A stretch of 63,843 nt of DNA, counting the filler, from Reticulomyxa filosa (Eukaryota > Protista > Foraminifera): assembly GCA_000512085.1 (NCBI GenBank). It is 23 parts of 23 records of this genome, joined end to end, with 100 filler letters (N's around TTAATTAATTAA, not from the genome) between each part and the next. Parts side by side here need not be neighbours in the genome. Positions count along the whole stretch, not along the records: positions 46,599 to 55,475 come from ASPP01000828.1; 22 more parts are not named here. The stretch is one strand, 5' to 3'. The notes below the pieces were generated by a model. The model did no database searches. It had not been told where the DNA came from and saw nothing but the letters and a program-made list of their open reading frames with translations. The first letter of the stretch is position 1, and each line of letters begins with the position of its first letter. Positions 1 through 63,843 of this stretch are shown here, in pieces. The position numbers and the translations under genes were made by a program.

Positions 1-73
1 TTTTTTTTTTTTGTTACGTGTGCCAAACTTTGAGAAATCAATGTTGACGACCTTTTGCTCGCTATCACTTGGA

Positions 74-271
74 CTATCTTCTTCTTTTTTCTCTTCTCGA
101 GATCAACTTAACGTGGCAGATGGAGTAACCGGCGCTCAGAAAAATTAGTTTGTTTTTTTCTGCTGCTTTGTCAAAGGCTTCTTTCCACCAGGGGTACCAA
201 TCCACTGGATTATGGTCGTGCAATCGATTAGTATGTTTATGACATTCGTTTTTCGTTTTTTCTGTTTCCAA
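74..271 (-). pseudogene. SPATA20/YyaL (DUF255 thioredoxin-like) N-terminal fragment, internally deleted
   Basis: [18 protein letters not shown]...[14 protein letters not shown] matches the family N-terminus; the usual xxEKSPYLLQ segment is missing and similarity stops at CH (possible GT donor). Confidence 0.65.
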
Positions 272-3200
272 GATTGATATGTTTAAATATATGTTTGACA
301 GAGTTTCAATATTGATTCTGCAAATGAAAGTTAAAATTCTGACTACGACAACCCGACTAATTCCAAGTTTTCTAGTTTTGTTGTTTGGCCATTTTCTGCA
401 ATTTCATTAATACAAAAATAACTTTGTGTTTTTGAGCCAAAGATTACAATTACAGAAAAACATTTTTATCTTACTTTCTTTTGTAATACAAATTTTTTGT
501 AGTCTTTAGAATAACTTGATTTAATATCTACAATTTGAGGGGAAAACTTTTTTAAACTTTTTTCTGGCCTACTTAAGAAAATGAAGCGAAAGTAACAATA
601 ACTCTATAGACAATTTTTAGATCTAAAAAAGGATTTCAATATTTTAAGTGAAACTTTATTTGTGAATATGTGCTCTAGAGGTCCAATATTTGGTAAGAAT
701 ATATTTTGCAAATGTACTGTTTTGTAGAATAAACTTATAATGTAGTTTTATATTTTTTATAGGACAAGGACATGATATCACAATTTTCGTGCCCCCCAAT
801 ACTTCTAACACGTGTAAATGGAGGAATTTCCATAGTTCAAATAATGCAAAGCTGGCAGGTGCAATTCAATTCGCTATAAAAGAGATTGAAGTTTATTTAG
901 TCCAGTGAAGAAAAAAACCTTCATTTTTTTAATGTGATTTATGTGGTACTCTTAAGAAAAATTTGGTGAGTATGAATCAAAAAAGTAAAGGGATTAAATG
1001 AACATAATTTGTATTTTTTGTAAAAGAAATTTGGATTAAAACTTCCCAAATGTTTTTGTCTTCTCGTTTATGAGGACTTATTGTAATTGTACAATCTTTG
1101 CACAATTTTATCCAAGCCCAATCGTTTACTTTGACAGCTCACGAGGAATAGAACATTAGATCGCTGTTTTCACTTAACAAGCTACCGTCCGTCTTGTATA
1201 ATTTTTTCCTCTTTTTTTTGTTTTTCGGCTGATACAAGCGATAGATAACTTCGAACCAAATTTTTATATAAAAGTTTTAGCTTTTTTTTTCTCAAAAAAA
1301 AAACCTGAGATTATTTTCTAATTTTGATTTTGCTTAGAGCTATAGTTTATTGATCATTTTCTCAAAAGTATGTGTCTCTTTGTGACCCAAAGGTCGCACC
1401 ACTTTGGGTTGAAAAAGAAATATTCTGTTATTCTCGTTTGTTTGTGTGGTTACCAAACGAGGAATGAATAAATTGCTTGAAGAACTCATCCAAATATGAG
1501 AAAGAGTTCATCGAATGTGAAGAACAAATTCAACACTTGATGGCAGGCAATGTATGTAGCACTTTCTCCCATATTCAACAGGATGTATTTGCCACCTTTT
1601 TTTTTTATATTGCAATATCTACGGGCAATGACACTTCCACACTGTTTTTTTTTGCAAAAGTGCAACACTTATTATGTCCCATCAAAAAAAAAAAAAGAGA
1701 GTATTCTTCTCGAGTTTGCTTGCACAGATTCAAGCTAACTTCAAATCTTTTCACTTTTGACACTTTCGTATCAATCCCTCGTTGGAACTCACGACGATTT
1801 TCAGTTGGAAATATGAAAATATTTATTTTTTTTAAAAAAGAGATTAATAAAGTTCAAAAGCCTCCATCTTCCAAAGCACGCGAAAAATAAAAGATAAGTT
1901 TTAACAGGTTTGTTTCTAGACAACGCGAAACTTTTCCAAAAAAATTTTAAGGTAACGCAAAGTTTAACATTTTGGGTTAACATTTTTATCAGCTTTCAAA
2001 ATATACTTTTTGTTTACGTACAACCAAGGGAAAATTATAACGAAGCGTTTTTCTAAATTTTTAACAAAAATAGTTCATTTCGATTGCTCTTTTTTTATAT
2101 TTCAGAATTGATACATAAAATATTACATAGTCTGACAAGGAAATATTGATTATGAAAATAACATTTTTCTTTGTTTTTGTACAAGTATTAGGAAAAAAAT
2201 GTACAAACATGATGAACATATTTTCGTTTTCTTCATGACACAAAATTAGAGTCAATTCGAAAAGCTATCATCATTATTATCAATCATTTCGGAAAATAAC
2301 ACAAAAAGTTTTTCATTTTTCTGTAGTGAGAGTTCATGTTCTAAGATGTTGAACTCGGAAGAATTGATGAACGCCTAGTGGGTTAAACTCTTCTAACAAT
2401 TTTTTTCATTCGTTGTGTTATTTTTTCTTTATTTAATTTACTTGTGCTTTGCTGAAGATTTGGTTTTTTGATTAAAACCTTTTTCGTATTACATTTAGGG
2501 CAACTCTTTCAGCTAATGTTCCACAATTCCATGAACTACAATGAGACTACTTTATGGGAATTTTGAAGAAAAAAAGTATTTGTGAATTGGTTCTATTCTT
2601 TCAACAACCAAGACTTGATTAGTTATTGTTTAGTATTGTCTTGCAAACAAAGTTTGAATGTAATTAGAAAGCATAGACAAAAATTAATAATACTCAAAAT
2701 TAAAGCAAATCGAAACCTACAGAAGTGATTTGATTTGGATTATTTACTGTTATGTCTACTATTGTTTGAATTTTTATTCAACATTTGTCATATTAAATCG
2801 AATTACTTAAATGCATTTGTAGTAAACCAAGAAAATATTGTTACAATTTTAATCAAAGATGGTAGGGTATATATGTTCATTTTTCATGCAAAAATACTGA
2901 TATCCATTCTTAGCTGCTACAAGTTCAAATAATGTTAAAGTTCATATTCTTTGAGATTTTGTTTGTAAACAAAATGAATGACATACTTGCTTTTCTTCAC
3001 CATGCGATACTGAAAGATTAAATTTTTTTGCGTTATTCGGTTTATTCTATCAAAAGTATCAGATGTATTTTTGAAATTTTAAAAAATACTAATTTTGTTT
3101 GGATTAAATAATTAAACGTTTTTTTCATTGTTGTACAAATTGTTGTGTTATAAATACGTTAGATTATTTGTCATTGTATCAGTATTATGCAATTATTTAG

Positions 3201-3422
3201 TGATAAATCGAAAGAATTATGTTAAGTCACATTTTTTTGATTAGTACTTTTTATAGAATCGTGCAAGCTCTCAAGTTTTGTTATTTGATTTGGAGGAGAA
3301 AGAAAGCGTTTTTTCTATTTCTGATCGCTAATATCAAGGATATTTTTTTGACAAATATAATACTCTGTCATTTCAAAATGTACATTCAATTATGCGAAAA
3401 CTTCCATTTTTAACTTTTGCAT

Positions 3423-3522
3423 NNNNNNNNNNNNNNNNNNNNNNNNNNNNNNNNNNNNNNNNNNNNTTAATTAATTAANNNNNNNNNNNNNNNNNNNNNN
3501 NNNNNNNNNNNNNNNNNNNNNN
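3423..3522. other. Artificial contig-joining spacer (44 N + TTAATTAATTAA + 44 N); first of 22, others start at 5951, 7710, 8826, 10046, 12826, 17367, 19414, 21260, 23882, 26006, 30846, 32523, 37482, 41955, 43432, 44532, 46499, 55476, 56602, 60514, 62129
   Basis: Identical 100-nt unit repeated; TTAATTAATTAA gives stops in all six frames; genes are truncated at spacer edges. Confidence 0.98.
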
Positions 3523-3572
3523 AGTCAGCAAAGATTAACACGTTTTTTTTTTTTTTTTTTTTTACAAAATAG

Positions 3573-4067
3573 GGGTTTGATAGTGAAGAGGAATCAGAGG
3601 CCGAAAAAGAAAAAGCCAATGAAGTCATTACGCAACAAATGAAGGTAGAAAACGCACACAATATGACAGAAATGGCTCAGACAACTGTGGACAAAGAGAA
3701 AGAGACAGAGAAAGAAAGGGAAAAGAGCAAGACGATAGACAGAGAGATTGTGACACAAGTAAAAACAGAAAATGTCAAAGAAGTAGTCCAAGATACTGAA
3801 ACCAAATCTCTTATATTCAATGGTAGGGACTTACACCGCCCGTTGGATAGTGCGGATGAGGACAGCGAAGAACCCGAGACAAATTTTCACGATAAGATTG
3901 TTTGTCAATATACTCAGGTTCAAAGAAATAAAAATGAATGGCTTGTGGAATTGAAAAATGGAATTATGCATATCAACGGCAAAGATTATGCATTTGCACA
4001 AGCTTCCAACGGAAATTTGAGATGGAGTGTGGATGGCGATGAAAATATTGAAGCAAATGAACATTAG
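3573..4067 (+). CDS. GTF2A1: Transcription factor IIA large subunit (alpha/beta), last exon
   Basis: Acidic region then DKIVCQYTQVQRNKNEWLVELKNGIMHINGKDYAFAQASNGNLRW, matching the TFIIA C-terminal CQYDKIHRSKNKWKFHLKDGIMNLNGRDY..W; AG acceptor at 3571-3572. Confidence 0.9.
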   Translation, partial: GFDSEEESEAEKEKANEVITQQMKVENAHNMTEMAQTTVDKEKETEKEREKSKTIDREIVTQVKTENVKEVVQDTETKSLIFNGRDLHRPLDSADEDSEEPETNFHDKIVCQYTQVQRNKNEWLVELKNGIMHINGKDYAFAQASNGNLRWSVDGDENIEANEH

Positions 4068-4683
4068 CCTTTCTTTTTTTTTGTTCCAGTTGCCACCGCT
4101 GTGTGCTGCATTGATATCGCATGTCCTCTTTGTCTTTTCCTTCGCTGTTCGCTTGGAAAGGAGATTCGATTTGAAAGAGCAAAACCATTTTTATGTGCAA
4201 TTTTATTTTGCTTATTTTTTGAGCGATTCAAAGTGCTGTGTAAAATGTAGCCACGGGAGGAACATACTCTTCGCTCTAGCATTTTCATTCTTTTTTTTTT
4301 TTTCAAGACTCGAGGAAAAAAAAAAACGATTAGCAAATGCTTTTCCGCTTAAATGTGCCCACAGTCAAGACAATTGTTCACAGCAAAACAACAAGAAAAG
4401 GCTGTACTGTTACAACTTTTGTTCGATCCAAGAAAAAGAACGTCTATATTTGATTTTCAACATGCCAAAAAAAAAGAATTAAGTTCGAAACGACAAAACA
4501 ATGCAAAACAGAAAACGCCAAATGGCGCTCTCTCTCTCCCTCAAAAAAAAAAAGTAGAATTAAATCATATGAGAAAGGCTTCCACGTGATTCATTTATTA
4601 ATTATTTTCAACAAAAGCAAAAAAAAACCAAAAAAAAAAAAGGAAAAGCAGAAATTTGTAAATACGTAAGAAAAGGGTGATAT

Positions 4684-5807
4684 TTAATTCCAGCCCCAGT
4701 CATCGTCATCGGCAAGAGTGACTGTTTTGCCATTTTGGGTGTTTGCACTGTTTTTTTGTTTGTTGTCTTTTTCGCTTTGTTGATTGGAAGCATTGGCAGT
4801 TGGGACTTCGTCATCACTGAATCCATCCAAATCCACAGTTGCCAAATCTTTCTTGGACACGTTGGCAGTTGGACGTGAAATTCCCGAGTTTTGGGAAGAT
4901 TTCAGGTTCAGATTTTTCACTCCTTCAGAAATGTCATTTTTTTTACGTTGTGAAGATTGGGACTGAGGTTGAGACTTTGCCAATGGTTTGATATTTTTTG
5001 GACGATTTTGCAATATGGCATCAATATCATCATCGTCTTGTTCTTGCTCTTGTTCTTGTTCTTGTTCCAATTCCGTTCCTGGTTCTGGTTCTGGTTTTGT
5101 TTCTTCTTCTTCTTCTTCTCTTTGTTGTTCTTCTTCTTGAAAACCCCAATCATTATCATCGCCGTTAAGATCATTATCATTGTCATTTTTTTTTATAGAA
5201 TTGACAACGGTTGGTTTTGTCTGATCGATAGTCCTTTTGACATTGGACCCATAGCCTCCACTACTCTTCTGACTGTTTAACCCATTGCCAGTTTTGGCTG
5301 CACTTGATGCATTTGGCATATTATTTCTTTCAAAGAATGTTTCCGAGGACAGGGCCTGTCCGCTGTATTTACCAGATTGTTGTTTTATGGAGTTGTCTGG
5401 GTTGTACAATTGAATATCGCCATTGTCTTCGTTTTCATCTACCAATGTACGGATCTAATCCCCACCACCACCATCAATATTCCGATGTTTGTTTATTTAG
5501 CCAAATATTGCATACACAAACATATGACACATAAATCATATATATATACGTGTATACACATATATATATATATATGTATATGTATATATATGCATATATA
5601 TATATACATATAACAAAGCTGATTTTTGTGCTGAAGTCCACCACGACGAAACATTTGAAGAAACGGCAGTCCAGCTATGAGATGCGGATTGACTAAGTTT
5701 GTTGCTAAGTTCGGGATCTTGCAGTTGTTCCTTGACTTTGGAGGACGCGACGGACGCCTTTTCTCCCAGCTGGGACGCAACTACTTTGGTTTTGCTCGCC
5801 AAGCCTG
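4684..5807 (-). CDS. Probable ArfGAP1/Gcs1-like protein, C-terminal exons (about 5807-5608 and 5454-4684)
   Basis: Ser/Thr/Trp-rich amphipathic segment SQSASHSWTAVSSNVSSWWTSA (ALPS-like), long disordered tail ending DDDDWGWN; intron contains a TA microsatellite; GAP domain not in contig. Confidence 0.5.
5536..5610. repeat. (TA)n/(TATG) microsatellite in intron
   Basis: Direct sequence. Confidence 0.85.
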
Positions 5808-5912
5808 ACAAATGAAGAAAGATGAGGAAGGGAAAGAAACAAAACAAGCAACAATGATTTTTATACTATTATATACAATATATAATTTTTTTTTTTTTTT
5901 TTTTTTGGAACC

Positions 5913-5950
<38 letters not shown>

Positions 5951-6881
5951 NNNNNNNNNNNNNNNNNNNNNNNNNNNNNNNNNNNNNNNNNNNNTTAATT
6001 AATTAANNNNNNNNNNNNNNNNNNNNNNNNNNNNNNNNNNNNNNNNNNNNGAACAAGGACATTATAGAATTATCTCACTATCAAGAAGTTCAATTCCTCC
6101 TTCTCCCTCAAAAGAAAGCTTGAAACTTGTACAATCTACCAAGACTTTTTCACGACAGTATAAGGGTAACAAAGACAATACTATAACGGAAGGAAATGAA
6201 GCTCTCTTAGTCCAGATATAATTTTTTGAGAAAGTCAAATCACAGGTTTACTAAACGAACAAAAAGTTTTAAAATATTAGATATTAAAAAATAGTAAAAT
6301 ATAAGGAGATCATATTTTCTCGTGTGCCTTCTTTCAGATAACAAGCATATACTTTACAATTCGCAAAAATACAGTTGAAAATTTTGTAACTTACAAAAAT
6401 TTTCGTTTTGTATGAATCGACTAAAAATCACAACTGATTTGATAAAAAATTATTCTTTTAATACAAAAAAATGCAATAAAATTTGATACCTTAAATTGGA
6501 TTTGGGTCAAAGTAAAAAAAATTTTTAAGCACAATAAACATGAAGAATAAAGCAAATTTGTTATTTTTTAATTAATTTTTTAAATAATTAAAAGATTATC
6601 AAAGATAATTCATCATAGTCTATGCATAAAGATTTTCTTGGCCAGTTACATGCCCTTAAACTTTAATGCGCCATATTGGCACCATTTTTCGCCTGTGAAC
6701 TACATAAATCAACTTATTGATTTTTTTTCAAGTGAAACACAAAACAGCTCGTGTTTAGTGAGTCAGTTGAATTTTTATTTCGACCCATTTTGGTTCATTC
6801 AAGATCCCAAAAGCGAGACTTGGTTGATAATCTTTGAATTCACAGCCATCATTTAACATAGTAAACAAAAAATCCGTTTCC

Positions 6882-7601
6882 ATGGGGTGCTTTCATTCAA
6901 CGACAGATTCTCCTAGAATTTTGATGTTAGGACTCGACGGCGCAGGCAAAACTACAATATTGTACAGACTAAAATTGGGAGAAGTCCAGCCAACCACACA
7001 ACTATTGGTTTAAAAAAAAACAGTCAAACAGATGATACAGCATGTGTTTTTTTATTTCCTATGTTATTAAAAATGTACGATTTTGTTTGTTATTCTTCAA
7101 AAAAACAAAAAATAAAAAAATATTGGAAAAAAAGAAAACTACAACACCAATTAAATAACATAGGATTTAACTTGGAACAAGTCACTTATAATGGGTTAGA
7201 ATTTGGTGTTTGGGATGTCGGTGGACAGTTAAGTATCACTACAGTGACAACACTACAAGACCAAAAAAAAGATAAAATGTACAGCAAAAAGAGAAAATTT
7301 TTTTTTTTATTGAGATGATTGTTTTTTTATTAAAAAAAAAAAAATAGAGACAAAATTCGACCACTTTGGAGACATTATTATCCAGTTATGTCTACAAAGA
7401 CATTTTTTTTTTTATCGTCTTAAAATACGTATAATTTTTTAATGTTGTGGGGACCAAAAAAAAATAGGGCACAGAGGGATAATCTTCGTTGTCGATAGCA
7501 ATGACTCACAAAGATTTTATGAAGCAAAAGAGGAACTTCAAGGGCTCATGAACGAAGCAGAGCTTATCGATGCTACACTATTGGTGTATGCAAATAAACA
7601 G
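6882..7601 (+). CDS. ARF: ADP-ribosylation factor (Arf) family small GTPase, 3' partial; exons 6882-7007, 7164-7227, 7348-7384, 7468-7601
   Basis: [52 protein letters not shown]/..[18 protein letters not shown] with GT-AG introns; one-base shortfall in the G run at 7476-7478. Confidence 0.93.
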
Positions 7602-7809
7602 GTGATTTTTTAAAAAAGAAAAAAAAACACCTCTACCTACTCACACCCCTCTCTCCTCTTTTTGGATTCAATGAGACACCAGCTTAAGTGTTGGTGTTTG
7701 TTCATCGACNNNNNNNNNNNNNNNNNNNNNNNNNNNNNNNNNNNNNNNNNNNNTTAATTAATTAANNNNNNNNNNNNNNNNNNNNNNNNNNNNNNNNNNN
7801 NNNNNNNNN

Positions 7810-8005
7810 ACTGTGACTGTGACTGTGACTGTGGTTGTAAATGCAATGCAAGAGATTGCATTCGCATTGAATCCATTACTATGTTGGTCCCCACTTTTTC
7901 ATTGCTCGTTGACAACATATTCGCTGCTGTTGAGATTACAATGCCATTATCATCATTACTTGTTTCATTGCTTACTTCTTCTTTTTCTTTTATCTTTTCA
8001 TCCAT
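7810..8005 (-). CDS. Hypothetical protein, N-terminal part with QS repeat
   Basis: ATG-initiated ORF running into contig end; (CAGTCA)n repeat. Confidence 0.45.
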
Positions 8006-9190
8006 GATCAGTTTATTATAACACGTTGTTGTTTTTTTTTTTCAAAAGTATTTATTTATTTATTTATGTTGAAGTTTATTCCGAATTTGCGCCGATCACG
8101 TTTCCGGTCCAAAATTTTTACCAAAGTAATCCCAAATTTTGTTCGCGCCGAAAAACAAGATATTTCAAAAGCAAAGAACAAAATCACACCAACAAACAAA
8201 AGACAGAGTTGGCAAGAATATTTGTCCTTATCTCTGGATGCTCACCAATACTTAAATACCAGATTTCACCTTTTTTCAAAAAAGGATTTGATTTTCTAAC
8301 GGAAAAATGACGCCCAACGCCAAAACAAAAAAAATTGAGCTATTATGGATTTGCGTTAAGTTCTTGAATTTTTTTTTCCCCCCTTTTTCCGTCTTGCACT
8401 CCTTTGTTTTTCCACAACAAACAAGTAAAAAAAAGTATTATTATAACTAAAATAAGAACAAGAAAAATAAAAGTTCAATTTTCTTGATTTTAAGCGTAGT
8501 TTTCACGCTTAAAAGTTGGTATAAAAACACAGATTTCTAAAACGAGGACGGTAATTAAAAATACTATACCTTCAGTGAAATACGGTCTATGGCAAAGAGA
8601 TACTGAACAGAAACTCACTTTTAATTTTGCAGATGTCTCTTTTTTTGCAATGAACAAAAAAGAAAAGAAATGCGATGTTTGCTACTGCTGGTGACAACGA
8701 GCTCAGTTAAGATTTTTTTGCATGGACTGTATTTCAAGCAATAACTAGCCAGGTCTGGAGGAAATACTGGATTCAACACCACAAATTCTTTTGTCATTAG
8801 TCCAAAACAACACTCGGATGTCCAANNNNNNNNNNNNNNNNNNNNNNNNNNNNNNNNNNNNNNNNNNNNTTAATTAATTAANNNNNNNNNNNNNNNNNNN
8901 NNNNNNNNNNNNNNNNNNNNNNNNNATCAAATCGAATCACGGAACATTTAAACAAAACAAAATAAAAAAACGATCGAAATGTTGCACTGTGCATTTTCTT
9001 TATGCCTCCGCAATTGCGCAATTTTTTTGATAACACTTGCCAAATGTGTCTCAGCGCCATAATGACCTCGAAAAACGAGCAACAAGTAAGTAGTAGTTTT
9101 TGTTTTGTTAAATATGTGAATGTAATGTAGTATATATATATATATATATATACCCTGAAAGCAAAAACAAAAACAAAAAAAATGGAATAG

Positions 9191-9921
9191 TGCACAGCGA
9201 TATGAAAATGTTGGCCAAACTGAATCTGGTGGAATGGTCGAAATTTGCAACGGAGGAATTGATGAAAAGAGAAGAGTTGATCCAGTCACAAGCCGAGCAA
9301 GTTCGGTCGGCATTTTTGGTGATGGAGGCTTTTCCAAATATGCGAGACCAGTTGTTGCGCCAGCCTGAACTTGTTCTCACAGACGAGTTCCAAAGGAAAG
9401 TGGAGCATGTGCAAAATCAATCGCGACTGGTCAGGAAAAGAGGAAGTGATGAGGAAGCAGGACCAGAAGGAGAAAAAGGAGGAGGAGGAGGAGGAAGAAG
9501 AAGAGGAGAAAAAGATACAGTGACAGATAAAAATCCATTAATAATGAGTCATCTTGTGCAGCAGCAACAACAACTCAATGGCAATGTTGTGCTCACAGAT
9601 ACAACACAACATATAATTGAAGGCGATAGTGGTCCTCATCTATTATCTTCTTCTTCTTCTTCATTATCTCCAGCACCAACAGCAGCAGGACCACGATCGG
9701 CTCCTCCTCCTCCTCCTCCTCCTCCGTCGTCGTCTTCACGTCAAAGACAAGGAATAACGCCCGACGATAGCGTGCGCGCTCATCATCCGACCAGTGTGGA
9801 AGGCAAACGAAATACGACACAGTCCCACGCTGAAGACAGCAAGAGCTCTTCCAAATCCATTTCTGTTGAAGGAGATGATCACACCACCACTGTTGCTGTT
9901 CAAGACGGAACCAATCCTTGA
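9191..9921 (+). CDS. Hypothetical protein, terminal exon with Gly/Ser/Pro-rich tail
   Basis: 243-codon open frame after AG acceptor; GTAAGT donor upstream near 9086; raised GC. Confidence 0.6.
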
Positions 9922-10145
9922 CACACACATACACACACATATGCATATTCACAGCTCTGCGGTCCAAGTGTTAGATAATATGTCTTATATATGTATTATT
10001 TTTTTTTTTTTTTTTTTGTATTGACAAAAAAAAAAAAAAAAAAAANNNNNNNNNNNNNNNNNNNNNNNNNNNNNNNNNNNNNNNNNNNNTTAATTAATTA
10101 ANNNNNNNNNNNNNNNNNNNNNNNNNNNNNNNNNNNNNNNNNNNN

Positions 10146-11757
10146 AATGGAAAATGTCCAATTCAACAACATGAGCATTGCGAATTTTCGCAAGTTAAAA
10201 CTGCGAAAAAATTAGTGTCTGAATTATTGGTAATTTGTCCTCGACAATTTGATTTAACAAAAGAGCAATTAAATGGAGGGATAAAATCAGGAGAAGAAGG
10301 GGAACCCTGGAATGAATCAAATCCAAATTTAAATTTAAATTTAAATTTAAATTCAAAAAATAATTGCAATTGCGATTATAAAGGAAAAATAAAAGATTTG
10401 AAAGATCATTTGGATAAATCATGCAATTTGATTCCAACCAAACAAAGTATTCCATATGAAATTATAAATCAATTGAATGCAATGAATGGACAAATCAAAG
10501 AATTGCAAAATGTAGTTAAAGATTTACAATTGCAACTCAAAGATGTGAAAGATAAGGACAATGAAAAAGATAAACAAATTGAACAAACCAATGTATTCAA
10601 CTTTTTTTTTTTTTTTTTGCAATCTATTTTTTTTTAATTTAACTTTCACTACTTAAAATTTATTACAATAAAAAAAATTACAGAAACAAATAAACGATTT
10701 AAAGGTCGAATCATTAAAAAAAGAGCAACAAGTAATTCAACAAATTGACAATTTAAAACATGAATTACAAGAAAAAGATGAAACAATAACTGCATTAACA
10801 AACAACATTCAACAATTTAAAATGGATAATATTGAATTCAAAAAACAATTGAACCAATTTGAAATGAAATTTGATCAATACAAACAAAATATCGAAACCA
10901 AAGTAGAAAATCAAACTACAAATATTCAACAACTTCAAACACAATTTGAACAAGAACAAAAAAATGAACAAAAAGAACGAGAACAAGACATCTCTGAACT
11001 CAAATACAATAAAAATTGTCAACATATGGTCTCATTTCTCACTCCTTTCAATCTAAAAAATGGAGTTGATTTTTTATTAGTCAATGAAAATAAACAAACA
11101 ATAAAATTAAAAAATAATGAATGGAATAATTATAATTTTGGAATATTTTTACTTGGAGAAAATATCACTATAACTCTTAATTGTAATGATCTTGGACATC
11201 TAAAAATCAAAACAAGTCATTTGTGGATTAAACATTCTTCATCCAAAATTGATTGCTCACAATTGGGATATCCAACAAATCAAGGTCCTGGAAAGGGTGA
11301 ACATAGCGGAGGTGGTGGATATGGAACGAAAGGAAAAGGAAATAATGGATCAGGTGGAGAAATGTATGGAGAAAAGAATTTGTTGAAACAAATTCATTTT
11401 GGAAGTGGAGGTGGAAGTGCATTTAATTACATTGGAGGAAGTGGTGGTGGAATAATTGAACTGATAATTGAACAACAATTGACCAATCATGGATCGATTC
11501 AATCCAATGGAAGGGATGGATGGAATGGCGATGGTGGTGGAAGTGGAGGATCAATATTGATTGAATTGCAATATCAATATCAATCTCATTTAAATAAATT
11601 GAAACAAACTTTTGGAACTATCACATGTATTGGAGGCAATCGAAATAATGGGATGTACAAAGGTGGAAAAGGGAGAATTGCAATTTATGGTATTGAATTA
11701 TCATCAGATGATATTTTAGAAATGGATCCAAAACCATTTAATAGACTTCACAAATAA
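10146..11757 (+). CDS. TRAF-type zinc finger / coiled-coil / glycine-rich domain protein, 5' partial; exons 10146-10592, 10684-11757
   Basis: RING-end-like CP motif, then VICPRQ..CDYKGKIKDLKDHLDKSC (TRAF-type Zn finger), coiled coil, and C-terminal GGGGYG..HFGSGGG..GGSGGGIIEL..GGGSGGSILI..GGKGRIAIYG; phase-0 GT-AG intron. Confidence 0.75.
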
Positions 11758-12925
11758 TTTCATTTTTTTGAATTGAAATTATTTTTTGTTTTCAAATGAT
11801 TTTTATTTTACCAGTTTCAAATTATTTAATTAATTAAATATTTCATAGTATATTACATTTTGAAATTTTTTAGTTCTAAATTTAGCAGGTAAACATGCAT
11901 CTATAACTTTGTCAAGATTTTGATACTCTCGTGAGCTGTCTGCCCCAGCAGTGTTTATGCATTTGTTGAGCCGAGGAATAGCGGAAAATTTTAAAATCAC
12001 AAGAATTTTGTGTTTCTTTTCATATGATTTCAACCTTTAAAATACATTATCTTTTTTTACCTTTAAAAGTGAAAACAACTTTGTGACCAAAATTTTCTCA
12101 TAATTTATTTATGTTTGCTATACATATTCAAAGAAAAATATGTTCGTTGAAAACACCAAATTTAGTTTATTGTAAAAGAAAAGTAAGATGATATTACATT
12201 TGTTTAATTTGATTGAATGCAAGCATTGAAAGATGTGTTTTATTTTACTTTGTTGTTTAAAAAATTGAAAAAGCTGCGTTCAATGTTTTTTGAAGAATTG
12301 AAAATTACAATAAATAAAAATTGTATCCAATATCAAAATAAATTGCAAGATATTTCAAGTATTGTATCTTTTGTATAGAATCAAACACGATCGTTTTTGT
12401 ATTATTTCATGATGTATTTCTTTTTTGTTTTGAAGAACATGTGATATTTCAAAATTGAAATTTTTTCAAATAATGCAACAATAGATATAGAAAGAGAAAG
12501 GTGTTCTACATTGAAAGGCAGACAGCAAAGTGATGACAGCTCTTTTGATCACTAAATGTACATTGAAATGAGTTATATTGATCACTTATAAATATTTTAT
12601 CCAATTGTGAATTACTGCAGATGGAACATCGACAATGTAAGAATATTATTAAAAACAACAAATGTATGACTTTGCTGATGAGCATATTTATTATTAAATT
12701 AACTTTCAAATATCTTAAATGTACATCTTATTGAGAATAATTTTAATCAATTTTTCATTTCAAAAACATGAAAAACTGGACATAATGTTTTTGTTTAGAA
12801 TAATTTCAGTTTTTTTGACTATTACNNNNNNNNNNNNNNNNNNNNNNNNNNNNNNNNNNNNNNNNNNNNTTAATTAATTAANNNNNNNNNNNNNNNNNNN
12901 NNNNNNNNNNNNNNNNNNNNNNNNN

Positions 12926-12960
<35 letters not shown>

Positions 12961-13056
12961 TATGTGTATACCCCTTTTTCAAAAAAAAAAAAAATAAACA
13001 AACAGTGTGATAAAAGAAACGAAACATAAACAACATACACTACGTGCACACAAAAG

Positions 13057-15330
13057 CCAGATTTTGAAATCAAAGATTGTCCTCACACGTTCGAATTGTC
13101 TCCACAGTTGTTCCAAAGCGCGTTGGATAACTTTGACCCAGCACAGCAGCAGATCACATTTCATTTCGACGACCAAAAGATGCAAGTTTTGATTGAGTGT
13201 ATCAATTTTGTTTGTCATATTTGAATTTGTTTCAATGAATAATAATAACAATAATAACAATAATAACGATAATAATAAATAAAAATTAAACAAAAAGATG
13301 AAAAGCTATGAAGACATTACCGACATTGCAGACAATAGAAATGAAGTTGAAACGCAGTGTAATTACAACCGCTTGGGTGCATTATTTGCGCAATACAACT
13401 TGGAATATGCGCCGGAAGTGCCAAGTGCAAATCGCAGATTGATATTTAGCATATTTGTTCGCGAACTCAAGGCGCTTTTGCCAGTGTGTTGCGCGTTGGA
13501 CGACAAGTGCTGTCTGTGGGCGCAGAACGGGTCGTCCCCCATTGCCCTGACCAACTCCAAGACCACTGACGTGCCCATTTATATCGAGCTGATCATCATG
13601 ACCATCGACGAGAAGGATGACGAAGTGTCTTCGGCCGACGCGCAACACAAGATGGACGCATCAGTCCATGTCTTGGAACAAGCCGAAAAGCAGTTACAGA
13701 TTCGACAACAACAACAACAACAAGATAATGATGATATTATCGAGGAAATTGACGTGCCACCTGTTCCTATTCCATCTCGTGATACACTTCCACAAGGAAG
13801 ACCATCCAATAACAAAGAGATCAACTCCATTGATGCGGATACTATTGCCAATAATAATAAAGATAATAATAATAATAACAACACAAATGAAAACGAAGAA
13901 AACAAATCGCTTGAGACAGAATTACCAAATGTGGTGTTCAATACTGTCTCTCAGCCATTGAGCGCGACACAAAAACTAGTTTCTCAAGTCTTTGAGCAGG
14001 ACCAGCTTTCTAACCACTTTTCGCAACGAGAAAGCCAGTCGAATGTGTTGCCTTTGGCGAAAAAGGGTGTCGCTGACGATGAACCTCGACGAAGGGAGGT
14101 CATTGATATGATGCAAGAGGCGGAAGCAGAGGTCGACGACTTGGTGCTATTCACAAAGCAAAAACAACCGCAAGCAAACGCTTCTGTTGCAAGTCTGCGT
14201 TCCACAACCGCGGTTTACTCCGATGAATTGGATCAAGAGTGGCTGAGGCAACACATTGGGTGGACGCAAAAAAACACATCCGATCATGCTCGACGTCGCG
14301 ATGAAACCGAGCTTACCATGAACAACCCCGTCATTGACACTGTAAGCGGCCTTATTTGCTTTTTGTTCTTTTGTATCTTTGTGTCTATTGTTTCCATTTT
14401 CATCGTAGATGCAATCGGATTGAGATAATGCTGCTTGTGTTTTGGCCCAGGACGCAGCATCGAAGACGCAGTCCCGTCGACAACCACTCCAATCGATGCC
14501 AAAGAAAGACGCACTGCCATCTACACACGTCAACACTTTACCAAAAAATGCTCGTGATGTCTCAAATCCACAACCAAAACATAAACAAACTGATGCTATC
14601 GTTATACCTGAAGATGAAGATGCTTTTTTTACTCAAGATGACGTTTGTTGTGTTCATTTCATAAAAAAAATTGTTTTATTATATGTATGCAATATTATGT
14701 TACATTATATTGTTCCTCTTTTCCTTTTGCTTATTAAAAGCAATTGTTTATGACATATTTGTGCTCAAAAAAAAATGGTCTCCTTATTAGCTGGAGCTTG
14801 ATGAAACTCTATTGGGAAAGAACATTTCAAATATCAGAAGTGCGCTTGCAGTGAATCAAGAGAAAACTCACAGAAACACTCGTCAAATGGAACAAAGAGC
14901 TCAAACGGACCCTTTCGACGATGGACTGGAATTGATACTACACAACACTAATCCAGAACTTTGTGAAGACATTGAGCCGAAACAAAAACCTACCAAAACT
15001 ACACTACAGAGATATGATGAAGTAGATTTTATCCGTCCAGTTCCTTCGAGAGATTTACTTGGCGCAAGCCAACAGTCTTCACTTACTCCAACCCAAAAAG
15101 TCGATCAAATTGCTGATCGATTACGAAGACAACAAGTCCAAGCACAATCATCCAAAAAAAGACCTTTACATCAAGATCTGAATCTAAGTGAAAGACAGAG
15201 GCAAGAAGAACTATATCAAAGACAACTGAACCGCCCCAATAAAATGCCAAGACTACAACAAAACACAAAAACCAACGTTGAAAAAGACAAAAATACCGAA
15301 AATTCCGAACTTTTCATTCCAGGTATTTAG
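13057..15330 (+). CDS. RAD9: Rad9 (9-1-1 checkpoint clamp subunit), 5' partial; exons about 13057-13185, 13298-14341, 14451-14642, 14791-15330
   Basis: DCPHTFELSPQLFQSALDNFDPAQQQITF..MKSYED..FSIFVRELKALL..SPIAL..IELIIMTI aligns with human RAD9A [59 protein letters not shown]; long disordered tail; all introns phase 0. Confidence 0.75.
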
Positions 15331-15725
15331 TTTGTCCCTTTATTTTTTCTGATGTGAATCAAGCTTTTTTTCTGTAATGAAAATACAGAAACTCCTGATG
15401 ATTTTCTATCGTTTTAGAGCCCCCAGGAAATAATAATCATTTAACGTTTTGTCAGATGGAATTGTTGGAAAAATAGGAATAAACTTGGTTTCCATTTTTT
15501 TCTTAGTTGTAATGTTCAAAATTATCGCTAAACAAAACAAAAAGCAATTCTAAAATACAAAATTAGCAGAAATATTGTTTTGTTGATTTTCTGAAGTATT
15601 AAAAAATTACTTTTCGGTTTTGAATTAAAATAATGTGCCAATGAGGGATTTATCATACGAAGCGTGTTTTTTGGTCTAGAAAAAAAAAAGAACTAACACA
15701 AAAAAGACAAAACAACATTTTCGAC

Positions 15726-16759
15726 TCAAGAGTTGTCATCATCATCTTGACTAACAACATTTGGTTTTGATTTTATTTTGACATTTCCTTGGCATTCGGC
15801 CAAGCATTTTCCAATTGTGTTGACAAGTTCGTAGAGTGCTTTTTCTCCAGCTTCTGGTTTCAGTGTTTTGATGGACACTTTGTATGAAGGGGGCGATTCC
15901 AACGTTATCTATAATTCCAAATCACAATAGGAATCAACACGTTTCATCACATTTTAATGTGTTTTTTATTTTATTTTTTTGCACAAACTTTAATAGAGAA
16001 ATCGTCATCCGAATGCGTTTCTAATCCTGTTTTGAAAGCCTTTTTCATTGCCAAGATCCCTTCATCACCAAAACAAGTAACGTCAATAACCGCCTCGACA
16101 CTTACTACTTGTGGTTTTAAACGATTTTCGATCCGGGCAAATAGCATTTCTCGAATGCTTTCTGGAACGTCAAATTCTTTCAAAAACTCTTCCTTGTGTC
16201 TTTAAATTAAAAAAATTTAAATAAATGTTGAATTGGATTGATTTAGTTAATAAAAAAAATAAAAGACGGCCCGTGACTGCCAATCGCGTTAACTAAACTC
16301 CAAAGCGAATTTAAAGCCATCATATGCATGTCCATACTTTTGAGCCATTGGCCATCCAAATTGTTGATATAATTGTTCTACACCATATTCACTGTGTTTC
16401 GCCACGTGCCGCATTATGCTATGTACTGCTTTAGATTTGTTCCAATTTTCTTCACACTGACGAACTGCAGACATTTCCACACGATTTTTAGAAAGATCGA
16501 TATAACCTTTTTGGGAGTTGACTGCAATTACTGCCATTATCTCTTGTTTTCCCACTTGCAACACCCTCCCCACAGACTTTACACGACGAAATGATAATTC
16601 ACTCATTACTACCATACCTTCAATTTTGTTGTATTCTAGTAAAGAGCATAATGCACCAAAGCTTTCAATTGCTTTAACTTCTACGACAACAAGATCTCCT
16701 ACATCAGGATATTCTTTTTTATACATGCGGCAATCAAGAGATTTTTTGGCACGGCTCAT
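15726..16759 (-). CDS. EIF2S1: Eukaryotic translation initiation factor 2 alpha; exons 16759-16299, 16199-15989, 15908-15726
   Basis: CRMY..EYPDV, LLEYNKIEGM..SELS, KGYIDLSK, SKAVHSIMRHVA, WP..KYGHAYDGFK, SPPSY, acidic C-terminus; frames join through GT-AG introns. Confidence 0.95.
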
Positions 16760-17466
16760 TTGTCCAAGTAATGCACATGTGAAATGCAAAAAAAACTTTC
16801 GGGGCGTAGCCGTGGTCTGTAGAGTGCTTGTGTGTTTTAGTGAAAACAAATGAAACGCCTTAGACATTGCCTTTGAAGCCTGCTGAATATGAGTGACAAA
16901 TGGGAAATTCATTACCACATTGCAATCGAGTTAAAAAAAAAGCTATTTTTATCAACAAAGTGGAGGAAAATTTAAAATCACAAGCACAAACCTCTAAAAC
17001 AACGTGTTTATATTCTTCAAAGTGTTTTAATACTCTTTTTTTTTTTTTTTTTTTACTAAACAGATCAATTAAGTTTATTTGTTCCCGCAAAGAAAAATCT
17101 GCGGAAGCTCAATAGAAAAATAGAATGTTCTTTAGTTTCGAGATAACGACAGAATACTGTAATCAAAAAAAAAAAAATCAAAAGCATAAAGCCACTATAA
17201 TACTTTTCTTTTGTTTATTATGAAAAAAACAAAAGAGAAGTCTAACTTGGGCCTGTCAGCTCGGCACCAAGAAGAGACGAAAAGTATTGATTTATTTTTC
17301 AAAAAAGGAGAGGGGGGGGGGGGGGCGGGAAACAAAACAAACACAACATAGCAAAAAAAAAAAAAANNNNNNNNNNNNNNNNNNNNNNNNNNNNNNNNNN
17401 NNNNNNNNNNTTAATTAATTAANNNNNNNNNNNNNNNNNNNNNNNNNNNNNNNNNNNNNNNNNNNN

Positions 17467-19060
17467 AAATATCTACCACCATTAAATGGTGAAAATTCAA
17501 TTCCATAAACACATTTTGTGTGTTCATTAAATACTTGCAGTTGTTCATTATTTTTGAAATCCCAAAAACGAATGGTTTTATCCGACGATGAAGAACAAAT
17601 GACATTTTTATCATAATTTTGATAATGATATGATGAAAATTTTACGCAATGCACAGAACGTGAATGTCCGTTGAATTTTTCAATGTTTCTGTTTTTATCA
17701 ACATCACGTACACAAACTCTAGCATCATGTGATCCAGAACAAATGAATGGGCAATCACCAAATGTTATTTAATCAATACTATAAACATAACCTAAATTTA
17801 TAATAAATTTATTTATTAATTTGGATGATTAGCAAAATTTGTCTAGCATAAAGATAACGTATACCTATTTCAAGTTAATATTTGACTATTTTATTTTATA
17901 TTTAAAAAAAAGATAGGACAAATGAACTAACATAATTGATAACGAGTTTATTGAACTCATTTACCCACCCAAATTTTATATGATATATCCTAGTCCAATG
18001 TTCTAATATCCATTGTATATTATGTTTGACAGCAGAATCGATATTTTGACGGAATAAAGCAATTGATCTCAACTTGATTACAACAACACAACAAAAGACA
18101 TCTAAATTTTTATTTAAAAAAAAAAAAAAAAAAACTTTGATAAGTGTAGTATGCTGAGGATGGAATTGCATGATATTGGTCACAATACTCAAAGCTTGTT
18201 TATAATCTTGCATAAGAATTAGAATGTTAATCTTCATACATTCTAAATTCAATGATTCATACATGTCATCATTCAACAGAGATTCAATCGTTTGTAGCAA
18301 TAGCGTGAGCTCTTGCTTTTCATATTGCGTCAGCACTCCAACATCTTTGATCGATGTCGAAGAAGCGGACGAGACTTACCATCCTTCTCCTTTAGCTGAC
18401 TCTGCTTGTTTGTCTTCATCTTCGTCATTGATTTGATGATGATATGTGTAGTAAGTCTTTACCAATGAGTGGAGTAATATGTATTCTATTAGAAAGAGTT
18501 TTTCACGGATTATTTGGATTTTGTGTTGAATTATACCAATGTGATTTCGCAATTGTCGTAATTCATTGTCATTTGGATATATAATTAATGCATCTGTTCA
18601 TTTTTTTATTTTTTTTTTATTTCATGATTATATTATTTCTCTAATATCTTTTTTCTTCATCCTTTCTTCTATCTATCTATATATCTTTTTCTTACAAACT
18701 GTCGGCAGCTTGTTTGGCTTCTTCCACACGACATAGACATTTGTAACACTTAATTGAGCGGAGATGTGCCTATTTTAAACAAAAGCAATATAAAAATCAT
18801 ATTAAATCAATTTCAAGGCTGATATAAATACTTTGCTCCGACTTCATTGTGTTTTCTCCCCCTTTTTTTTACAAACTTTTCTTTTGTAGTCGGTCAAATA
18901 TAACAAGCAGCGCAAAGCAAAGCGTATGAAAAAAAAAAGGGGAGGATGGGCAAAAGGAGATAGAATTACTTTGCGGAATTGATAGTCCAAATTTAATGCG
19001 CTTATACAATCTTTCAATGCGTCTTCATATTGATGTAAAAACATATACTACTGCTCGTTT
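17467..19060 (-). pseudogene. TPR + WD40 repeat gene with in-frame stops at the start of the WD40 part
   Basis: TPR-like YEDALKDCISALNLDYQFRK; linker IQWILEHWTRIYHIKFGWVNEFNKLVINY; WD40 FICSGSHD..NGHSRSVHCVKFS..ICSSSSDKTIRFWD; TAA stops near 17830 and 17770. Confidence 0.6.
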
Positions 19061-20244
19061 GATATAAAACTCTTTTTTTTTATGGTCCCCCCCCAAAAAA
19101 ATTGTCATCAATGTTAATTTACAAATTTGAAAAGATTTACATCAAATACCAGGTATTTTTTTTAAAGTTTATTTCACGTATTCAAATGTTGTCTCGTTTA
19201 CACGCGCACATGGAAATGGAAGTCACATACACACAAAAGATTTGATATTTACATTACAAACGTAAAATGTTTCGTTTTAATACATAATTTTGGGTCGGAG
19301 ATAATGTGAATGTAATATTAAAAAAAAAAAAGATATCATCCCAAATCGCTTAAAATAAAAAAACACTATTGTTGGTTGACTTCTTTTTACTTTTTTTTTT
19401 TTTTTATTTGTTGNNNNNNNNNNNNNNNNNNNNNNNNNNNNNNNNNNNNNNNNNNNNTTAATTAATTAANNNNNNNNNNNNNNNNNNNNNNNNNNNNNNN
19501 NNNNNNNNNNNNNAATCCTAATACTTGGGAGCCATTGAGTGTGTTGTCAAAAAAAAAACAGTTTGAATCATATTCTTTGGTCATATCCGACAAACGCCAA
19601 AGTATATCTGATGTTTACTTTTCTTTGCAAATCGCCATCATTTTATCTTTGCTACTTTCACTTCTCTTTTTATTCATACAAAAATCAAAGTAAACAATAA
19701 CCATAACACTTTTCAATAACATAACGTCAACTCAAATAATCCGTTTGACAAGCTATAATATGTGTTTATATTCAATTTAAATAAATATTTTTGTATATAA
19801 ATTTGAAATATAATATTTTTAAATCCTTTTGAAACAACAAGAACTTTAAATCTTGAAATAGTGTGTTATATCTTTTATGTTGCTGTTATTTATTAACAAC
19901 ACAAAATTAAAAAACCCAAAATAATCACTTAATATACATGTTTTTGAATGTGAAGGAAAAAAATTTGAATTCCTTTGGTATGTATAGAAACTGATTAGAT
20001 GCTATATCTTTGTCGCTGTTTTACCAAAACTTTGTGTTTGAATAAGTTGCCAAAAAAAAAAAAAGGCAATCATAAACTATTTTCTAACTGCTTTTTTTTT
20101 AACTTGACAAAGTCAAATAAGTAGAAGGTATGTACACTCATTTGAAGTGCACATTTGTTTTGAAATTTAAAATAAAATTCAAATATAAATTTGACATTGT
20201 TTTGTTTTTGTTTTTTTAAATTGAGAAAACAAATTTGTTTTAAA

Positions 20245-20850
20245 TTATTTCAGTTTTCGACGGAGATGGATTTTGTCATCAGGGAAAAAGAGTCTGGAAG
20301 GCGGCATTATATCTTGCAAAGTGTTGGAGTCATCCAAATCTTGCTGTGTTGGTTTTGGAGGTTCTAATCGATACACAACTGGTGGTGTGCTTGGAGAAGG
20401 TGAACCTGGACGCGATTGAGGTTTGCTTTTTTCTCTCAAGAAGAATATGTTAGAACTTTGAAATTCTTTATATATTTATATTTATATTTAAATATATGTA
20501 CATTTTTATATTTATAATACGCTTGACAATTGTTTTAATTGATTAATAAATAAATAATGAAAGAATAGATAACGTGTCTTATTCCAAAATTCATCGAGGA
20601 CATTTTCTCGAGATCGAATCTTGGAGTCAGTTGAAGGCTCACTTTGAGGTCTTCGTTGTGGATGTAAGTCTAACCAATAGGGCAACCAATAGCCTTGATT
20701 TCTTAATGATTCATTAATAGCAGATACACTTTGGCATTAAAGTCTAAATTCAATTGTTGATAACAATACTTTCTTCCTCGGTTGCTCACTCTCAGTTGAG
20801 ATTTTTTTCCAGTGCGTTTCCTCCAACCTCTTTGGATTTTCTATTCATTC
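20245..20850 (-). CDS. Small spliced hypothetical protein
   Basis: Exon-like segments ESLRNQGYWLPYWLDLHPQRRP.. and ..SRPGSPSPSTPPVVYRLEPP..LRRKLK* separated by an AT-rich intron. Confidence 0.35.
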
Positions 20851-22018
20851 GGTTTTATTTCTTTTTTTTCGTTCGCTTTCTAACAACAAAATTCTATTAC
20901 AAAACTTTATTCATTCCACTGAATGAACATCTTGAAAGGAAGGTCAAGGAAGTCAGGGAGCCAAGGGGAGGCTAGATTGTGGATATGAGCTTAAAACTCG
21001 AAACATCCTTAAGAAAGTTTAGTTTTGTGTCCCCTTCTTTTTTTTTTGAAACTTCTCAAAAGTATTCCTTTTGCGTAAATTAATATATGAACATATGTAT
21101 TTGTAATTCTGATAGCTTGATACAGTAACTCTTTGGTTATCGCTAGACCTTATTATAAACTTTTGTAAGTTGCCAAAGCGGTAACTTCCTAATTTTCATT
21201 GATGTGCACCAAGAACACAAGCAAAAAGACGTTCAATAGAGCTCGAGGACAGCAAAACTNNNNNNNNNNNNNNNNNNNNNNNNNNNNNNNNNNNNNNNNN
21301 NNNTTAATTAATTAANNNNNNNNNNNNNNNNNNNNNNNNNNNNNNNNNNNNNNNNNNNNCAAAGGGAGCTCCTCAGTTCCATAAGCGCTCAGCCATGCGT
21401 GATAAGGGCTTGTCCTACAAAAGTAAATTAATAACAAATAATTACAACAAGACAAAGAAAAGAGAAACTAACAAAGAAAAGTTAGTCATGTTGTAGACGA
21501 AGTTTAGCTCATTAGTGCTCCAATGTTCATTTAGATCTTTGGAATTCATAATGGATTACAGTACATGAATATGATGACGTGGTAAAATGACTTATTTTGT
21601 TTTTTGCGAAAGTTCGCATTATCAGAATAATTGACTTAAATATATTTAAAAAAATATGAGTATATTTTTCAAAAGGTCTGCCAAAGTGCAAATGCTTCAA
21701 TGTGTTATTGTTGAAAGGAATATTGTGCATGTTGTTGTAATCTTCCATATTACCTTCTTTATCAATCATAACAAACCGGTACTTTAGCTTGATTACGCTG
21801 ATCACCGGAGGCTCAAAAAACAGAAAATATAGTTTCTTTGTTTCTGTAGGCTTAATTATTGATAATCAACAATAAAAGGAGAAGATTTCAAAACATAGTA
21901 CATATATCTAGTTTGATATCAACTAATTTTAGTAAAATATGCTGCTTTTTTAACTAAAAAGCTAACCCAAGAAGGGAAAGAACCATAATATATAAAGGAA
22001 TTTTTTCATCTTTAAGAA

Positions 22019-23881
22019 ATGGGACAAGAATGCGCAATTTGTCAACAAGAAACGGCCCCATTAGAAAATTCTCCTCATCCGAGTACTATTGAAAAAGACG
22101 AAGTGTTAGATCACTCGAAACAAATGACATATTCTCCTTCCAACAGCCAGAAGGGCGTGACTGAAAAAATCGAGCAAAAAAGGCGATCGAGAGACCCCTC
22201 CGTCCAACTGTCCATTAAACATAGAAAAAAAATGCGAGATGACGACATGAACAAATCGTCTAATGTCCATCAGCCTACGGCCCACTTATCCAAACAAAGC
22301 AATGGACCCAAGTACAAGAGTACGCATAAGATGAAGGAAGAGTCTAAAGAGGGTAGCAATCACAGCCATGAACATGCTCACAAGTCCAAGCCCAAACATA
22401 AGCATAAACACCGTTTTAATGGCGACGATAGTCGCAGCCATAAACACAAGCATAGATACACGCGTTATATTGACAAGACGACAGGGAAAGAGTACGTACA
22501 ATGCACAAAAAAGCACTGCAAAAACATAATATCAATCTCCGAATTTGAGAAATTGTGGCAAAAGAAATGCAACAAGCAAAAGCTACAAACACATGTGCAA
22601 GAGAGGGACTATGCTAAAAATAATGGACACCCAAAAGTGCAAGGAGGAAAAAAAGAAGGTTATTATAATGATTACGACGACGAAGAAGAAATAAGCGAGG
22701 ATGGAGATGACAGTAGTGACGATGAAGAAATAAATAGAGAAGAGAGCAAAAAGAAATATAAAGATGATATGAATAAAAAAAAACAAATTCGAAAGAAAAA
22801 CAAAAAAACAAAAAAAAAAGATAAAAGTAAAAGCCATGGAAAATTGCGAAAACGATATTTGAAAATGTTGACCCAATTGGATAAAATAAGTACGTTGATA
22901 ATTGGAGATCGTGATCGTAACGAAACAAAACATAAGTCCGAAGGCGAACGTCCATTATTGCTGTTGCCACGGAGTCACGATCGTGATCCAAACAACGACG
23001 CAAGAAAAGTAGTTATTCGCTCCTTCCTTAATGAACACCCTCCTCATATACCCAAGTTATGTATATGTATACGTGTGCGAAGAGCAGAGGCAAAATATTG
23101 CATGCAAGGCAATGAAAGAACACACTCCGTTTTCTTATTCTAAAAAAAAAAACAAAAAAAACAAAAACTCAAACCAATTATAGTTTGCAAAGTTGTCATG
23201 AATTTTTATTATTTTATATTGTGTCATTTGAGTTCATTCCTGGTCGTAACTTATGGCGTACGTATATATGTATATACATATATATATATATGTATATACA
23301 TGTATGTATATGTATATACGTATACATACTTAAAAAGATATTTTTGTACAAATAAATCAACAAAACAAGCAAATAAAATAATAATAATAAAAAAATATCA
23401 ATGGACAGAGGTGTTATTGGAACGCTATAAGGAAAGGGAAACGATAGTTCGTGAGAGCAATGTCCGCAAATGGATAAACGAGTTGTTACAAGCAGTAGCG
23501 TTTTTGCATCACCACAACATTGCACATTTGGATATTTCGCCAGACTCCATTGTTGTAACAGACTCCAACTCTTTGTATTTGAACCATTTCCAGTGTTGCA
23601 TGATCGTCGAAGAAATGACCACATATCAACTCAATGTTGACTGTTTAGTTTTGTCACACTTTCGATTTATTTTTTTTTAGACTATTTTCGTTTGTTTATT
23701 AAATGTCGAGTACAAAACAATCAAAAAAAAAAAGTATTAGGAACACATGGCAACCACCGGCCAGTATTCGAAATCAGAGTGCGTACACTGGTTTTGAATT
23801 AAAAGCATTTGACCTCCGTTCCATTGGAATATTGACCTTCCTATTATTATCTGCCAATTATCCATTTTACAAAGAACCTCA
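22019..23881 (+). CDS. Protein kinase-like (probable pseudokinase) with long His/Lys-rich and acidic N-terminus, 3' partial
   Basis: VRKWINELLQAVAFLHHHNIAHLDISPDSIVV..LYLNHFQ (subdomains VIa-VII) and AFDLRSIGILTFLLLSANYPF (IX). Confidence 0.7.
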
Positions 23882-24026
23882 NNNNNNNNNNNNNNNNNNN
23901 NNNNNNNNNNNNNNNNNNNNNNNNNTTAATTAATTAANNNNNNNNNNNNNNNNNNNNNNNNNNNNNNNNNNNNNNNNNNNNTTTTTTTTTTTGTGATGAA
24001 TGAACAGAGATCAAAGTATATATAAC

Positions 24027-24925
24027 TTGTGAAATGCGTTTATCTTTTTCACTCAATGCCAACTTTTGCGTTTCCATGGTTTCCTTCATTTTAGAGAGAT
24101 TTTGTTCTTTCTTGTCCAATTGTCCTCGCAATTTATCCAATTCTCCTTGTAAGTCTACGTATTTCTTTTCCCACTGGTCTCACCATTTTTTTTTTATCAT
24201 TTCAAAAATTGAGAATAAGTTTTGTTTGTTCACTTTTTTTTTTTTCCAATCTAATAATGTCAACAATAAACAAAACAAAAAAAAAATAAAGCCATACCTC
24301 AGTGACTTCTTCTTCTTTTTTTTGCAACTATCAAATGCATCACAAAAAAAAACCAATATCAATCCCCCCCCCATCACCCCTTGCAATATCACTAAACATT
24401 GTCGCATTTTTGTTTGAACTAATGAAAGGCTACGTTCTCAGCAAATTCATTCCAACTTCCAAATAAAATAAAATAAATTGCATAAAAAAAAATAGTCAAG
24501 ACAACTAACCTCCAGAGACAGTTTTTGAATTGCACTAAATGCAGCGTCCAAAGCGGAAGACAAGTCATCACAGTTATCAAAGTCAATCCCTAACATTTTC
24601 AATCGGGCATTGATTGCCATTTGCATGCGACTTAATTTTTGTCGCAACTTTATTTATTCAAATATTTGTGTTTATTCAATAAAAACTTATTACTCAACAA
24701 AATTTGTCCCTCTCCCTTTTTTTTTTAAAATCCCCCTTTTTCGAATTACAACTTTGGCACACAAAAAAAGTACACACCCAGTATCTGTCTTGGTTTGCTT
24801 GCAAACGCATCTCTTTTTCTTGTTCCAAGGTTTTGCCTTTCTTGTTTTGAGCTTCTTTTAATTTCCTCAACTCTGCTTGCAAAGCTTGATTGTCTCTTTT
24901 CAACTGTTTGTCCACCCCCATCACA
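24027..24925 (-). CDS. Coiled-coil hypothetical protein, spliced and partial
   Basis: Heptad-rich exons DKQLKRDNQALQAELRKLKE.., LRQKLSRMQMAINARLKML.., LDKLRGQLDKKEQNLSKMKE.. Confidence 0.55.
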
Positions 24926-25602
24926 CGGGAAAAAAACACAAGTAGTGACTCAAATCACTTGCTTCACGTTTTCACTTCCAAAGACAAATGAAATTGATCT
25001 ACATTTTTTATTTCCAATTCCAAGCTGGCCACTGACTGACCACCACCCTTGGTTGGACTCTTTGGGTAATTACTGTCGGTTGCCATGTCTTTGCACCCCA
25101 ATGGAAAAAAATGTTTTATTTTCTAACTATGCAGTTACCCCTCCACCCTTCTTTTTTAGGTGCAAAAGTACCCGATCTTTGTTATGCGGCAAAAAGGATA
25201 ATTTTTAAAATGAAATAATTGAGGGTTTAAAAATATCTTATAAAAAACTGTATTATGGTTGTGGTATTAAATAAAATTTACAAAGAAGATTTAAAACTGC
25301 AAACTAAAAAACGATGCCAAAGAAGGAAAAAAATTCTTTAAATAATATTTTTAAAAATAAAAATATGATTAACTTTTAAAATTTTAATAGGAAGTGCTAG
25401 AGGTTTTCGAGAAAATTTAGAGTAAATCTGACTTCAATATTAGGAGAAATTGTTGTAAAAAAAGGAGTTGTCCGTTTTTGATGTTGGCAAACAAAAGCTT
25501 CCATATATTTCATTTAAGAGTAGCTAAATCAATTGACATAAATTCAAGAATTGAATTGAAAAATGTTCCTATTTTCTTAATAAAAATGTAAGTGCGTTGT
25601 TT

Positions 25603-26005
25603 TTAGAAAAAGAAGGCGTTCTTAATTTTAGTAAACAGCAACGAAGTTGATTGTTGGTCTTGTTTTTTCCATTCTTGATATGCACATTGATATGCAGCAG
25701 CACAATAACTCCATGTCAATGGTTGATGTGGAAAATATTCTAATAGATTGTCGAGATGTTGTTCCAACAAATGACCAAATTGAGGGTTTTCATCTCGTTT
25801 AATCTGTCCTTGTTTATAAGCTACTTCACGCCATGCCTTTAATATATCTTTCATTGTTCCCAATGATGTCCTCTTCACAAATCTTTAATTTGTGATTGGA
25901 TTTCATTAGGTAATGCCCGTTGATAAATATTAAGAACAAATGGAGTGATCGAACTTTCATCCAAATGTTCTGATTGAACTAAATTGTTTAATTGACGCCA
26001 CAATA
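25603..26005 (-). pseudogene. RNF213-like C-terminal domain fragment (paralog of 62231-63136) with apparent one-base frameshift near 25880
   Basis: LWRQLNNLVQSEHLDESSITPFVLNIYQRAL../KRTSLGTMKDILKAWREVAYKQG..YFPHQPLTWSYCAAAYQCAYQEWK, closely similar to the other copy. Confidence 0.7.
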
Positions 26006-29000
26006 NNNNNNNNNNNNNNNNNNNNNNNNNNNNNNNNNNNNNNNNNNNNTTAATTAATTAANNNNNNNNNNNNNNNNNNNNNNNNNNNNNNNNNNNNNNN
26101 NNNNNCTACTATAAACTCGTACGCAAGTTGTGCTTATCTTTGTATCCAAACATCAGACTTGGAAAGGTTTTGCTGTGTATTGTCACGTTATCATCTTTGC
26201 TGATCAAAGCTACCACTCTCATTATTTACATGTGTGAACGTGCGAAAAGTGTGAAATAGAAAAAAAAACAAAAAATAAGCCGAATGCAGACTCCAAATAT
26301 TTTATTTCGATACTCTGGAGTCTTGTCATAAAGCGGAAGAAGAGAAAAAGGAAATACTTGCTAATGGAGATCATAATATTGGATATTGACTTGCAAGATA
26401 TTATGGGCACAATGCTGTGAAAAACTCTTGACGAGCCATGAATCACAAAAACAAGATAATGAAGATGATAATCAATATTTGTGGGAAGAAGCTCAATTAC
26501 AACCAGGCATTGCTTTAAAAATTTTGATTCTACTCCAGATAGCACCATCATTTCTGGTACATGCTGGTACAATTATGCAGTATTCGATTTTTTGAGTCTT
26601 TTTCTTGCACGTTGGTCAATTTTCTTTATCAGTTTGAAAAAAGAAGGGACGCAATTGAATGTGCAGCAAAATTTTTAAAAATTACAAACATGCCAACAAA
26701 ATTGTTCTCATTATCATGATTTCGTCCAATATTTTCCAATGAGTTTCAATCAAAAACAAAATTAAACAATGTAAGATAATATTTTTTTGAGTTTACAATT
26801 ACTGTAAAAAAGTATCATTGAATCATTACCTGTATCAAATTCGTTATCAATAATACATTTTCTTTAGAATTTTCTATTTGATACAAAAAAAGGCTATTGA
26901 ATTGGCTCTTGCAAAACATTTATCTTTTCTTTGTAATGCTCAATAGAACAAAATTTTCAAACTAAAAAAGAATGGATGAAAAAAAATTTAGTTTTCCAAT
27001 CACTGTTGGAACGGTCCATCGATCAAAAAAAAGAATAAAAAAATCAATAGATTAAATATTATTTACGATCCCTTTAAACAAATAAGCATGCAAATTGAGT
27101 GATGTTACTGAGGCAGCATTTTGCTTTTTTTTCAATTGTGCAATGCCCCGCCGTGATCAAGATGTATCATTGCGGTAAACTTGTTCAAAGGATATCGGGC
27201 GCATTGTTAACCAATATTAAATAATTGGTGTTGGCACTTTCACCAATTTGTGAGCATATCCGTCCAGCGCCTTGCTTTGTTGCACAAATATTATTCCATT
27301 GCCTTATTAAGTCCTTGAATTCGATCCTTTTCAAGCGAGGTTTATTCTCCACCAACTTTATCAATATCGTTAATTTCTTTCTTTTTTTTTTTAAATAAAT
27401 TCAAAGTTGCATCAATAGAAAGAACAGATCCTTTTTTTAAAAGTAATAAGATAAAAAATTTGTGTTGTATGAGATACACTTCCTTTTTTTAATTACAAGA
27501 TAAAAGTCGAAAACAAAACTTGCTCCAATCACTGTCAGTCTTTTTGGTTTGTTTAATTGCTCAAGTTCTACCAAGTTGTCTTTTTTTTTTCCAACGAAAC
27601 ACGTCTGTTCCAAACAACTCTCAGCAAAATATTCTCTTTGAAAAGATCAAGACCTCCATTTGGACGATGAATTGACAACAAAAGAAGAGAAACGAGACTT
27701 TGATAACAGCAGCATAAAAAAAGCATTAACACAAGAGTTTTTTTTTTTTTTGCAAAAACGAAACACTGGTCTTTCGTACAAGTCTTTTTAAAGTAACAAA
27801 AATACTTTCGCATTAAATTGTGTCAATAAGATTATGTTTTTTTTTTTGCTTTATTCAAGTTTTTAAAACAAAAAGGACTAATTATGTCAAGAAAAATAAA
27901 AACAAGAGTTTTTTCATCTTTTTGATTTCTCCCTCCAATATTATCCATTTTCATAGGAACTGACCAAGTTCAAATATTGAGAAATGATATTATAAACAAA
28001 CAAATTGAGGCAAAATGTTGATTTCATTTATTTTTTTTCGATTAGTGAATAACTTTACTTGGAAAAAAATCATAAAACATCAAAAGACTTTAAGTTGAGG
28101 GTAAAAAAAACCCCTTGCATCGTCAAACCTATCATTAAAAGACAGGCTATTATCATTTGGATCATATGTTGCACAAGAAGAAATTGGAGATGAATCTCTT
28201 TACAAGTCTTCTTTGTTGGAGAATAATAAAAAAGAAACGAGAAAGAACAAAGACAACTCAGAATTACCTCACAACTTGAAAGAAGAAAAAAACAAAACAA
28301 GCATTGGATGAAATGAACATGTCAAAGAGTGTTGAAGCGAATATGGGAAAAAAACAAAGTTATGGTGATTATTATCCAACTTCCTCTTTTTTATGGATAT
28401 CAATTCCTTCGAGGCGTCAAAGCTGTGATGATCCACTCTAGACTTGGTTTGTTTCATTTTCTTTTCTTTGTTGTTTGCGTTGACGATAATAATGGTTGGA
28501 TAAACAAACAAACAACAAAAATAGACTTTCGATTTTCAATTTTGACGACTCCCAAGAGACTTGAACGCACGTGCTTATTTTTATTGATTATATCTGATGT
28601 GTGGATATCAACAAATGAACAAGTTGAAGTTTTGTATATGCATAATTTGATCACAGAATAAAACAATAGAAAAATGATTTGAAATTTTATGTGCTTTTTG
28701 GTTTCGATGAAACCATACAGAGCAAACATGAAGATGAATGGATGAAAAAGTGATCACAGCAACTGCTTTGCGCAATGAATGCTCCGGAACAAATGGAAAG
28801 AGTCCACGCAAAAAAAAAAAAAACAACTAAAATATGGAATTATGGAATGTTGCCAGACACAAAGGGAAATAGCGATATTGCATGCAATCTACTATGTATA
28901 TTTGTTGTATGGTATTTGCAACAGTTTTGGACTATCATACAATGTATTAGCACGTTTGTATGCAATGACTTCTCCAACATGCATTGACAACTATTCCTCT

Positions 29001-29483
29001 TTTATTATTCATTATCTCCTTATTTCCCTTTTGATATTCACACAGTACATGCGATTATTACAATGTGCATGTAGTTTGTGTGAAATGGTATACGTACTTT
29101 TTAGTATATGATAAGATCCAGTTTAGAATGTATTGTAAGTATATGCATATTTATTTGAGTAAAATGTTTGAAAGATAAGAAGAAAGAGTGGTGAAATATT
29201 GTTTTTGTTTGACAGCAGCAAGTGTTTGGACTGGCAATGTGAATAATGTATATTATCGTCATGAATAATCAAGATCATAACGAAATCTTAAAAAAAATTA
29301 ATTTGAAGTAAGTTATTTGTAAAATGTAATCTGAAGAGAATAGCGCTGGATCTGGAGAGAATTCTCATTTATATTATTATTAATTTAAATTTAAAATTAA
29401 TTAAATAAATAGAAATTTAAAAACAATCAAACACAAGCAAAGAAAAATAAGACAAAACAAACAAACAAAAATTAATATAATCG

Positions 29484-30845
29484 ATGGAACCAAGAATCTG
29501 GAAAATGCACGAATATTTGTCCGACTATTCAAGTAAACAATGCCGTAAGTGTAGTCATGTGGTGAAATGGAAACAATATATAGAAAAAAAAATGAAGTTG
29601 GAAAAGATATTTACAAAACTGGGACAATTGGAGAATCGCGCTGTGACGGCCGTAAGTGTACGTGTTGTTGGTTGGCCACATCGAGAGGATTGCAAGCGAT
29701 CCCACAACTCAGGTGGTTGCTTGCAGAACCCCCCTCATCAGATAAATGGTAGACCACATAACAGTGGGATGCAATGCATCCCTAAGCGCGTCAATTACCT
29801 ATTGACACAAGCCACATGGCCGGTCATATAGATAATCCGCGTCCAGTGGAGTCGTCATCTTTGATTTGTCCACATTAGTGGACAATTTTCCTTGCAGGAC
29901 TGGTGGCACGGACAACTCCTGATTATTGGTCTACGGCGTGCGAACAACACGTGAGAATAGAGAGGAGCCCACTTACACGAACAGGAACCAGGAACCATGA
30001 ACCAGGAAATAATCACATATCCGCAATAACCATGGATAACGCAATCAGAATAGCAATATCCAATAAATACAATGGAAAACAGCAACAACAAACAAAAAAA
30101 AAAGGATTGAAACACTACACTAGCAAGCAAACAGAAATGGTGATCCCCTCCATCGTCGTTAACAAAACAGAGCGGAAAAAAATTTAAAAAATGGTACGTG
30201 AAAAAAAAAATGAAATGAGACAAAATAAACTTACAAAATTAAACTTAACAAAAAAAAAATTGCAACGAGTGCAACTGAGCAACAGGTGGAAAGGTACAAA
30301 GGGGACAACAAGAAGCAAGGAGGGGGGAATAAGTGCAAAAGGGGAAAACAATGATTACCATCCAAAAAAAAAACAAAAAACAAACAGGAATAATAATCAA
30401 TGATCGACGCCATAATTCCAAATTACAATCCATGACAATCTATTACAAGCAAACAACAGATCTAGTATATATATGGAATGTAAATATTAATTAATAAAAA
30501 TAACTTTGGATTCGGCTTGATATCGTGAAACGGCCGTCGTCAGCCTGATCATAAATGTAGGCGCATTGTTATGTGCAGCCTCTACATCCCTCTGTTAGCA
30601 CGGCACAATGCCGGTAACACCAAGGGGGAGGCTGTATAATATGTCCATCCACAGATGGACATTGCCACATCAGTCCTGCAAGGAACTAATGTCGGTGCTG
30701 CGATAATGCAAACCTTTCATGTGGCCTTGGTTTGCCGCAAACACCGACGCGCCTGTGTCGCACGCATTTTGCGATCATAGATCGCAATCGTAATCAGCGC
30801 TGAGTATTGCGCTGCGGCTGACTTGGCTCCAACATCATACAGGAA
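29484..30845 (+). mobile_element. Possible degenerate non-LTR retrotransposon remnant (ORF1 Cys/His motifs, possible APE endonuclease relic)
   Basis: QCRKCSH, KCTCC..H..C and PKRVN..HMAGH fragments in shifting frames; IVMCSLYIP and CDH motifs; GC above flanks. Confidence 0.3.
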
Positions 30846-30946
30846 NNNNNNNNNNNNNNNNNNNNNNNNNNNNNNNNNNNNNNNNNNNNTTAATTAATTA
30901 ANNNNNNNNNNNNNNNNNNNNNNNNNNNNNNNNNNNNNNNNNNNNA

Positions 30947-31052
30947 TTTGTTCTGGATCATTTGATAATACCATTCGAATATGGGATATGAAACAACCAA
31001 ACAATTCAATATATTCAAAGGACATGACAATTATGTGATTAGTGTTAAAATA
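30947..31052 (+). pseudogene. WD40 repeat fragment
   Basis: CSGSFDNTIRIWDM, then frameshifted KGHDNYVISVK*. Confidence 0.7.
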
Positions 31053-32622
31053 AAGAAACAAGCCACCGAAAATCAAAGTCAATTTTTTTGGAATGAGAAA
31101 ATTATAAATTTACCAATTATTTAGAAAGCCAAAGAAATACTTTGTTATCCAATGGTATCAACACCATCATCGGTAATATATACCTTCAATTCAGGTTCAA
31201 ATAATTTTGGTCTTGCTTATTTTCAAATATATTTTTTAATTTACGTTTTCTACCTTTTTTCTTATATAAACCCGTTAACTTAGTTTTTAGCTCTTTATTT
31301 GGTGTATCTTAATCAACTTGAATAATGAATGGATTGCAAAGTAATTGAATACTATTGATTTTTTTCAATAAAAGATCAAGTTTGCTCAATCTTTTTTCAA
31401 AAACATTTTCTATTTAAAGCTTAAATAATTTCTATTTATGTAGTGAGAAATTTATTTTTTGTTGCATAATTCAAGTAAATACAGTCTGATATTTTTAAGA
31501 ATTTGAGCTTGGAAGATTTTGAAAAATAATAAGAGCTATTATTCAAAGAGATTAGAAATAACCAAACATTTAAAAAATTTTTATAGCACATTCGGAATGC
31601 GGTCATGTTTTTGATGATAATCACAAGCAATGATTTGATCAATAGCCTATAATTTGAAATTTATGGTTGCCTGCATTGTCGATTTTCAATATATGAAACT
31701 TTTTTATAAGACATTTAACCAGTTTTACAGTATTCAGTTGCGTTTTAACAACAAGGATATAAGGATTATTTATCCTAAACATGTCAACGCAAATCGAAAA
31801 ATATTTGAAAATAACATTTATCCATATACATATTTTGTAAAGTTTTAATTTTTATAAACTAAATTTTTGGTCTCAATTAATGCAGCTTACAGATAATTTA
31901 TTTTCCTTAAGGAAATAATGTATTTATAGAAGGTAATAATTTGTACACATTATTACAATATTTAATCATATATCAATGTTATTAAAGGCATCATTATTTA
32001 AATCATAGGTACTGTAGTCTGCAGACATTATAACGGTCGAATTTGATTACAGCCGTCACTCAAACAAAATACTTACAATATCTGTTGCGCTAAACAAAAA
32101 TTCAACTTTTCTCAGTTTTCTCATCACTTTCGTATGTGTAAAATTGACTATACCAGTGAACATACTGACATGAATGTTCGGAAAAAGTTATAATAAAAAA
32201 TGTGAAGCGCATTTATGAGCTATAAATTTTCAAAAAACACATCAATAATGACCATTTCCAGGCATGTTATCATCAGAACATGATACAACGGTTCGATCGT
32301 CTGAAAAATATTTTGCATCGTTCACCACATCTAGACGTCCCTTCAATGTTATTATATAACATGATATAATATATTTATTATATAGACAGCATTTTTCATA
32401 TACTATATGTCTAAAATGAATTCACATCTTTTAATTTTTCATTATCTAAATATAATGGAGCATTCTGCTATTAAATAATAAATGTGTCTTCATTATTATA
32501 AATTTGTACAATATACGTTTCANNNNNNNNNNNNNNNNNNNNNNNNNNNNNNNNNNNNNNNNNNNNTTAATTAATTAANNNNNNNNNNNNNNNNNNNNNN
32601 NNNNNNNNNNNNNNNNNNNNNN

Positions 32623-33442
32623 TGTCGATTATCACAATTACTCCAGTGCTCCCGCTGCCATCCGCGCATTCGTTCAGAGATAACTCGTCCAATTCTTTCA
32701 GTGCTTGATTTATTGCTTGATCCATTCGATCACTGCTTTCGATATGTTTGGCCAGAATTTCAGGAGTTTTCTTGGACAGGTATTCCGCACATTGCGAACC
32801 TCCATGTCCGTCTTTTTTTTTTTTTTTTTTTGAATTTGTAATAATTTTATTTAATATCAATGCATGCGCCTAAACAACATATATCAACATTGCTTTTACC
32901 AAAGACGCAAAATAGTGATAGGCAACCACTGCAACACTTGTTTTGCTTCACTTTGAAATCGGGCTTTACTACTACTTCGTCCTTTTTTTTTCCGTTTGTT
33001 TGTTTCGATCATTTTGCTGATCTTTTATCAACAAAAGACTGAACACTACTCCCTCCTCCCTCTCCCCCTCTTTCCTCCATTGGAAAATATTTCAACGCAC
33101 TTCCATTGTTGGCCGAATCCCTTGTTTCGAACAGTGTCCTATCGTAATCTGGACGCTGATGTCATCTATTGGACAGATGGAAATGTTTCTATGGCAACAT
33201 GTTCTAAAAAACTCATACCTTCATTTGGAGAATTTATGGGACTGTGAGACATGGTAACATAAAAAGATAAAAGAGAATTTATTGATGCATGACGTTCTCC
33301 CTTACAAAGTACAGTTTAACGACAAATGTTTTTAGAAAGTGTTAAGTACCTTTTTTTTGCTGCTCATTGATGTTCGTTTAGGCATATACTTTGACGTGAG
33401 TGAAACGATTGTAAATTCAAAGTCTGAACTAGTCATAGCCAT
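32623..33442 (-). CDS. Protein phosphatase 2C (PPM family), N-terminal exons
   Basis: GHCSKQGIRPTME/DE..LFCVF/DGHGGSQCAEYL..GSGSTGVIVII across GT-AG introns; start codon uncertain. Confidence 0.88.
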
Positions 33443-35308
33443 AAGCAATTAAGTTGAGCCATATTCTTAAAAGATCACCTTTTCAGCACTTATTATAAGG
33501 AAATCAGTTAAACTAATCTTGGTTGCGATTGTCGTTATCAAGTATACGACATGATCTCTTGATTGCAAAGTGTCAAATTGTTAAAAGATTATTTTGTTTA
33601 CTTAGAAAGTGCTAACCTAAGAAGTTGGAATAGTTTCTACAATATTAAAAGCAAATGTTTAAATAAAAATTATCTTAATCAAAATATGTCCCAAAAAAAT
33701 TAAAAATTGCAAACAACATCAATAAGCTGACATCTCCACTTTAGGCTTTTCCTCGTCGATACTTGCCAGAAGTGACAAATTTAAGTAACATTATGACTAG
33801 ATTTATATACATTATCCATTCGAAAAACATATTTATTTTTACTGTTTTGAATGGCTTTTCTATACGTCTTTGTCCTTTTGACTGCTTTCAAATAGTCATA
33901 ATACTTAAATACAATTTTTAGTTGTTCATTAAGTGATGCTTTTTCACCTACGTCATCCAGAGTTCACCACTTATTCGCCAATCCAATAAACATCGACATA
34001 AACTAATGACCTTTTTCAAAGATTACAAAGCAATAAACATAATGTACTAACACCGAAACGAAGTGCTGAATATACAATAAATATATACTTTGTTGTAAAA
34101 ACAAAATATTATAATAATAATAATAATAAAATATATATGTACATATTTAAGTTGGAAGAAACTTCGTTCAACTTTTAATATAATATAAATCAACTTCAGA
34201 TTATTCAAAATAACTTGATCAAGTTTCGAATTATGTTTACAAACATATTATATTATTGATAATAGATTCAAAATGCTTCGATTCAATCATTTAAATATAT
34301 TATATTTCAAACAAAAATAATCATTTGCACTTTTTTTTTAACAAACATATTTTCAAAATAATAAACATTAAGTGTTAATTTAATTTCAACAAAATAAAAA
34401 ATTTGTAAAGAATTTAAAGCACAACCACACAAATTTGCATAACGAGAAAATACAATAGAAAGTGAAAGGCTCCAAATTCAAGTCTTTTTATTTCTGTTGT
34501 CAGTTAATGGCATTAGAGTTAAATTGGCTGAAAACATCAAAGACTGACAAGATAGTGTAAAAAAAAAGTACTACAAATAAAAAGAGAATGATACAGTAAG
34601 TGATGAAATATCATAAATCGAGTTCCCACAAATTGCATCATATTTGTGGTTGAAAATACAAATGTAGTTGACATTGATGAACAAAAAAGTGATTTATCAC
34701 ATTCATTTTTTCAAGAGTTGATCCAAACGCTGCAAAATTGGTATTGAATGCCTATGAAAATATTGTTTCAATGATTGGAAAAAGGTCAGGTGCTGGTTTG
34801 TTTCATCACAGCAAGAAACATTACTGATCATTCAAGTCAAACATTGAAAATACTCGAAAATTTGAAGGAAATCTGCCAATGCATTCAACTTCGTGTCAGC
34901 TGTTCTAATTATAGTCACTTTTATCCCTTTGGCATTATCGGCGTTTCGTTGCGACAATGGAGTCCACAAAGATACTATTTGGAATTTGCTGTGTCGTTGG
35001 ACATTTTCGAAAACATTGGCAATTTTGTCGTATTCTCAAGCGAACATGAAAATCCTTTTTTTAAATTTCTTTAATCATTTTCTTTTGTAATATTGCAGAT
35101 TAAGTGTTACGCTCTTCTAAATTGAGAATGTCCTATAATGTACAGCAGCACAAGTTCATTGTAATTGATCAACTCAGTTGTAAAAATTATCTGAAGAAAA
35201 TATTGTTTACTGTAACCAATTCTCGTTACAAGTTAAATAACTTTTTTAAAATAAGATATTTTAAGTTAGTTTAGTCTTGAAAGAGAATTTCCCTTTTTTC
35301 GTAGAAGA

Positions 35309-36551
35309 ATGTCCTTCAATTCATTGAATGTCACCAAAAAGCGTTCTTTACAACAGATGGAACAAGAGCGGGTAGGCGAGCCTATCCCAAGTGAGCCTGA
35401 AAATAAAAAAAGAAAAGTGACTGCTCCTTGCTTGTGTGCAGAAGCACAAGAGCCATCCACTGGAATGGATGTTGGAGAAAAGGAGGAATACGAAGATCAA
35501 AACTATGACCACGGTTGTAAGTGTCATCCTCCCATATTCCCCGAGCATGTGGAATTGCGCGTAATATCTAGAGACAACGAAATTGTAACAATAAAAAAAA
35601 ATGACTTTAAAAGCTCAGTCTGCATTTTTCACTTTGTTTATGTTGTTCATGTTCCCGTCACATTCCCTTCCCTCCCCTCCCCCTTCTCCTGTCCTCCAAG
35701 TCTGTCAATCTTCCAATTTGTCGAAAAAATTTTTGTTGTAAATCTCAGAAACCCAACGAAGGTTTGCAAGGGAACATAAACATGAAACAATCCAAAAAAT
35801 GATGACAAAGAGTTGTATGTCATGAATAATATATCGGTGTGTGTGTGAATATGGACATTGGAACAAAACAATCAGACAAATGGACATTGGCATTTTTCCA
35901 TCCTTCTGTCGTTCAACATACTCTTTATCTCAAAGACCAATTTTTGTTCTTCAATCAACAGTACGAAGAAAAATTTAAGAACGAATTAAAATGTGACATT
36001 TTGTCGATTTCCACCGACTCAGAATACTTTTTACGATCCTGGAAAGCTACTTGCGAGTTTATCCTTGCAAAAAAAATTTTTGTGTTCACCTAAACATTTA
36101 ACATCCAATTCATATATTATTTTTGACTATTTCTATCGAAGCATTTTATTATATATGTATGTATACAATATACATATATATTTTTTTTTTCCTCTGTCAG
36201 GAGAAAAATGCAAACAAAACTAGAACTTGCAATGGCCTCCGACAAAAATGGAAAGCTGTCTGCACTGTTTGGGTTATTTAGCTACCAAGACCGTCAATGT
36301 TTGCCATCGTATGTACATTTAACTCTCTCTTTTTCAAAAAAAAAGCTTTGCTGAAGAAGTCGCTTGGCTTGTTATACAGACTTGTGGTAATTGATCATAT
36401 GTGCGTAGTAAGACATATTGAAAGGGTTTTCAGCAATCAAATGCCCAACAAACAGCTGGTCGAGCGGGCTCGTGAAATTGTTAAAGCGCTGCAAGTGAGC
36501 TGCATCGATCAGCCCATAAGAGACAGATATCAAACTAAATCTCATTTTTAG
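35309..36551 (+). CDS. Peroxiredoxin (AhpC/Prx1)-fold protein lacking catalytic residues, N-terminal NLS; exons 35309-35617, 35749-35761, 35876-36056, 36201-36308, 36380-36551
   Basis: KWTLAFFHP..CDILSISTDSEYFLRSW..LAMASDKNGKLSALFG..LVVID..VVRHI..EIVKALQ parallels Prx KWVVLFFYP..CEVIGVSTDS..HLAW..PLLAD..ISxDYG..LFIID..LRQI..LVQAFQ. Confidence 0.75.
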
Positions 36552-37318
36552 TTGAATCGTGAAATTGAGCTATTTCACGTGAAAGTTAAATAACAATAAA
36601 ATAAGTAAGAGCGCTGTAGCTTCGAAGTTGTCTGCTCATTTCTTTAGTTTTGGTAAAAATCTTTTGGAGGACATCACGAATTTATTGGTTTTACTTTTGT
36701 TGCGGATTACACAAATTGTCACAATATTTATGAAATTTGTGTCAAAAATAAAAAATTTAACTTTATTTTTCAATAAAATTTTTTATATTCTGTTTTTAGG
36801 TTCTGTTTGAATATAAGGGATGCTCAAAACTTTTCTGCTATACGTCAGGCATAACACACTAAACCTAAAACTTATAACTATACGCTTAAGTAAACTACGT
36901 TTGGGGATTTATGATTCAAAAATTTTTTTGAAAAGTAAAAAAAAATTACGGATATTTTTAGCGGTCATGTGAAAGGATTCAAAAAGATAATTATAATGTA
37001 AGTTATAAAAATACTTACATTTGTTTACACGTCATATGCCAGCAAAACAGAAAAATTATGAAAAATGTTGTACTTTCCTCAAAGGGGGCTGGCCAATTTT
37101 TTAACAGACAGCTCACCTTTTACCAGAGCAAAAAAGGCTAATAATTAGCCAGGTAATATACTTTTACACATTTAAAAACAGACTTACCAAGCTCAATTGA
37201 CCAAATAGTCAATCTTCTAACTTAACAGTAACCTTTTCAAATAAAAAGAGAATGGTGGTGTTAAAAAACACCTGGTTGGCCAATTAATCAAAATATGGCT
37301 CCAGAAACAACTAAATTT

Positions 37319-37480
37319 TTACTTGCTACTTTGAGATTTTCTCTTGCTTCTTCTTACTCGCTTTATTTGTGTTTCGGTCGCCTTTTTTCTGCTCGTAGTT
37401 TTCTTCTTTTTATTAGTGCCTTTGGCTGATTTCTTGGCATTACTCTTTTTCTTAGTCGTAGATTTAGTCGTAGATTTACT
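37319..37480 (-). CDS. C-terminal Lys/Ser/Thr-rich tail (histone H1-like basic protein), partial
   Basis: SKSTTKSTTKKKSNAKKSAKGTNKKKKTTSRKK..RRSKRKSQSSK*. Confidence 0.45.
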   Translation of the reverse strand, partial: SKSTTKSTTKKKSNAKKSAKGTNKKKKTTSRKKATETQIKRVRRSKRKSQSSK

Positions 37481-37631
37481 CNNNNNNNNNNNNNNNNNNN
37501 NNNNNNNNNNNNNNNNNNNNNNNNNTTAATTAATTAANNNNNNNNNNNNNNNNNNNNNNNNNNNNNNNNNNNNNNNNNNNNAGGAGATGAAAGATGAAAA
37601 AGAAGAAAAGCAAAAAAAAAAAAAAACTTAC

Positions 37632-37797
37632 GTTTCATAGATGGAACGGCGTCAAACGATCGTTTCTGTGCAACGTATGTAGTCGAAGTGGAATGAGCAG
37701 ATTGTTGAGAAGATGTGGTCGGAGCAGTGTTTGCTTGCTCCAGCTTTTTGTTTTGAATTCTGCGCTGTTCCCACACATTGGTAGCAGCAGTAGTAGT

Positions 37798-37846
<49 letters not shown>

Positions 37847-38427
37847 TTGTCGTTATCCTCAGTTGTTGCAGTTGCAGCAGCAGCAGCAGCAGCAGCGCTT
37901 GTGCTTGCAGTGATGCTCGCGTTTGTGCTTGCATTTGCAGCTGTGGCTGGTGCACTTGACACAACAGTGGCCGTCGCAACGGTCGAAGAGGGGGGGATAG
38001 CGGTGGCTTGCGCAGCTGTGGTTGATGTCCGTGGCTGCTGTTGGCCAGTAGAAGAAATAAAAGACACATCTTGTTGTGCAGCCTCCGTGGTCGTGTCGCC
38101 ACTCGCTTCTGGAACTGCTTTTTCAGTGATTTTTCGCATCGTTCGTCGGGATACTTGCTTGCGGCGACTCAATCCACCTCGCGCTTTTCTTGTGCCCGAA
38201 GCTGCTGTCGCATTCGCGTTGACACCTGCTTCGTCATCTCCCGCTGCTTCCGTTGTGTCTACCTTGTCTTTTGCTTCATCGTTTACTGTCGTTGTTGTTA
38301 CTGCTGTTGTCTCCTCACTTCTTTTCACGGCTTCCACACTTTTCCCTTGGCCACGTCTTCCTCCACGTCGACTCGTGGCTTGGTTCGTGTCCAACACTGG
38401 CCAGCTTTTATCCGATGGTGTCGCCAT
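37632..38427 (-). CDS. Low-complexity N-terminal exon of a probable RNA-binding (possibly La-related) protein
   Basis: ATG-initiated, about 265 codons; SWPVL motif, RRGGRRG, Ala/Thr/Asn tracts, NVWEQR; GTAAGT donor near 37631. Confidence 0.5.
37801..37845 (-). repeat. (AAC)n coding microsatellite (poly-Asn), next to a (GCT)n poly-Ala tract
   Basis: Direct sequence. Confidence 0.9.
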
Positions 38428-39659
38428 TCGGATTTCACTACGATTGTAATTTACTTCTTTTTTTTTTTAAGGTCTCCCTTCTTTTGAACTAAACTTGCTG
38501 ACGCTCACTAACCCACAAAACTAAGATATGACTTTACTTTGAATATAACGAAAATACTCGCGGAAAAAAAAACTAATTTGGAAAAAAATTCAAAAACAGA
38601 GTAGGCAGAAAAAGAAAATGATATGAGCACAAGGGGCTAAAACAATGACGCCCCTTTCTACTGATTGACACTGGAACTAAAAAGTTTTTAGGTAAAGTGG
38701 TACAATTCGAAACGTTGCAAAAAAGCAATTTTGCCAACTTTTTTTGAGAGCGCAACAACAAGACTATCTTTTTCTTCAAAATTTTTCTATTGTTGATAAT
38801 AAGAAAATATTTGATCACTTGCTTTTGTCTCTTTCTTCGTTTTACTTTTCAGCTTCTTTTTTTGTTCGTTGCTCATTACTCTCAGTCTCCTGAATAAAAC
38901 AATACAACTTGATTTGTTTTAAAAAACTTTTTCGTTAACAAAGGACGAAAACTCAGTTTTGGGAAATTTTTTTTTTTCACAAGACAACGCTCTTTTCTTA
39001 AAGAAAAACAGAGATTTCCACGTCTTTTTTGGAATGTAGTTTTTTGATAAGGCAACCTACCAAAATATGCTGGTATGTTTCAATCATTGAGGAGGTGATA
39101 TTCTTCGAACGCAAATTTTCTTTTGAAACTAGGTCCTCAAATTCTGTAACGACCAACTCTTTTTTGTTGAGTGTGGTATTGTTGTTTTCTGAGGGCTCTT
39201 GGTTCTCAACTTTCGGCCCTACTGTTAATATGACACTTAACATTTTTTCTAGTTTTAATTGTCTATAATGTAGAGTTTTATAGTTTTCTTTTTTCACATT
39301 TGCCATATTTCAAGTTACAGCAAAGGATCAAAAAACTTGAATCTTACAATGAATATTTCATAACTTATGCAGGATGAGTTTGTACTTTGAATTATGGCAT
39401 AACAGATAATGAAATGTGAACAGATGTGAATTTATTAACCTAACAATCCCCACCACAATATAAAAGTACACATTTCCAAGTTATGAGATATCAAGCCCCA
39501 AAAAAAAGACAACTTCAAAAGGCACGTTTTGTGTTTAAAAAATTAACACACAAGAATAATAAAAAAGTATATATATCAATTACATGTGGTTTCACCCTTT
39601 CTTTAAGTCATACAAAGTTGTAATAAAAAAAAGAAAAAAAAAGTGCATTATTGTTTGTT

Positions 39660-41873
39660 TCATTCATGATTTTGATGTTTCTTTGATTTTTTTTGTTTTT
39701 TGCTTTTTTTCGTTTTTTTTGATTTTTTGTGTGTGCGTTCTTCCGTTTCTTCGGGTTCTCTATTATCACTTTCGCTTTCAGTGTAATCAGTTGACTTTGG
39801 TTGTTGAGTCGGAGGATGTTGATCAGATCCGCCGTTGTCAACTTTGGAAGCATTTTCAATGGCAGCCCCTGCTTCTTGAATAGCTGCAGAAGTGTATGCT
39901 TCATCCTTGTGTGATACATCGTCGTCGCTATTAAGATGATAGGTCTGTCCGTCGTTGTTGTGTTTGCTTTCTTTACCTGTGTCTTGTAAGGGAATGTGTT
40001 CGGATATTCCTTGGATTGGTGAGTTATCAAAGATTGGATCTATTTGCTGTTCATCAAATCCGATGTTCTCTTGCTCTTGTTTTTGTTCAAAGTGGTATGG
40101 TTCCGGCGTTATATTATTTATTTCATCGCTATTGCCTTGTTGTTCTTGTTGTTCCAATTGTGCGCTTTCGGGATCTTGTCCTTGCGACAATTGGTTTCCT
40201 TGGCTTGCCACACGACCACGGGAATGTGAATAGGAATGTCGATATGCGTGATCCCTTTTGTTGATCGAGAACTTCTTTGCATGTGGAGGCGCGTCTACAT
40301 GCTCCCCTTGCAATGAAATATTTGGAGTTGCCTTTTGCGAGTCTATTTGTCCCGAGTCTCGCTTTGATTGCATGTTGGGCGTGCCACTTACGTTGATGTC
40401 CTGGCCTTTGAAGGCGGATTCAACCGCAATCTCCTCTTTTTGTTCATTTTTTTGCTCGTCACTTTTCAATTCGCGAATGGGTGTATCGCGAAAGACACAG
40501 CATATTGAAGTTGATGAAAGACGTTGGTCGTTGGATGCCAAAGCCGGCCAAACAAAATATGATACTTGCGTGGCCCCATTTTCACTTCCTTCCATTCGAC
40601 AATACATTTGATTTTCAACACTTTCACTTTTCTGTTCCATTTCAAGTGACGTTGAGAGTAACGTTACTGGAGGAGAAATAAAATGCATTACCCATGTTAC
40701 TTGGCAGCATTTCGTTACAAAGTCTTTTAACCTGCTTTCACAACTACGTACATATATGTATACGTATAACAATTGTTTTTATTTGCAATTGTTGTTTGAA
40801 ACAAAACAAACAAACAAAAAAAAACCTCCCCCTCCTCTCAAGTGAATGCGTTATTAAATCTTATGTCATAATTCGTAAGACAAAACTCTTCTTCTTCACA
40901 ATTTTCAACTTTTTTCATGACCCCACTGAGCAGAGCAGAAATATCGGATCGCGCATGCAAATTGAACAAAACCTCGTGGTTTTCGTATAGATAAGATGAA
41001 ACCATTTCGTCCAATTTGTGGTTTTGCTCTTCTTGTGTCTATTTCAACATTTCAATCGCAAAAAGTGAAAAGTGTGAGATAAAAAAAAAAAAGATAGATC
41101 TAACACTATGAAACTAGACGTCCCTTCCTTTGCTACGTATACGTAGATTCAAACAAAACAAAACAAAACAAAACAAAACTGCATGAGCAAGAACATGAGA
41201 GAAAGACAGAGCATCTGCCAATTGTTTAACTTTTGAGCTTTGTGAGTGCCCATTTGGTATAACAATCAACCAATGTTTCCATTAATAATGTTCGCACATG
41301 TTTCTGCAAGTGTGACTCACTCCATTCTTTATGAATAACAGAGTACCTGCCAATTAAATAGTTTTCCATCTTTTTTTTTTCCCCCCCAAATAAAAATCCC
41401 ATGTAATTTTTTTTATTTTTATTTTTTATCTTTTTTTTAAAATGAAAAAGTTTTTTAAAAAAATAACCAACATTCTGACGGTCTTCACCCAAGCTTTTGT
41501 AATTTTCTACTAACTTTGCATGGCGTTCTCCAATGTGTAATGAGATATCGTCAATTGTTTGCTTGACCTTATGTTTTGTTTTTATGTCAAAAGATTTGAT
41601 TCCAAAACTTTACAAAAGAAAATACATGCACATACATATTATATGTCTATAAACATATATGAATACGTAGATAGAAATTAAGCGCAAATATTGCATATAC
41701 ACATAGCACAACAAAAACACTTGAAATTTAGAAATGGGAAAAATGATTCCTTCTTGGAAATGCTTCAATTGAATCCCTCGAATCTCTTCGTCTTTGCAAA
41801 CAATCTTTTCAATCTCAACTTCCTTTGTCTTTCCAGCATTTCCAATGTGCGTTACTTTTTGTCCTTTGTTCAA
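39660..41873 (-). CDS. Spliced protein with MIEAP/SPATA18-like C-terminal domain and disordered basic tail
   Basis: LKDFVTKCCQVTWVMHFISPPVTL..YCRMEGS..VSYFVWPAL resembles the MIEAP/GIL1-IRKI C-terminal signature; several upstream exons. Confidence 0.5.
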
Positions 41874-41918
41874 CTTTTTTTGTTGTTGTTGTTATTATTG
41901 TTTTATACTTTTCCTTCC

Positions 41919-41954
<36 letters not shown>

Positions 41955-43611
41955 NNNNNNNNNNNNNNNNNNNNNNNNNNNNNNNNNNNNNNNNNNNNTT
42001 AATTAATTAANNNNNNNNNNNNNNNNNNNNNNNNNNNNNNNNNNNNNNNNNNNNAAAGAAAGTTAACATCTTATTTCTCCCTTTCGAACTTTAAAAAGTT
42101 ACCTATTCCACTTGACCAAACTCAACGTGTTCTACACAAACATGAACTACTCAATTGATATTCAATCAATTTAATGAAAATGTTGACAAGATAAACATTG
42201 TCTTAGCTAAGAGGGAGAATATCAGAGATTTGTACAACTTTCATGCACCACTCCAAACTTTGTGTCCTCTTGACGTGTTCAGGGCATCGGCATTATTTCA
42301 TTATATTCACATAAAATCATATCACGTCGACAAATTGAATGAAAACAATGAAAAAGCAGACTCGACAACACACATGGCATTTAAAAAAAAAAAAGAGTTC
42401 TTTTTCATGACCCTTCTTCTCCTTGATTTCTTTTATGCTTGTCCTTGGGATGAGACGCCAACTGCTATTCGTAGCGCTTTGACATTTTTTGTTCCATTGC
42501 CAAGACATCTTGTTTGGTCTTTCATTAATAAAAAAAAAATAACATAACATGTGTTAGCAATTATTGAATGTTACTTATTGAATACAAATTACTATCATCA
42601 AATGCATTTTCAATACTGTCCAATTTTAGTACTATTTTATATTTAATGGCAGAAATACTTATTTAAAAAACAAATCCCACCAATTATTTCGCTGTTTATT
42701 ATTTATCACCTTGTAGTTCGAGCCACAAATAACTTATTGTTGTAACAACCAGAAATTAAAAAAATTTTATTTTTTTTCTGTTTATCAGTGTTTCTAAGCT
42801 TTTAAGTTCTTTCTTTTTTTAAAAAAATCGCATTTAAGCTGACAAAATGAATAATTATATTTTAATAAAAGTGTATTGATTTTAGAAAGAGAAAGGTTAA
42901 ACATAAAATAATTGTAATTGTTTTGTTCAGAATGACAACGATTGCTCTTAATTGTGTATACAATCTTCAATAATTAAATAAAATAAATTAGTCATAATAT
43001 TTTAGTTAAATGAAGTGTAATAATCTTTAAAAGTGGGTTTTGTATAGAGAATTCCCTCTAGACTCACTATCTTTTTTTTTTCCAGATTAACTTAGAATTA
43101 TGAAAAATTATTCTTTAAAAGATTAAGCTGAAAGAAAGTAAGGTATTTTCATTTTATTAAACAAAAGAGCATTTACGTATTAAATGAATATGATTTTTTA
43201 ATCATAATATATGCAAAATGTTTTTATTTACATAATTATTTTTTTTATCTTTTTTGTTTGTCATATTCCTATTCTAGCCCTAAATTCCAAAACAATCAAA
43301 TTTTTTTAATTGTGAGCAATAACAATCGAAAATACGTAAAAAAGATCTTTCCATTATCTAAATTTACTTTCAATATTTTCTAAAAGTCTCTCATGCATAC
43401 ATATACATCCAAAGAGGTTTTATTTGTTTTGNNNNNNNNNNNNNNNNNNNNNNNNNNNNNNNNNNNNNNNNNNNNTTAATTAATTAANNNNNNNNNNNNN
43501 NNNNNNNNNNNNNNNNNNNNNNNNNNNNNNNTTCAATCTTTTTTTATTATTTATAATGGAATGTTCTAAAATAATCCCAAAAAAAAAAAAAAAAAAAATG
43601 AACAAATAAAG

Positions 43612-44531
43612 GTGATGGGACCACCAACAAAATTAAGCGCGATTTGGTTTCCAGAAAGTCAAAGAGGACTTGCTACAGGGTTTGCGGCATCAATGAATAT
43701 AGGTGGCAATGCTGTTGGATTTGTGTTGGGACCGCTGTTGGTACCTCGCGGAGAGAATTTTGGATTATTGTTGTATGTGACATTATTAATGGTGGGGGTA
43801 GTGTTTGTGATGATTTGGTGTTACTTCCCAGCGAGGCCACAAGTAATGCCAAACAAAGCCGCACATAAAGCACTATTGAGTTTCTCTCGTATCAATAATG
43901 ATGACTGGCTGCACGCACAATCACTGAATGACGACTCGGTCAGGCGTCAACCCCCTCCACCGCCTGCACGACAATCAAAACAAGGACTGCTAAATCAAAA
44001 ACTCACCACTAGCGATAATATGACGGCCTATCACTCGTTGGGGTCAGGAAGTGCCCCTGATATGTCGCTAGACTCATACAGCCACGACGAGCCCGTTTTT
44101 AAACGCAGCAGTTTGAAACATCACTTTCAAACTTTTGCATTGGAAATAAAAGAGCTCATCACACAGGTACCGGCTTTGTTGCTCATTCTTGCTGGAGGTG
44201 TGCTTGCATGTGCGAACTTACTACCACATAGTTCCCTCCTTTTCCCCTTCTTTTTTTTTTTTTTTTGAACATGCAAACTAAAAATTTTTTTGCTTGTTGA
44301 CATGCCCCCCCCCCTTTTCCTTCCTCCCCTCTTCACGTGCGCAACATAGGAATTGAAAGTGGTATAAACTCTTGTTGGGGAGCAGTAATGCAAGACATGT
44401 TACATCCAATTGGCTTGTCTGATAATTTGATCGGATATTTGGGCTTGGCAGTGTCAGTGTCCAGTTTGTGCGGAGGTATGATCATTGGCCCTATCAGTGA
44501 TCAATGGTTCCGGAGAAAATTGAAAAAGTTG
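43612..44531 (+). CDS. MFS transporter, SLC49 (FLVCR/DIRC2) family, internal exons
   Basis: PTKLSAIWFPESQRGLATGFAASMNIGGNAVGFVLGPLLV; GMIIGPISDQWFRRKLK (MFS motif A). Confidence 0.85.
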
Positions 44532-44640
44532 NNNNNNNNNNNNNNNNNNNNNNNNNNNNNNNNNNNNNNNNNNNNTTAATTAATTAANNNNNNNNNNNNN
44601 NNNNNNNNNNNNNNNNNNNNNNNNNNNNNNNAAAAAAAAG

Positions 44641-44672
<32 letters not shown>

Positions 44673-44673
<1 letters not shown>

Positions 44674-45173
44674 TGATTGAAACGGTATATCGTCGCATTG
44701 GTGATATATTGTCAATTGACGGAGATTATATGACTGCAGAAGCTGCAACGATCAATGGACATGGTGTTGCTTCGCACATGGAAGTCGTACAATTCAACAC
44801 GGGACAGTTTTATTCACCACATTATGACAATGCGCCTGACACAGATATATTTCTACACTTTGTGACATTTCAGATTGTCTTGGATTGCTCCGACGACCTG
44901 ACGCTAGGAAGGACGCTGTTTCCTCACAGCATCAATCCACGCAATAATCGAGGCGACTTCAAAAAAATTGTCCCGCAAAAGTACAGCGCTTTGTTTTGGT
45001 ACAACATTTTGGAAGATGGAAATGTGGATGAATCGTCCATATACTCCCACGAAGTTGTTTCCACTGGATCTCAGTGGCTCGCACATGTCAGCATCTGGGA
45101 TCCCAACTTGCCAGAGGCTGGAGATCCCAATATGCCTCATGATCGAATGTACGCCATGCACGATGAACTATAA
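44673..45173 (+). CDS. Prolyl 4-hydroxylase-like 2OG-Fe(II) oxygenase domain, last exon, ending in HDEL
   Basis: GQFYSPHYD..T..L..GRTLFP..IVPQKYSALFWYNILEDGNVD..W..IW; C-terminal HDEL. Confidence 0.8.
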
Positions 45174-45759
45174 TCCCCCGTGTTCTCGTGGGCAGGCATA
45201 TACAACACATACTCACCACTGAGAGGACCAAACATGCGCCCAACCGGGAAGACGTTACGTCACAACAAGAGGAGGACACTTGAATAAACACTAGATATCC
45301 ATATTTTCGAGAATTTGCAAACATTTTTTTTTTTCCGTGTTGACTCATGGAATAATTCGCGTTTGAATGTCCTTTATGTAACTTAAACAAACGGCATGAC
45401 TTTAGTTTTTTAATTAAGTTATGTCAATTTCCTTAACTCGCTGAAAGTGAAGAAAAAGTTCTTTTGCTTGAACAAAAAATATCCTTTCTTTTTTACAACG
45501 CCGTAAGTTTTCTTCGAATAGTGTGCCAACCTTTTTTTAAAAGCGCCACACTACAAACAAAGAAAGTACTTTAAATAGACCCAAACGAATTTTTGCAAAC
45601 TGAATTGAAAGCAAAGAAATTTGAAAACGATATGAAGCTCAGACTTTGCTTATCTTTTAAACAGACGGAAGGGGAAGCTCCAGTTGTACTCAAAAAGCGA
45701 ACGTTTGCACATGAAAGGGGCGAAAGAGGAAAAAAAAACTAAAATTCTGGAAAAGGAAA

Positions 45760-46400
45760 ATGGCTACCGCATTTGATTTTTGGATTGGAATGTTCATTAT
45801 CTGCCTTATCTGGGGCTTTTTACAGCCAACATTGTTTTTTTATTGGGCTCTTTTTTACAAAAACCGGCATACTCCCCCTATAACAGCACGAAACCCACTT
45901 TTGGTGCATTGGATAATGTTTGCTGTTTTTGTGTTTCTTGTTCAAGTTTTGTAATGACATAATGACGCAATATGGTATTACATATATTTGTAATTCGGGT
46001 TCCTTTTATTTCCCTCGAAACAAAAAAAAAAAAAAAAAAAAAACGAAAACAATGGTAGTACTTTGTATGTTTACCAATTGGACGCCGCATACGTTAAGCA
46101 CGTTAGTTTTCTTTCGTCGTTTATTATCCTTCACAGCACATCCGGGTATGACACTATTGTTGGCAAGATACTACCTTGGATATTATCGAGTGAGACTGGC
46201 AGTGCATTCATTACGGGAGGAGTGGAAGCAGCTGATCAATCCAGACACAACAAATCAGACATGGATTATCAAATATCGACATACTTTGGGCAATCCTCGG
46301 TTCGTTTTGTATCGAATTGTATTGCCCATTTGTATTGTGGAATCCATCATATCCGTGTTAAGTCTTTTGTATGTATGTATAGATGTTTTCGAAACCAATA
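45760..46400 (+). CDS. Multi-pass membrane protein, GPCR/7TM-RGS-like N-terminal part
   Basis: TM1 then NRHTPPITARNPLL; TM ending LLLARYYLGYY; loop WKQLINP..WIIKYRHTLGN; further TM. Confidence 0.45.
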
Positions 46401-46458
46401 AAAAGGGTTTTGCGTTGTTGTGTTGCTTCCTTATTCAAGATGGACAACAACTACGTAA

Positions 46459-46498
<40 letters not shown>

Positions 46499-46598
46499 NN
46501 NNNNNNNNNNNNNNNNNNNNNNNNNNNNNNNNNNNNNNNNNNTTAATTAATTAANNNNNNNNNNNNNNNNNNNNNNNNNNNNNNNNNNNNNNNNNNNN

Positions 46599-47509
46599 TT
46601 ATTGTTCGATGTTCATAATCAAATATGCTTTCATAATCTTTCCATGTTCCATTCGATAACATACATGCTCTTCTTGGAATAAGATGTCTTGTCTTATATC
46701 TATTTAAAATGATTTGTTATCATTTATATTTGTTTTATTAAAACAACAAAATAGTGCATACATTGCTTGATTGATAATCACTTCTTGATAATAATCCCAT
46801 AGATGTAATGATTGAATATTATCATATTGATAATACCAATTATCATCATTTCTTTTTTTAAATCCGATATATTGTAACTCTTTTTCCATACTTATTAATA
46901 CTTTCTCAAAATCTGCACCTAGTGTACAACATTTTTGAAATAAATAGTTGCATAAAGCTTGTTTGTGAATTTGACGATATTTGATATGTTTAGGATATTT
47001 CAAAATGTTCCATAAAATATGCAAACACATTCCTCTCAATATTTTTAATTCATTTTCTTTCAACCTATCATATATTATATATTATATTTATATTCGTTAA
47101 GTTTATTGTAGACTTTATTGCATTTAACTCATTTAAGTTGGAAGTTGCGCAAATCTCTTTTAATTTCTGTCTTGTATCAACATAAATTTGATTGCAATTT
47201 TTCCATGTTTGTGATATTATTGTTTTTCCGAGCTTATCGCCAAATATTTTGAATAAACGCATTAAATAATATTGTTGTTTTAAGTTTGTGCTGTATTAAA
47301 ATATACAAAGCAATGGTTTGTTAAAAATATATTGAAATATTTTTGTTAGTAAAAAAAAGAGAAAAGAAACCACATAAAATTGATTGTTACGTGTTCTCTG
47401 TTAGCCATGTTAAGATATCTTTTTCAGCATCTCGATCAAACCATTTCAATACATCTGAAATGATCTCTTCACTCGTCTCGGGAAACGTATGTTGAGGTTG
47501 TGCAAGCAT
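46599..47509 (-). CDS. CUE-like + PUB domain protein, spliced, 3' partial
   Basis: TFPETSEEIISDVLKWFDRD (CUE-like FP motif) and LHILWNILKYPKHIKYRQI..LQYIGF (PUB signature). Confidence 0.65.
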
Positions 47510-48760
47510 GATGAAGTTGACTGCAGAAAAAAACCCTTTTTTTGTTTGAATGTTCAAAAAAAATTGATTGACGAGCAAGAAGGCTATGGTTTTGAAAAGA
47601 GAAAAATTTGACAATGTCAAGATTTTTGTTCTATAGATACCATATTGTGTAAACATTCTATAGCAATTAATAAAAAGTCGTCATGCAGAGGTTGTCAATT
47701 AATTCATTGAATCCTTTCAAATGCAGTGCAAGCTGTGAAGTTCCTGCAACATAAAATGTGATGTTTCTGGACTTGTAGCATCAAGAAGCAAACGATTCGG
47801 AACGACAAAGTTTTTTTTGGAGATAGAAAATCTATCAAGGATTTTTTTGTGAGGATAAAAAATTTGGTTTTGGATTTTGTAAGAGATTTTACAATTTCTC
47901 AGAAATATTACTTTTCTCATTCGTAAGTAGTTTCTTTTTTGATGATATTTTATTTGCAAATTTGGATTTATTTTGAAGAAACAATAAAATGGGTTTATTC
48001 TAAATAAATTTATATTTGTTTGTAACTTGAAGCAGCAATTAAAGATAAAATAAAAAACACATCGTTTTTGCAAAAACTTATTTAAATAGAAATTTCTGCC
48101 TAGAAGTGCTTAGAAGGTGTTGAAACGAGAAAACGTGTATGTTCACTTTAAATCCAAAAAAGAAAAAAACCAAAAAGAAAATTTTTTTACAGACGGCGCG
48201 CCTAATTTTAAGTTTTCCGATTTTTCCTTTTTTGGCTTATTTTTTAGTTTTTTTTTAATGTTAAGAAAATATTTTTTTGATTACTGGAGAACAAAATGGA
48301 GCAGGTTGTATGTTTTTTAATTTTTCGTTGCTATTGGTGATTATTTGGTTAAGAGACGGAATAAGAAGTGCAAGCTTTTTTTTTATTTGGCTTTTGCTTA
48401 TAATTTTTAAACTTTTATTAATGGTCAGATTATTGGCAAAGAAAAAAATTGAGAATTTTAAAATAAATAAGCAAAAAATAATGTTGTAGAAAATAAAAAT
48501 GTTTGCAATTGACAAAAAATTGTAGAAAAAAATGACATCATTTGAAACACTTGAAGATTCGTAGATATTTTAAAAAAGATTTTTGAGTTTATTTTTTTGA
48601 GAAAAAAACTTCATTGCTAGTGAAGAAGCAAAATACTGTAAATTGAAGTGTCGTATTAGATGATGAAAAAATGTTTTGAAGTGATTGTCAAAAAAACTTT
48701 TGAACAACATTTGTAGAGAGTAAAGAATTTAAACAACTAAGCGTTTACAATTAAACAATT

Positions 48761-51700
48761 TTACTCATGAGCTTCACTCAGTTCTTTCACTTTTTGTTTT
48801 GCTTTTAATGTTTTTGTATTCCATTCTCCTAGAATTACATCGAACACTTCCCATGCTTCTTCATAATATTTCCTCGCTTTTTTAATTTCTCCAATTGAAT
48901 TCAATGTATTTCCCAAATCCCAACACCAGCCACCAATTGAAATATTTACACTTTTGGATATTGTTCTTTTTATTTGTATCGCTTTTTCGTAATATTTAAT
49001 ACATTCACTATGACTTCCTTTATTATTATAAGCAAACCCTAAGGAATTGTATGAACTGACAACATCATCGTGATTTATTCCAAAGATATGCAATCTAATG
49101 TTTAAAGCTTTTTCATGATATGTAATTGTTTTATCATAGAGTCCTTTCCTATTACATGTATCTCCCAAATCAGAATATGAATCGGCAACAGTTTCCTCAT
49201 TAGGTCCAAATATCTCTAATCGAATCTCCAATGCCTTTTCAAAAGATGTAAATGCTTTATCAAATTGTTTTTTAGCCCTATAAAAATACCCTAATTGAGT
49301 ATAGCATTCGGCAACACTATCATGACTGGCTCCAAAATTTTTCAATCGAATCTTCAATGCCTCTTCATAATATTCGATTGCTTTGTCAAATTCTCTTGCG
49401 TTTCGACAAGTAATTCCTAAATTGATATATACATTGGCAACACTCTTATGATCGCTTCCTAATGTACTTTTTTTAACATGCAATTCTTTTTCAAAATATT
49501 CCTTTGATTTAGTGTAATTGCCGCTATTACCGTAAACACAACCTAAACCACAGTAAGAATTGGCAATAGAAAGATGGTCTGTTCCAGCAATATCTAATCT
49601 TATTTTTATCGATATATTATATTGTTCGATGGCGTTGTCATATTGTTGAGCGCGCATATAGCAATCAGCTAAATTAGCATGTGCTGTGGCGACACGGAGA
49701 TTATTGTTACCAAATATATCTAACCTCATTTGTAATGCCTTTTTATAATATTCAATTGCTTTATTACTTTCTCCTTTTTTTTCATAAGCATTTCCTAAAC
49801 CAAAGTATGCATCGGTGATATGTACATTTTTGTCTCCGAAAATACTTACATTAATTTCAATCACTTTTTCAAAGTACTTAATTGCTGTGTCGCAGTGCTG
49901 TTTATCAACATAAACTTGTGCCAAATTGTTATACAAATTAGCAACGACAACAGTTTTGAATCCAAATATATCTAAATAGGTTTCTAATGCCTTTTCATAA
50001 TAGGCGATTGCTTTGTTGTACGCTCTTTTATTATGGCAAGCTTCCCCTAGATTGTTGAATACATCAGCTATAGCTTTCTGACTGGCTCTACAATTATGTA
50101 ATCGAATTTTTACAACCTTTTCGTAATATTCAATGGCTTTGTTAAAACGCTCTGCATTGCTGTATGCATTTCCTAGTGCGGAGTACCAATCGATGATATC
50201 AGAGGGATTATCTCCAAACAATTTCAATTTACTGTTCAAGCTTTTTTCATAATATTCAATCGATTTGTCATGTTGTTCTATTTTCGAATAAAACAGTCCT
50301 AAATTGTAGTGCAAAATGATAACATAGCTGCTGTCGATTGTAACATTGTCTAGCATAATTTTTAAAGATTTTTCATAGTATAAAATTGCTTGTTGATAAT
50401 CTTTTTTTTCATAATGAACATCTCCAATCATATCATACGATCTAGCTACAAAAGGATGATCAAAACCAAATGTATTAAGCGAAAGTTGTAAATATTGTTC
50501 TAATTGAAGAATGGAGTCATCTAAAAGATTATTGTTCATCAGCTCTTTCCCTTTATCTTCAAGATCTTGCAATTGTATTGAAATATCATGATTCATTTTA
50601 GTATCCCATTGAATGGGTAAAATAGACTGTCTCAATTGTCGATCAATAGTTGCATCTTTTGTAACGAATAACTGTGATGTAATTTTGATGTTTTGTTGAC
50701 ATTTTATTTCACAATTCACAACATACATATTTCCGTCAATATTTATATCATTCAATATTATTATTGACTTTCTTTCTATTACGTATACACCATATACTTT
50801 ATATAGAATTTTATTTTTATTATTGAAAAATTTCGATAATGGAAAAATGAAACTATTGAGTTTAATTAAATTCGGAAATATTATATTTTCCCATTCAGAT
50901 GTATTTTTGACCACAATAACCAATCCTTGTTTATCTGCTTTAATCATTTTCTCAATTATTTTTGCTGCTTCCGCATTTGCTCGTATCCAATTGCTATCCC
51001 AATATCTTTGAAATCCCAGTGGCTCTATTACCACCATTCCTTTTTTATTATCGTTACCATATAACTGTGGAGACAAATAAATATCAGAATAAGTAGCCGA
51101 AATATTCTTTTTAAATTTTCCATCAAAAATTGTGTTTGCCACATGTTTCACAATAACATTCAAACTTTTATTTATATCTTTTTCGATCATTTGACAAAAG
51201 ATCTCTGCGAAATTACTTCGTTTTCTGTTCTCAAATTGTAAACCACCAGTCATTGATTTCAATGGAATGTTTGCAAAAATAGTGAAAATATCTTTGCTAT
51301 TTTTATACCAAAAGTCAGCTGCCATATCTTCATTTCCTTTTTCTTCATCACTGTATGTAATGTTTATAAATATTTTTGGTTTCTTTGCAAAATAATCAGT
51401 TTGTTTTACAAACACGTCTTGAATCTCTTTGAAGCATTTGCTTTTATTGTCACCCGTGATCAAAGTGTTATCTTGATTATTTCCATATCCACACCATACA
51501 AATATCAATCCATCAAAGATTTGTTTTTTATCATTGGAATTATCGACCAAATTCAACCAACGTTTCGAAATGAAGTTGTTCAATTTACTCAAAGAAAGCG
51601 ACTGTGTGACTGGATATTGTGGATTATAAGTACTAAATACTTGATAACCAAATTTAGTTTGAAACAGATTTTGTAACAAAATTAGATCTTGTTGGGCATA

Positions 51701-52816
51701 TTTCAGATATGGTTGCTGTTTATATTTCATTGATCCGGCTAATAACACCAATGGAGATTCTAGTTTATATATCCTCTTTTTATTTTTTGTATGACTTTCC
51801 ACTTCTTCTTTTTCAATTGTGTCGATCCAATCTAATACTTTGGTCTTTACATGTATTGATGTCACCTCACAATTTCCATCTTCTCCTCCCAAAATGTGGA
51901 TGTGTGTCTTGTCGTCATTCAATATTCCAATGCAATCATTCAATGGCATGGGCAATGTGCGTCCAAATTTTGTCCATTTATTTTCATCCATTGAATATTG
52001 ATATACCGCTTTTGAAACAATTGACTTGAAGCCAATGCAATCATTCCATCCACCAAAAAACAAAATAGAATTATAGGTTTGTATATACGCATATCGATAA
52101 AAAGGTAATAAATCACCAAAAACAGATAATTTTTGAAATCTGAATTTGTTTTTATTTTCGTCGTATTCGATCAATAATCCTGTCGCTTTACAAAATAACA
52201 TCAGCTCATACTCTGCTGCTATTTGATCTCTTTTTTTAGGTACAAAGCAATGATACCATATATAATCATCAGTTGGTAAAATACTGTGGTTGACATATTG
52301 AAATGTCTTCAAATTAAACACATCAATATTCTTTGGAGGATATGTAATAATTAATAAATGATTATGTTTTCCGGTAATTATTGTACGTATGCCATGATAA
52401 TTATCTTTTTCTCTTCCAATGAAAACCGGACGGTCGTTCTTATTAACAAAAGGCATCCATTTATTAAAATCTTCAATATTTTTTATTTTAATATTTTTAT
52501 CCCAAACGCTAGTATATTTCATTACCAGCGTATGCTTTTTTTTATTTTCTCCTTGTCCACCGAAAGACAATAACGTGATATAATTTGAATTTTTGTTATC
52601 TTTTATGAGTTCTATCACATTGTGGCCAATCAGTGTAACATTCTTTGGATATGAACAAATAAATTTGTACTGGTTTTTGAGTACATGATAAGAATAACAA
52701 TTCATTTGTTTCCATCCCCCCCAAATAAGGATTTCTTGTTTGTAAAGTACACATTGAGAACGAGTAAGCGGGAAAGGCAAATGAGATAATGTTTCAAAGG
52801 GAGAGAGTGTGTCCAT
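48761..52816 (-). CDS. Kelch-like beta-propeller + inactive caspase-like (C14) domain + about 14 TPR repeats of 42 aa; intronless, about 1351 aa
   Basis: GG-containing Kelch blades (52816-51830); caspase fold PLVLL..Y..L..AQQD..L..LF..FGYQV..DGLIFVWCGYG..KPKIFI (51760-51074); repeats A..Y..LG..Y....YDKAI.YYEKAL.I (50530-48800). Confidence 0.85.
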   Translation of the reverse strand: MDTLSPFETLSHLPFPLTRSQCVLYKQEILIWGGWKQMNCYSYHVLKNQYKFICSYPKNVTLIGHNVIELIKDNKNSNYITLLSFGGQGENKKKHTLVMKYTSVWDKNIKIKNIEDFNKWMPFVNKNDRPVFIGREKDNYHGIRTIITGKHNHLLIITYPPKNIDVFNLKTFQYVNHSILPTDDYIWYHCFVPKKRDQIAAEYELMLFCKATGLLIEYDENKNKFRFQKLSVFGDLLPFYRYAYIQTYNSILFFGGWNDCIGFKSIVSKAVYQYSMDENKWTKFGRTLPMPLNDCIGILNDDKTHIHILGGEDGNCEVTSIHVKTKVLDWIDTIEKEEVESHTKNKKRIYKLESPLVLLAGSMKYKQQPYLKYAQQDLILLQNLFQTKFGYQVFSTYNPQYPVTQSLSLSKLNNFISKRWLNLVDNSNDKKQIFDGLIFVWCGYGNNQDNTLITGDNKSKCFKEIQDVFVKQTDYFAKKPKIFINITYSDEEKGNEDMAADFWYKNSKDIFTIFANIPLKSMTGGLQFENRKRSNFAEIFCQMIEKDINKSLNVIVKHVANTIFDGKFKKNISATYSDIYLSPQLYGNDNKKGMVVIEPLGFQRYWDSNWIRANAEAAKIIEKMIKADKQGLVIVVKNTSEWENIIFPNLIKLNSFIFPLSKFFNNKNKILYKVYGVYVIERKSIIILNDINIDGNMYVVNCEIKCQQNIKITSQLFVTKDATIDRQLRQSILPIQWDTKMNHDISIQLQDLEDKGKELMNNNLLDDSILQLEQYLQLSLNTFGFDHPFVARSYDMIGDVHYEKKDYQQAILYYEKSLKIMLDNVTIDSSYVIILHYNLGLFYSKIEQHDKSIEYYEKSLNSKLKLFGDNPSDIIDWYSALGNAYSNAERFNKAIEYYEKVVKIRLHNCRASQKAIADVFNNLGEACHNKRAYNKAIAYYEKALETYLDIFGFKTVVVANLYNNLAQVYVDKQHCDTAIKYFEKVIEINVSIFGDKNVHITDAYFGLGNAYEKKGESNKAIEYYKKALQMRLDIFGNNNLRVATAHANLADCYMRAQQYDNAIEQYNISIKIRLDIAGTDHLSIANSYCGLGCVYGNSGNYTKSKEYFEKELHVKKSTLGSDHKSVANVYINLGITCRNAREFDKAIEYYEEALKIRLKNFGASHDSVAECYTQLGYFYRAKKQFDKAFTSFEKALEIRLEIFGPNEETVADSYSDLGDTCNRKGLYDKTITYHEKALNIRLHIFGINHDDVVSSYNSLGFAYNNKGSHSECIKYYEKAIQIKRTISKSVNISIGGWCWDLGNTLNSIGEIKKARKYYEEAWEVFDVILGEWNTKTLKAKQKVKELSEAHE

Positions 52817-52875
52817 ATCTTTATTATTTGATAATTTATTGAAATGTAGACAAATAATGTGAATGTTGAAAATTA

Positions 52876-53070
52876 TTTTTGGGGGGACCAAGTTTTGGGA
52901 TATTCGATCAAACAAAAAAGAATTGTATTTAATCAAGGGAAATGAGCAAGGAGAAAAGAGAATTAAGCCTATTAAATTTATACCATTAGAAAATAAAAAC
53001 ATAATGACATTGGCCGTTCTATTAATCTATATTATGATTCATTGAATGGTCTTATTCATATTTGGGGTGA
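52876..53070 (+). pseudogene. WD40-protein C-terminal relic
   Basis: KFWDIRSNKKELYLIKG..IKFIPL..(frameshift)NLYYDSLNGLIHIWG*, same terminus type as 60800-60981. Confidence 0.7.
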
Positions 53071-53363
53071 CTGATTGATCCTTTTAAGTGAATTTGATAA
53101 GAAATTTTTTTCTGGCTACTAATCATTTTAAGTAATTTTCATAAAAATAACTTGCTATTTCTATGGAGATAATGTTAAACAAATAGATTTGCAATGATAC
53201 TGTTTGCATAATAATACTTAACATATACGTATTTAAAGCTTTCTAATTTGTATAGATGATGAATTTTCAAAAGCTGAGCACACAACAATTACGTAATTAC
53301 AGAGCTAATGCATTTAACAAGAATAAAAAATGAATTTTATTTACACAATAAAAACAAAAAGTA

Positions 53364-55475
53364 TCAAAATTTTCCACCACGTTGTTTCACAAGCAATTTT
53401 TGTTGATCTTCCAAACCCTTTACGTTCTTCCAAATACTGTCTTTCATTGATAAACCAATTTGAACACCTACTTTCCAAATATAACCTACAACACTAGTCT
53501 CAGTTACATCAACAATTTTACCATTATTACTGCTCCATAATCTCATTGTCTTATCCATTGAGCATGATACTAGTTTTGAACCATCAGGTGATAAGTGAAT
53601 ACAATTAATATGTTTGTCATGTCCTTCTAATATTTGAACTTGTTTTCCTGAATATGCATCCCATATTCGAATGGTTTTGTCATCTGAATATGAAATAATT
53701 TTCAAGCCATCTGATGAAAATTTTATTCCTCGTACACCACTGGAATGTCCTTCTAGTACTTGAATTTGTTTTCCAGTCAATACATTCCACAATTTAATTG
53801 TACCATCTTTTGAACAAGCTGCAATTGTAGTATCATCTGGAGAAAATTGTACTTCAGTTACATCTTTATATTCAAATAAAAAAAGTTGTCTTCCAGATGA
53901 TATATCCCATACTCGAATTGTCGCGTCCCATGAATATGATACAAATTTAGAACCATCTGATGAAAGTTGAATCCCATCTACAAAATTTTTATGTCCTTCA
54001 AATATCTGAATTTGTTTACTGGATAATGTCTCCCACAATCTAATTGTATTATCCCATGAACAAGATATAATTTTATTTCCATCAGGCAAAAACTTTGCTT
54101 CAATTACATCGGCAGAATGTCCTTCCAATAATCCAATTTGTTTTCCTGAGGATATATCCCATATTCGAATTGTTCTATCATGTGAACATGACACAAGTTT
54201 GGAGCCATCTGGTGAAAATCGTACTTTATAAATCCATCTTGAATGCCCTTTCAATAAGTGGAGTTGTTTTCCTGATAATACATCCCATATTCGGATTGTT
54301 TTATCATCTGAATATGATACAACTTTAGAACCATCTGGTAAAAATAATATTCCATTTATTTCATCGGAATGGCCTTCAAATATTTGAAGCTGTCTTCCTG
54401 ATTGTACATCCCACAATTGTGCTGTTTTATTTTCAGAACCTGATACAATCTTAGAGCCATCAGGGGAAAATTCTAATGTTTTTGTAACACCTGGATATTC
54501 TTCTGTTAACTGAATTTTTCTTTCTAAAGATATATCCCATATTCGAATAGTACTATCATCTGAACATGACAAAATTTTGGACTCCTTTGGAAAAAATTTC
54601 ACAGTAGTTATTTCGCCTGAATGTCCTTCTAATACTTGAATTTGTTTTCCAGATGATACATCCCATAGTCGAATTGTATTGTTTAAACCGGATACAATTT
54701 TGGAACCATCAAATGAAATGCTTGCTGTATTTACAGAATTTGGTTCTTCTAGAACTTGTAGTTGTTTTCCAGACAACAAATCCCATATCCGAATTGTTTT
54801 ATCATTTGAATATGATACAATTTTTGAATCATCTGATGATACTTGAATTCCTCTTATATCATCTGTATGTCCTTCCAATAATTGAAGTTGTTGACCTGAC
54901 AGTGCATCCCATATTCGAATAGTTTTGTCATATGAGAATGATATAATTTTTGATTTATTGGATATGAATTGCACTTCAGCTATCTCACGTGTATGTCCTT
55001 CCAATAATAAAAGTTGTGTTCCAGATAATACATCCCATATTCGAATGGATTTATCATATGAACATGAAACGATTTTAGAGTCATTTGATGAAAATTTCAC
55101 TTTTGTTATCCAATTTGAATGCCCAGTTAATAATTGAATTTGTTTTCCAGACAGTACATCCCATATTCGAATAGTGTTGTCCCATGAACAAGATACAATC
55201 TTAGAATTATCTGATGAAAATTCTGCTGATTCCACAACCCATGAATGTCCTTCCAACAGTTGAGTTTGTTGACCTGATAAAACATCCCATATTCGAGCCG
55301 TTTTATCCGATGAACATGATACAATTTTGGAACCATCGTATGAAAGTTGAACTGTGTTTATTACAGCTGAATGTCCTTCTAGTACGTGAAGTTGTTTTCT
55401 TGATGATATATCCCATATTCGAATAGTGTTATCATTTGAATAAGATACTATTTTTGTTCCATCTGGTGTAAATTG
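53364..55475 (-). CDS. Highly regular WD40 repeat region (at least 15 repeats of about 42 aa) with STAND-WD40-type C-terminal cap; 5' partial, probable NLR-like protein
   Basis: Consensus LEGHSxxIxxVxFSPDGSKIVSCSxDKTIRIWDVLSGKQ; ends GLSMKDSIWKNVKGLEDQQKLLVKQRGG; frame open from contig edge. Confidence 0.88.
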   Translation of the reverse strand, partial: QFTPDGTKIVSYSNDNTIRIWDISSRKQLHVLEGHSAVINTVQLSYDGSKIVSCSSDKTARIWDVLSGQQTQLLEGHSWVVESAEFSSDNSKIVSCSWDNTIRIWDVLSGKQIQLLTGHSNWITKVKFSSNDSKIVSCSYDKSIRIWDVLSGTQLLLLEGHTREIAEVQFISNKSKIISFSYDKTIRIWDALSGQQLQLLEGHTDDIRGIQVSSDDSKIVSYSNDKTIRIWDLLSGKQLQVLEEPNSVNTASISFDGSKIVSGLNNTIRLWDVSSGKQIQVLEGHSGEITTVKFFPKESKILSCSDDSTIRIWDISLERKIQLTEEYPGVTKTLEFSPDGSKIVSGSENKTAQLWDVQSGRQLQIFEGHSDEINGILFLPDGSKVVSYSDDKTIRIWDVLSGKQLHLLKGHSRWIYKVRFSPDGSKLVSCSHDRTIRIWDISSGKQIGLLEGHSADVIEAKFLPDGNKIISCSWDNTIRLWETLSSKQIQIFEGHKNFVDGIQLSSDGSKFVSYSWDATIRVWDISSGRQLFLFEYKDVTEVQFSPDDTTIAACSKDGTIKLWNVLTGKQIQVLEGHSSGVRGIKFSSDGLKIISYSDDKTIRIWDAYSGKQVQILEGHDKHINCIHLSPDGSKLVSCSMDKTMRLWSSNNGKIVDVTETSVVGYIWKVGVQIGLSMKDSIWKNVKGLEDQQKLLVKQRGGKF

Positions 55476-55575
55476 NNNNNNNNNNNNNNNNNNNNNNNNN
55501 NNNNNNNNNNNNNNNNNNNTTAATTAATTAANNNNNNNNNNNNNNNNNNNNNNNNNNNNNNNNNNNNNNNNNNNN

Positions 55576-55894
55576 TGTCCCACTCGCCCGCGCCACACGC
55601 CCGGCAGGGCACGGGATCGGGGCGTCTGACGATGCCGACCACGTGATCCCCGACCGCGAAGCCCGATCCGGCCGGCGCTTGCAGGACGCGGCCCAGCGAT
55701 TCGTGTCCGAGGACGAGGCGTTCGTTGTTCTCAGGCGCCCAGCCGTAGCTTCCGGATATGATTTCGCGATCGGTGCCGCAGATTCCCAGCGCCATTGCCT
55801 GAACCAGCAGTTGATCGGCGCGGACGGCTGGTTCCGGCCGTTCTTCCAGTTGCACTGAGCCCGCTGCACCGGGTTCGACGGTTATGACTTTCAC
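55576..55894 (-). CDS. Bacterial glucose 1-dehydrogenase (Zn-dependent MDR family), N-terminal part
   Basis: GICGTDREI..YG.AP..LVLGHESLGRV..GDHVVGIVRRPDPVPC..C; probable GTG start at 55894; high GC. Confidence 0.88.
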
Positions 55895-55988
55895 GATGGC
55901 TCGTCCCTGGGTGGACAATGGCGGATCAGAAGCGAACGATGGTGCGTTCGTCCGGTTCCCCGTCGAAGATCTGCCAACGTCTCGGATT

Positions 55989-55995
55989 GGAGGAG
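55989..55995 (+). promoter_or_regulatory. Shine-Dalgarno-like sequence
   Basis: GGAGGAG immediately upstream of ATG 55998. Confidence 0.65.
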
Positions 55996-55997
55996 AA

Positions 55998-56601
55998 ATG
56001 AGCGCCAAGATCTACGCCATGACCTGTGGCCGGCTGGTCGGCCGCCTCAAGGACATGATCGAGGGCGAGGACGGGCAGGTGGCGCTGCCCATTCCCTCCT
56101 ACCTGATCGAACACCCCAAAGGCCGGGCTGTGTTCGACACCGGCATGCATCCGCAATGCCGTACTGACGCGGCGGGGCGCATGGGCGCCGGCGTTGCGCG
56201 CATTTTTGGCTTCGAACAGTACGGTCCCGACGACGATGTTAAGTCACGGCTGGAATCGATCGACCGCGATCCCGGCAAGATCGACTTCATCGTGAACAGC
56301 CATCTGCATTTCGACCATGCCGGTGGCAACGAGCTGGTGCCCAATGCCACCATGGTCGTGCAGAAGCGGGAATGGCAGGCCGCTCTGGATCCCGAGACGG
56401 CCGCCAAGGTCGGCTTCTTCCGCGCCGACTTCGATCACGGTCATCCGGTGAAACAGGTCGAGGGCGAGCACGACCTGTTCGGTGACGGTTCCGTGGTCTG
56501 CATCCCGACCTACGGCCATACGCCGGGACATCAATCGCTCAAGGTGCGGACCGAGGTGGGCGAGATCGTCATCACCGGCGACGCCTGCTACTTTTGCCGG
56601 A
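55998..56601 (+). CDS. Bacterial N-acyl homoserine lactonase family metallo-beta-lactamase (AiiA-like), 3' partial
   Basis: PIPSYLIEHPKGRAVFDTG, SHLHFDHAGGN, DLFGDGSV..TYGHTPGHQSL, ITGDACY. Confidence 0.9.
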
Positions 56602-59600
56602 NNNNNNNNNNNNNNNNNNNNNNNNNNNNNNNNNNNNNNNNNNNNTTAATTAATTAANNNNNNNNNNNNNNNNNNNNNNNNNNNNNNNNNNNNNNNNNNN
56701 NTTACTTGGTAATGTACATTCGACAGTATTGCAATATACAAGTATAAAAACATTCACAAATGATCTTTGTTGAATAGTACTTGTAACTTTGCTACTAGAG
56801 GAATGATAATATTCATTGAAATTTGAATTTGAATTTAAATGTATGTTTATGTTGATGTTGATATTGGACAAAAAATAGATGGAAAAAAGGTAAAGAAAAT
56901 GGGACAAAATATGTTGTAGAATACCTATCGACGCTCATCTTGCAACATGTCGTCCAGTTCTTTGCGAGATACTCGGTAGTTCGAATGCAACTGCTTATTC
57001 GCCACTTTGCTTTGCAATTGCTGCAAAAAGTGTAAGTGGTCTCTATACTCAGTCGTCTGTGGCATCACATGCCATTTCTCTTCCTCTTTTTCATTTCTGT
57101 CATCATCTTTGTCTTTGATATATGTTTCACTGTGATTGTTCAATCAAGAGTCCATTGCATTTGTCTTTGTCTGTTTCCGATTTGATATTCTTTGAATTCG
57201 TTGCAAACGACAAACAAGTAAGTCTCGATAGCAGACTCCACCAATTCTATTCTTTGTTATATGCATATATAATTGGAGTTTTCGAAACAACATGACTAAT
57301 TGTACAATGTTCGAACGAAAACAGCTTACTTAAATCTTCATTTTAAATTATAATTGATGCAAAAATGTCATATGTTCATTTTTTTTCTTTTTTTAATCAA
57401 AGCTAGCTTATACCCGTTTCACCTTAAAAATTATATAATTTTTTTAGTTTATTTCTATTAAAACTCATTTTGAAAAAACTATTTACAATATTCTTTTTCT
57501 CTTTTCTGTTTCTATTTGAAAAAAAAAGGAAACATATTTAAAAAAAAAAAAAGTCTTATAATAAAAATAAAAACCCACCATCTTAAAGATGTTGCTTGCT
57601 AATTCAATATTTTATTCGCTTTTGTGTATTAGTTAAAGGAGTATTAGCACAAAGTTGCACTTATATGAGCGGTGACTACAAATTATCGTTGTCATCGGTG
57701 ACAATGTCGTCATGGTACGCAGAAGCACATTTACGTACTACTGGACCCCATGTGCTGACGGTAACGTAATGGATGGAGAAAAGAACAACAACAGCAACTG
57801 CAAAAAGTTGGCATGATGAGACAACTCTAGGGATGCAAGTTACATTCAACAGCCGGAAAATGGACGATCAAATATGCGAATGGAGCAACATGCAACGGAT
57901 CGCAAGAACAACAAAGTTCTTTTTGAGCTTTGGGAGTGACCTAGTTCAGTTAAAAAAAAAAATGAATTTTTTTTTTGAAAAAAAGAAGAAAGAAATGAAC
58001 GATGCTGGAGAATGAAATAACACCAATAAAGAAGTTAATCAAAAAAATGTGGTGAATATCATACAACCAGGTTTTTGTTTTGTTGGATTGTGATAACAAA
58101 TTGTTGTCACAGACAAAGGCACATCGATTGCGAATGTATTGATACTGAAGCGCATCATCGATGGAATGTGGTAAGGGCGGTGATCGGAGCAAATGGTATT
58201 GATAACGGTGGTAAATAGTCTGAAGAAATAGGTAAGCGAATTGACTGAAGGAAAAGACAAGAAGGCAACTGATAAAAGCAAGACCAAGGTATCGTTGTCG
58301 AAATTGGATAAAGCGAATGTATGGAAATGGAATAAACGATTTGATAAAGGAAAAGATCAAAGATAATGAAATAAACTGCGAATTGCGCTTTTTACACGAT
58401 TGCATTCGCGGAGTGAAACGTGATGCAACAAGAAGCTTTACAGTCCGCGGTGGACTCAGAAATGACAAGACGCAAACGAATAATAGTCCATTTGCAGCAT
58501 TCCGCGACAAACACAAACAACACAATGACAGTAATGCATTTGGAAGCCTTTGGAATTGTCTTTGAAAACGCGTAGTGACATTAAAACAAAGACTTTTCCA
58601 GTATAAACATATGACCATCTAACAAATACATCAGGCCATTCAACAAGAGGTCGAGCAAGTCTAGGTCCAAAAAAAGCTTTTGAAAAACAAAAGCAGAAAA
58701 AAAGAAAAAAAACAAAAACTGGCCCCACCAATCCTGATCAAAAAAGACAAAGATAAAGAACACATTTCCTGGATTGGACAAAATTCAGACGTTATTATTG
58801 GATATAATCTTGTTTGACATTTTGACGCTGTCTCATTGAGATAAAGTGTTCTAATTCCAATTGATGGAATTGGAGCAACTCCAAAAAGGAAAAAAATGTA
58901 GCAAGCGATGTTAAAGCATAAACAGTCGAAACAAATGAAATGAATGATGAAAAGACAGACGCACAAGTAGAAGCATTAACAAAACAAGAGGCAGTGGATG
59001 CAAATGTGAAATGGGAAGACACATTGTAACCATTGACTTTTGTGGTGGGAACAGGCCATTGAAACATTATTTAGTACATTTGATGTTATGTATCAATTGC
59101 TCAAAAATAAATTAAAACTTTTGTCTGATATCATTGCTGCAGTAAAAACAAGGTATTGGAAATTCGCAGATCGCAGTCACAAGAGATAAGTACTGAGAAG
59201 GATGCAAAAGCAACGAAAGAGCATCATGAAAAAGGAAGAAAACAAGATCGAAAGAAGAAAACCAAAAAATATGTAGCTGAGATACGTAAATTGACAAAAG
59301 GGTATTCCCAAAAAGATGTAAATAAATAAGTGATATTGCGATTGTTTGGCCTCTTTTCCACCAAAGACGATTTGGCAGATGTGCTGTTGTCACGAGAGTC
59401 GATACTCAAACGCGCAGAAGGTGCACTAATCATCACAATGCAAAGCTATTCCTCTGACTCGAAATAAGAAAAATAGTCGAAAACAAATGAAACATCTTCG
59501 GATTCGCACAAAGTCCATCTGAATATCATTATGTCAATATTTTGTAAGAATTGATTGAATTTTGTGTCAATCAATACGTTACGATATTTACATATATAAA

Positions 59601-60613
59601 TATATATTTGCATGTATATTAAATAGCATACACTTCGCAAATAATAAAAAATTCAGATCAACACATTGGATTGGAGAATGCGTCAAGTGTGTCGGAACAT
59701 AGAGCAATCCAATTGTTAGCTAGATTACAGAAGGACTTAATGTTGAAATCGCAATTGCTTATTCATGACAATGTAGTGACAATAGTCAATGAAGATATCA
59801 AAAAAAAGATTGAAGAGACTTAGCGAAGCTATTTTGTACGCTTACTTCAATTTGCACACATTTTGTTATCTGTAACGACACTGATTATCAAAGAACAGAC
59901 TGACTACATCAAAAGCAAATTAGAACCTGAAGCCGGCAAAGACAAAAGTAATGGATTTGATAAACGGAAGATTTTAGACAAGAAGATGGAGTATCGAATA
60001 AATCGGAATTTTTAAAAGATAGGTTAGCAGTGGAAACTACAGATACAGAGTGGATAGAATTTGAAAATGATTTGTATATGACAATGAGTCAAGTTAATTA
60101 CAATTAAGGACTTGTAATATTATCACTACAAAAAGGAGAATTAGCAACAATACTGTAAGATTGCAGACAATGTCACGTGCATTGAAGATAGCAAAGATTA
60201 CATCAATGTGCTATACACTGTCAACGAAGGCGAATAATTTCATATAAAAACAAGCAAATTGACTGATATAAATCAAAAAAACATCTAAAACATAAGTTTG
60301 TACTATGACTAGTGACAAAGCCAACATCGAAATTATCAAACGAAAGAAAAGCTTACAAAAGAATATAAAGGTAGTTATAATATCAAGACAATGTAAATGA
60401 TGTCATTTTATGTATATAAATCAATCATATGTTGTATCTAAAGGAAAACAATAAGATTCAAAACAAATGCACTAGATATCAAAATTTGTCAATATATCAA
60501 ATGAATACAACTGNNNNNNNNNNNNNNNNNNNNNNNNNNNNNNNNNNNNNNNNNNNNTTAATTAATTAANNNNNNNNNNNNNNNNNNNNNNNNNNNNNNN
60601 NNNNNNNNNNNNN

Positions 60614-60981
60614 ATACAATGGAGGTACTTTGCGTGGAATATCCTCCTTTCAGAAACAATATGTTCGAAAACATATTTTCTTGGAGCACATATTTTCCTT
60701 TCCAAATTAATGATGTAGTATGTTCTGGATCAGAAGATAGCACATATCTTCCTTTCCAAAGTAATGGTGTAGTATGTTCTGGATCAGAAGATAGTACAAT
60801 TTGTTTTTGGGATATTCGAACCAACAGAAAATTTTATAATATTAAAGAAAAAGATGGAGGAATAAGATGTATTGAATTTGTTGCACCAAAGAATAAAAAA
60901 AAAAAATTTATTAATGATGATAATTATAAATACAGTTTATGTTATGGAACATTGAATGGATCAATTTGTATGTGGGGATAA
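60614..60981 (+). CDS. WD40 protein C-terminus with an internal 54-bp tandem duplication, 5' partial
   Basis: VLCVEYPPF..VVCSGSEDSTICFWDIRTN..LCYGTLNGSICMWG*; duplicated units 60685-60738 and 60739-60792. Confidence 0.65.
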
Positions 60982-61779
60982 ATGGATATTTTGATGAGGA
61001 AAAAAACAACGCATTTTGTGAAAGATATTTCCATCATTTTATAAAAATTATTTTCTTTTTTTTTTAATCAAAAATGAAATGAAATAATTTTTTTGTACAG
61101 ATAAAAAAAAGAGTTCAAACTCAAAAATTTACAAAATTTTTCAGTTGTGACGCTTCTTTGCTAAAAGACGATAATTGTTGGTTAACATTCAATGATTATA
61201 TAAATGATGTTAAGCATTTGATATAAAATAAAGTGTAGATAAGGAATCTAAACAATAGTAGCACGTTCAATATTATGATGTTACAAACGGCGTATTTAAT
61301 CATCTTATTTTTATTTCAACTGGATTATTTGCAACTTGTTTGCAAATCAAACAAATGCAATGACCAATTTATTCTTGCGGATTCAATTGCAGCACCCAAT
61401 TTTTGTCAAAGCAACGCTGAACAAAAGGAACTGATGTTATTCTAGTTTCAACAAATCCTTCTTTTTCTTTCATGTTCTCATCTCCAAGCTTGTTCATGTT
61501 TTTGCTTCGTTTACTTTGATTTGTTTGTTTTCTATGTTGTCAGAGATTTATTAATTGATAGAAAATTCGCAAAAATTTTTTTTTAGAATTTTTTTTGTAG
61601 GGCTCCTTCAAAAAGGGGGTAAGAAAAAGAAATAACGTACGCAAAATTGTGTTTATGATATTATATAATTGCAAAATGAAATTGCATTCCTTATTTAAGG
61701 TAAAAGTTCATATTACTCAATACTATTTGCTTTTCATTCAAATGACAATCAATATGTTCAAATCTTTATTTGTTGTTAT

Positions 61780-62128
61780 TATCAGGCAACTACAATCTTT
61801 AATCATTCAATGGGCATTCAAGTTATGTATATTGTGTGAGATTTTCGTTATATCATTACCGCAATCTTCATCGTAATGTTATTTGTTCTTCATCATATGA
61901 CAGCACCATTATATTTTTTGGGATATCAAAAATAATCAACAATTGAATATATTCAATGAACATACTGATAATATATTCTGAATCAAATGATAATACAATT
62001 CGTTTTTTGAATATTCGATCAAATAAGAATCAATTGTATATAATCAAAGGATATAATGAAATAATTTGTCTTACATTTATTTTATTGAAAAAGAAAGAGA
62101 TGACAAAGAATATTACTTATGATTTATG
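61780..62128 (+). pseudogene. Degraded WD40 gene
   Basis: FNGHSSYVYCVRFS..ICSSSYDS..FWDI..SNDNTIRFLNIRSNKNQL in shifting frames. Confidence 0.7.
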
Positions 62129-62230
62129 NNNNNNNNNNNNNNNNNNNNNNNNNNNNNNNNNNNNNNNNNNNNTTAATTAATTAANNNNNNNNNNNNNNNN
62201 NNNNNNNNNNNNNNNNNNNNNNNNNNNNAA

Positions 62231-63136
62231 GACAACTTGCAACAACCCACGCCGAAATACCTTTTTGATATCACTGAAAATGATATTTTATGTTTCGATG
62301 AAAATCATTTAAATGATATCATTCAAAGACGAAGTATTCCAGTATTACAATATGGTCAAAGTGACAAATCCAAATGCTTCGACTTGGAATCTATTGAAAA
62401 TGATATTCGTCACACCTTTGTTCATGGTCGACGACCACTTACATTTATTATTCCTTTGTTTGAATATCGTAGTGGCTTTGATATTCACAGTTGCATTACA
62501 ACTATTGAAACACGTCATAAAAAATGCAAAAATGCACAATTCCAGTCATTTTGGGACAAATTGAACTTGTCAGCTGCTTCACCTCTGGAAAAACAAAAAG
62601 CACTGGGAATGTTAAATGATGTAATTGTTTATTTCTATCAAAATCTTAATAATCTTCAAGTGAATATGCGATTAACTGAATTACTTGAAAAATTGCACTT
62701 TGAGAAAAAAGATTGGGGTTTATTTTCCCAACGAGGCTATTCCAATGATGGAAGGGATCAACTCTGTGTCAAACATGTTGGAGTGTTATGGCGCCAATTG
62801 CATAATATAGTTCAATCTGAACGTTTGGATGAAAGTTCAATTGCTCCATTTGTTCTTGAGATTTATCGACAACCTTTAACTGGTGAAGCACAAACACAAA
62901 TCAAAGAATTTGTTAAAAAAACTTCGATGGGTACTATGAAGGGGATATTAAAGGCTTGGCGTGAAATTGCTTATAAACAAGGGCATATAAAACGAAACGC
63001 AAAAGCTGAAGATTTTACTCATATGCTGAAACATTGTGATTTAAAATATTTTCCACATCAATTTTTGAAATGGGAACATTGCGCTGCTGCCTATGAATGT
63101 GCATACCAATATGCATGTCAAGAATGGAAGATATAA
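62231..63136 (+). CDS. RNF213: RNF213 (mysterin)-like protein, C-terminal domain, 5' partial
   Basis: FDLESIENDIRHTFVHGRRPLTFIIPLFEYR vs human FDLEKIQRQIVSRFLQGKPRLSLKGIPTLVYR; CVKHVGVLWRQL vs CQLKHTIALWQFL; PF..YRQPL vs PF..YKADL; FP..HCAAAY vs FP..SCVSVW; collinear to the stop. Confidence 0.75.
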   Translation, partial: DNLQQPTPKYLFDITENDILCFDENHLNDIIQRRSIPVLQYGQSDKSKCFDLESIENDIRHTFVHGRRPLTFIIPLFEYRSGFDIHSCITTIETRHKKCKNAQFQSFWDKLNLSAASPLEKQKALGMLNDVIVYFYQNLNNLQVNMRLTELLEKLHFEKKDWGLFSQRGYSNDGRDQLCVKHVGVLWRQLHNIVQSERLDESSIAPFVLEIYRQPLTGEAQTQIKEFVKKTSMGTMKGILKAWREIAYKQGHIKRNAKAEDFTHMLKHCDLKYFPHQFLKWEHCAAAYECAYQYACQEWKI

Positions 63137-63471
63137 GATCAACAATCAAAAAAATTGTCGTAGATTGAAAGCTTTTGGCAAAAATGCTTTTTGAAAATAG
63201 GTCATTTTTTTTTATATGTACAGTATATTGCAAAAAAACTAGCATACCTAAAGGCACCATAAGATAGTCGATTTTCTTCACGAAAGATAAACATTTAACT
63301 CTAATTTTTTTTTATATGATTTTTGAAAATTTCGCAGTAATGCATATAAATCAAACATGTGTTGCTAAGATGTAATTTTTAAATATTCTTCTTTTTTGGG
63401 AATCTTCAGGTCAAGTAGGTAATTAAAAAATAGCACAGCATTAAAATTCACTTTTTTGAAATTTTTTTTTG

Positions 63472-63790
63472 TATGGTTCTTTCGTCTGCAGTACTTGCAT
63501 ACATGCTTCTTGGTGCAATCTTTAGCGAAGTGGTTCAAACCAAAGCACTTCCTGAATGAAATGCAATCGGTCTGCTAATGTATCTGTCAAATAGCCCGCA
63601 CGTTACATGTAGTTACCCAATTCTTACTTCCTTTTCTTGTAGTGCTCTTTTCACATCATTCGATGTGGCAAACAGAACTTTCACAATCGGGAGACCTTTA
63701 AACATCTCCAATTTCTCGACGTTGTATTCCATTTCTTGCATTGCTCCAATAATTTCATAATCGCTTTCATTAGCACATATCTGTTCATTT
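63472..63790 (-). mobile_element. Degenerate non-LTR retrotransposon ORF1 (gag-like, CCHC zinc knuckles)
   Basis: LPIVKVLF..VKRAL..VRIG*..RP.. then RKCFGLNHFAKDCTKKHVCKYCRRKNH; in-frame stop and frameshift. Confidence 0.7.
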
Positions 63791-63843
63791 CAGGGTCTTC
63801 TACTACAGTAGATTGCAAAAAAAACCGCCATACCTAAATGGCA

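What the first reader, a model, noticed from the sequence alone, without database searches (positions are those of the whole stretch)
48761..52816. Kelch-pseudocaspase-TPR protein with both catalytic residues replaced by Tyr
Seen: a caspase fold between a Kelch propeller and about 14 TPRs. The SHG position reads GYG (TAT, 51485-51487) and QACRG reads ITYSD (TAC, 51353-51355), yet the 4-kb ORF is intact. Known: caspase/CHAT-TPR fusions occur in bacterial conflict systems, and dead caspases such as c-FLIP act as scaffolds or regulators. Inference: an undescribed two-sensor receptor that signals through a non-proteolytic caspase dimerisation module. An unassigned beta-rich segment (about 51050-50540) links caspase and TPRs.
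Basis: partly seen in the sequence, partly recalled or inferred. Interest (0 to 1): 0.85.

Follow-up and report, generated by a model that had tools for sequence, protein, structure and literature searches.

The report
Dead caspase in foraminiferal Kelch-TPR protein
An intact gene of the foraminifer Reticulomyxa filosa joins a Kelch propeller, a caspase-fold domain that has lost both catalytic residues, a small unassigned beta-rich module and 13-14 TPR repeats; it belongs to a large species-specific family in which most caspase domains look catalytically dead, so it is a new variant of the known pseudo-caspase theme and its function is untested.

Summary
The gene is RFI_00774 of the foraminifer Reticulomyxa filosa, on the minus strand at 48761-52816 (1351 aa, no stop). 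It has four parts:
- a six-bladed Kelch propeller (AF2 pLDDT 87.5; Foldseek E 1e-14 to KLHDC10 and LZTR1);
- a caspase-fold domain (CED-3 Z 16.3; all top 50 Foldseek hits are caspases);
- a 160-aa beta-rich module with no known relative;
- 13 in-register 42-aa TPR units.

Tyr444 (TAT, 51485-51487) lies in the column where intact relatives read GHG. Tyr488 (TAC, 51353-51355) lies in their ACRG column and on Cys163 of caspase-3.

The gene is under purifying selection. dN/dS against its 85%-identical paralog is 0.30-0.48, and 20-39 stops would be expected under neutrality.

Tyr/Tyr is not a fixed signature. In the clade of 48 caspase-TPR paralogs the two columns vary (His column Y26/H17; Cys column Y26/C8/W4) while the flanking core is almost invariant. 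Relatives with an intact dyad exist in R. filosa, in Bolivina and in metagenomes, fused to Kelch, WD40, ankyrin or NACHT.

This is a eukaryotic effector-repeat family, not a bacterial conflict system. Caspase-like proteins of R. filosa were already reported. My reading is a non-catalytic scaffold or regulator, comparable to c-FLIP. That function is inferred; expression and binding are untested.

The parts
48761..52816 (-). Coding sequence of RFI_00774 (1351 aa from the ATG at 52816; stop codon 48761-48763). The open frame continues upstream to 53002, but that stretch is probably not coding.
   Evidence: ORF list. 100% match to P0001. The paralog starts at the same Met. Locus homology covers 48750-52872 at 85.5% nucleotide identity.
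51821..52816 (-). Six-bladed Kelch beta-propeller (aa 1-332), followed by a helix (aa 333-352) leading into the next domain.
   Evidence: AF2 pLDDT 87.5. Foldseek: KLHDC10 E 1.5e-14, LZTR1, KLHDC2, KEAP1. The PDB profile search hits Kelch proteins only, E 1e-9. 43-44% identity to P0095 and P0117, which pass the Pfam Kelch thresholds.
51059..51790 (-). Caspase-fold (C14-like) domain without a catalytic dyad (aa 343-586).
   Evidence: Foldseek top 50 all caspases. VIA-align CED-3 Z 16.3 over model residues 5-246. Profile against PDB hits only caspases, E 0.009. Paralogs P0004, P0009 and P0019 pass Pfam PF00656.
51485..51487 (-). TAT, Tyr444, at the catalytic His position (local context CGYG).
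   Evidence: The column reads GHG in 26 H/C-intact relatives.
51353..51355 (-). TAC, Tyr488, at the catalytic Cys position (local context ITYSD).
   Evidence: The column reads ACRG in intact relatives and aligns to Cys163 of caspase-3.
50540..51022 (-). Unassigned module (aa 599-759): one helix, then short beta strands. In many R. filosa proteins it occurs without the caspase domain, directly before TPRs.
   Evidence: DSSP of the AF2 model. Hits to profile positions 255-432 only in many proteins. 54-sequence alignment A4. No PDB or Atlas relative.
48821..50458 (-). Thirteen kinesin-light-chain-type TPR units of exactly 42 aa (aa 787-1332). A partial unit lies before them and a capping helix after (48764-48820).
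   Evidence: Register print-out. Pfam TPR_12 E 1.4e-105 with 10 stretches.

Best explanation
RFI_00774 is a functional, non-proteolytic member of a foraminifer-specific family of 'effector domain plus repeat array' proteins.

Shown:
- The architecture is Kelch propeller, caspase fold, beta-rich module, then 13-14 TPRs.
- Both dyad positions are Tyr.
- The gene is under purifying selection.
- It sits in a clade of about 48 R. filosa caspase-TPR paralogs. In that clade the structural core of the caspase fold is almost invariant, while the two catalytic columns have drifted away from His/Cys many times.
- Dyad-intact relatives carry the same caspase domain in front of WD40, ankyrin, NACHT or behind Kelch.

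Inferred:
- The caspase fold is kept as a protein-interaction or assembly module, not as an enzyme.
- The TPR array is the variable binding or autoinhibitory part. It evolves fastest.
- The conserved Kelch propeller docks the protein to a partner shared with the active Kelch-caspases of the same genome.
- The protein would therefore act as a scaffold or regulator of those active caspases, in the way c-FLIP(L) regulates caspase-8.

Both Tyr codons are one GC-to-AT transition away from His and Cys codons. In this roughly 30% GC gene, mutation bias alone can explain why Tyr is the commonest replacement.
For: Identity and family: 19 R. filosa paralogs; 373 representatives at E<=1e-3; 10 of 10 further clade members checked are R. 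filosa.

Folds: caspase; Kelch.

Dyad.

Constraint:
- dN/dS is 0.30 (Kelch), 0.31 (caspase-like), 0.30 (beta module) and 0.48 (TPR) at dS 0.32.
- 20-39 new stops would be expected under neutrality, giving P(no stop) <= 3e-9.
- The same four-part architecture is found on two independent contigs.

Relaxed dyad with a conserved core: column entropies are 1.49 and 2.23 bits at the dyad, against 0-0.5 bits for the flanking DGLIFVWCG.

Tree: the clade of 48 has support 99 and is nested among H/C-intact sequences. The His column changed at least 13 times and the Cys column at least 9 times.

Active partners with the same N-terminal domain: Kelch-caspases P0160, P0168 and others, with GHG and ACRG intact. 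They match the family HMM at 65-74 bits.

Architectures of intact relatives: caspase+WD40, caspase+NACHT, caspase+ankyrin, and Kelch+caspase in Bolivina.

Precedents: c-FLIP(L) R315/Y360 (PMC7586951); pseudo-orthocaspases with Tyr/Ser (PMC6426788).
Against: - There is no expression evidence; no RNA run could be listed.
- There is no binding evidence. The homodimer prediction returned 'no answer'.
- The caspase-domain AF2 model is only moderate (pLDDT 67.8).
- The comparison paralog RFI_20013 carries a 1-nt frameshift in a T5 run. If that is real, part of the divergence is neutral; this would make the dN/dS values overestimates for this gene rather than underestimates.
- The Kelch-caspases form a separate clade from the caspase-TPR clade. 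A direct partnership is therefore a guess resting on the shared Kelch domain.
- Four clade members keep His and Cys, so some members of the family may still be proteases.
Confidence: 0.6

Rival explanations
1. One reading: a two-sensor receptor in which both the Kelch propeller and the TPR array sense ligands, and the dead caspase domain transmits the signal by dimerising.
For: Two repeat-type binding domains flank a caspase fold. Caspase folds normally pair through their last strand (established knowledge of caspases). c-FLIP(L) is a close structural match.
Against: The Kelch domain is one conserved module. It has 23 invariant and about 60 nearly invariant columns across 47 paralogs at 44-52% identity. 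It is reused in at least 155 proteins in front of WD40, active caspase, TPR or nothing. That fits a common docking domain better than a variable sensor. Most caspase-TPR paralogs have no Kelch at all. Dimerisation is untested (no answer).
Confidence: 0.2
2. A gene on its way to decay: a redundant copy in a hugely expanded family, with a caspase domain that has simply stopped mattering and no specific function.
For: The family is very large and the assembly holds many partial or broken models. The sister copy has a frameshift. The dyad columns drift. No RNA evidence is available.
Against: A 1351-codon frame is intact in roughly 30% GC DNA where 20-39 stops would be expected since the duplication. 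dN/dS is 0.30-0.48 in every domain, including the caspase-like one. The core strand motifs are nearly invariant across 48 paralogs.
Confidence: 0.1
3. A cytoskeletal or transport adaptor: the kinesin-light-chain-type TPR array binds cargo or motors in this organism's very active microtubule system, and the caspase fold and Kelch are only structural spacers unrelated to cell-death signalling.
For: The TPRs are of the TPR_12 (kinesin light chain) type. Kelch propellers often bind cytoskeletal proteins (general knowledge).
Against: TPR_12 arrays are also the usual repeat part of NLR-like expansions. Intact relatives couple the same caspase domain to NACHT, WD40 and ankyrin, the typical make-up of cell-death or immune-type proteins. 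No motor-binding heptad region was detected by Pfam.
Confidence: 0.1
4. Still a protease, using other residues. An example would be the nearly invariant Cys two positions before the His column (WCG), serving in place of the canonical dyad.
For: That Cys is present in 45 of 48 clade members and the preceding Trp in 48 of 48. Both are absent from the intact outgroups.
Against: That position lies inside the core beta strand rather than at the strand end where the nucleophile sits in caspases (model DSSP, plus general knowledge of the fold). No compensating His is conserved. The canonical Cys column tolerates Tyr, Trp, Asn, Ser, Thr, Glu and Phe.
Confidence: 0.05

Closest known systems
c-FLIP(L), the vertebrate pseudo-caspase
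   Same: A caspase fold that has lost the dyad, with Tyr at the Cys position (R315/Y360 in human; PMC7586951). Its protease-like domain (3h13_A) matches the model at Z 14.9. Active paralogs exist in the same genome.
   Different: c-FLIP has two death-effector domains and nothing after the caspase-like domain. This protein has a Kelch propeller in front and a beta-rich module plus 13-14 TPRs behind. It has Tyr, not Arg, at the His position. It arose independently in a unicellular rhizarian. Heterodimerisation is not shown here.
Caspase-like proteins of Reticulomyxa filosa (Klim et al. 2018, PMC5982838), used as outgroup for animal caspases (PMC10959488, PMC11251625)
   Same: Same organism and same branch of the C14 family. 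The model is structurally nearer to animal caspases than to paracaspases or metacaspases. The Kelch-caspase proteins annotated 'caspase-8' and 'caspase-3' share the N-terminal Kelch module.
   Different: Those proteins keep GHG and ACRG. This gene and most of its 48-member clade do not, and they carry the beta-rich module plus a TPR array instead of ending after the caspase domain.
Bacterial pseudo-orthocaspases (PMC6426788)
   Same: C14-fold proteins in which the His of the dyad is replaced by Tyr and the Cys is also lost, and which are retained under selection.
   Different: They are prokaryotic, have Ser at the Cys position, lack the Kelch and TPR parts, and belong to a different branch of C14. 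Metacaspase-type structures score lower (Z 10-12) than caspases (Z 15-16).
NLR/STAND-type effector-NOD-repeat proteins and bacterial CHAT-TPR proteins
   Same: An effector-type domain of the caspase clan joined to a long TPR, WD40 or ankyrin array. The family is large and lineage-specific. A metagenomic relative has caspase followed by NACHT (P0129).
   Different: No NACHT, NB-ARC or other NTPase domain is present in this protein. The 160-aa beta-rich module stands where the NOD would be. CHAT is a poorer structural match (Z 10.5). The organism is a eukaryote.

Membership tests
Peptidase C14 (caspase family, clan CD) | Caspase-hemoglobinase alpha/beta fold with large- and small-subunit parts | tested here: met
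   Foldseek top 50 all caspases, E down to 4.6e-7. VIA-align: CED-3 Z 16.3, rmsd 3.0 over 176 residues; model range 3-246.
Peptidase C14 (caspase family, clan CD) | Sequence match to Pfam PF00656 above the gathering score | tested here: inconclusive
   The query has no hit. The 75%-identical paralog scores 20.8 against a cut-off of 21.4. Paralogs P0004, P0009 and P0019 pass with 32-39 bits. The family profile hits only caspases in PDB, E 0.009.
Peptidase C14 (caspase family, clan CD) | Catalytic His-Cys dyad | tested here: not met
   Tyr444 and Tyr488 occupy the columns that read GHG and ACRG in 26 intact relatives. Tyr488 aligns to Cys163 of caspase-3.
c-FLIP-type pseudo-caspase | Caspase fold without the dyad, retained under selection | tested here: met
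   dN/dS is 0.31 in this domain.
c-FLIP-type pseudo-caspase | Death-effector domains, and heterodimer formation with an active initiator caspase | tested here: not met
   No DED was found by Pfam; the N-terminal domain is a Kelch propeller. Pairing could not be assessed (no answer).
Kelch beta-propeller | Six four-stranded blades with Kelch-type sequence motifs | tested here: met
   AF2 pLDDT 87.5 with about 24 strands. Foldseek hits to Kelch propellers, E 1e-14 to 1e-9. The profile hits Kelch proteins only. The Pfam Kelch hits of the query itself are below threshold.
TPR_12 (kinesin-light-chain-type) repeat array | Tandem 42-aa helix-turn-helix units matching PF13424 | tested here: met
   E 1.4e-105 with 10 stretches. 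13 units in exact 42-aa register.
NLR / STAND ATPase | Central NACHT or NB-ARC NTPase domain | tested here: not met
   There is no such Pfam hit in the protein. The module between caspase and TPR has no PDB sequence relative. Only a metagenomic relative (P0129) has NACHT.
Bacterial CHAT/caspase-TPR conflict systems | Bacterial origin and a CHAT-type protease domain | tested here: not met
   All close relatives are Reticulomyxa filosa. CHAT scores Z 10.5 against 15-16 for caspases.

The most novel reading that the evidence does not exclude
Foraminifera evolved, independently of animals, a caspase-based regulated signalling system. In it, active Kelch-caspases are controlled by dozens of dead-caspase-TPR receptors that lack a NOD domain. 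These receptors recruit or block the active enzymes through caspase-caspase pairing, as a protist counterpart of the FLIP/caspase-8 switch. RFI_00774 would be the form that shares the Kelch docking domain with the enzymes it controls.
Probability: 0.15. Interest if true: 0.75.

Novelty: new variant of a known kind. Interest (0 to 1): 0.5.

Why it matters
Caspases proper were long taken as an animal invention. Reticulomyxa is the one protist reported to have close relatives of them (PMC5982838). This analysis shows that its genome holds active-looking Kelch-caspases and also a family of about 48 caspase-TPR genes, most of which have lost the dyad while keeping the fold under selection. That gives a second, independent case of pseudo-caspases retained beside active ones. 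It could be used to test whether regulation by dead paralogs is a general property of caspase systems. It also bears on whether effector-repeat architectures of the immune or cell-death type exist in Rhizaria. The practical limits are that nothing is known of expression or partners, and that the organism is hard to manipulate.

Tried and rejected
- Single-sequence phmmer of the middle region against PDB found nothing. The profile was needed.
- No RNA run could be listed for the gene.
- Complex prediction on two copies of the caspase-like domain gave 'no answer' with score 0.00. This is neither support nor evidence against pairing.
- The beta-rich module has no PDB sequence relative; the best hits are E 0.5, a pilin and a left-handed beta-helix acetyltransferase. 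It has no usable Atlas feature hit. The Atlas and VIA shape searches of the two-domain model were filled by caspases.
- I tested whether the short N-terminal region of Kelch-less paralogs is related to the linker of the Kelch-caspases. BLASTP gave E 2.9 and Pfam found nothing, so the idea was dropped.
- A first local hmmsearch missed the active Kelch-caspases because of HMMER's filters. With --max they score 65-74 bits.
- Literature searches for Kelch, WD40 or TPR expansions in Reticulomyxa and for foraminiferal pseudo-caspases found nothing relevant. The genome paper itself could not be found in the library.
- Small ORFs at 46704-48515 gave only a sub-threshold PUB-domain hint.
Full report
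**What is there**

The piece (46599-55475) has about 29% G+C. It carries one long minus-strand frame, 48761..53002. It is identical to the GenBank model RFI_00774, a 'hypothetical protein' of the foraminifer Reticulomyxa filosa, and the 8877-bp contig equals this piece. The deposited model adds 15 residues from a small upstream exon.

The real start is most likely the ATG at 52816, for two reasons:
- The 75%-identical paralog RFI_20013 (P0002) starts at exactly that Met.
- Nucleotide homology between the two loci (85.5% over 4.1 kb) runs only from 52872 to 48750.

From that start the protein has 1351 residues. Residue numbers below count from it.

**Domains**

| Residues | Window | Domain | Main evidence |
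|---|---|---|---|
| 1-332 | 51821-52816 | Six-bladed Kelch propeller | AF2 pLDDT 87.5, Foldseek E 1.5e-14 |
| 343-586 | 51059-51790 | Caspase fold, no dyad | CED-3 Z 16.3 |
| 599-759 | 50540-51022 | Beta-rich module, unassigned | no PDB or Atlas relative |
| 787-1332 | 48821-50458 | 13 TPR units of 42 aa | TPR_12 E 1.4e-105 |

Kelch propeller:
- Pfam alone gives only sub-threshold Kelch hits.
- A 47-sequence alignment of the domain (A3) hits only Kelch proteins in PDB, with E 1e-9.
- The AF2 model is confident (pLDDT 87.5, pTM 0.87, about 24 strands).
- Foldseek returns KLHDC10, LZTR1, KLHDC2/3, NS1-BP and KEAP1 at E 1e-14 to 1e-9.

Caspase fold:
- The AF2 model built from the 19-paralog alignment A2 is moderate (pLDDT 67.8). 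It has the canonical strand-helix order of the fold.
- All of the top 50 Foldseek PDB hits are caspases.
- The exhaustive VIA-align search ranks CED-3 (Z 16.3), Dronc, caspase-9, caspase-8 and the c-FLIP(L) protease-like domain (14.9). These stand above MALT1 (12.7), metacaspases (10-12), legumain (11) and CHAT (10.5).
- The family profile finds only caspases in PDB, E 0.009.
- Three paralogs pass Pfam's Peptidase_C14 threshold. The closest paralog just misses it at 20.8 against 21.4.

Beta-rich module: the model shows a helix followed by many short strands. No sequence or shape relative was found.

TPR array: 13 TPR_12 units stand in exact 42-residue register, with a partial unit before and a capping helix after.

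**The catalytic positions**

A full scan of 1.8 billion representatives with the A2 profile gave 373 relatives at E<=1e-3.

I aligned the 79 relatives that cover the caspase part to the family HMM. In 26 of them the two columns read GHG and ACRG. These include RFI_25175, RFI_05058 and RFI_05622 of R. filosa, one protein of the foraminifer Bolivina argentea, and metagenomic proteins. The profile-to-caspase-3 alignment places the second Tyr on Cys163 of QACRG. The assignment of both positions is therefore secure.

**Tyr/Tyr is not a conserved signature**

The other dyad states among those 79 are Y/Y 16, H/Y 13, Y/C 4, and a scatter of N, G, R, W, S, T, E and F.

On a maximum-likelihood tree of 76 caspase domains, the caspase-TPR proteins form one clade of 48 (support 99). 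The tree was rooted on the active Kelch-caspases, and the clade is nested among intact sequences. Within the clade the His column changed at least 13 times and the Cys column at least 9 times. This gene pairs with RFI_20013 (support 100); the next relative reads N/Y.

Column statistics in the clade:
- The core strand DGLIFVWCG has 0-0.5 bits of entropy, and its Trp is invariant.
- The His column has 1.49 bits (Y26, H17, N3, G1, R1).
- The Cys column has 2.23 bits (Y26, C8, W4, N3, S2 and others).
- The domain median is 2.08 bits.

This is the usual picture of a pseudo-enzyme: the fold is kept and the chemistry is released. His to Tyr and Cys to Tyr are each a single GC-to-AT transition. In a gene with 31% GC (25% at third positions), mutation bias can explain why Tyr dominates.

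**Selection**

Against RFI_20013 (Nei-Gojobori), dS is 0.32. dN/dS by domain:

| Domain | dN/dS |
|---|---|
| Kelch | 0.30 |
| Caspase-like | 0.31 |
| Beta-rich module | 0.30 |
| TPR | 0.48 |

Six percent of all single-base changes in this gene would create a stop. At the observed neutral divergence, 20-39 new stops would be expected, giving P(no stop) <= 3e-9. The gene has none.

RFI_20013 has a one-base frameshift in a T5 run, which the annotators bridged with a 40-nt 'intron'. It could be a sequencing error or a real lesion. If it is real, the dN/dS values overestimate the rate in this gene.

No RNA run could be listed, so expression is untested.

**Context in the genome**

- The Kelch module is shared by at least 155 R. 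filosa proteins at 42-52% identity. It stands alone, or in front of WD40 arrays, TPR arrays, or caspase domains annotated 'caspase-8' and 'caspase-3' that keep GHG and ACRG. Those domains match the family HMM at 65-74 bits.
- The beta-rich module also occurs without a caspase domain, after Kelch or after other N-terminal parts.
- Only this gene and RFI_20013 showed all four parts among the proteins sampled.
- Dyad-intact relatives outside the clade show caspase+WD40, caspase+NACHT and caspase+ankyrin. Bolivina has Kelch+caspase.
- All clade members whose source I looked up are R. filosa.
- The upstream neighbour (53364-55475, cut by the edge) is a WD40 array of 42-aa units. The paralogous locus also has a WD40 gene upstream.

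**Interpretation**

Shown: an intact, constrained gene for a Kelch / dead-caspase / beta-module / TPR protein in a species-specific modular family.

Inferred: the caspase fold serves as an interaction or assembly module. The TPR array, which evolves fastest, is the variable binding part. The conserved Kelch propeller is a docking domain shared with the active Kelch-caspases. On this reading the protein acts as a scaffold or regulator of those enzymes, as c-FLIP(L) does for caspase-8. In c-FLIP(L) the dyad reads Arg315/Tyr360 (PMC7586951). Bacterial pseudo-orthocaspases with Tyr/Ser are a second precedent (PMC6426788).

I give this reading 0.6. The single complex prediction gave no answer and is not used as evidence.

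**Comparison and novelty**

Caspase-like proteins of Reticulomyxa that group with animal caspases are in the literature (PMC5982838) and are used as outgroups (PMC10959488, PMC11251625). UniProt labels several clade members 'Peptidase C14 caspase domain-containing'. I found no description of three things in the searched library:
- the large dead-dyad caspase-TPR subfamily;
- the beta-rich module;
- the four-part Kelch form.

It is not a bacterial conflict system and not an NLR, since no NTPase domain is present. It is not a c-FLIP orthologue either: it has no DEDs and arose independently. I rate it a new variant of a known kind, with moderate interest (0.5). The function rests on inference, and the Tyr/Tyr pair is less special than it looked.

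Noticed in passing
window 53364-55475 (minus strand), cut by the piece's edge: The upstream neighbour is a WD40 array of at least 14 repeats in 42-aa units. The units share a mean of 49% identity with each other (maximum 67%). The frame stays open to the edge of the piece. The paralogous locus L001 also has a WD40-like gene upstream (L001:1177-2384), which matches this one at 65-77% nucleotide identity in many registers.
   Followed up: partly
L001:3007-7057 (RFI_20013), near codon 505: The closest paralog has a one-base frameshift in a run of five T. The deposited model bridges it with a 40-nt 'intron', deleting 13 residues of the caspase-like domain. It could be a homopolymer sequencing error or a real lesion.
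   Followed up: partly
window 52817-53002 and the annotated upstream exon of RFI_00774: The deposited 1428-aa model adds 77 residues before the Met at 52816, 15 of them from a separate small exon. The paralog and the end of locus homology at 52872 indicate that these residues are not coding.
   Followed up: yes
R. filosa proteins P0157-P0273: The same roughly 350-aa Kelch propeller opens at least 155 proteins of this genome. It is followed by nothing, by WD40 arrays, by TPR arrays or by dyad-intact caspase domains. This is a very large modular expansion. Bolivina argentea also has a Kelch+caspase protein (P0154).
   Followed up: partly
metagenomic relatives P0129, P0101, P0113: Dyad-intact relatives of this caspase domain from unnamed metagenome contigs are fused to NACHT (P0129), WD40 (P0101) or ankyrin repeats (P0113). 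These are NLR-like architectures built on a caspase of the foraminiferal type.
   Followed up: no
window 50540-51022; alignment A4: The 160-aa beta-rich module is a free-standing unit that precedes TPR arrays in dozens of R. filosa proteins, with or without a caspase domain. Its Gly-x-x-Tyr (in IDGNVY) and an N-terminal Trp are invariant. No relative was found in PDB or the Atlas, and its fold was not searched on its own.
   Followed up: partly
caspase-TPR clade, strand before the His column (window about 51488-51514): A Trp-Cys pair (VWCG) is invariant (Trp) or nearly invariant (Cys) in the 48-member clade. It is absent from the dyad-intact outgroups, which read FS, LL or YS there. It is a clade-specific constraint of unknown meaning.
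   Followed up: no
window 46704-47063 (minus strand): A 119-codon ORF downstream of the gene gives a weak, sub-threshold PUB-domain match (E 0.006, 17 bits against a cut-off of 34). The rest of 46599-48760 has only short ORFs and no recognisable gene.
   Followed up: partly

What the first reader, a model, noticed from the sequence alone, without database searches (positions are those of the whole stretch)
62231..63136. RNF213/mysterin C-terminal domain in a non-animal protist
Seen: a 300-aa C-terminus collinear with my recollection of the human RNF213 CTD (FDLExI..FxxG+, xKHxxxLWxxL, PF..YxxxL, FP..C). Known: animal RNF213 is a giant AAA+/E3 ligase that ubiquitylates bacterial LPS and restricts intracellular pathogens. 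Inference: this bacterivorous protist has mysterin-like giants, implying the cell-autonomous antibacterial ubiquitin system is older than animals or was shared horizontally.
Basis: partly seen in the sequence, partly recalled or inferred. Interest (0 to 1): 0.85.

Follow-up and report, generated by a model that had tools for sequence, protein, structure and literature searches.

The report
Foraminiferan RNF213-like ligase C-terminal domain
The piece encodes the last 301 residues of a mysterin/RNF213-like giant ubiquitin ligase from the foraminiferan Reticulomyxa filosa, so this animal immune ligase family also exists, in many copies, in a distant protist lineage.

Summary
Window 62231-63133 (+) is an open frame of 301 codons. 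It runs off the contig's left edge and ends at TAA 63134-63136. It belongs to Reticulomyxa filosa and to a family with at least 21 CTD-bearing copies there.

Homology to the RNF213 C-terminal domain holds through a tested chain:
- An R. filosa-only profile matches an acantharean/marine profile (hhalign probability 100, E 1.8e-44).
- That acantharean/marine profile hits RNF213 in the PDB at E 2.8e-15. The combined profile hits at E 2.1e-16, on mouse 4860-5147, the extreme C-terminus.
- An AlphaFold model of the window protein (pLDDT 87) finds only RNF213 chains by Foldseek (E 1.3e-5 to 3.6e-3; next hit E 1.3).

Paralogous loci supply the rest of the architecture. In one, an ORF upstream of an RZ-finger-plus-CTD gene model matches the mouse RNF213 AAA3/AAA4 core at E 9.6e-89. 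A paralog's RZ-to-CTD model aligns to the human E3 module at Z 17.8.

Three things differ from animal RNF213. No RING was found. The window's nearest paralogs lack the RZ catalytic cysteine. The window copy's E2-docking motif looks degenerate.

An antibacterial function, and ancient origin versus gene transfer, remain untested.

The parts
62231..63133 (+). 3' end of a coding sequence: the last 301 codons of an RNF213-like protein. The 5' part lies off the contig.
   Evidence: Searches show the open frame. One search finds nine R. filosa paralogs at 51-91% identity. One search gives the profile match to RNF213 4860-5147 at E 2.1e-16. Searches give the AF2 model (pLDDT 87.1) and Foldseek hits to RNF213 only.
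62231..62482 (+). Residues 1-84: a small alpha/beta lobe that corresponds to the last part of the RNF213 E3 module and the linker (mouse about 4860-4929).
   Evidence: The alignment, read against the CTD boundary at mouse 4930. The model has strands at 7-10, 35-37, 48-50 and 70-73. Caveat: bases 62229 to about 62584 are identical in two sister contigs, so this part may be a collapsed consensus of several copies.
62483..63133 (+). Residues 85-301: the helical CTD proper, homologous to the E2-docking C-terminal domain of RNF213 (mouse 4930-5147).
   Evidence: profile hits; hhalign link between the R. filosa and acantharean profiles; published function of the CTD.
63011..63043 (+). Residues 261-271 (DFTHMLKHCDL): the counterpart of the mouse E2-contact stretch F5093/W5097/D5101/Y5106/E5108. 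It is degenerate in this copy: Met where paralogs have Trp, Lys where they have Asp/Glu, and a 4-codon deletion.
   Evidence: hmmalign of family members; mouse FNPNWSLKDTLVSYME; W5097A and E5108R abolish activity; 12-nt in-frame gap relative to L004. The alignment in this loop is uncertain.
63134..63136 (+). TAA stop codon.
63137..63843 (.). AT-rich 3' flank (GC 0.33). It is not part of the protein and has no tRNA or Rfam match.
   Evidence: About 94% nucleotide identity to sister contig L003 continues to 63469.

Best explanation
The ORF is the C-terminal end of one copy of an expanded RNF213 (mysterin)-like gene family in the foraminiferan Reticulomyxa filosa. It covers the tail of the E3 module (residues 1-84) and the helical C-terminal domain (residues 85-301). 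In mouse RNF213 this domain docks the ubiquitin-charged E2 next to the RZ finger, under allosteric control by ATP binding to the AAA core. By homology, the window's domain most likely serves as the E2-docking or regulatory lobe of a multi-thousand-residue AAA+ / RZ-type ligase. Shown here: homology of the domain to RNF213; AAA3/AAA4 core, RZ finger and E3 shell/core in paralogs; collinearity of the nearest long paralog with them. Inferred: that this copy has the same upstream architecture, that it binds an E2, and any role in defence.
For: Organism and family: R. filosa paralogs; at least 21 R. filosa sequences cover the CTD core; the window sits in a 9-member subclade with 100/100 support. 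CTD homology: R. filosa-only profile against acantharean/marine profile, probability 100, E 1.8e-44, 281 columns; acantharean/marine profile against RNF213, E 2.8e-15; combined profile, E 2.1e-16, mouse 4860-5147 and human construct 4955-5238 of 5247; next hit E 0.04. Structure: pLDDT 87.1; top 8 Foldseek hits all RNF213, E 1.3e-5 to 3.6e-3, next E 1.3; top Atlas shape hit is a chordate RN213 fragment cluster. Architecture in paralogs: RZ finger by Pfam in P0012, P0037, P0016, P0014; it lies about 670-870 residues from the C-terminus, as in RNF213; L002 ORF 392-4906 against mouse RNF213 2352-3196, E 9.6e-89, with Walker A and B of AAA3 and AAA4 intact; P0010, the nearest long paralog, spans the junction of the two L002 gene models; RZ-to-CTD model of P0037: 9 RNF213 Foldseek hits, E 4.8e-13 to 2.6e-6; VIA Z 17.8 over 402 residues to human 4433-4979, next Z 5.4. 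Constraint: (dN/dS 0.32-0.63 against paralogs). CTD function in mouse: PMC12075652.
Against: The window protein alone, its close-paralog profile and an R. filosa-only profile gave no PDB sequence hit, so the sequence link is transitive. Foldseek TM-scores are low (0.25-0.32, rmsd about 18 A), which I attribute to a different orientation of the two lobes (pTM 0.53). The upstream part of this copy is off the contig. No RING was found in any paralog. The nearest paralogs (P0010, P0011, P0018) lack the RZ nucleophile Cys. This copy's E2-contact motif is degenerate. The first 360-400 bases are identical in three contigs, which may be an assembly consensus. No expression data could be obtained.
Confidence: 0.88

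Rival explanations
1. This copy is a decaying or truncated paralog (pseudogene or gene fragment) of the RNF213-like family, not a working gene.
For: The sister contig L003 (94% identical) has a 1-nt deletion at the position equivalent to 63011 that breaks the frame. L004 reads through the usual stop. dN/dS against the closest copies is 0.44-0.63. The E2-contact motif is degenerate and carries a 4-codon deletion. No RNA run was listed.
Against: The frame is open for all 301 codons (chance about 4e-11). dN/dS against older paralogs is 0.32-0.35. The indels relative to L004 are in frame. The L003 frameshift may be a sequencing error.
Confidence: 0.2
2. In this copy the CTD is attached to a different, shorter architecture, so the gene is not an AAA+ giant.
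For: The AAA core was seen only at L002, which belongs to another subclade. P0035 and P0041 carry only a CTD-like stretch of about 90 residues inside other proteins.
Against: P0010, from the window's own subclade, is collinear with L002/P0012 over about 1100 residues. That includes about 220 residues matching the end of the AAA-bearing ORF.
Confidence: 0.1
3. The domain is a rhizarian lineage-specific helical domain, and its resemblance to RNF213 is chance or convergence.
For: No Pfam family matches. There is no direct PDB sequence hit. TM-scores are low.
Against: Searches give E-values of 1e-15 to 1e-44 along the homology chain. RNF213 is the only significant fold hit. The RZ finger and AAA core sit in the same order and at the same spacing in paralogs.
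Confidence: 0.02
4. The family reached Rhizaria by horizontal transfer from animals, not by descent from an early eukaryote.
For: The literature held here describes the gene only in protochordates and vertebrates (PMC6400562). The nearest Atlas clusters to the AAA part are patchy: Rotifera, Foraminifera, Mucoromycota, Mollusca (leads only).
Against: Two deep clades are present in R. filosa, and relatives occur in Acantharea. Identity to mammalian RNF213 in the E3 module is only 13-18%. The composition is AT-rich like the host genome. No tree with animal sequences could be built.
Confidence: 0.15

Closest known systems
RNF213 / mysterin (mouse and human; PDB 6TAX, 7OIK, 8S24, 9G08, 9JWG)
   Same: The extreme C-terminal domain is homologous (E 2.1e-16). 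In paralogs the order AAA3/AAA4 core, E3 shell/core, RZ finger, CTD is the same and the span is similar: about 2850 residues from AAA3 to the end, against mouse 2352-5148. Walker A and B motifs of AAA3 and AAA4 are conserved.
   Different: No RING finger was detected at the expected place. There are at least 21 copies instead of one or two. Two subclades, including the window's, lack the RZ nucleophile Cys. The E2-contact residues are not conserved in the window copy. E3-module identity is only 13-18%. The N-terminal stalk and CBM20 were not seen because the contigs end.
ZNFX1 (the other RZ-finger protein)
   Same: It shares the RZ-type zinc finger (Pfam PF20173) with the paralogs P0012, P0014, P0016, P0037, P0057, P0058 and P0060.
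   Different: In human ZNFX1 the RZ residues lie at 1849-1881, in the C-terminal fragment, behind an SF1 helicase and NFX1 fingers. Here the RZ lies about 670-870 residues before the C-terminus and follows AAA_5/AAA_7-type modules. ZNFX1 did not appear in any search with the CTD.
Dynein and Rea1/midasin AAA+ motors
   Same: The L002 upstream ORF matches the Pfam families AAA_5, AAA_7 and AAA_8, the dynein-related P-loop modules.
   Different: Its full-length match is to RNF213 only (E 9.6e-89; the next PDB hits have E above 0.05). The C-terminal part is a ubiquitin ligase module, not a MIDAS domain or a microtubule-binding stalk.

Membership tests
RNF213 / mysterin | Helical C-terminal domain (the E2-docking CTD) at the extreme C-terminus | tested here: met
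   E 2.1e-16, mouse 4860-5147. E 2.8e-15; probability 100 for the link between the two rhizarian profiles. RNF213 is the only significant fold hit.
RNF213 / mysterin | RZ finger with Zn ligands and the catalytic Cys/His, about 700 residues before the C-terminus | tested here: inconclusive
   The window copy has this region off the contig. The paralogs P0012, P0014, P0016, P0037, P0057, P0058 and P0060 have a canonical RZ finger. The nearest paralogs P0010, P0011 and P0018 keep the CxxGH ... C...C ligands but have no Cys at the nucleophile position.
RNF213 / mysterin | E3 shell/core scaffold between the RZ finger and the CTD | tested here: met
   Tested in a paralog only. The P0037:150-1077 model has pLDDT 73. 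Foldseek gives 9 RNF213 hits, E 4.8e-13 to 2.6e-6, over 693-965 columns. VIA gives Z 17.8 over 402 residues to human 4433-4979. P0010 from the window's subclade is collinear with P0012.
RNF213 / mysterin | Dynein-like AAA+ core with active AAA3 and AAA4 sites | tested here: met
   Tested at the paralog locus L002 only. ORF 392-4906 matches mouse 2352-3196 at E 9.6e-89, with GETGCGKT / DE and GNPGTSKT / LDE motifs. Pfam AAA, AAA_7 and AAA_5 also match. It cannot be tested for the window copy.
RNF213 / mysterin | C3HC4 RING finger inside the E3 module | tested here: not met
   No RING Pfam hit and no C3HC4 pattern in P0010 (711 residues upstream of the RZ), P0058 (590 upstream), P0011, or the L002 ORFs around the expected place. 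The RING is dispensable for RNF213 activity according to PMC12075652.
RNF213 / mysterin | E2-contact residues of the CTD (mouse F5093, W5097, D5101, Y5106, E5108) | tested here: inconclusive
   The P0012-type paralogs carry a similar F-x2-W-L-D ... F-F-E-N-E stretch. The window has DFTHMLKHC-DL with a 4-codon deletion. The loop alignment is unreliable (one search places W and Y in insert states).
RNF213 / mysterin | N-terminal stalk with a CBM20 domain; total size about 5000 residues | not testable with these tools
   All R. filosa contigs end before this region. L002 starts at AAA3.
RNF213 / mysterin | Ubiquitylation of lipid A / LPS and coating of cytosolic pathogens | not testable with these tools
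   This needs biochemistry and cell biology.
ZNFX1 | SF1 helicase plus NFX1 zinc fingers, with the RZ finger in the C-terminal fragment | tested here: not met
   In the paralogs the RZ lies about 670-870 residues from the C-terminus. Upstream modules are AAA_5/AAA_7 and no helicase family matches.

The most novel reading that the evidence does not exclude
Retarian protists (Foraminifera and Acantharea) carry a diversified, RING-less RNF213-like family that works as a cell-autonomous defence or surveillance system. Some members are catalytically competent RZ ligases (P0012 and P0037 types). Others, including the window's subclade, have lost the RZ nucleophile and the canonical E2 dock, and act as ATP-sensing scaffolds, decoys or co-assembling coat subunits. 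That would make mysterin-type immunity pre-metazoan, with an expansion resembling an immune-receptor family.
Probability: 0.15. Interest if true: 0.8.

Novelty: new member of a known kind. Interest (0 to 1): 0.55.

Why it matters
In the literature I could search, RNF213 is treated as a gene of protochordates and vertebrates (PMC6400562). Its CTD and E3 subdomains were reported to have no structural counterpart (PMC7311170, PMC12075652). No held paper mentions it together with Foraminifera, Rhizaria, amoebae, choanoflagellates or dinoflagellates. Bona fide homologs in Foraminifera and Acantharea would move the origin or spread of this ligase type outside animals. These homologs have the AAA3/AAA4 core, the RZ finger, the E3 scaffold and the CTD in the animal order. 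They also provide natural variants: RING-less proteins, RZ fingers without the nucleophile, and altered E2 docks. Such variants could help dissect which parts of the machine are essential. The database names 'ring finger protein' and 'RZ-type domain-containing protein' show that automated annotation had already touched the kinship. So this is an extension of a known family, not a new system.

Tried and rejected
- **Pfam:** the window protein gave only sub-threshold noise (DUF2714, XS).
- **phmmer against the PDB:** no hit for the window protein, P0012 or P0010.
- **PDB profile searches with no hit:** A1 (close paralogs), A3 (mixed full-length), A4 (R. filosa-only CTD) and A6 (P0037 subfamily full-length). 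Only profiles that include the acantharean/marine members reach RNF213.
- **The search for homologous proteins (three searches):** these returned R. filosa sequences, two ENA sequences and one marine-metatranscriptome sequence. No animal sequence came back, so no tree with animal RNF213 could be built.
- **ESM Atlas by features, on the CTD:** it pointed to bacterial DUF6138 at 0.90 with a low recognition value. I rejected this as noise.
- **pdb_via:** it cannot align chains over 3000 residues, so it gave no second look at the CTD model against full-length RNF213. Other chains scored Z below 4.5.
- **The look-up of sequencing runs:** none was listed.
- **The look-up of encoding contigs for P0061:** no record.
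- **Rfam and tRNA scans of the flank:** empty.

Full report
**What is in the piece**

The real sequence runs from 62229 to 63843 and is AT-rich (GC 0.33-0.34). On the + strand, the frame starting at 62231 is open for 301 codons and ends at TAA 63134-63136. With this composition the chance of such an open frame is about 4e-11. The frame runs off the left edge, so only the C-terminus of the protein is present.

The nearest database proteins are nine hypothetical proteins of Reticulomyxa filosa at 51-91% identity. This names the organism, a naked freshwater foraminiferan, and shows a multi-copy family.

**Testing the claimed homology with the RNF213 CTD**

Direct searches failed:
- Pfam gave nothing above threshold.
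- phmmer of the window protein against PDB sequences gave nothing.
- A profile of the close paralogs gave nothing (A1).

The A1 profile was then searched against 1.84 billion representative proteins and found only 43 relatives. Most are R. filosa fragments. There is also a group from the Acantharea, a radiolarian lineage (Phyllostaurus siculus, Astrolonche serrata), and from marine metatranscriptomes and ENA assemblies.

A 38-sequence domain alignment (A2) hits RNF213 in the PDB at E 2.1e-16 (63.6 bits). The match covers profile positions 16-300 against mouse 4860-5147, and positions 14-293 against 4955-5238 of the 5247-residue human construct. The next hit has E 0.04.

I split the profile to see which members carry the signal:
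- The R. filosa-only profile (A4) sees nothing in the PDB.
- The acantharean/marine-only profile (A5) hits RNF213 at E 2.8e-15.
- A4 against A5 by hhalign gives probability 100, E 1.8e-44, over 281 columns.

The homology is therefore transitive, and every link is strong.

**Structure**

AlphaFold2 with A2 gave a confident model of the window protein: mean pLDDT 87.1 and pTM 0.53. It has a small alpha/beta lobe followed by a helical lobe.

Foldseek against the PDB returned eight RNF213 chains as the only hits up to E 0.01 (E 1.3e-5 to 3.6e-3, probability 0.97-1.00). The next hit has E 1.3. TM-scores are low (0.25-0.32), and I attribute this to the relative orientation of the two lobes. VIA-align could not be applied to chains over 3000 residues. 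The best shape match in the ESM Atlas is a chordate 'RN213 ligase (Fragment)' cluster, at TM 0.31.

The published CTD boundary is mouse 4930-5148 (PMC12075652). By that boundary, window residues 85-301 (62483-63133) are the CTD proper. Residues 1-84 match the end of the E3 module and the linker.

**Is the whole protein mysterin-like?**

The window copy cannot answer this, because its upstream part is off the contig. Its paralogs can.

- **RZ finger.** Four R. filosa relatives carry the RZ-type zinc finger (PF20173): P0012, P0037, P0016 and P0014. It lies about 670-870 residues before the C-terminus, the same spacing as in RNF213.
- **AAA core.** On contig ASPP01001449.1 (L002), the P0012 gene model (5020-8943) is preceded on the same strand by an ORF at 392-4906. 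Plain phmmer matches that ORF to mouse RNF213 residues 2352-3196 at E 9.6e-89 (302 bits). The Walker A and B motifs of AAA3 and AAA4 are conserved. Pfam AAA, AAA_7 and AAA_5 also match.
- **One gene, not two.** P0010 is the longest member of the window's own subclade. It aligns to the end of that ORF (E 6e-16) and then to P0012 from its first residue (E 4e-74). The two L002 models are therefore parts of one gene of at least about 2850 residues, cut by the contig end. This equals the span from mouse AAA3 to the C-terminus. I searched the ORFs apart and built no joined sequence.
- **E3 scaffold.** An AF2 model of the RZ-to-CTD part of P0037 (pLDDT 73) finds nine RNF213 chains by Foldseek (E 4.8e-13 to 2.6e-6, 693-965 columns; next E 0.22). 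It aligns to the human E3-module map 9JWG at Z 17.8 over 402 residues (human 4433-4979). The next best Z is 5.4.

**How the family differs from animal RNF213**

- **No RING finger.** None was found by Pfam or by a C3HC4 pattern in any model that covers the expected place.
- **Many copies.** At least 21 distinct R. filosa sequences cover the same CTD core.
- **Tree of the CTDs.** There are two deep clades. One holds the P0037 group with ENA sequences. The other is a 17-member R. filosa clade next to the acantharean group. The window sits in a 9-member subclade with 100/100 support.
- **RZ nucleophile lost in some subclades.** The P0037 and P0012 groups have the full C-x3-H-x6-C-x7/8-C pattern. 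The window's subclade (P0010, P0011, P0018) and the P0020 group keep the zinc ligands but have no cysteine at the nucleophile position.
- **Degenerate E2 dock in the window copy.** The stretch corresponding to the mouse E2 contacts (F5093, W5097, D5101, Y5106, E5108; W5097A and E5108R abolish activity) reads DFTHMLKHC-DL. It has Met for the Trp of other paralogs, Lys for Asp/Glu, and a 4-codon deletion. This loop aligns poorly, so I rate the point as inconclusive.

**State of this copy and assembly caveats**

dN/dS against paralogs is 0.32-0.35 for the older pairs and 0.44-0.63 for the closest pairs. This means constraint that is relaxed or fast-evolving.

The piece and two sister contigs (L003 = ASPP01018720.1, L004 = ASPP01022751.1) all begin at the same homologous base. 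They are 100% identical for the first 356-406 bases and then drop to about 92-94%. This is either an assembly break at a collapsed repeat or gene conversion. L003 has a 1-nt deletion that breaks the frame at the position equivalent to 63011.

The gene models P0002 and P0004 start at an out-of-frame ATG (equivalent to window 62313), which is an annotation artefact of the truncated contigs. No sequencing run was listed for the piece.

**Mechanism**

In mouse RNF213 the CTD docks UBE2L3~Ub. The RZ cysteine takes the ubiquitin, and ATP binding to the AAA core switches the E3 module on (PMC12075652). The most likely role of the window's domain is the same docking or regulatory lobe within a giant AAA+/RZ ligase. 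That is inference from homology.

For the window's subclade, the missing RZ nucleophile and the altered dock raise the possibility of non-catalytic paralogs. A defence role is plausible for a phagotrophic protist, but nothing here tests it.

**Novelty**

The held literature describes mysterin as conserved in protochordates and vertebrates (PMC6400562). It traces only the ZNFX1 RZ domain back to choanoflagellates (bioRxiv 2025.10.14.682297). No held paper links RNF213 with Reticulomyxa, Rhizaria or the other protist groups queried.

Automated names such as 'ring finger protein' and 'RZ-type domain-containing protein' show that the kinship is implicit in databases. Atlas clusters hint at RNF213-like AAA cores in rotifers, molluscs and Mucoromycota (a lead only).

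**Verdict**

- This is a new member of a known family, with interesting variant features.
- Origin (ancient or transferred) and function remain open.

Noticed in passing
window 63368-63574 (- strand): A 69-codon open frame contains ...NHFAKDC...CKYCRRKNH..., with a weak zf-CCHC (zinc knuckle) Pfam match below threshold (E 0.0055, 17.2 bits against a cut-off of 20.8). A second minus-strand ORF at 63616-63789 has no match. They may be exons of a convergent gene or a retroelement remnant.
   Followed up: partly
window 63219-63252 and 63804-63838; also L004 2033-2132: A direct repeat of about 34 nt (TACAGTA.ATTGCAAAAAAAC..CATACCTAAA), with copies 585 nt apart in the 3' flank. It recurs downstream of the paralog on contig ASPP01022751.1. 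Read on the minus strand it contains AG|GTATG. It has no Rfam or tRNA match.
   Followed up: partly
window 62229 to about 62634; L003 1-406; L004 1-356: Three contigs of the assembly start at the same homologous base and are 100% identical for 356-406 bases, then fall abruptly to 92-94% identity. This is either an assembly break at a collapsed repeat or gene conversion between paralogs.
   Followed up: partly
L003 (ASPP01018720.1), position equivalent to window 63011: A 1-nt deletion shifts the CTD frame in the closest paralog. This explains the truncated 231-residue gene model P0004. It is either a pseudogene or a sequencing error.
   Followed up: partly
window 62313; L003 and L004 position 85: The public gene models P0002 and P0004 begin at an out-of-frame ATG (MISFKDEVF...) and jump into the true frame. 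This is an annotation artefact of contigs that start inside the gene.
   Followed up: yes
L002 (ASPP01001449.1) 392-8943: Two adjacent gene models (1599 and 1208 residues) are really one RNF213-like gene. The reading frame changes at 4907-4909, and the low-complexity end of the first ORF looks like an intron or a frameshift.
   Followed up: partly
P0010 aa 712-745, P0011 aa 456-494, P0018 aa 29-69, P0020, P0029, P0063: These RZ-like fingers keep CxxGH and the distal Cys pair but have no cysteine at the catalytic (nucleophile) position. The P0012, P0014, P0016 and P0037 groups do have it.
   Followed up: partly
P0035 aa 374-461 and P0041 aa 374-464 (R. filosa): Two proteins carry only the last 90 or so residues of the CTD-like domain at an internal position. 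One of them is named 'Viral A-type inclusion protein' by UniRef.
   Followed up: no
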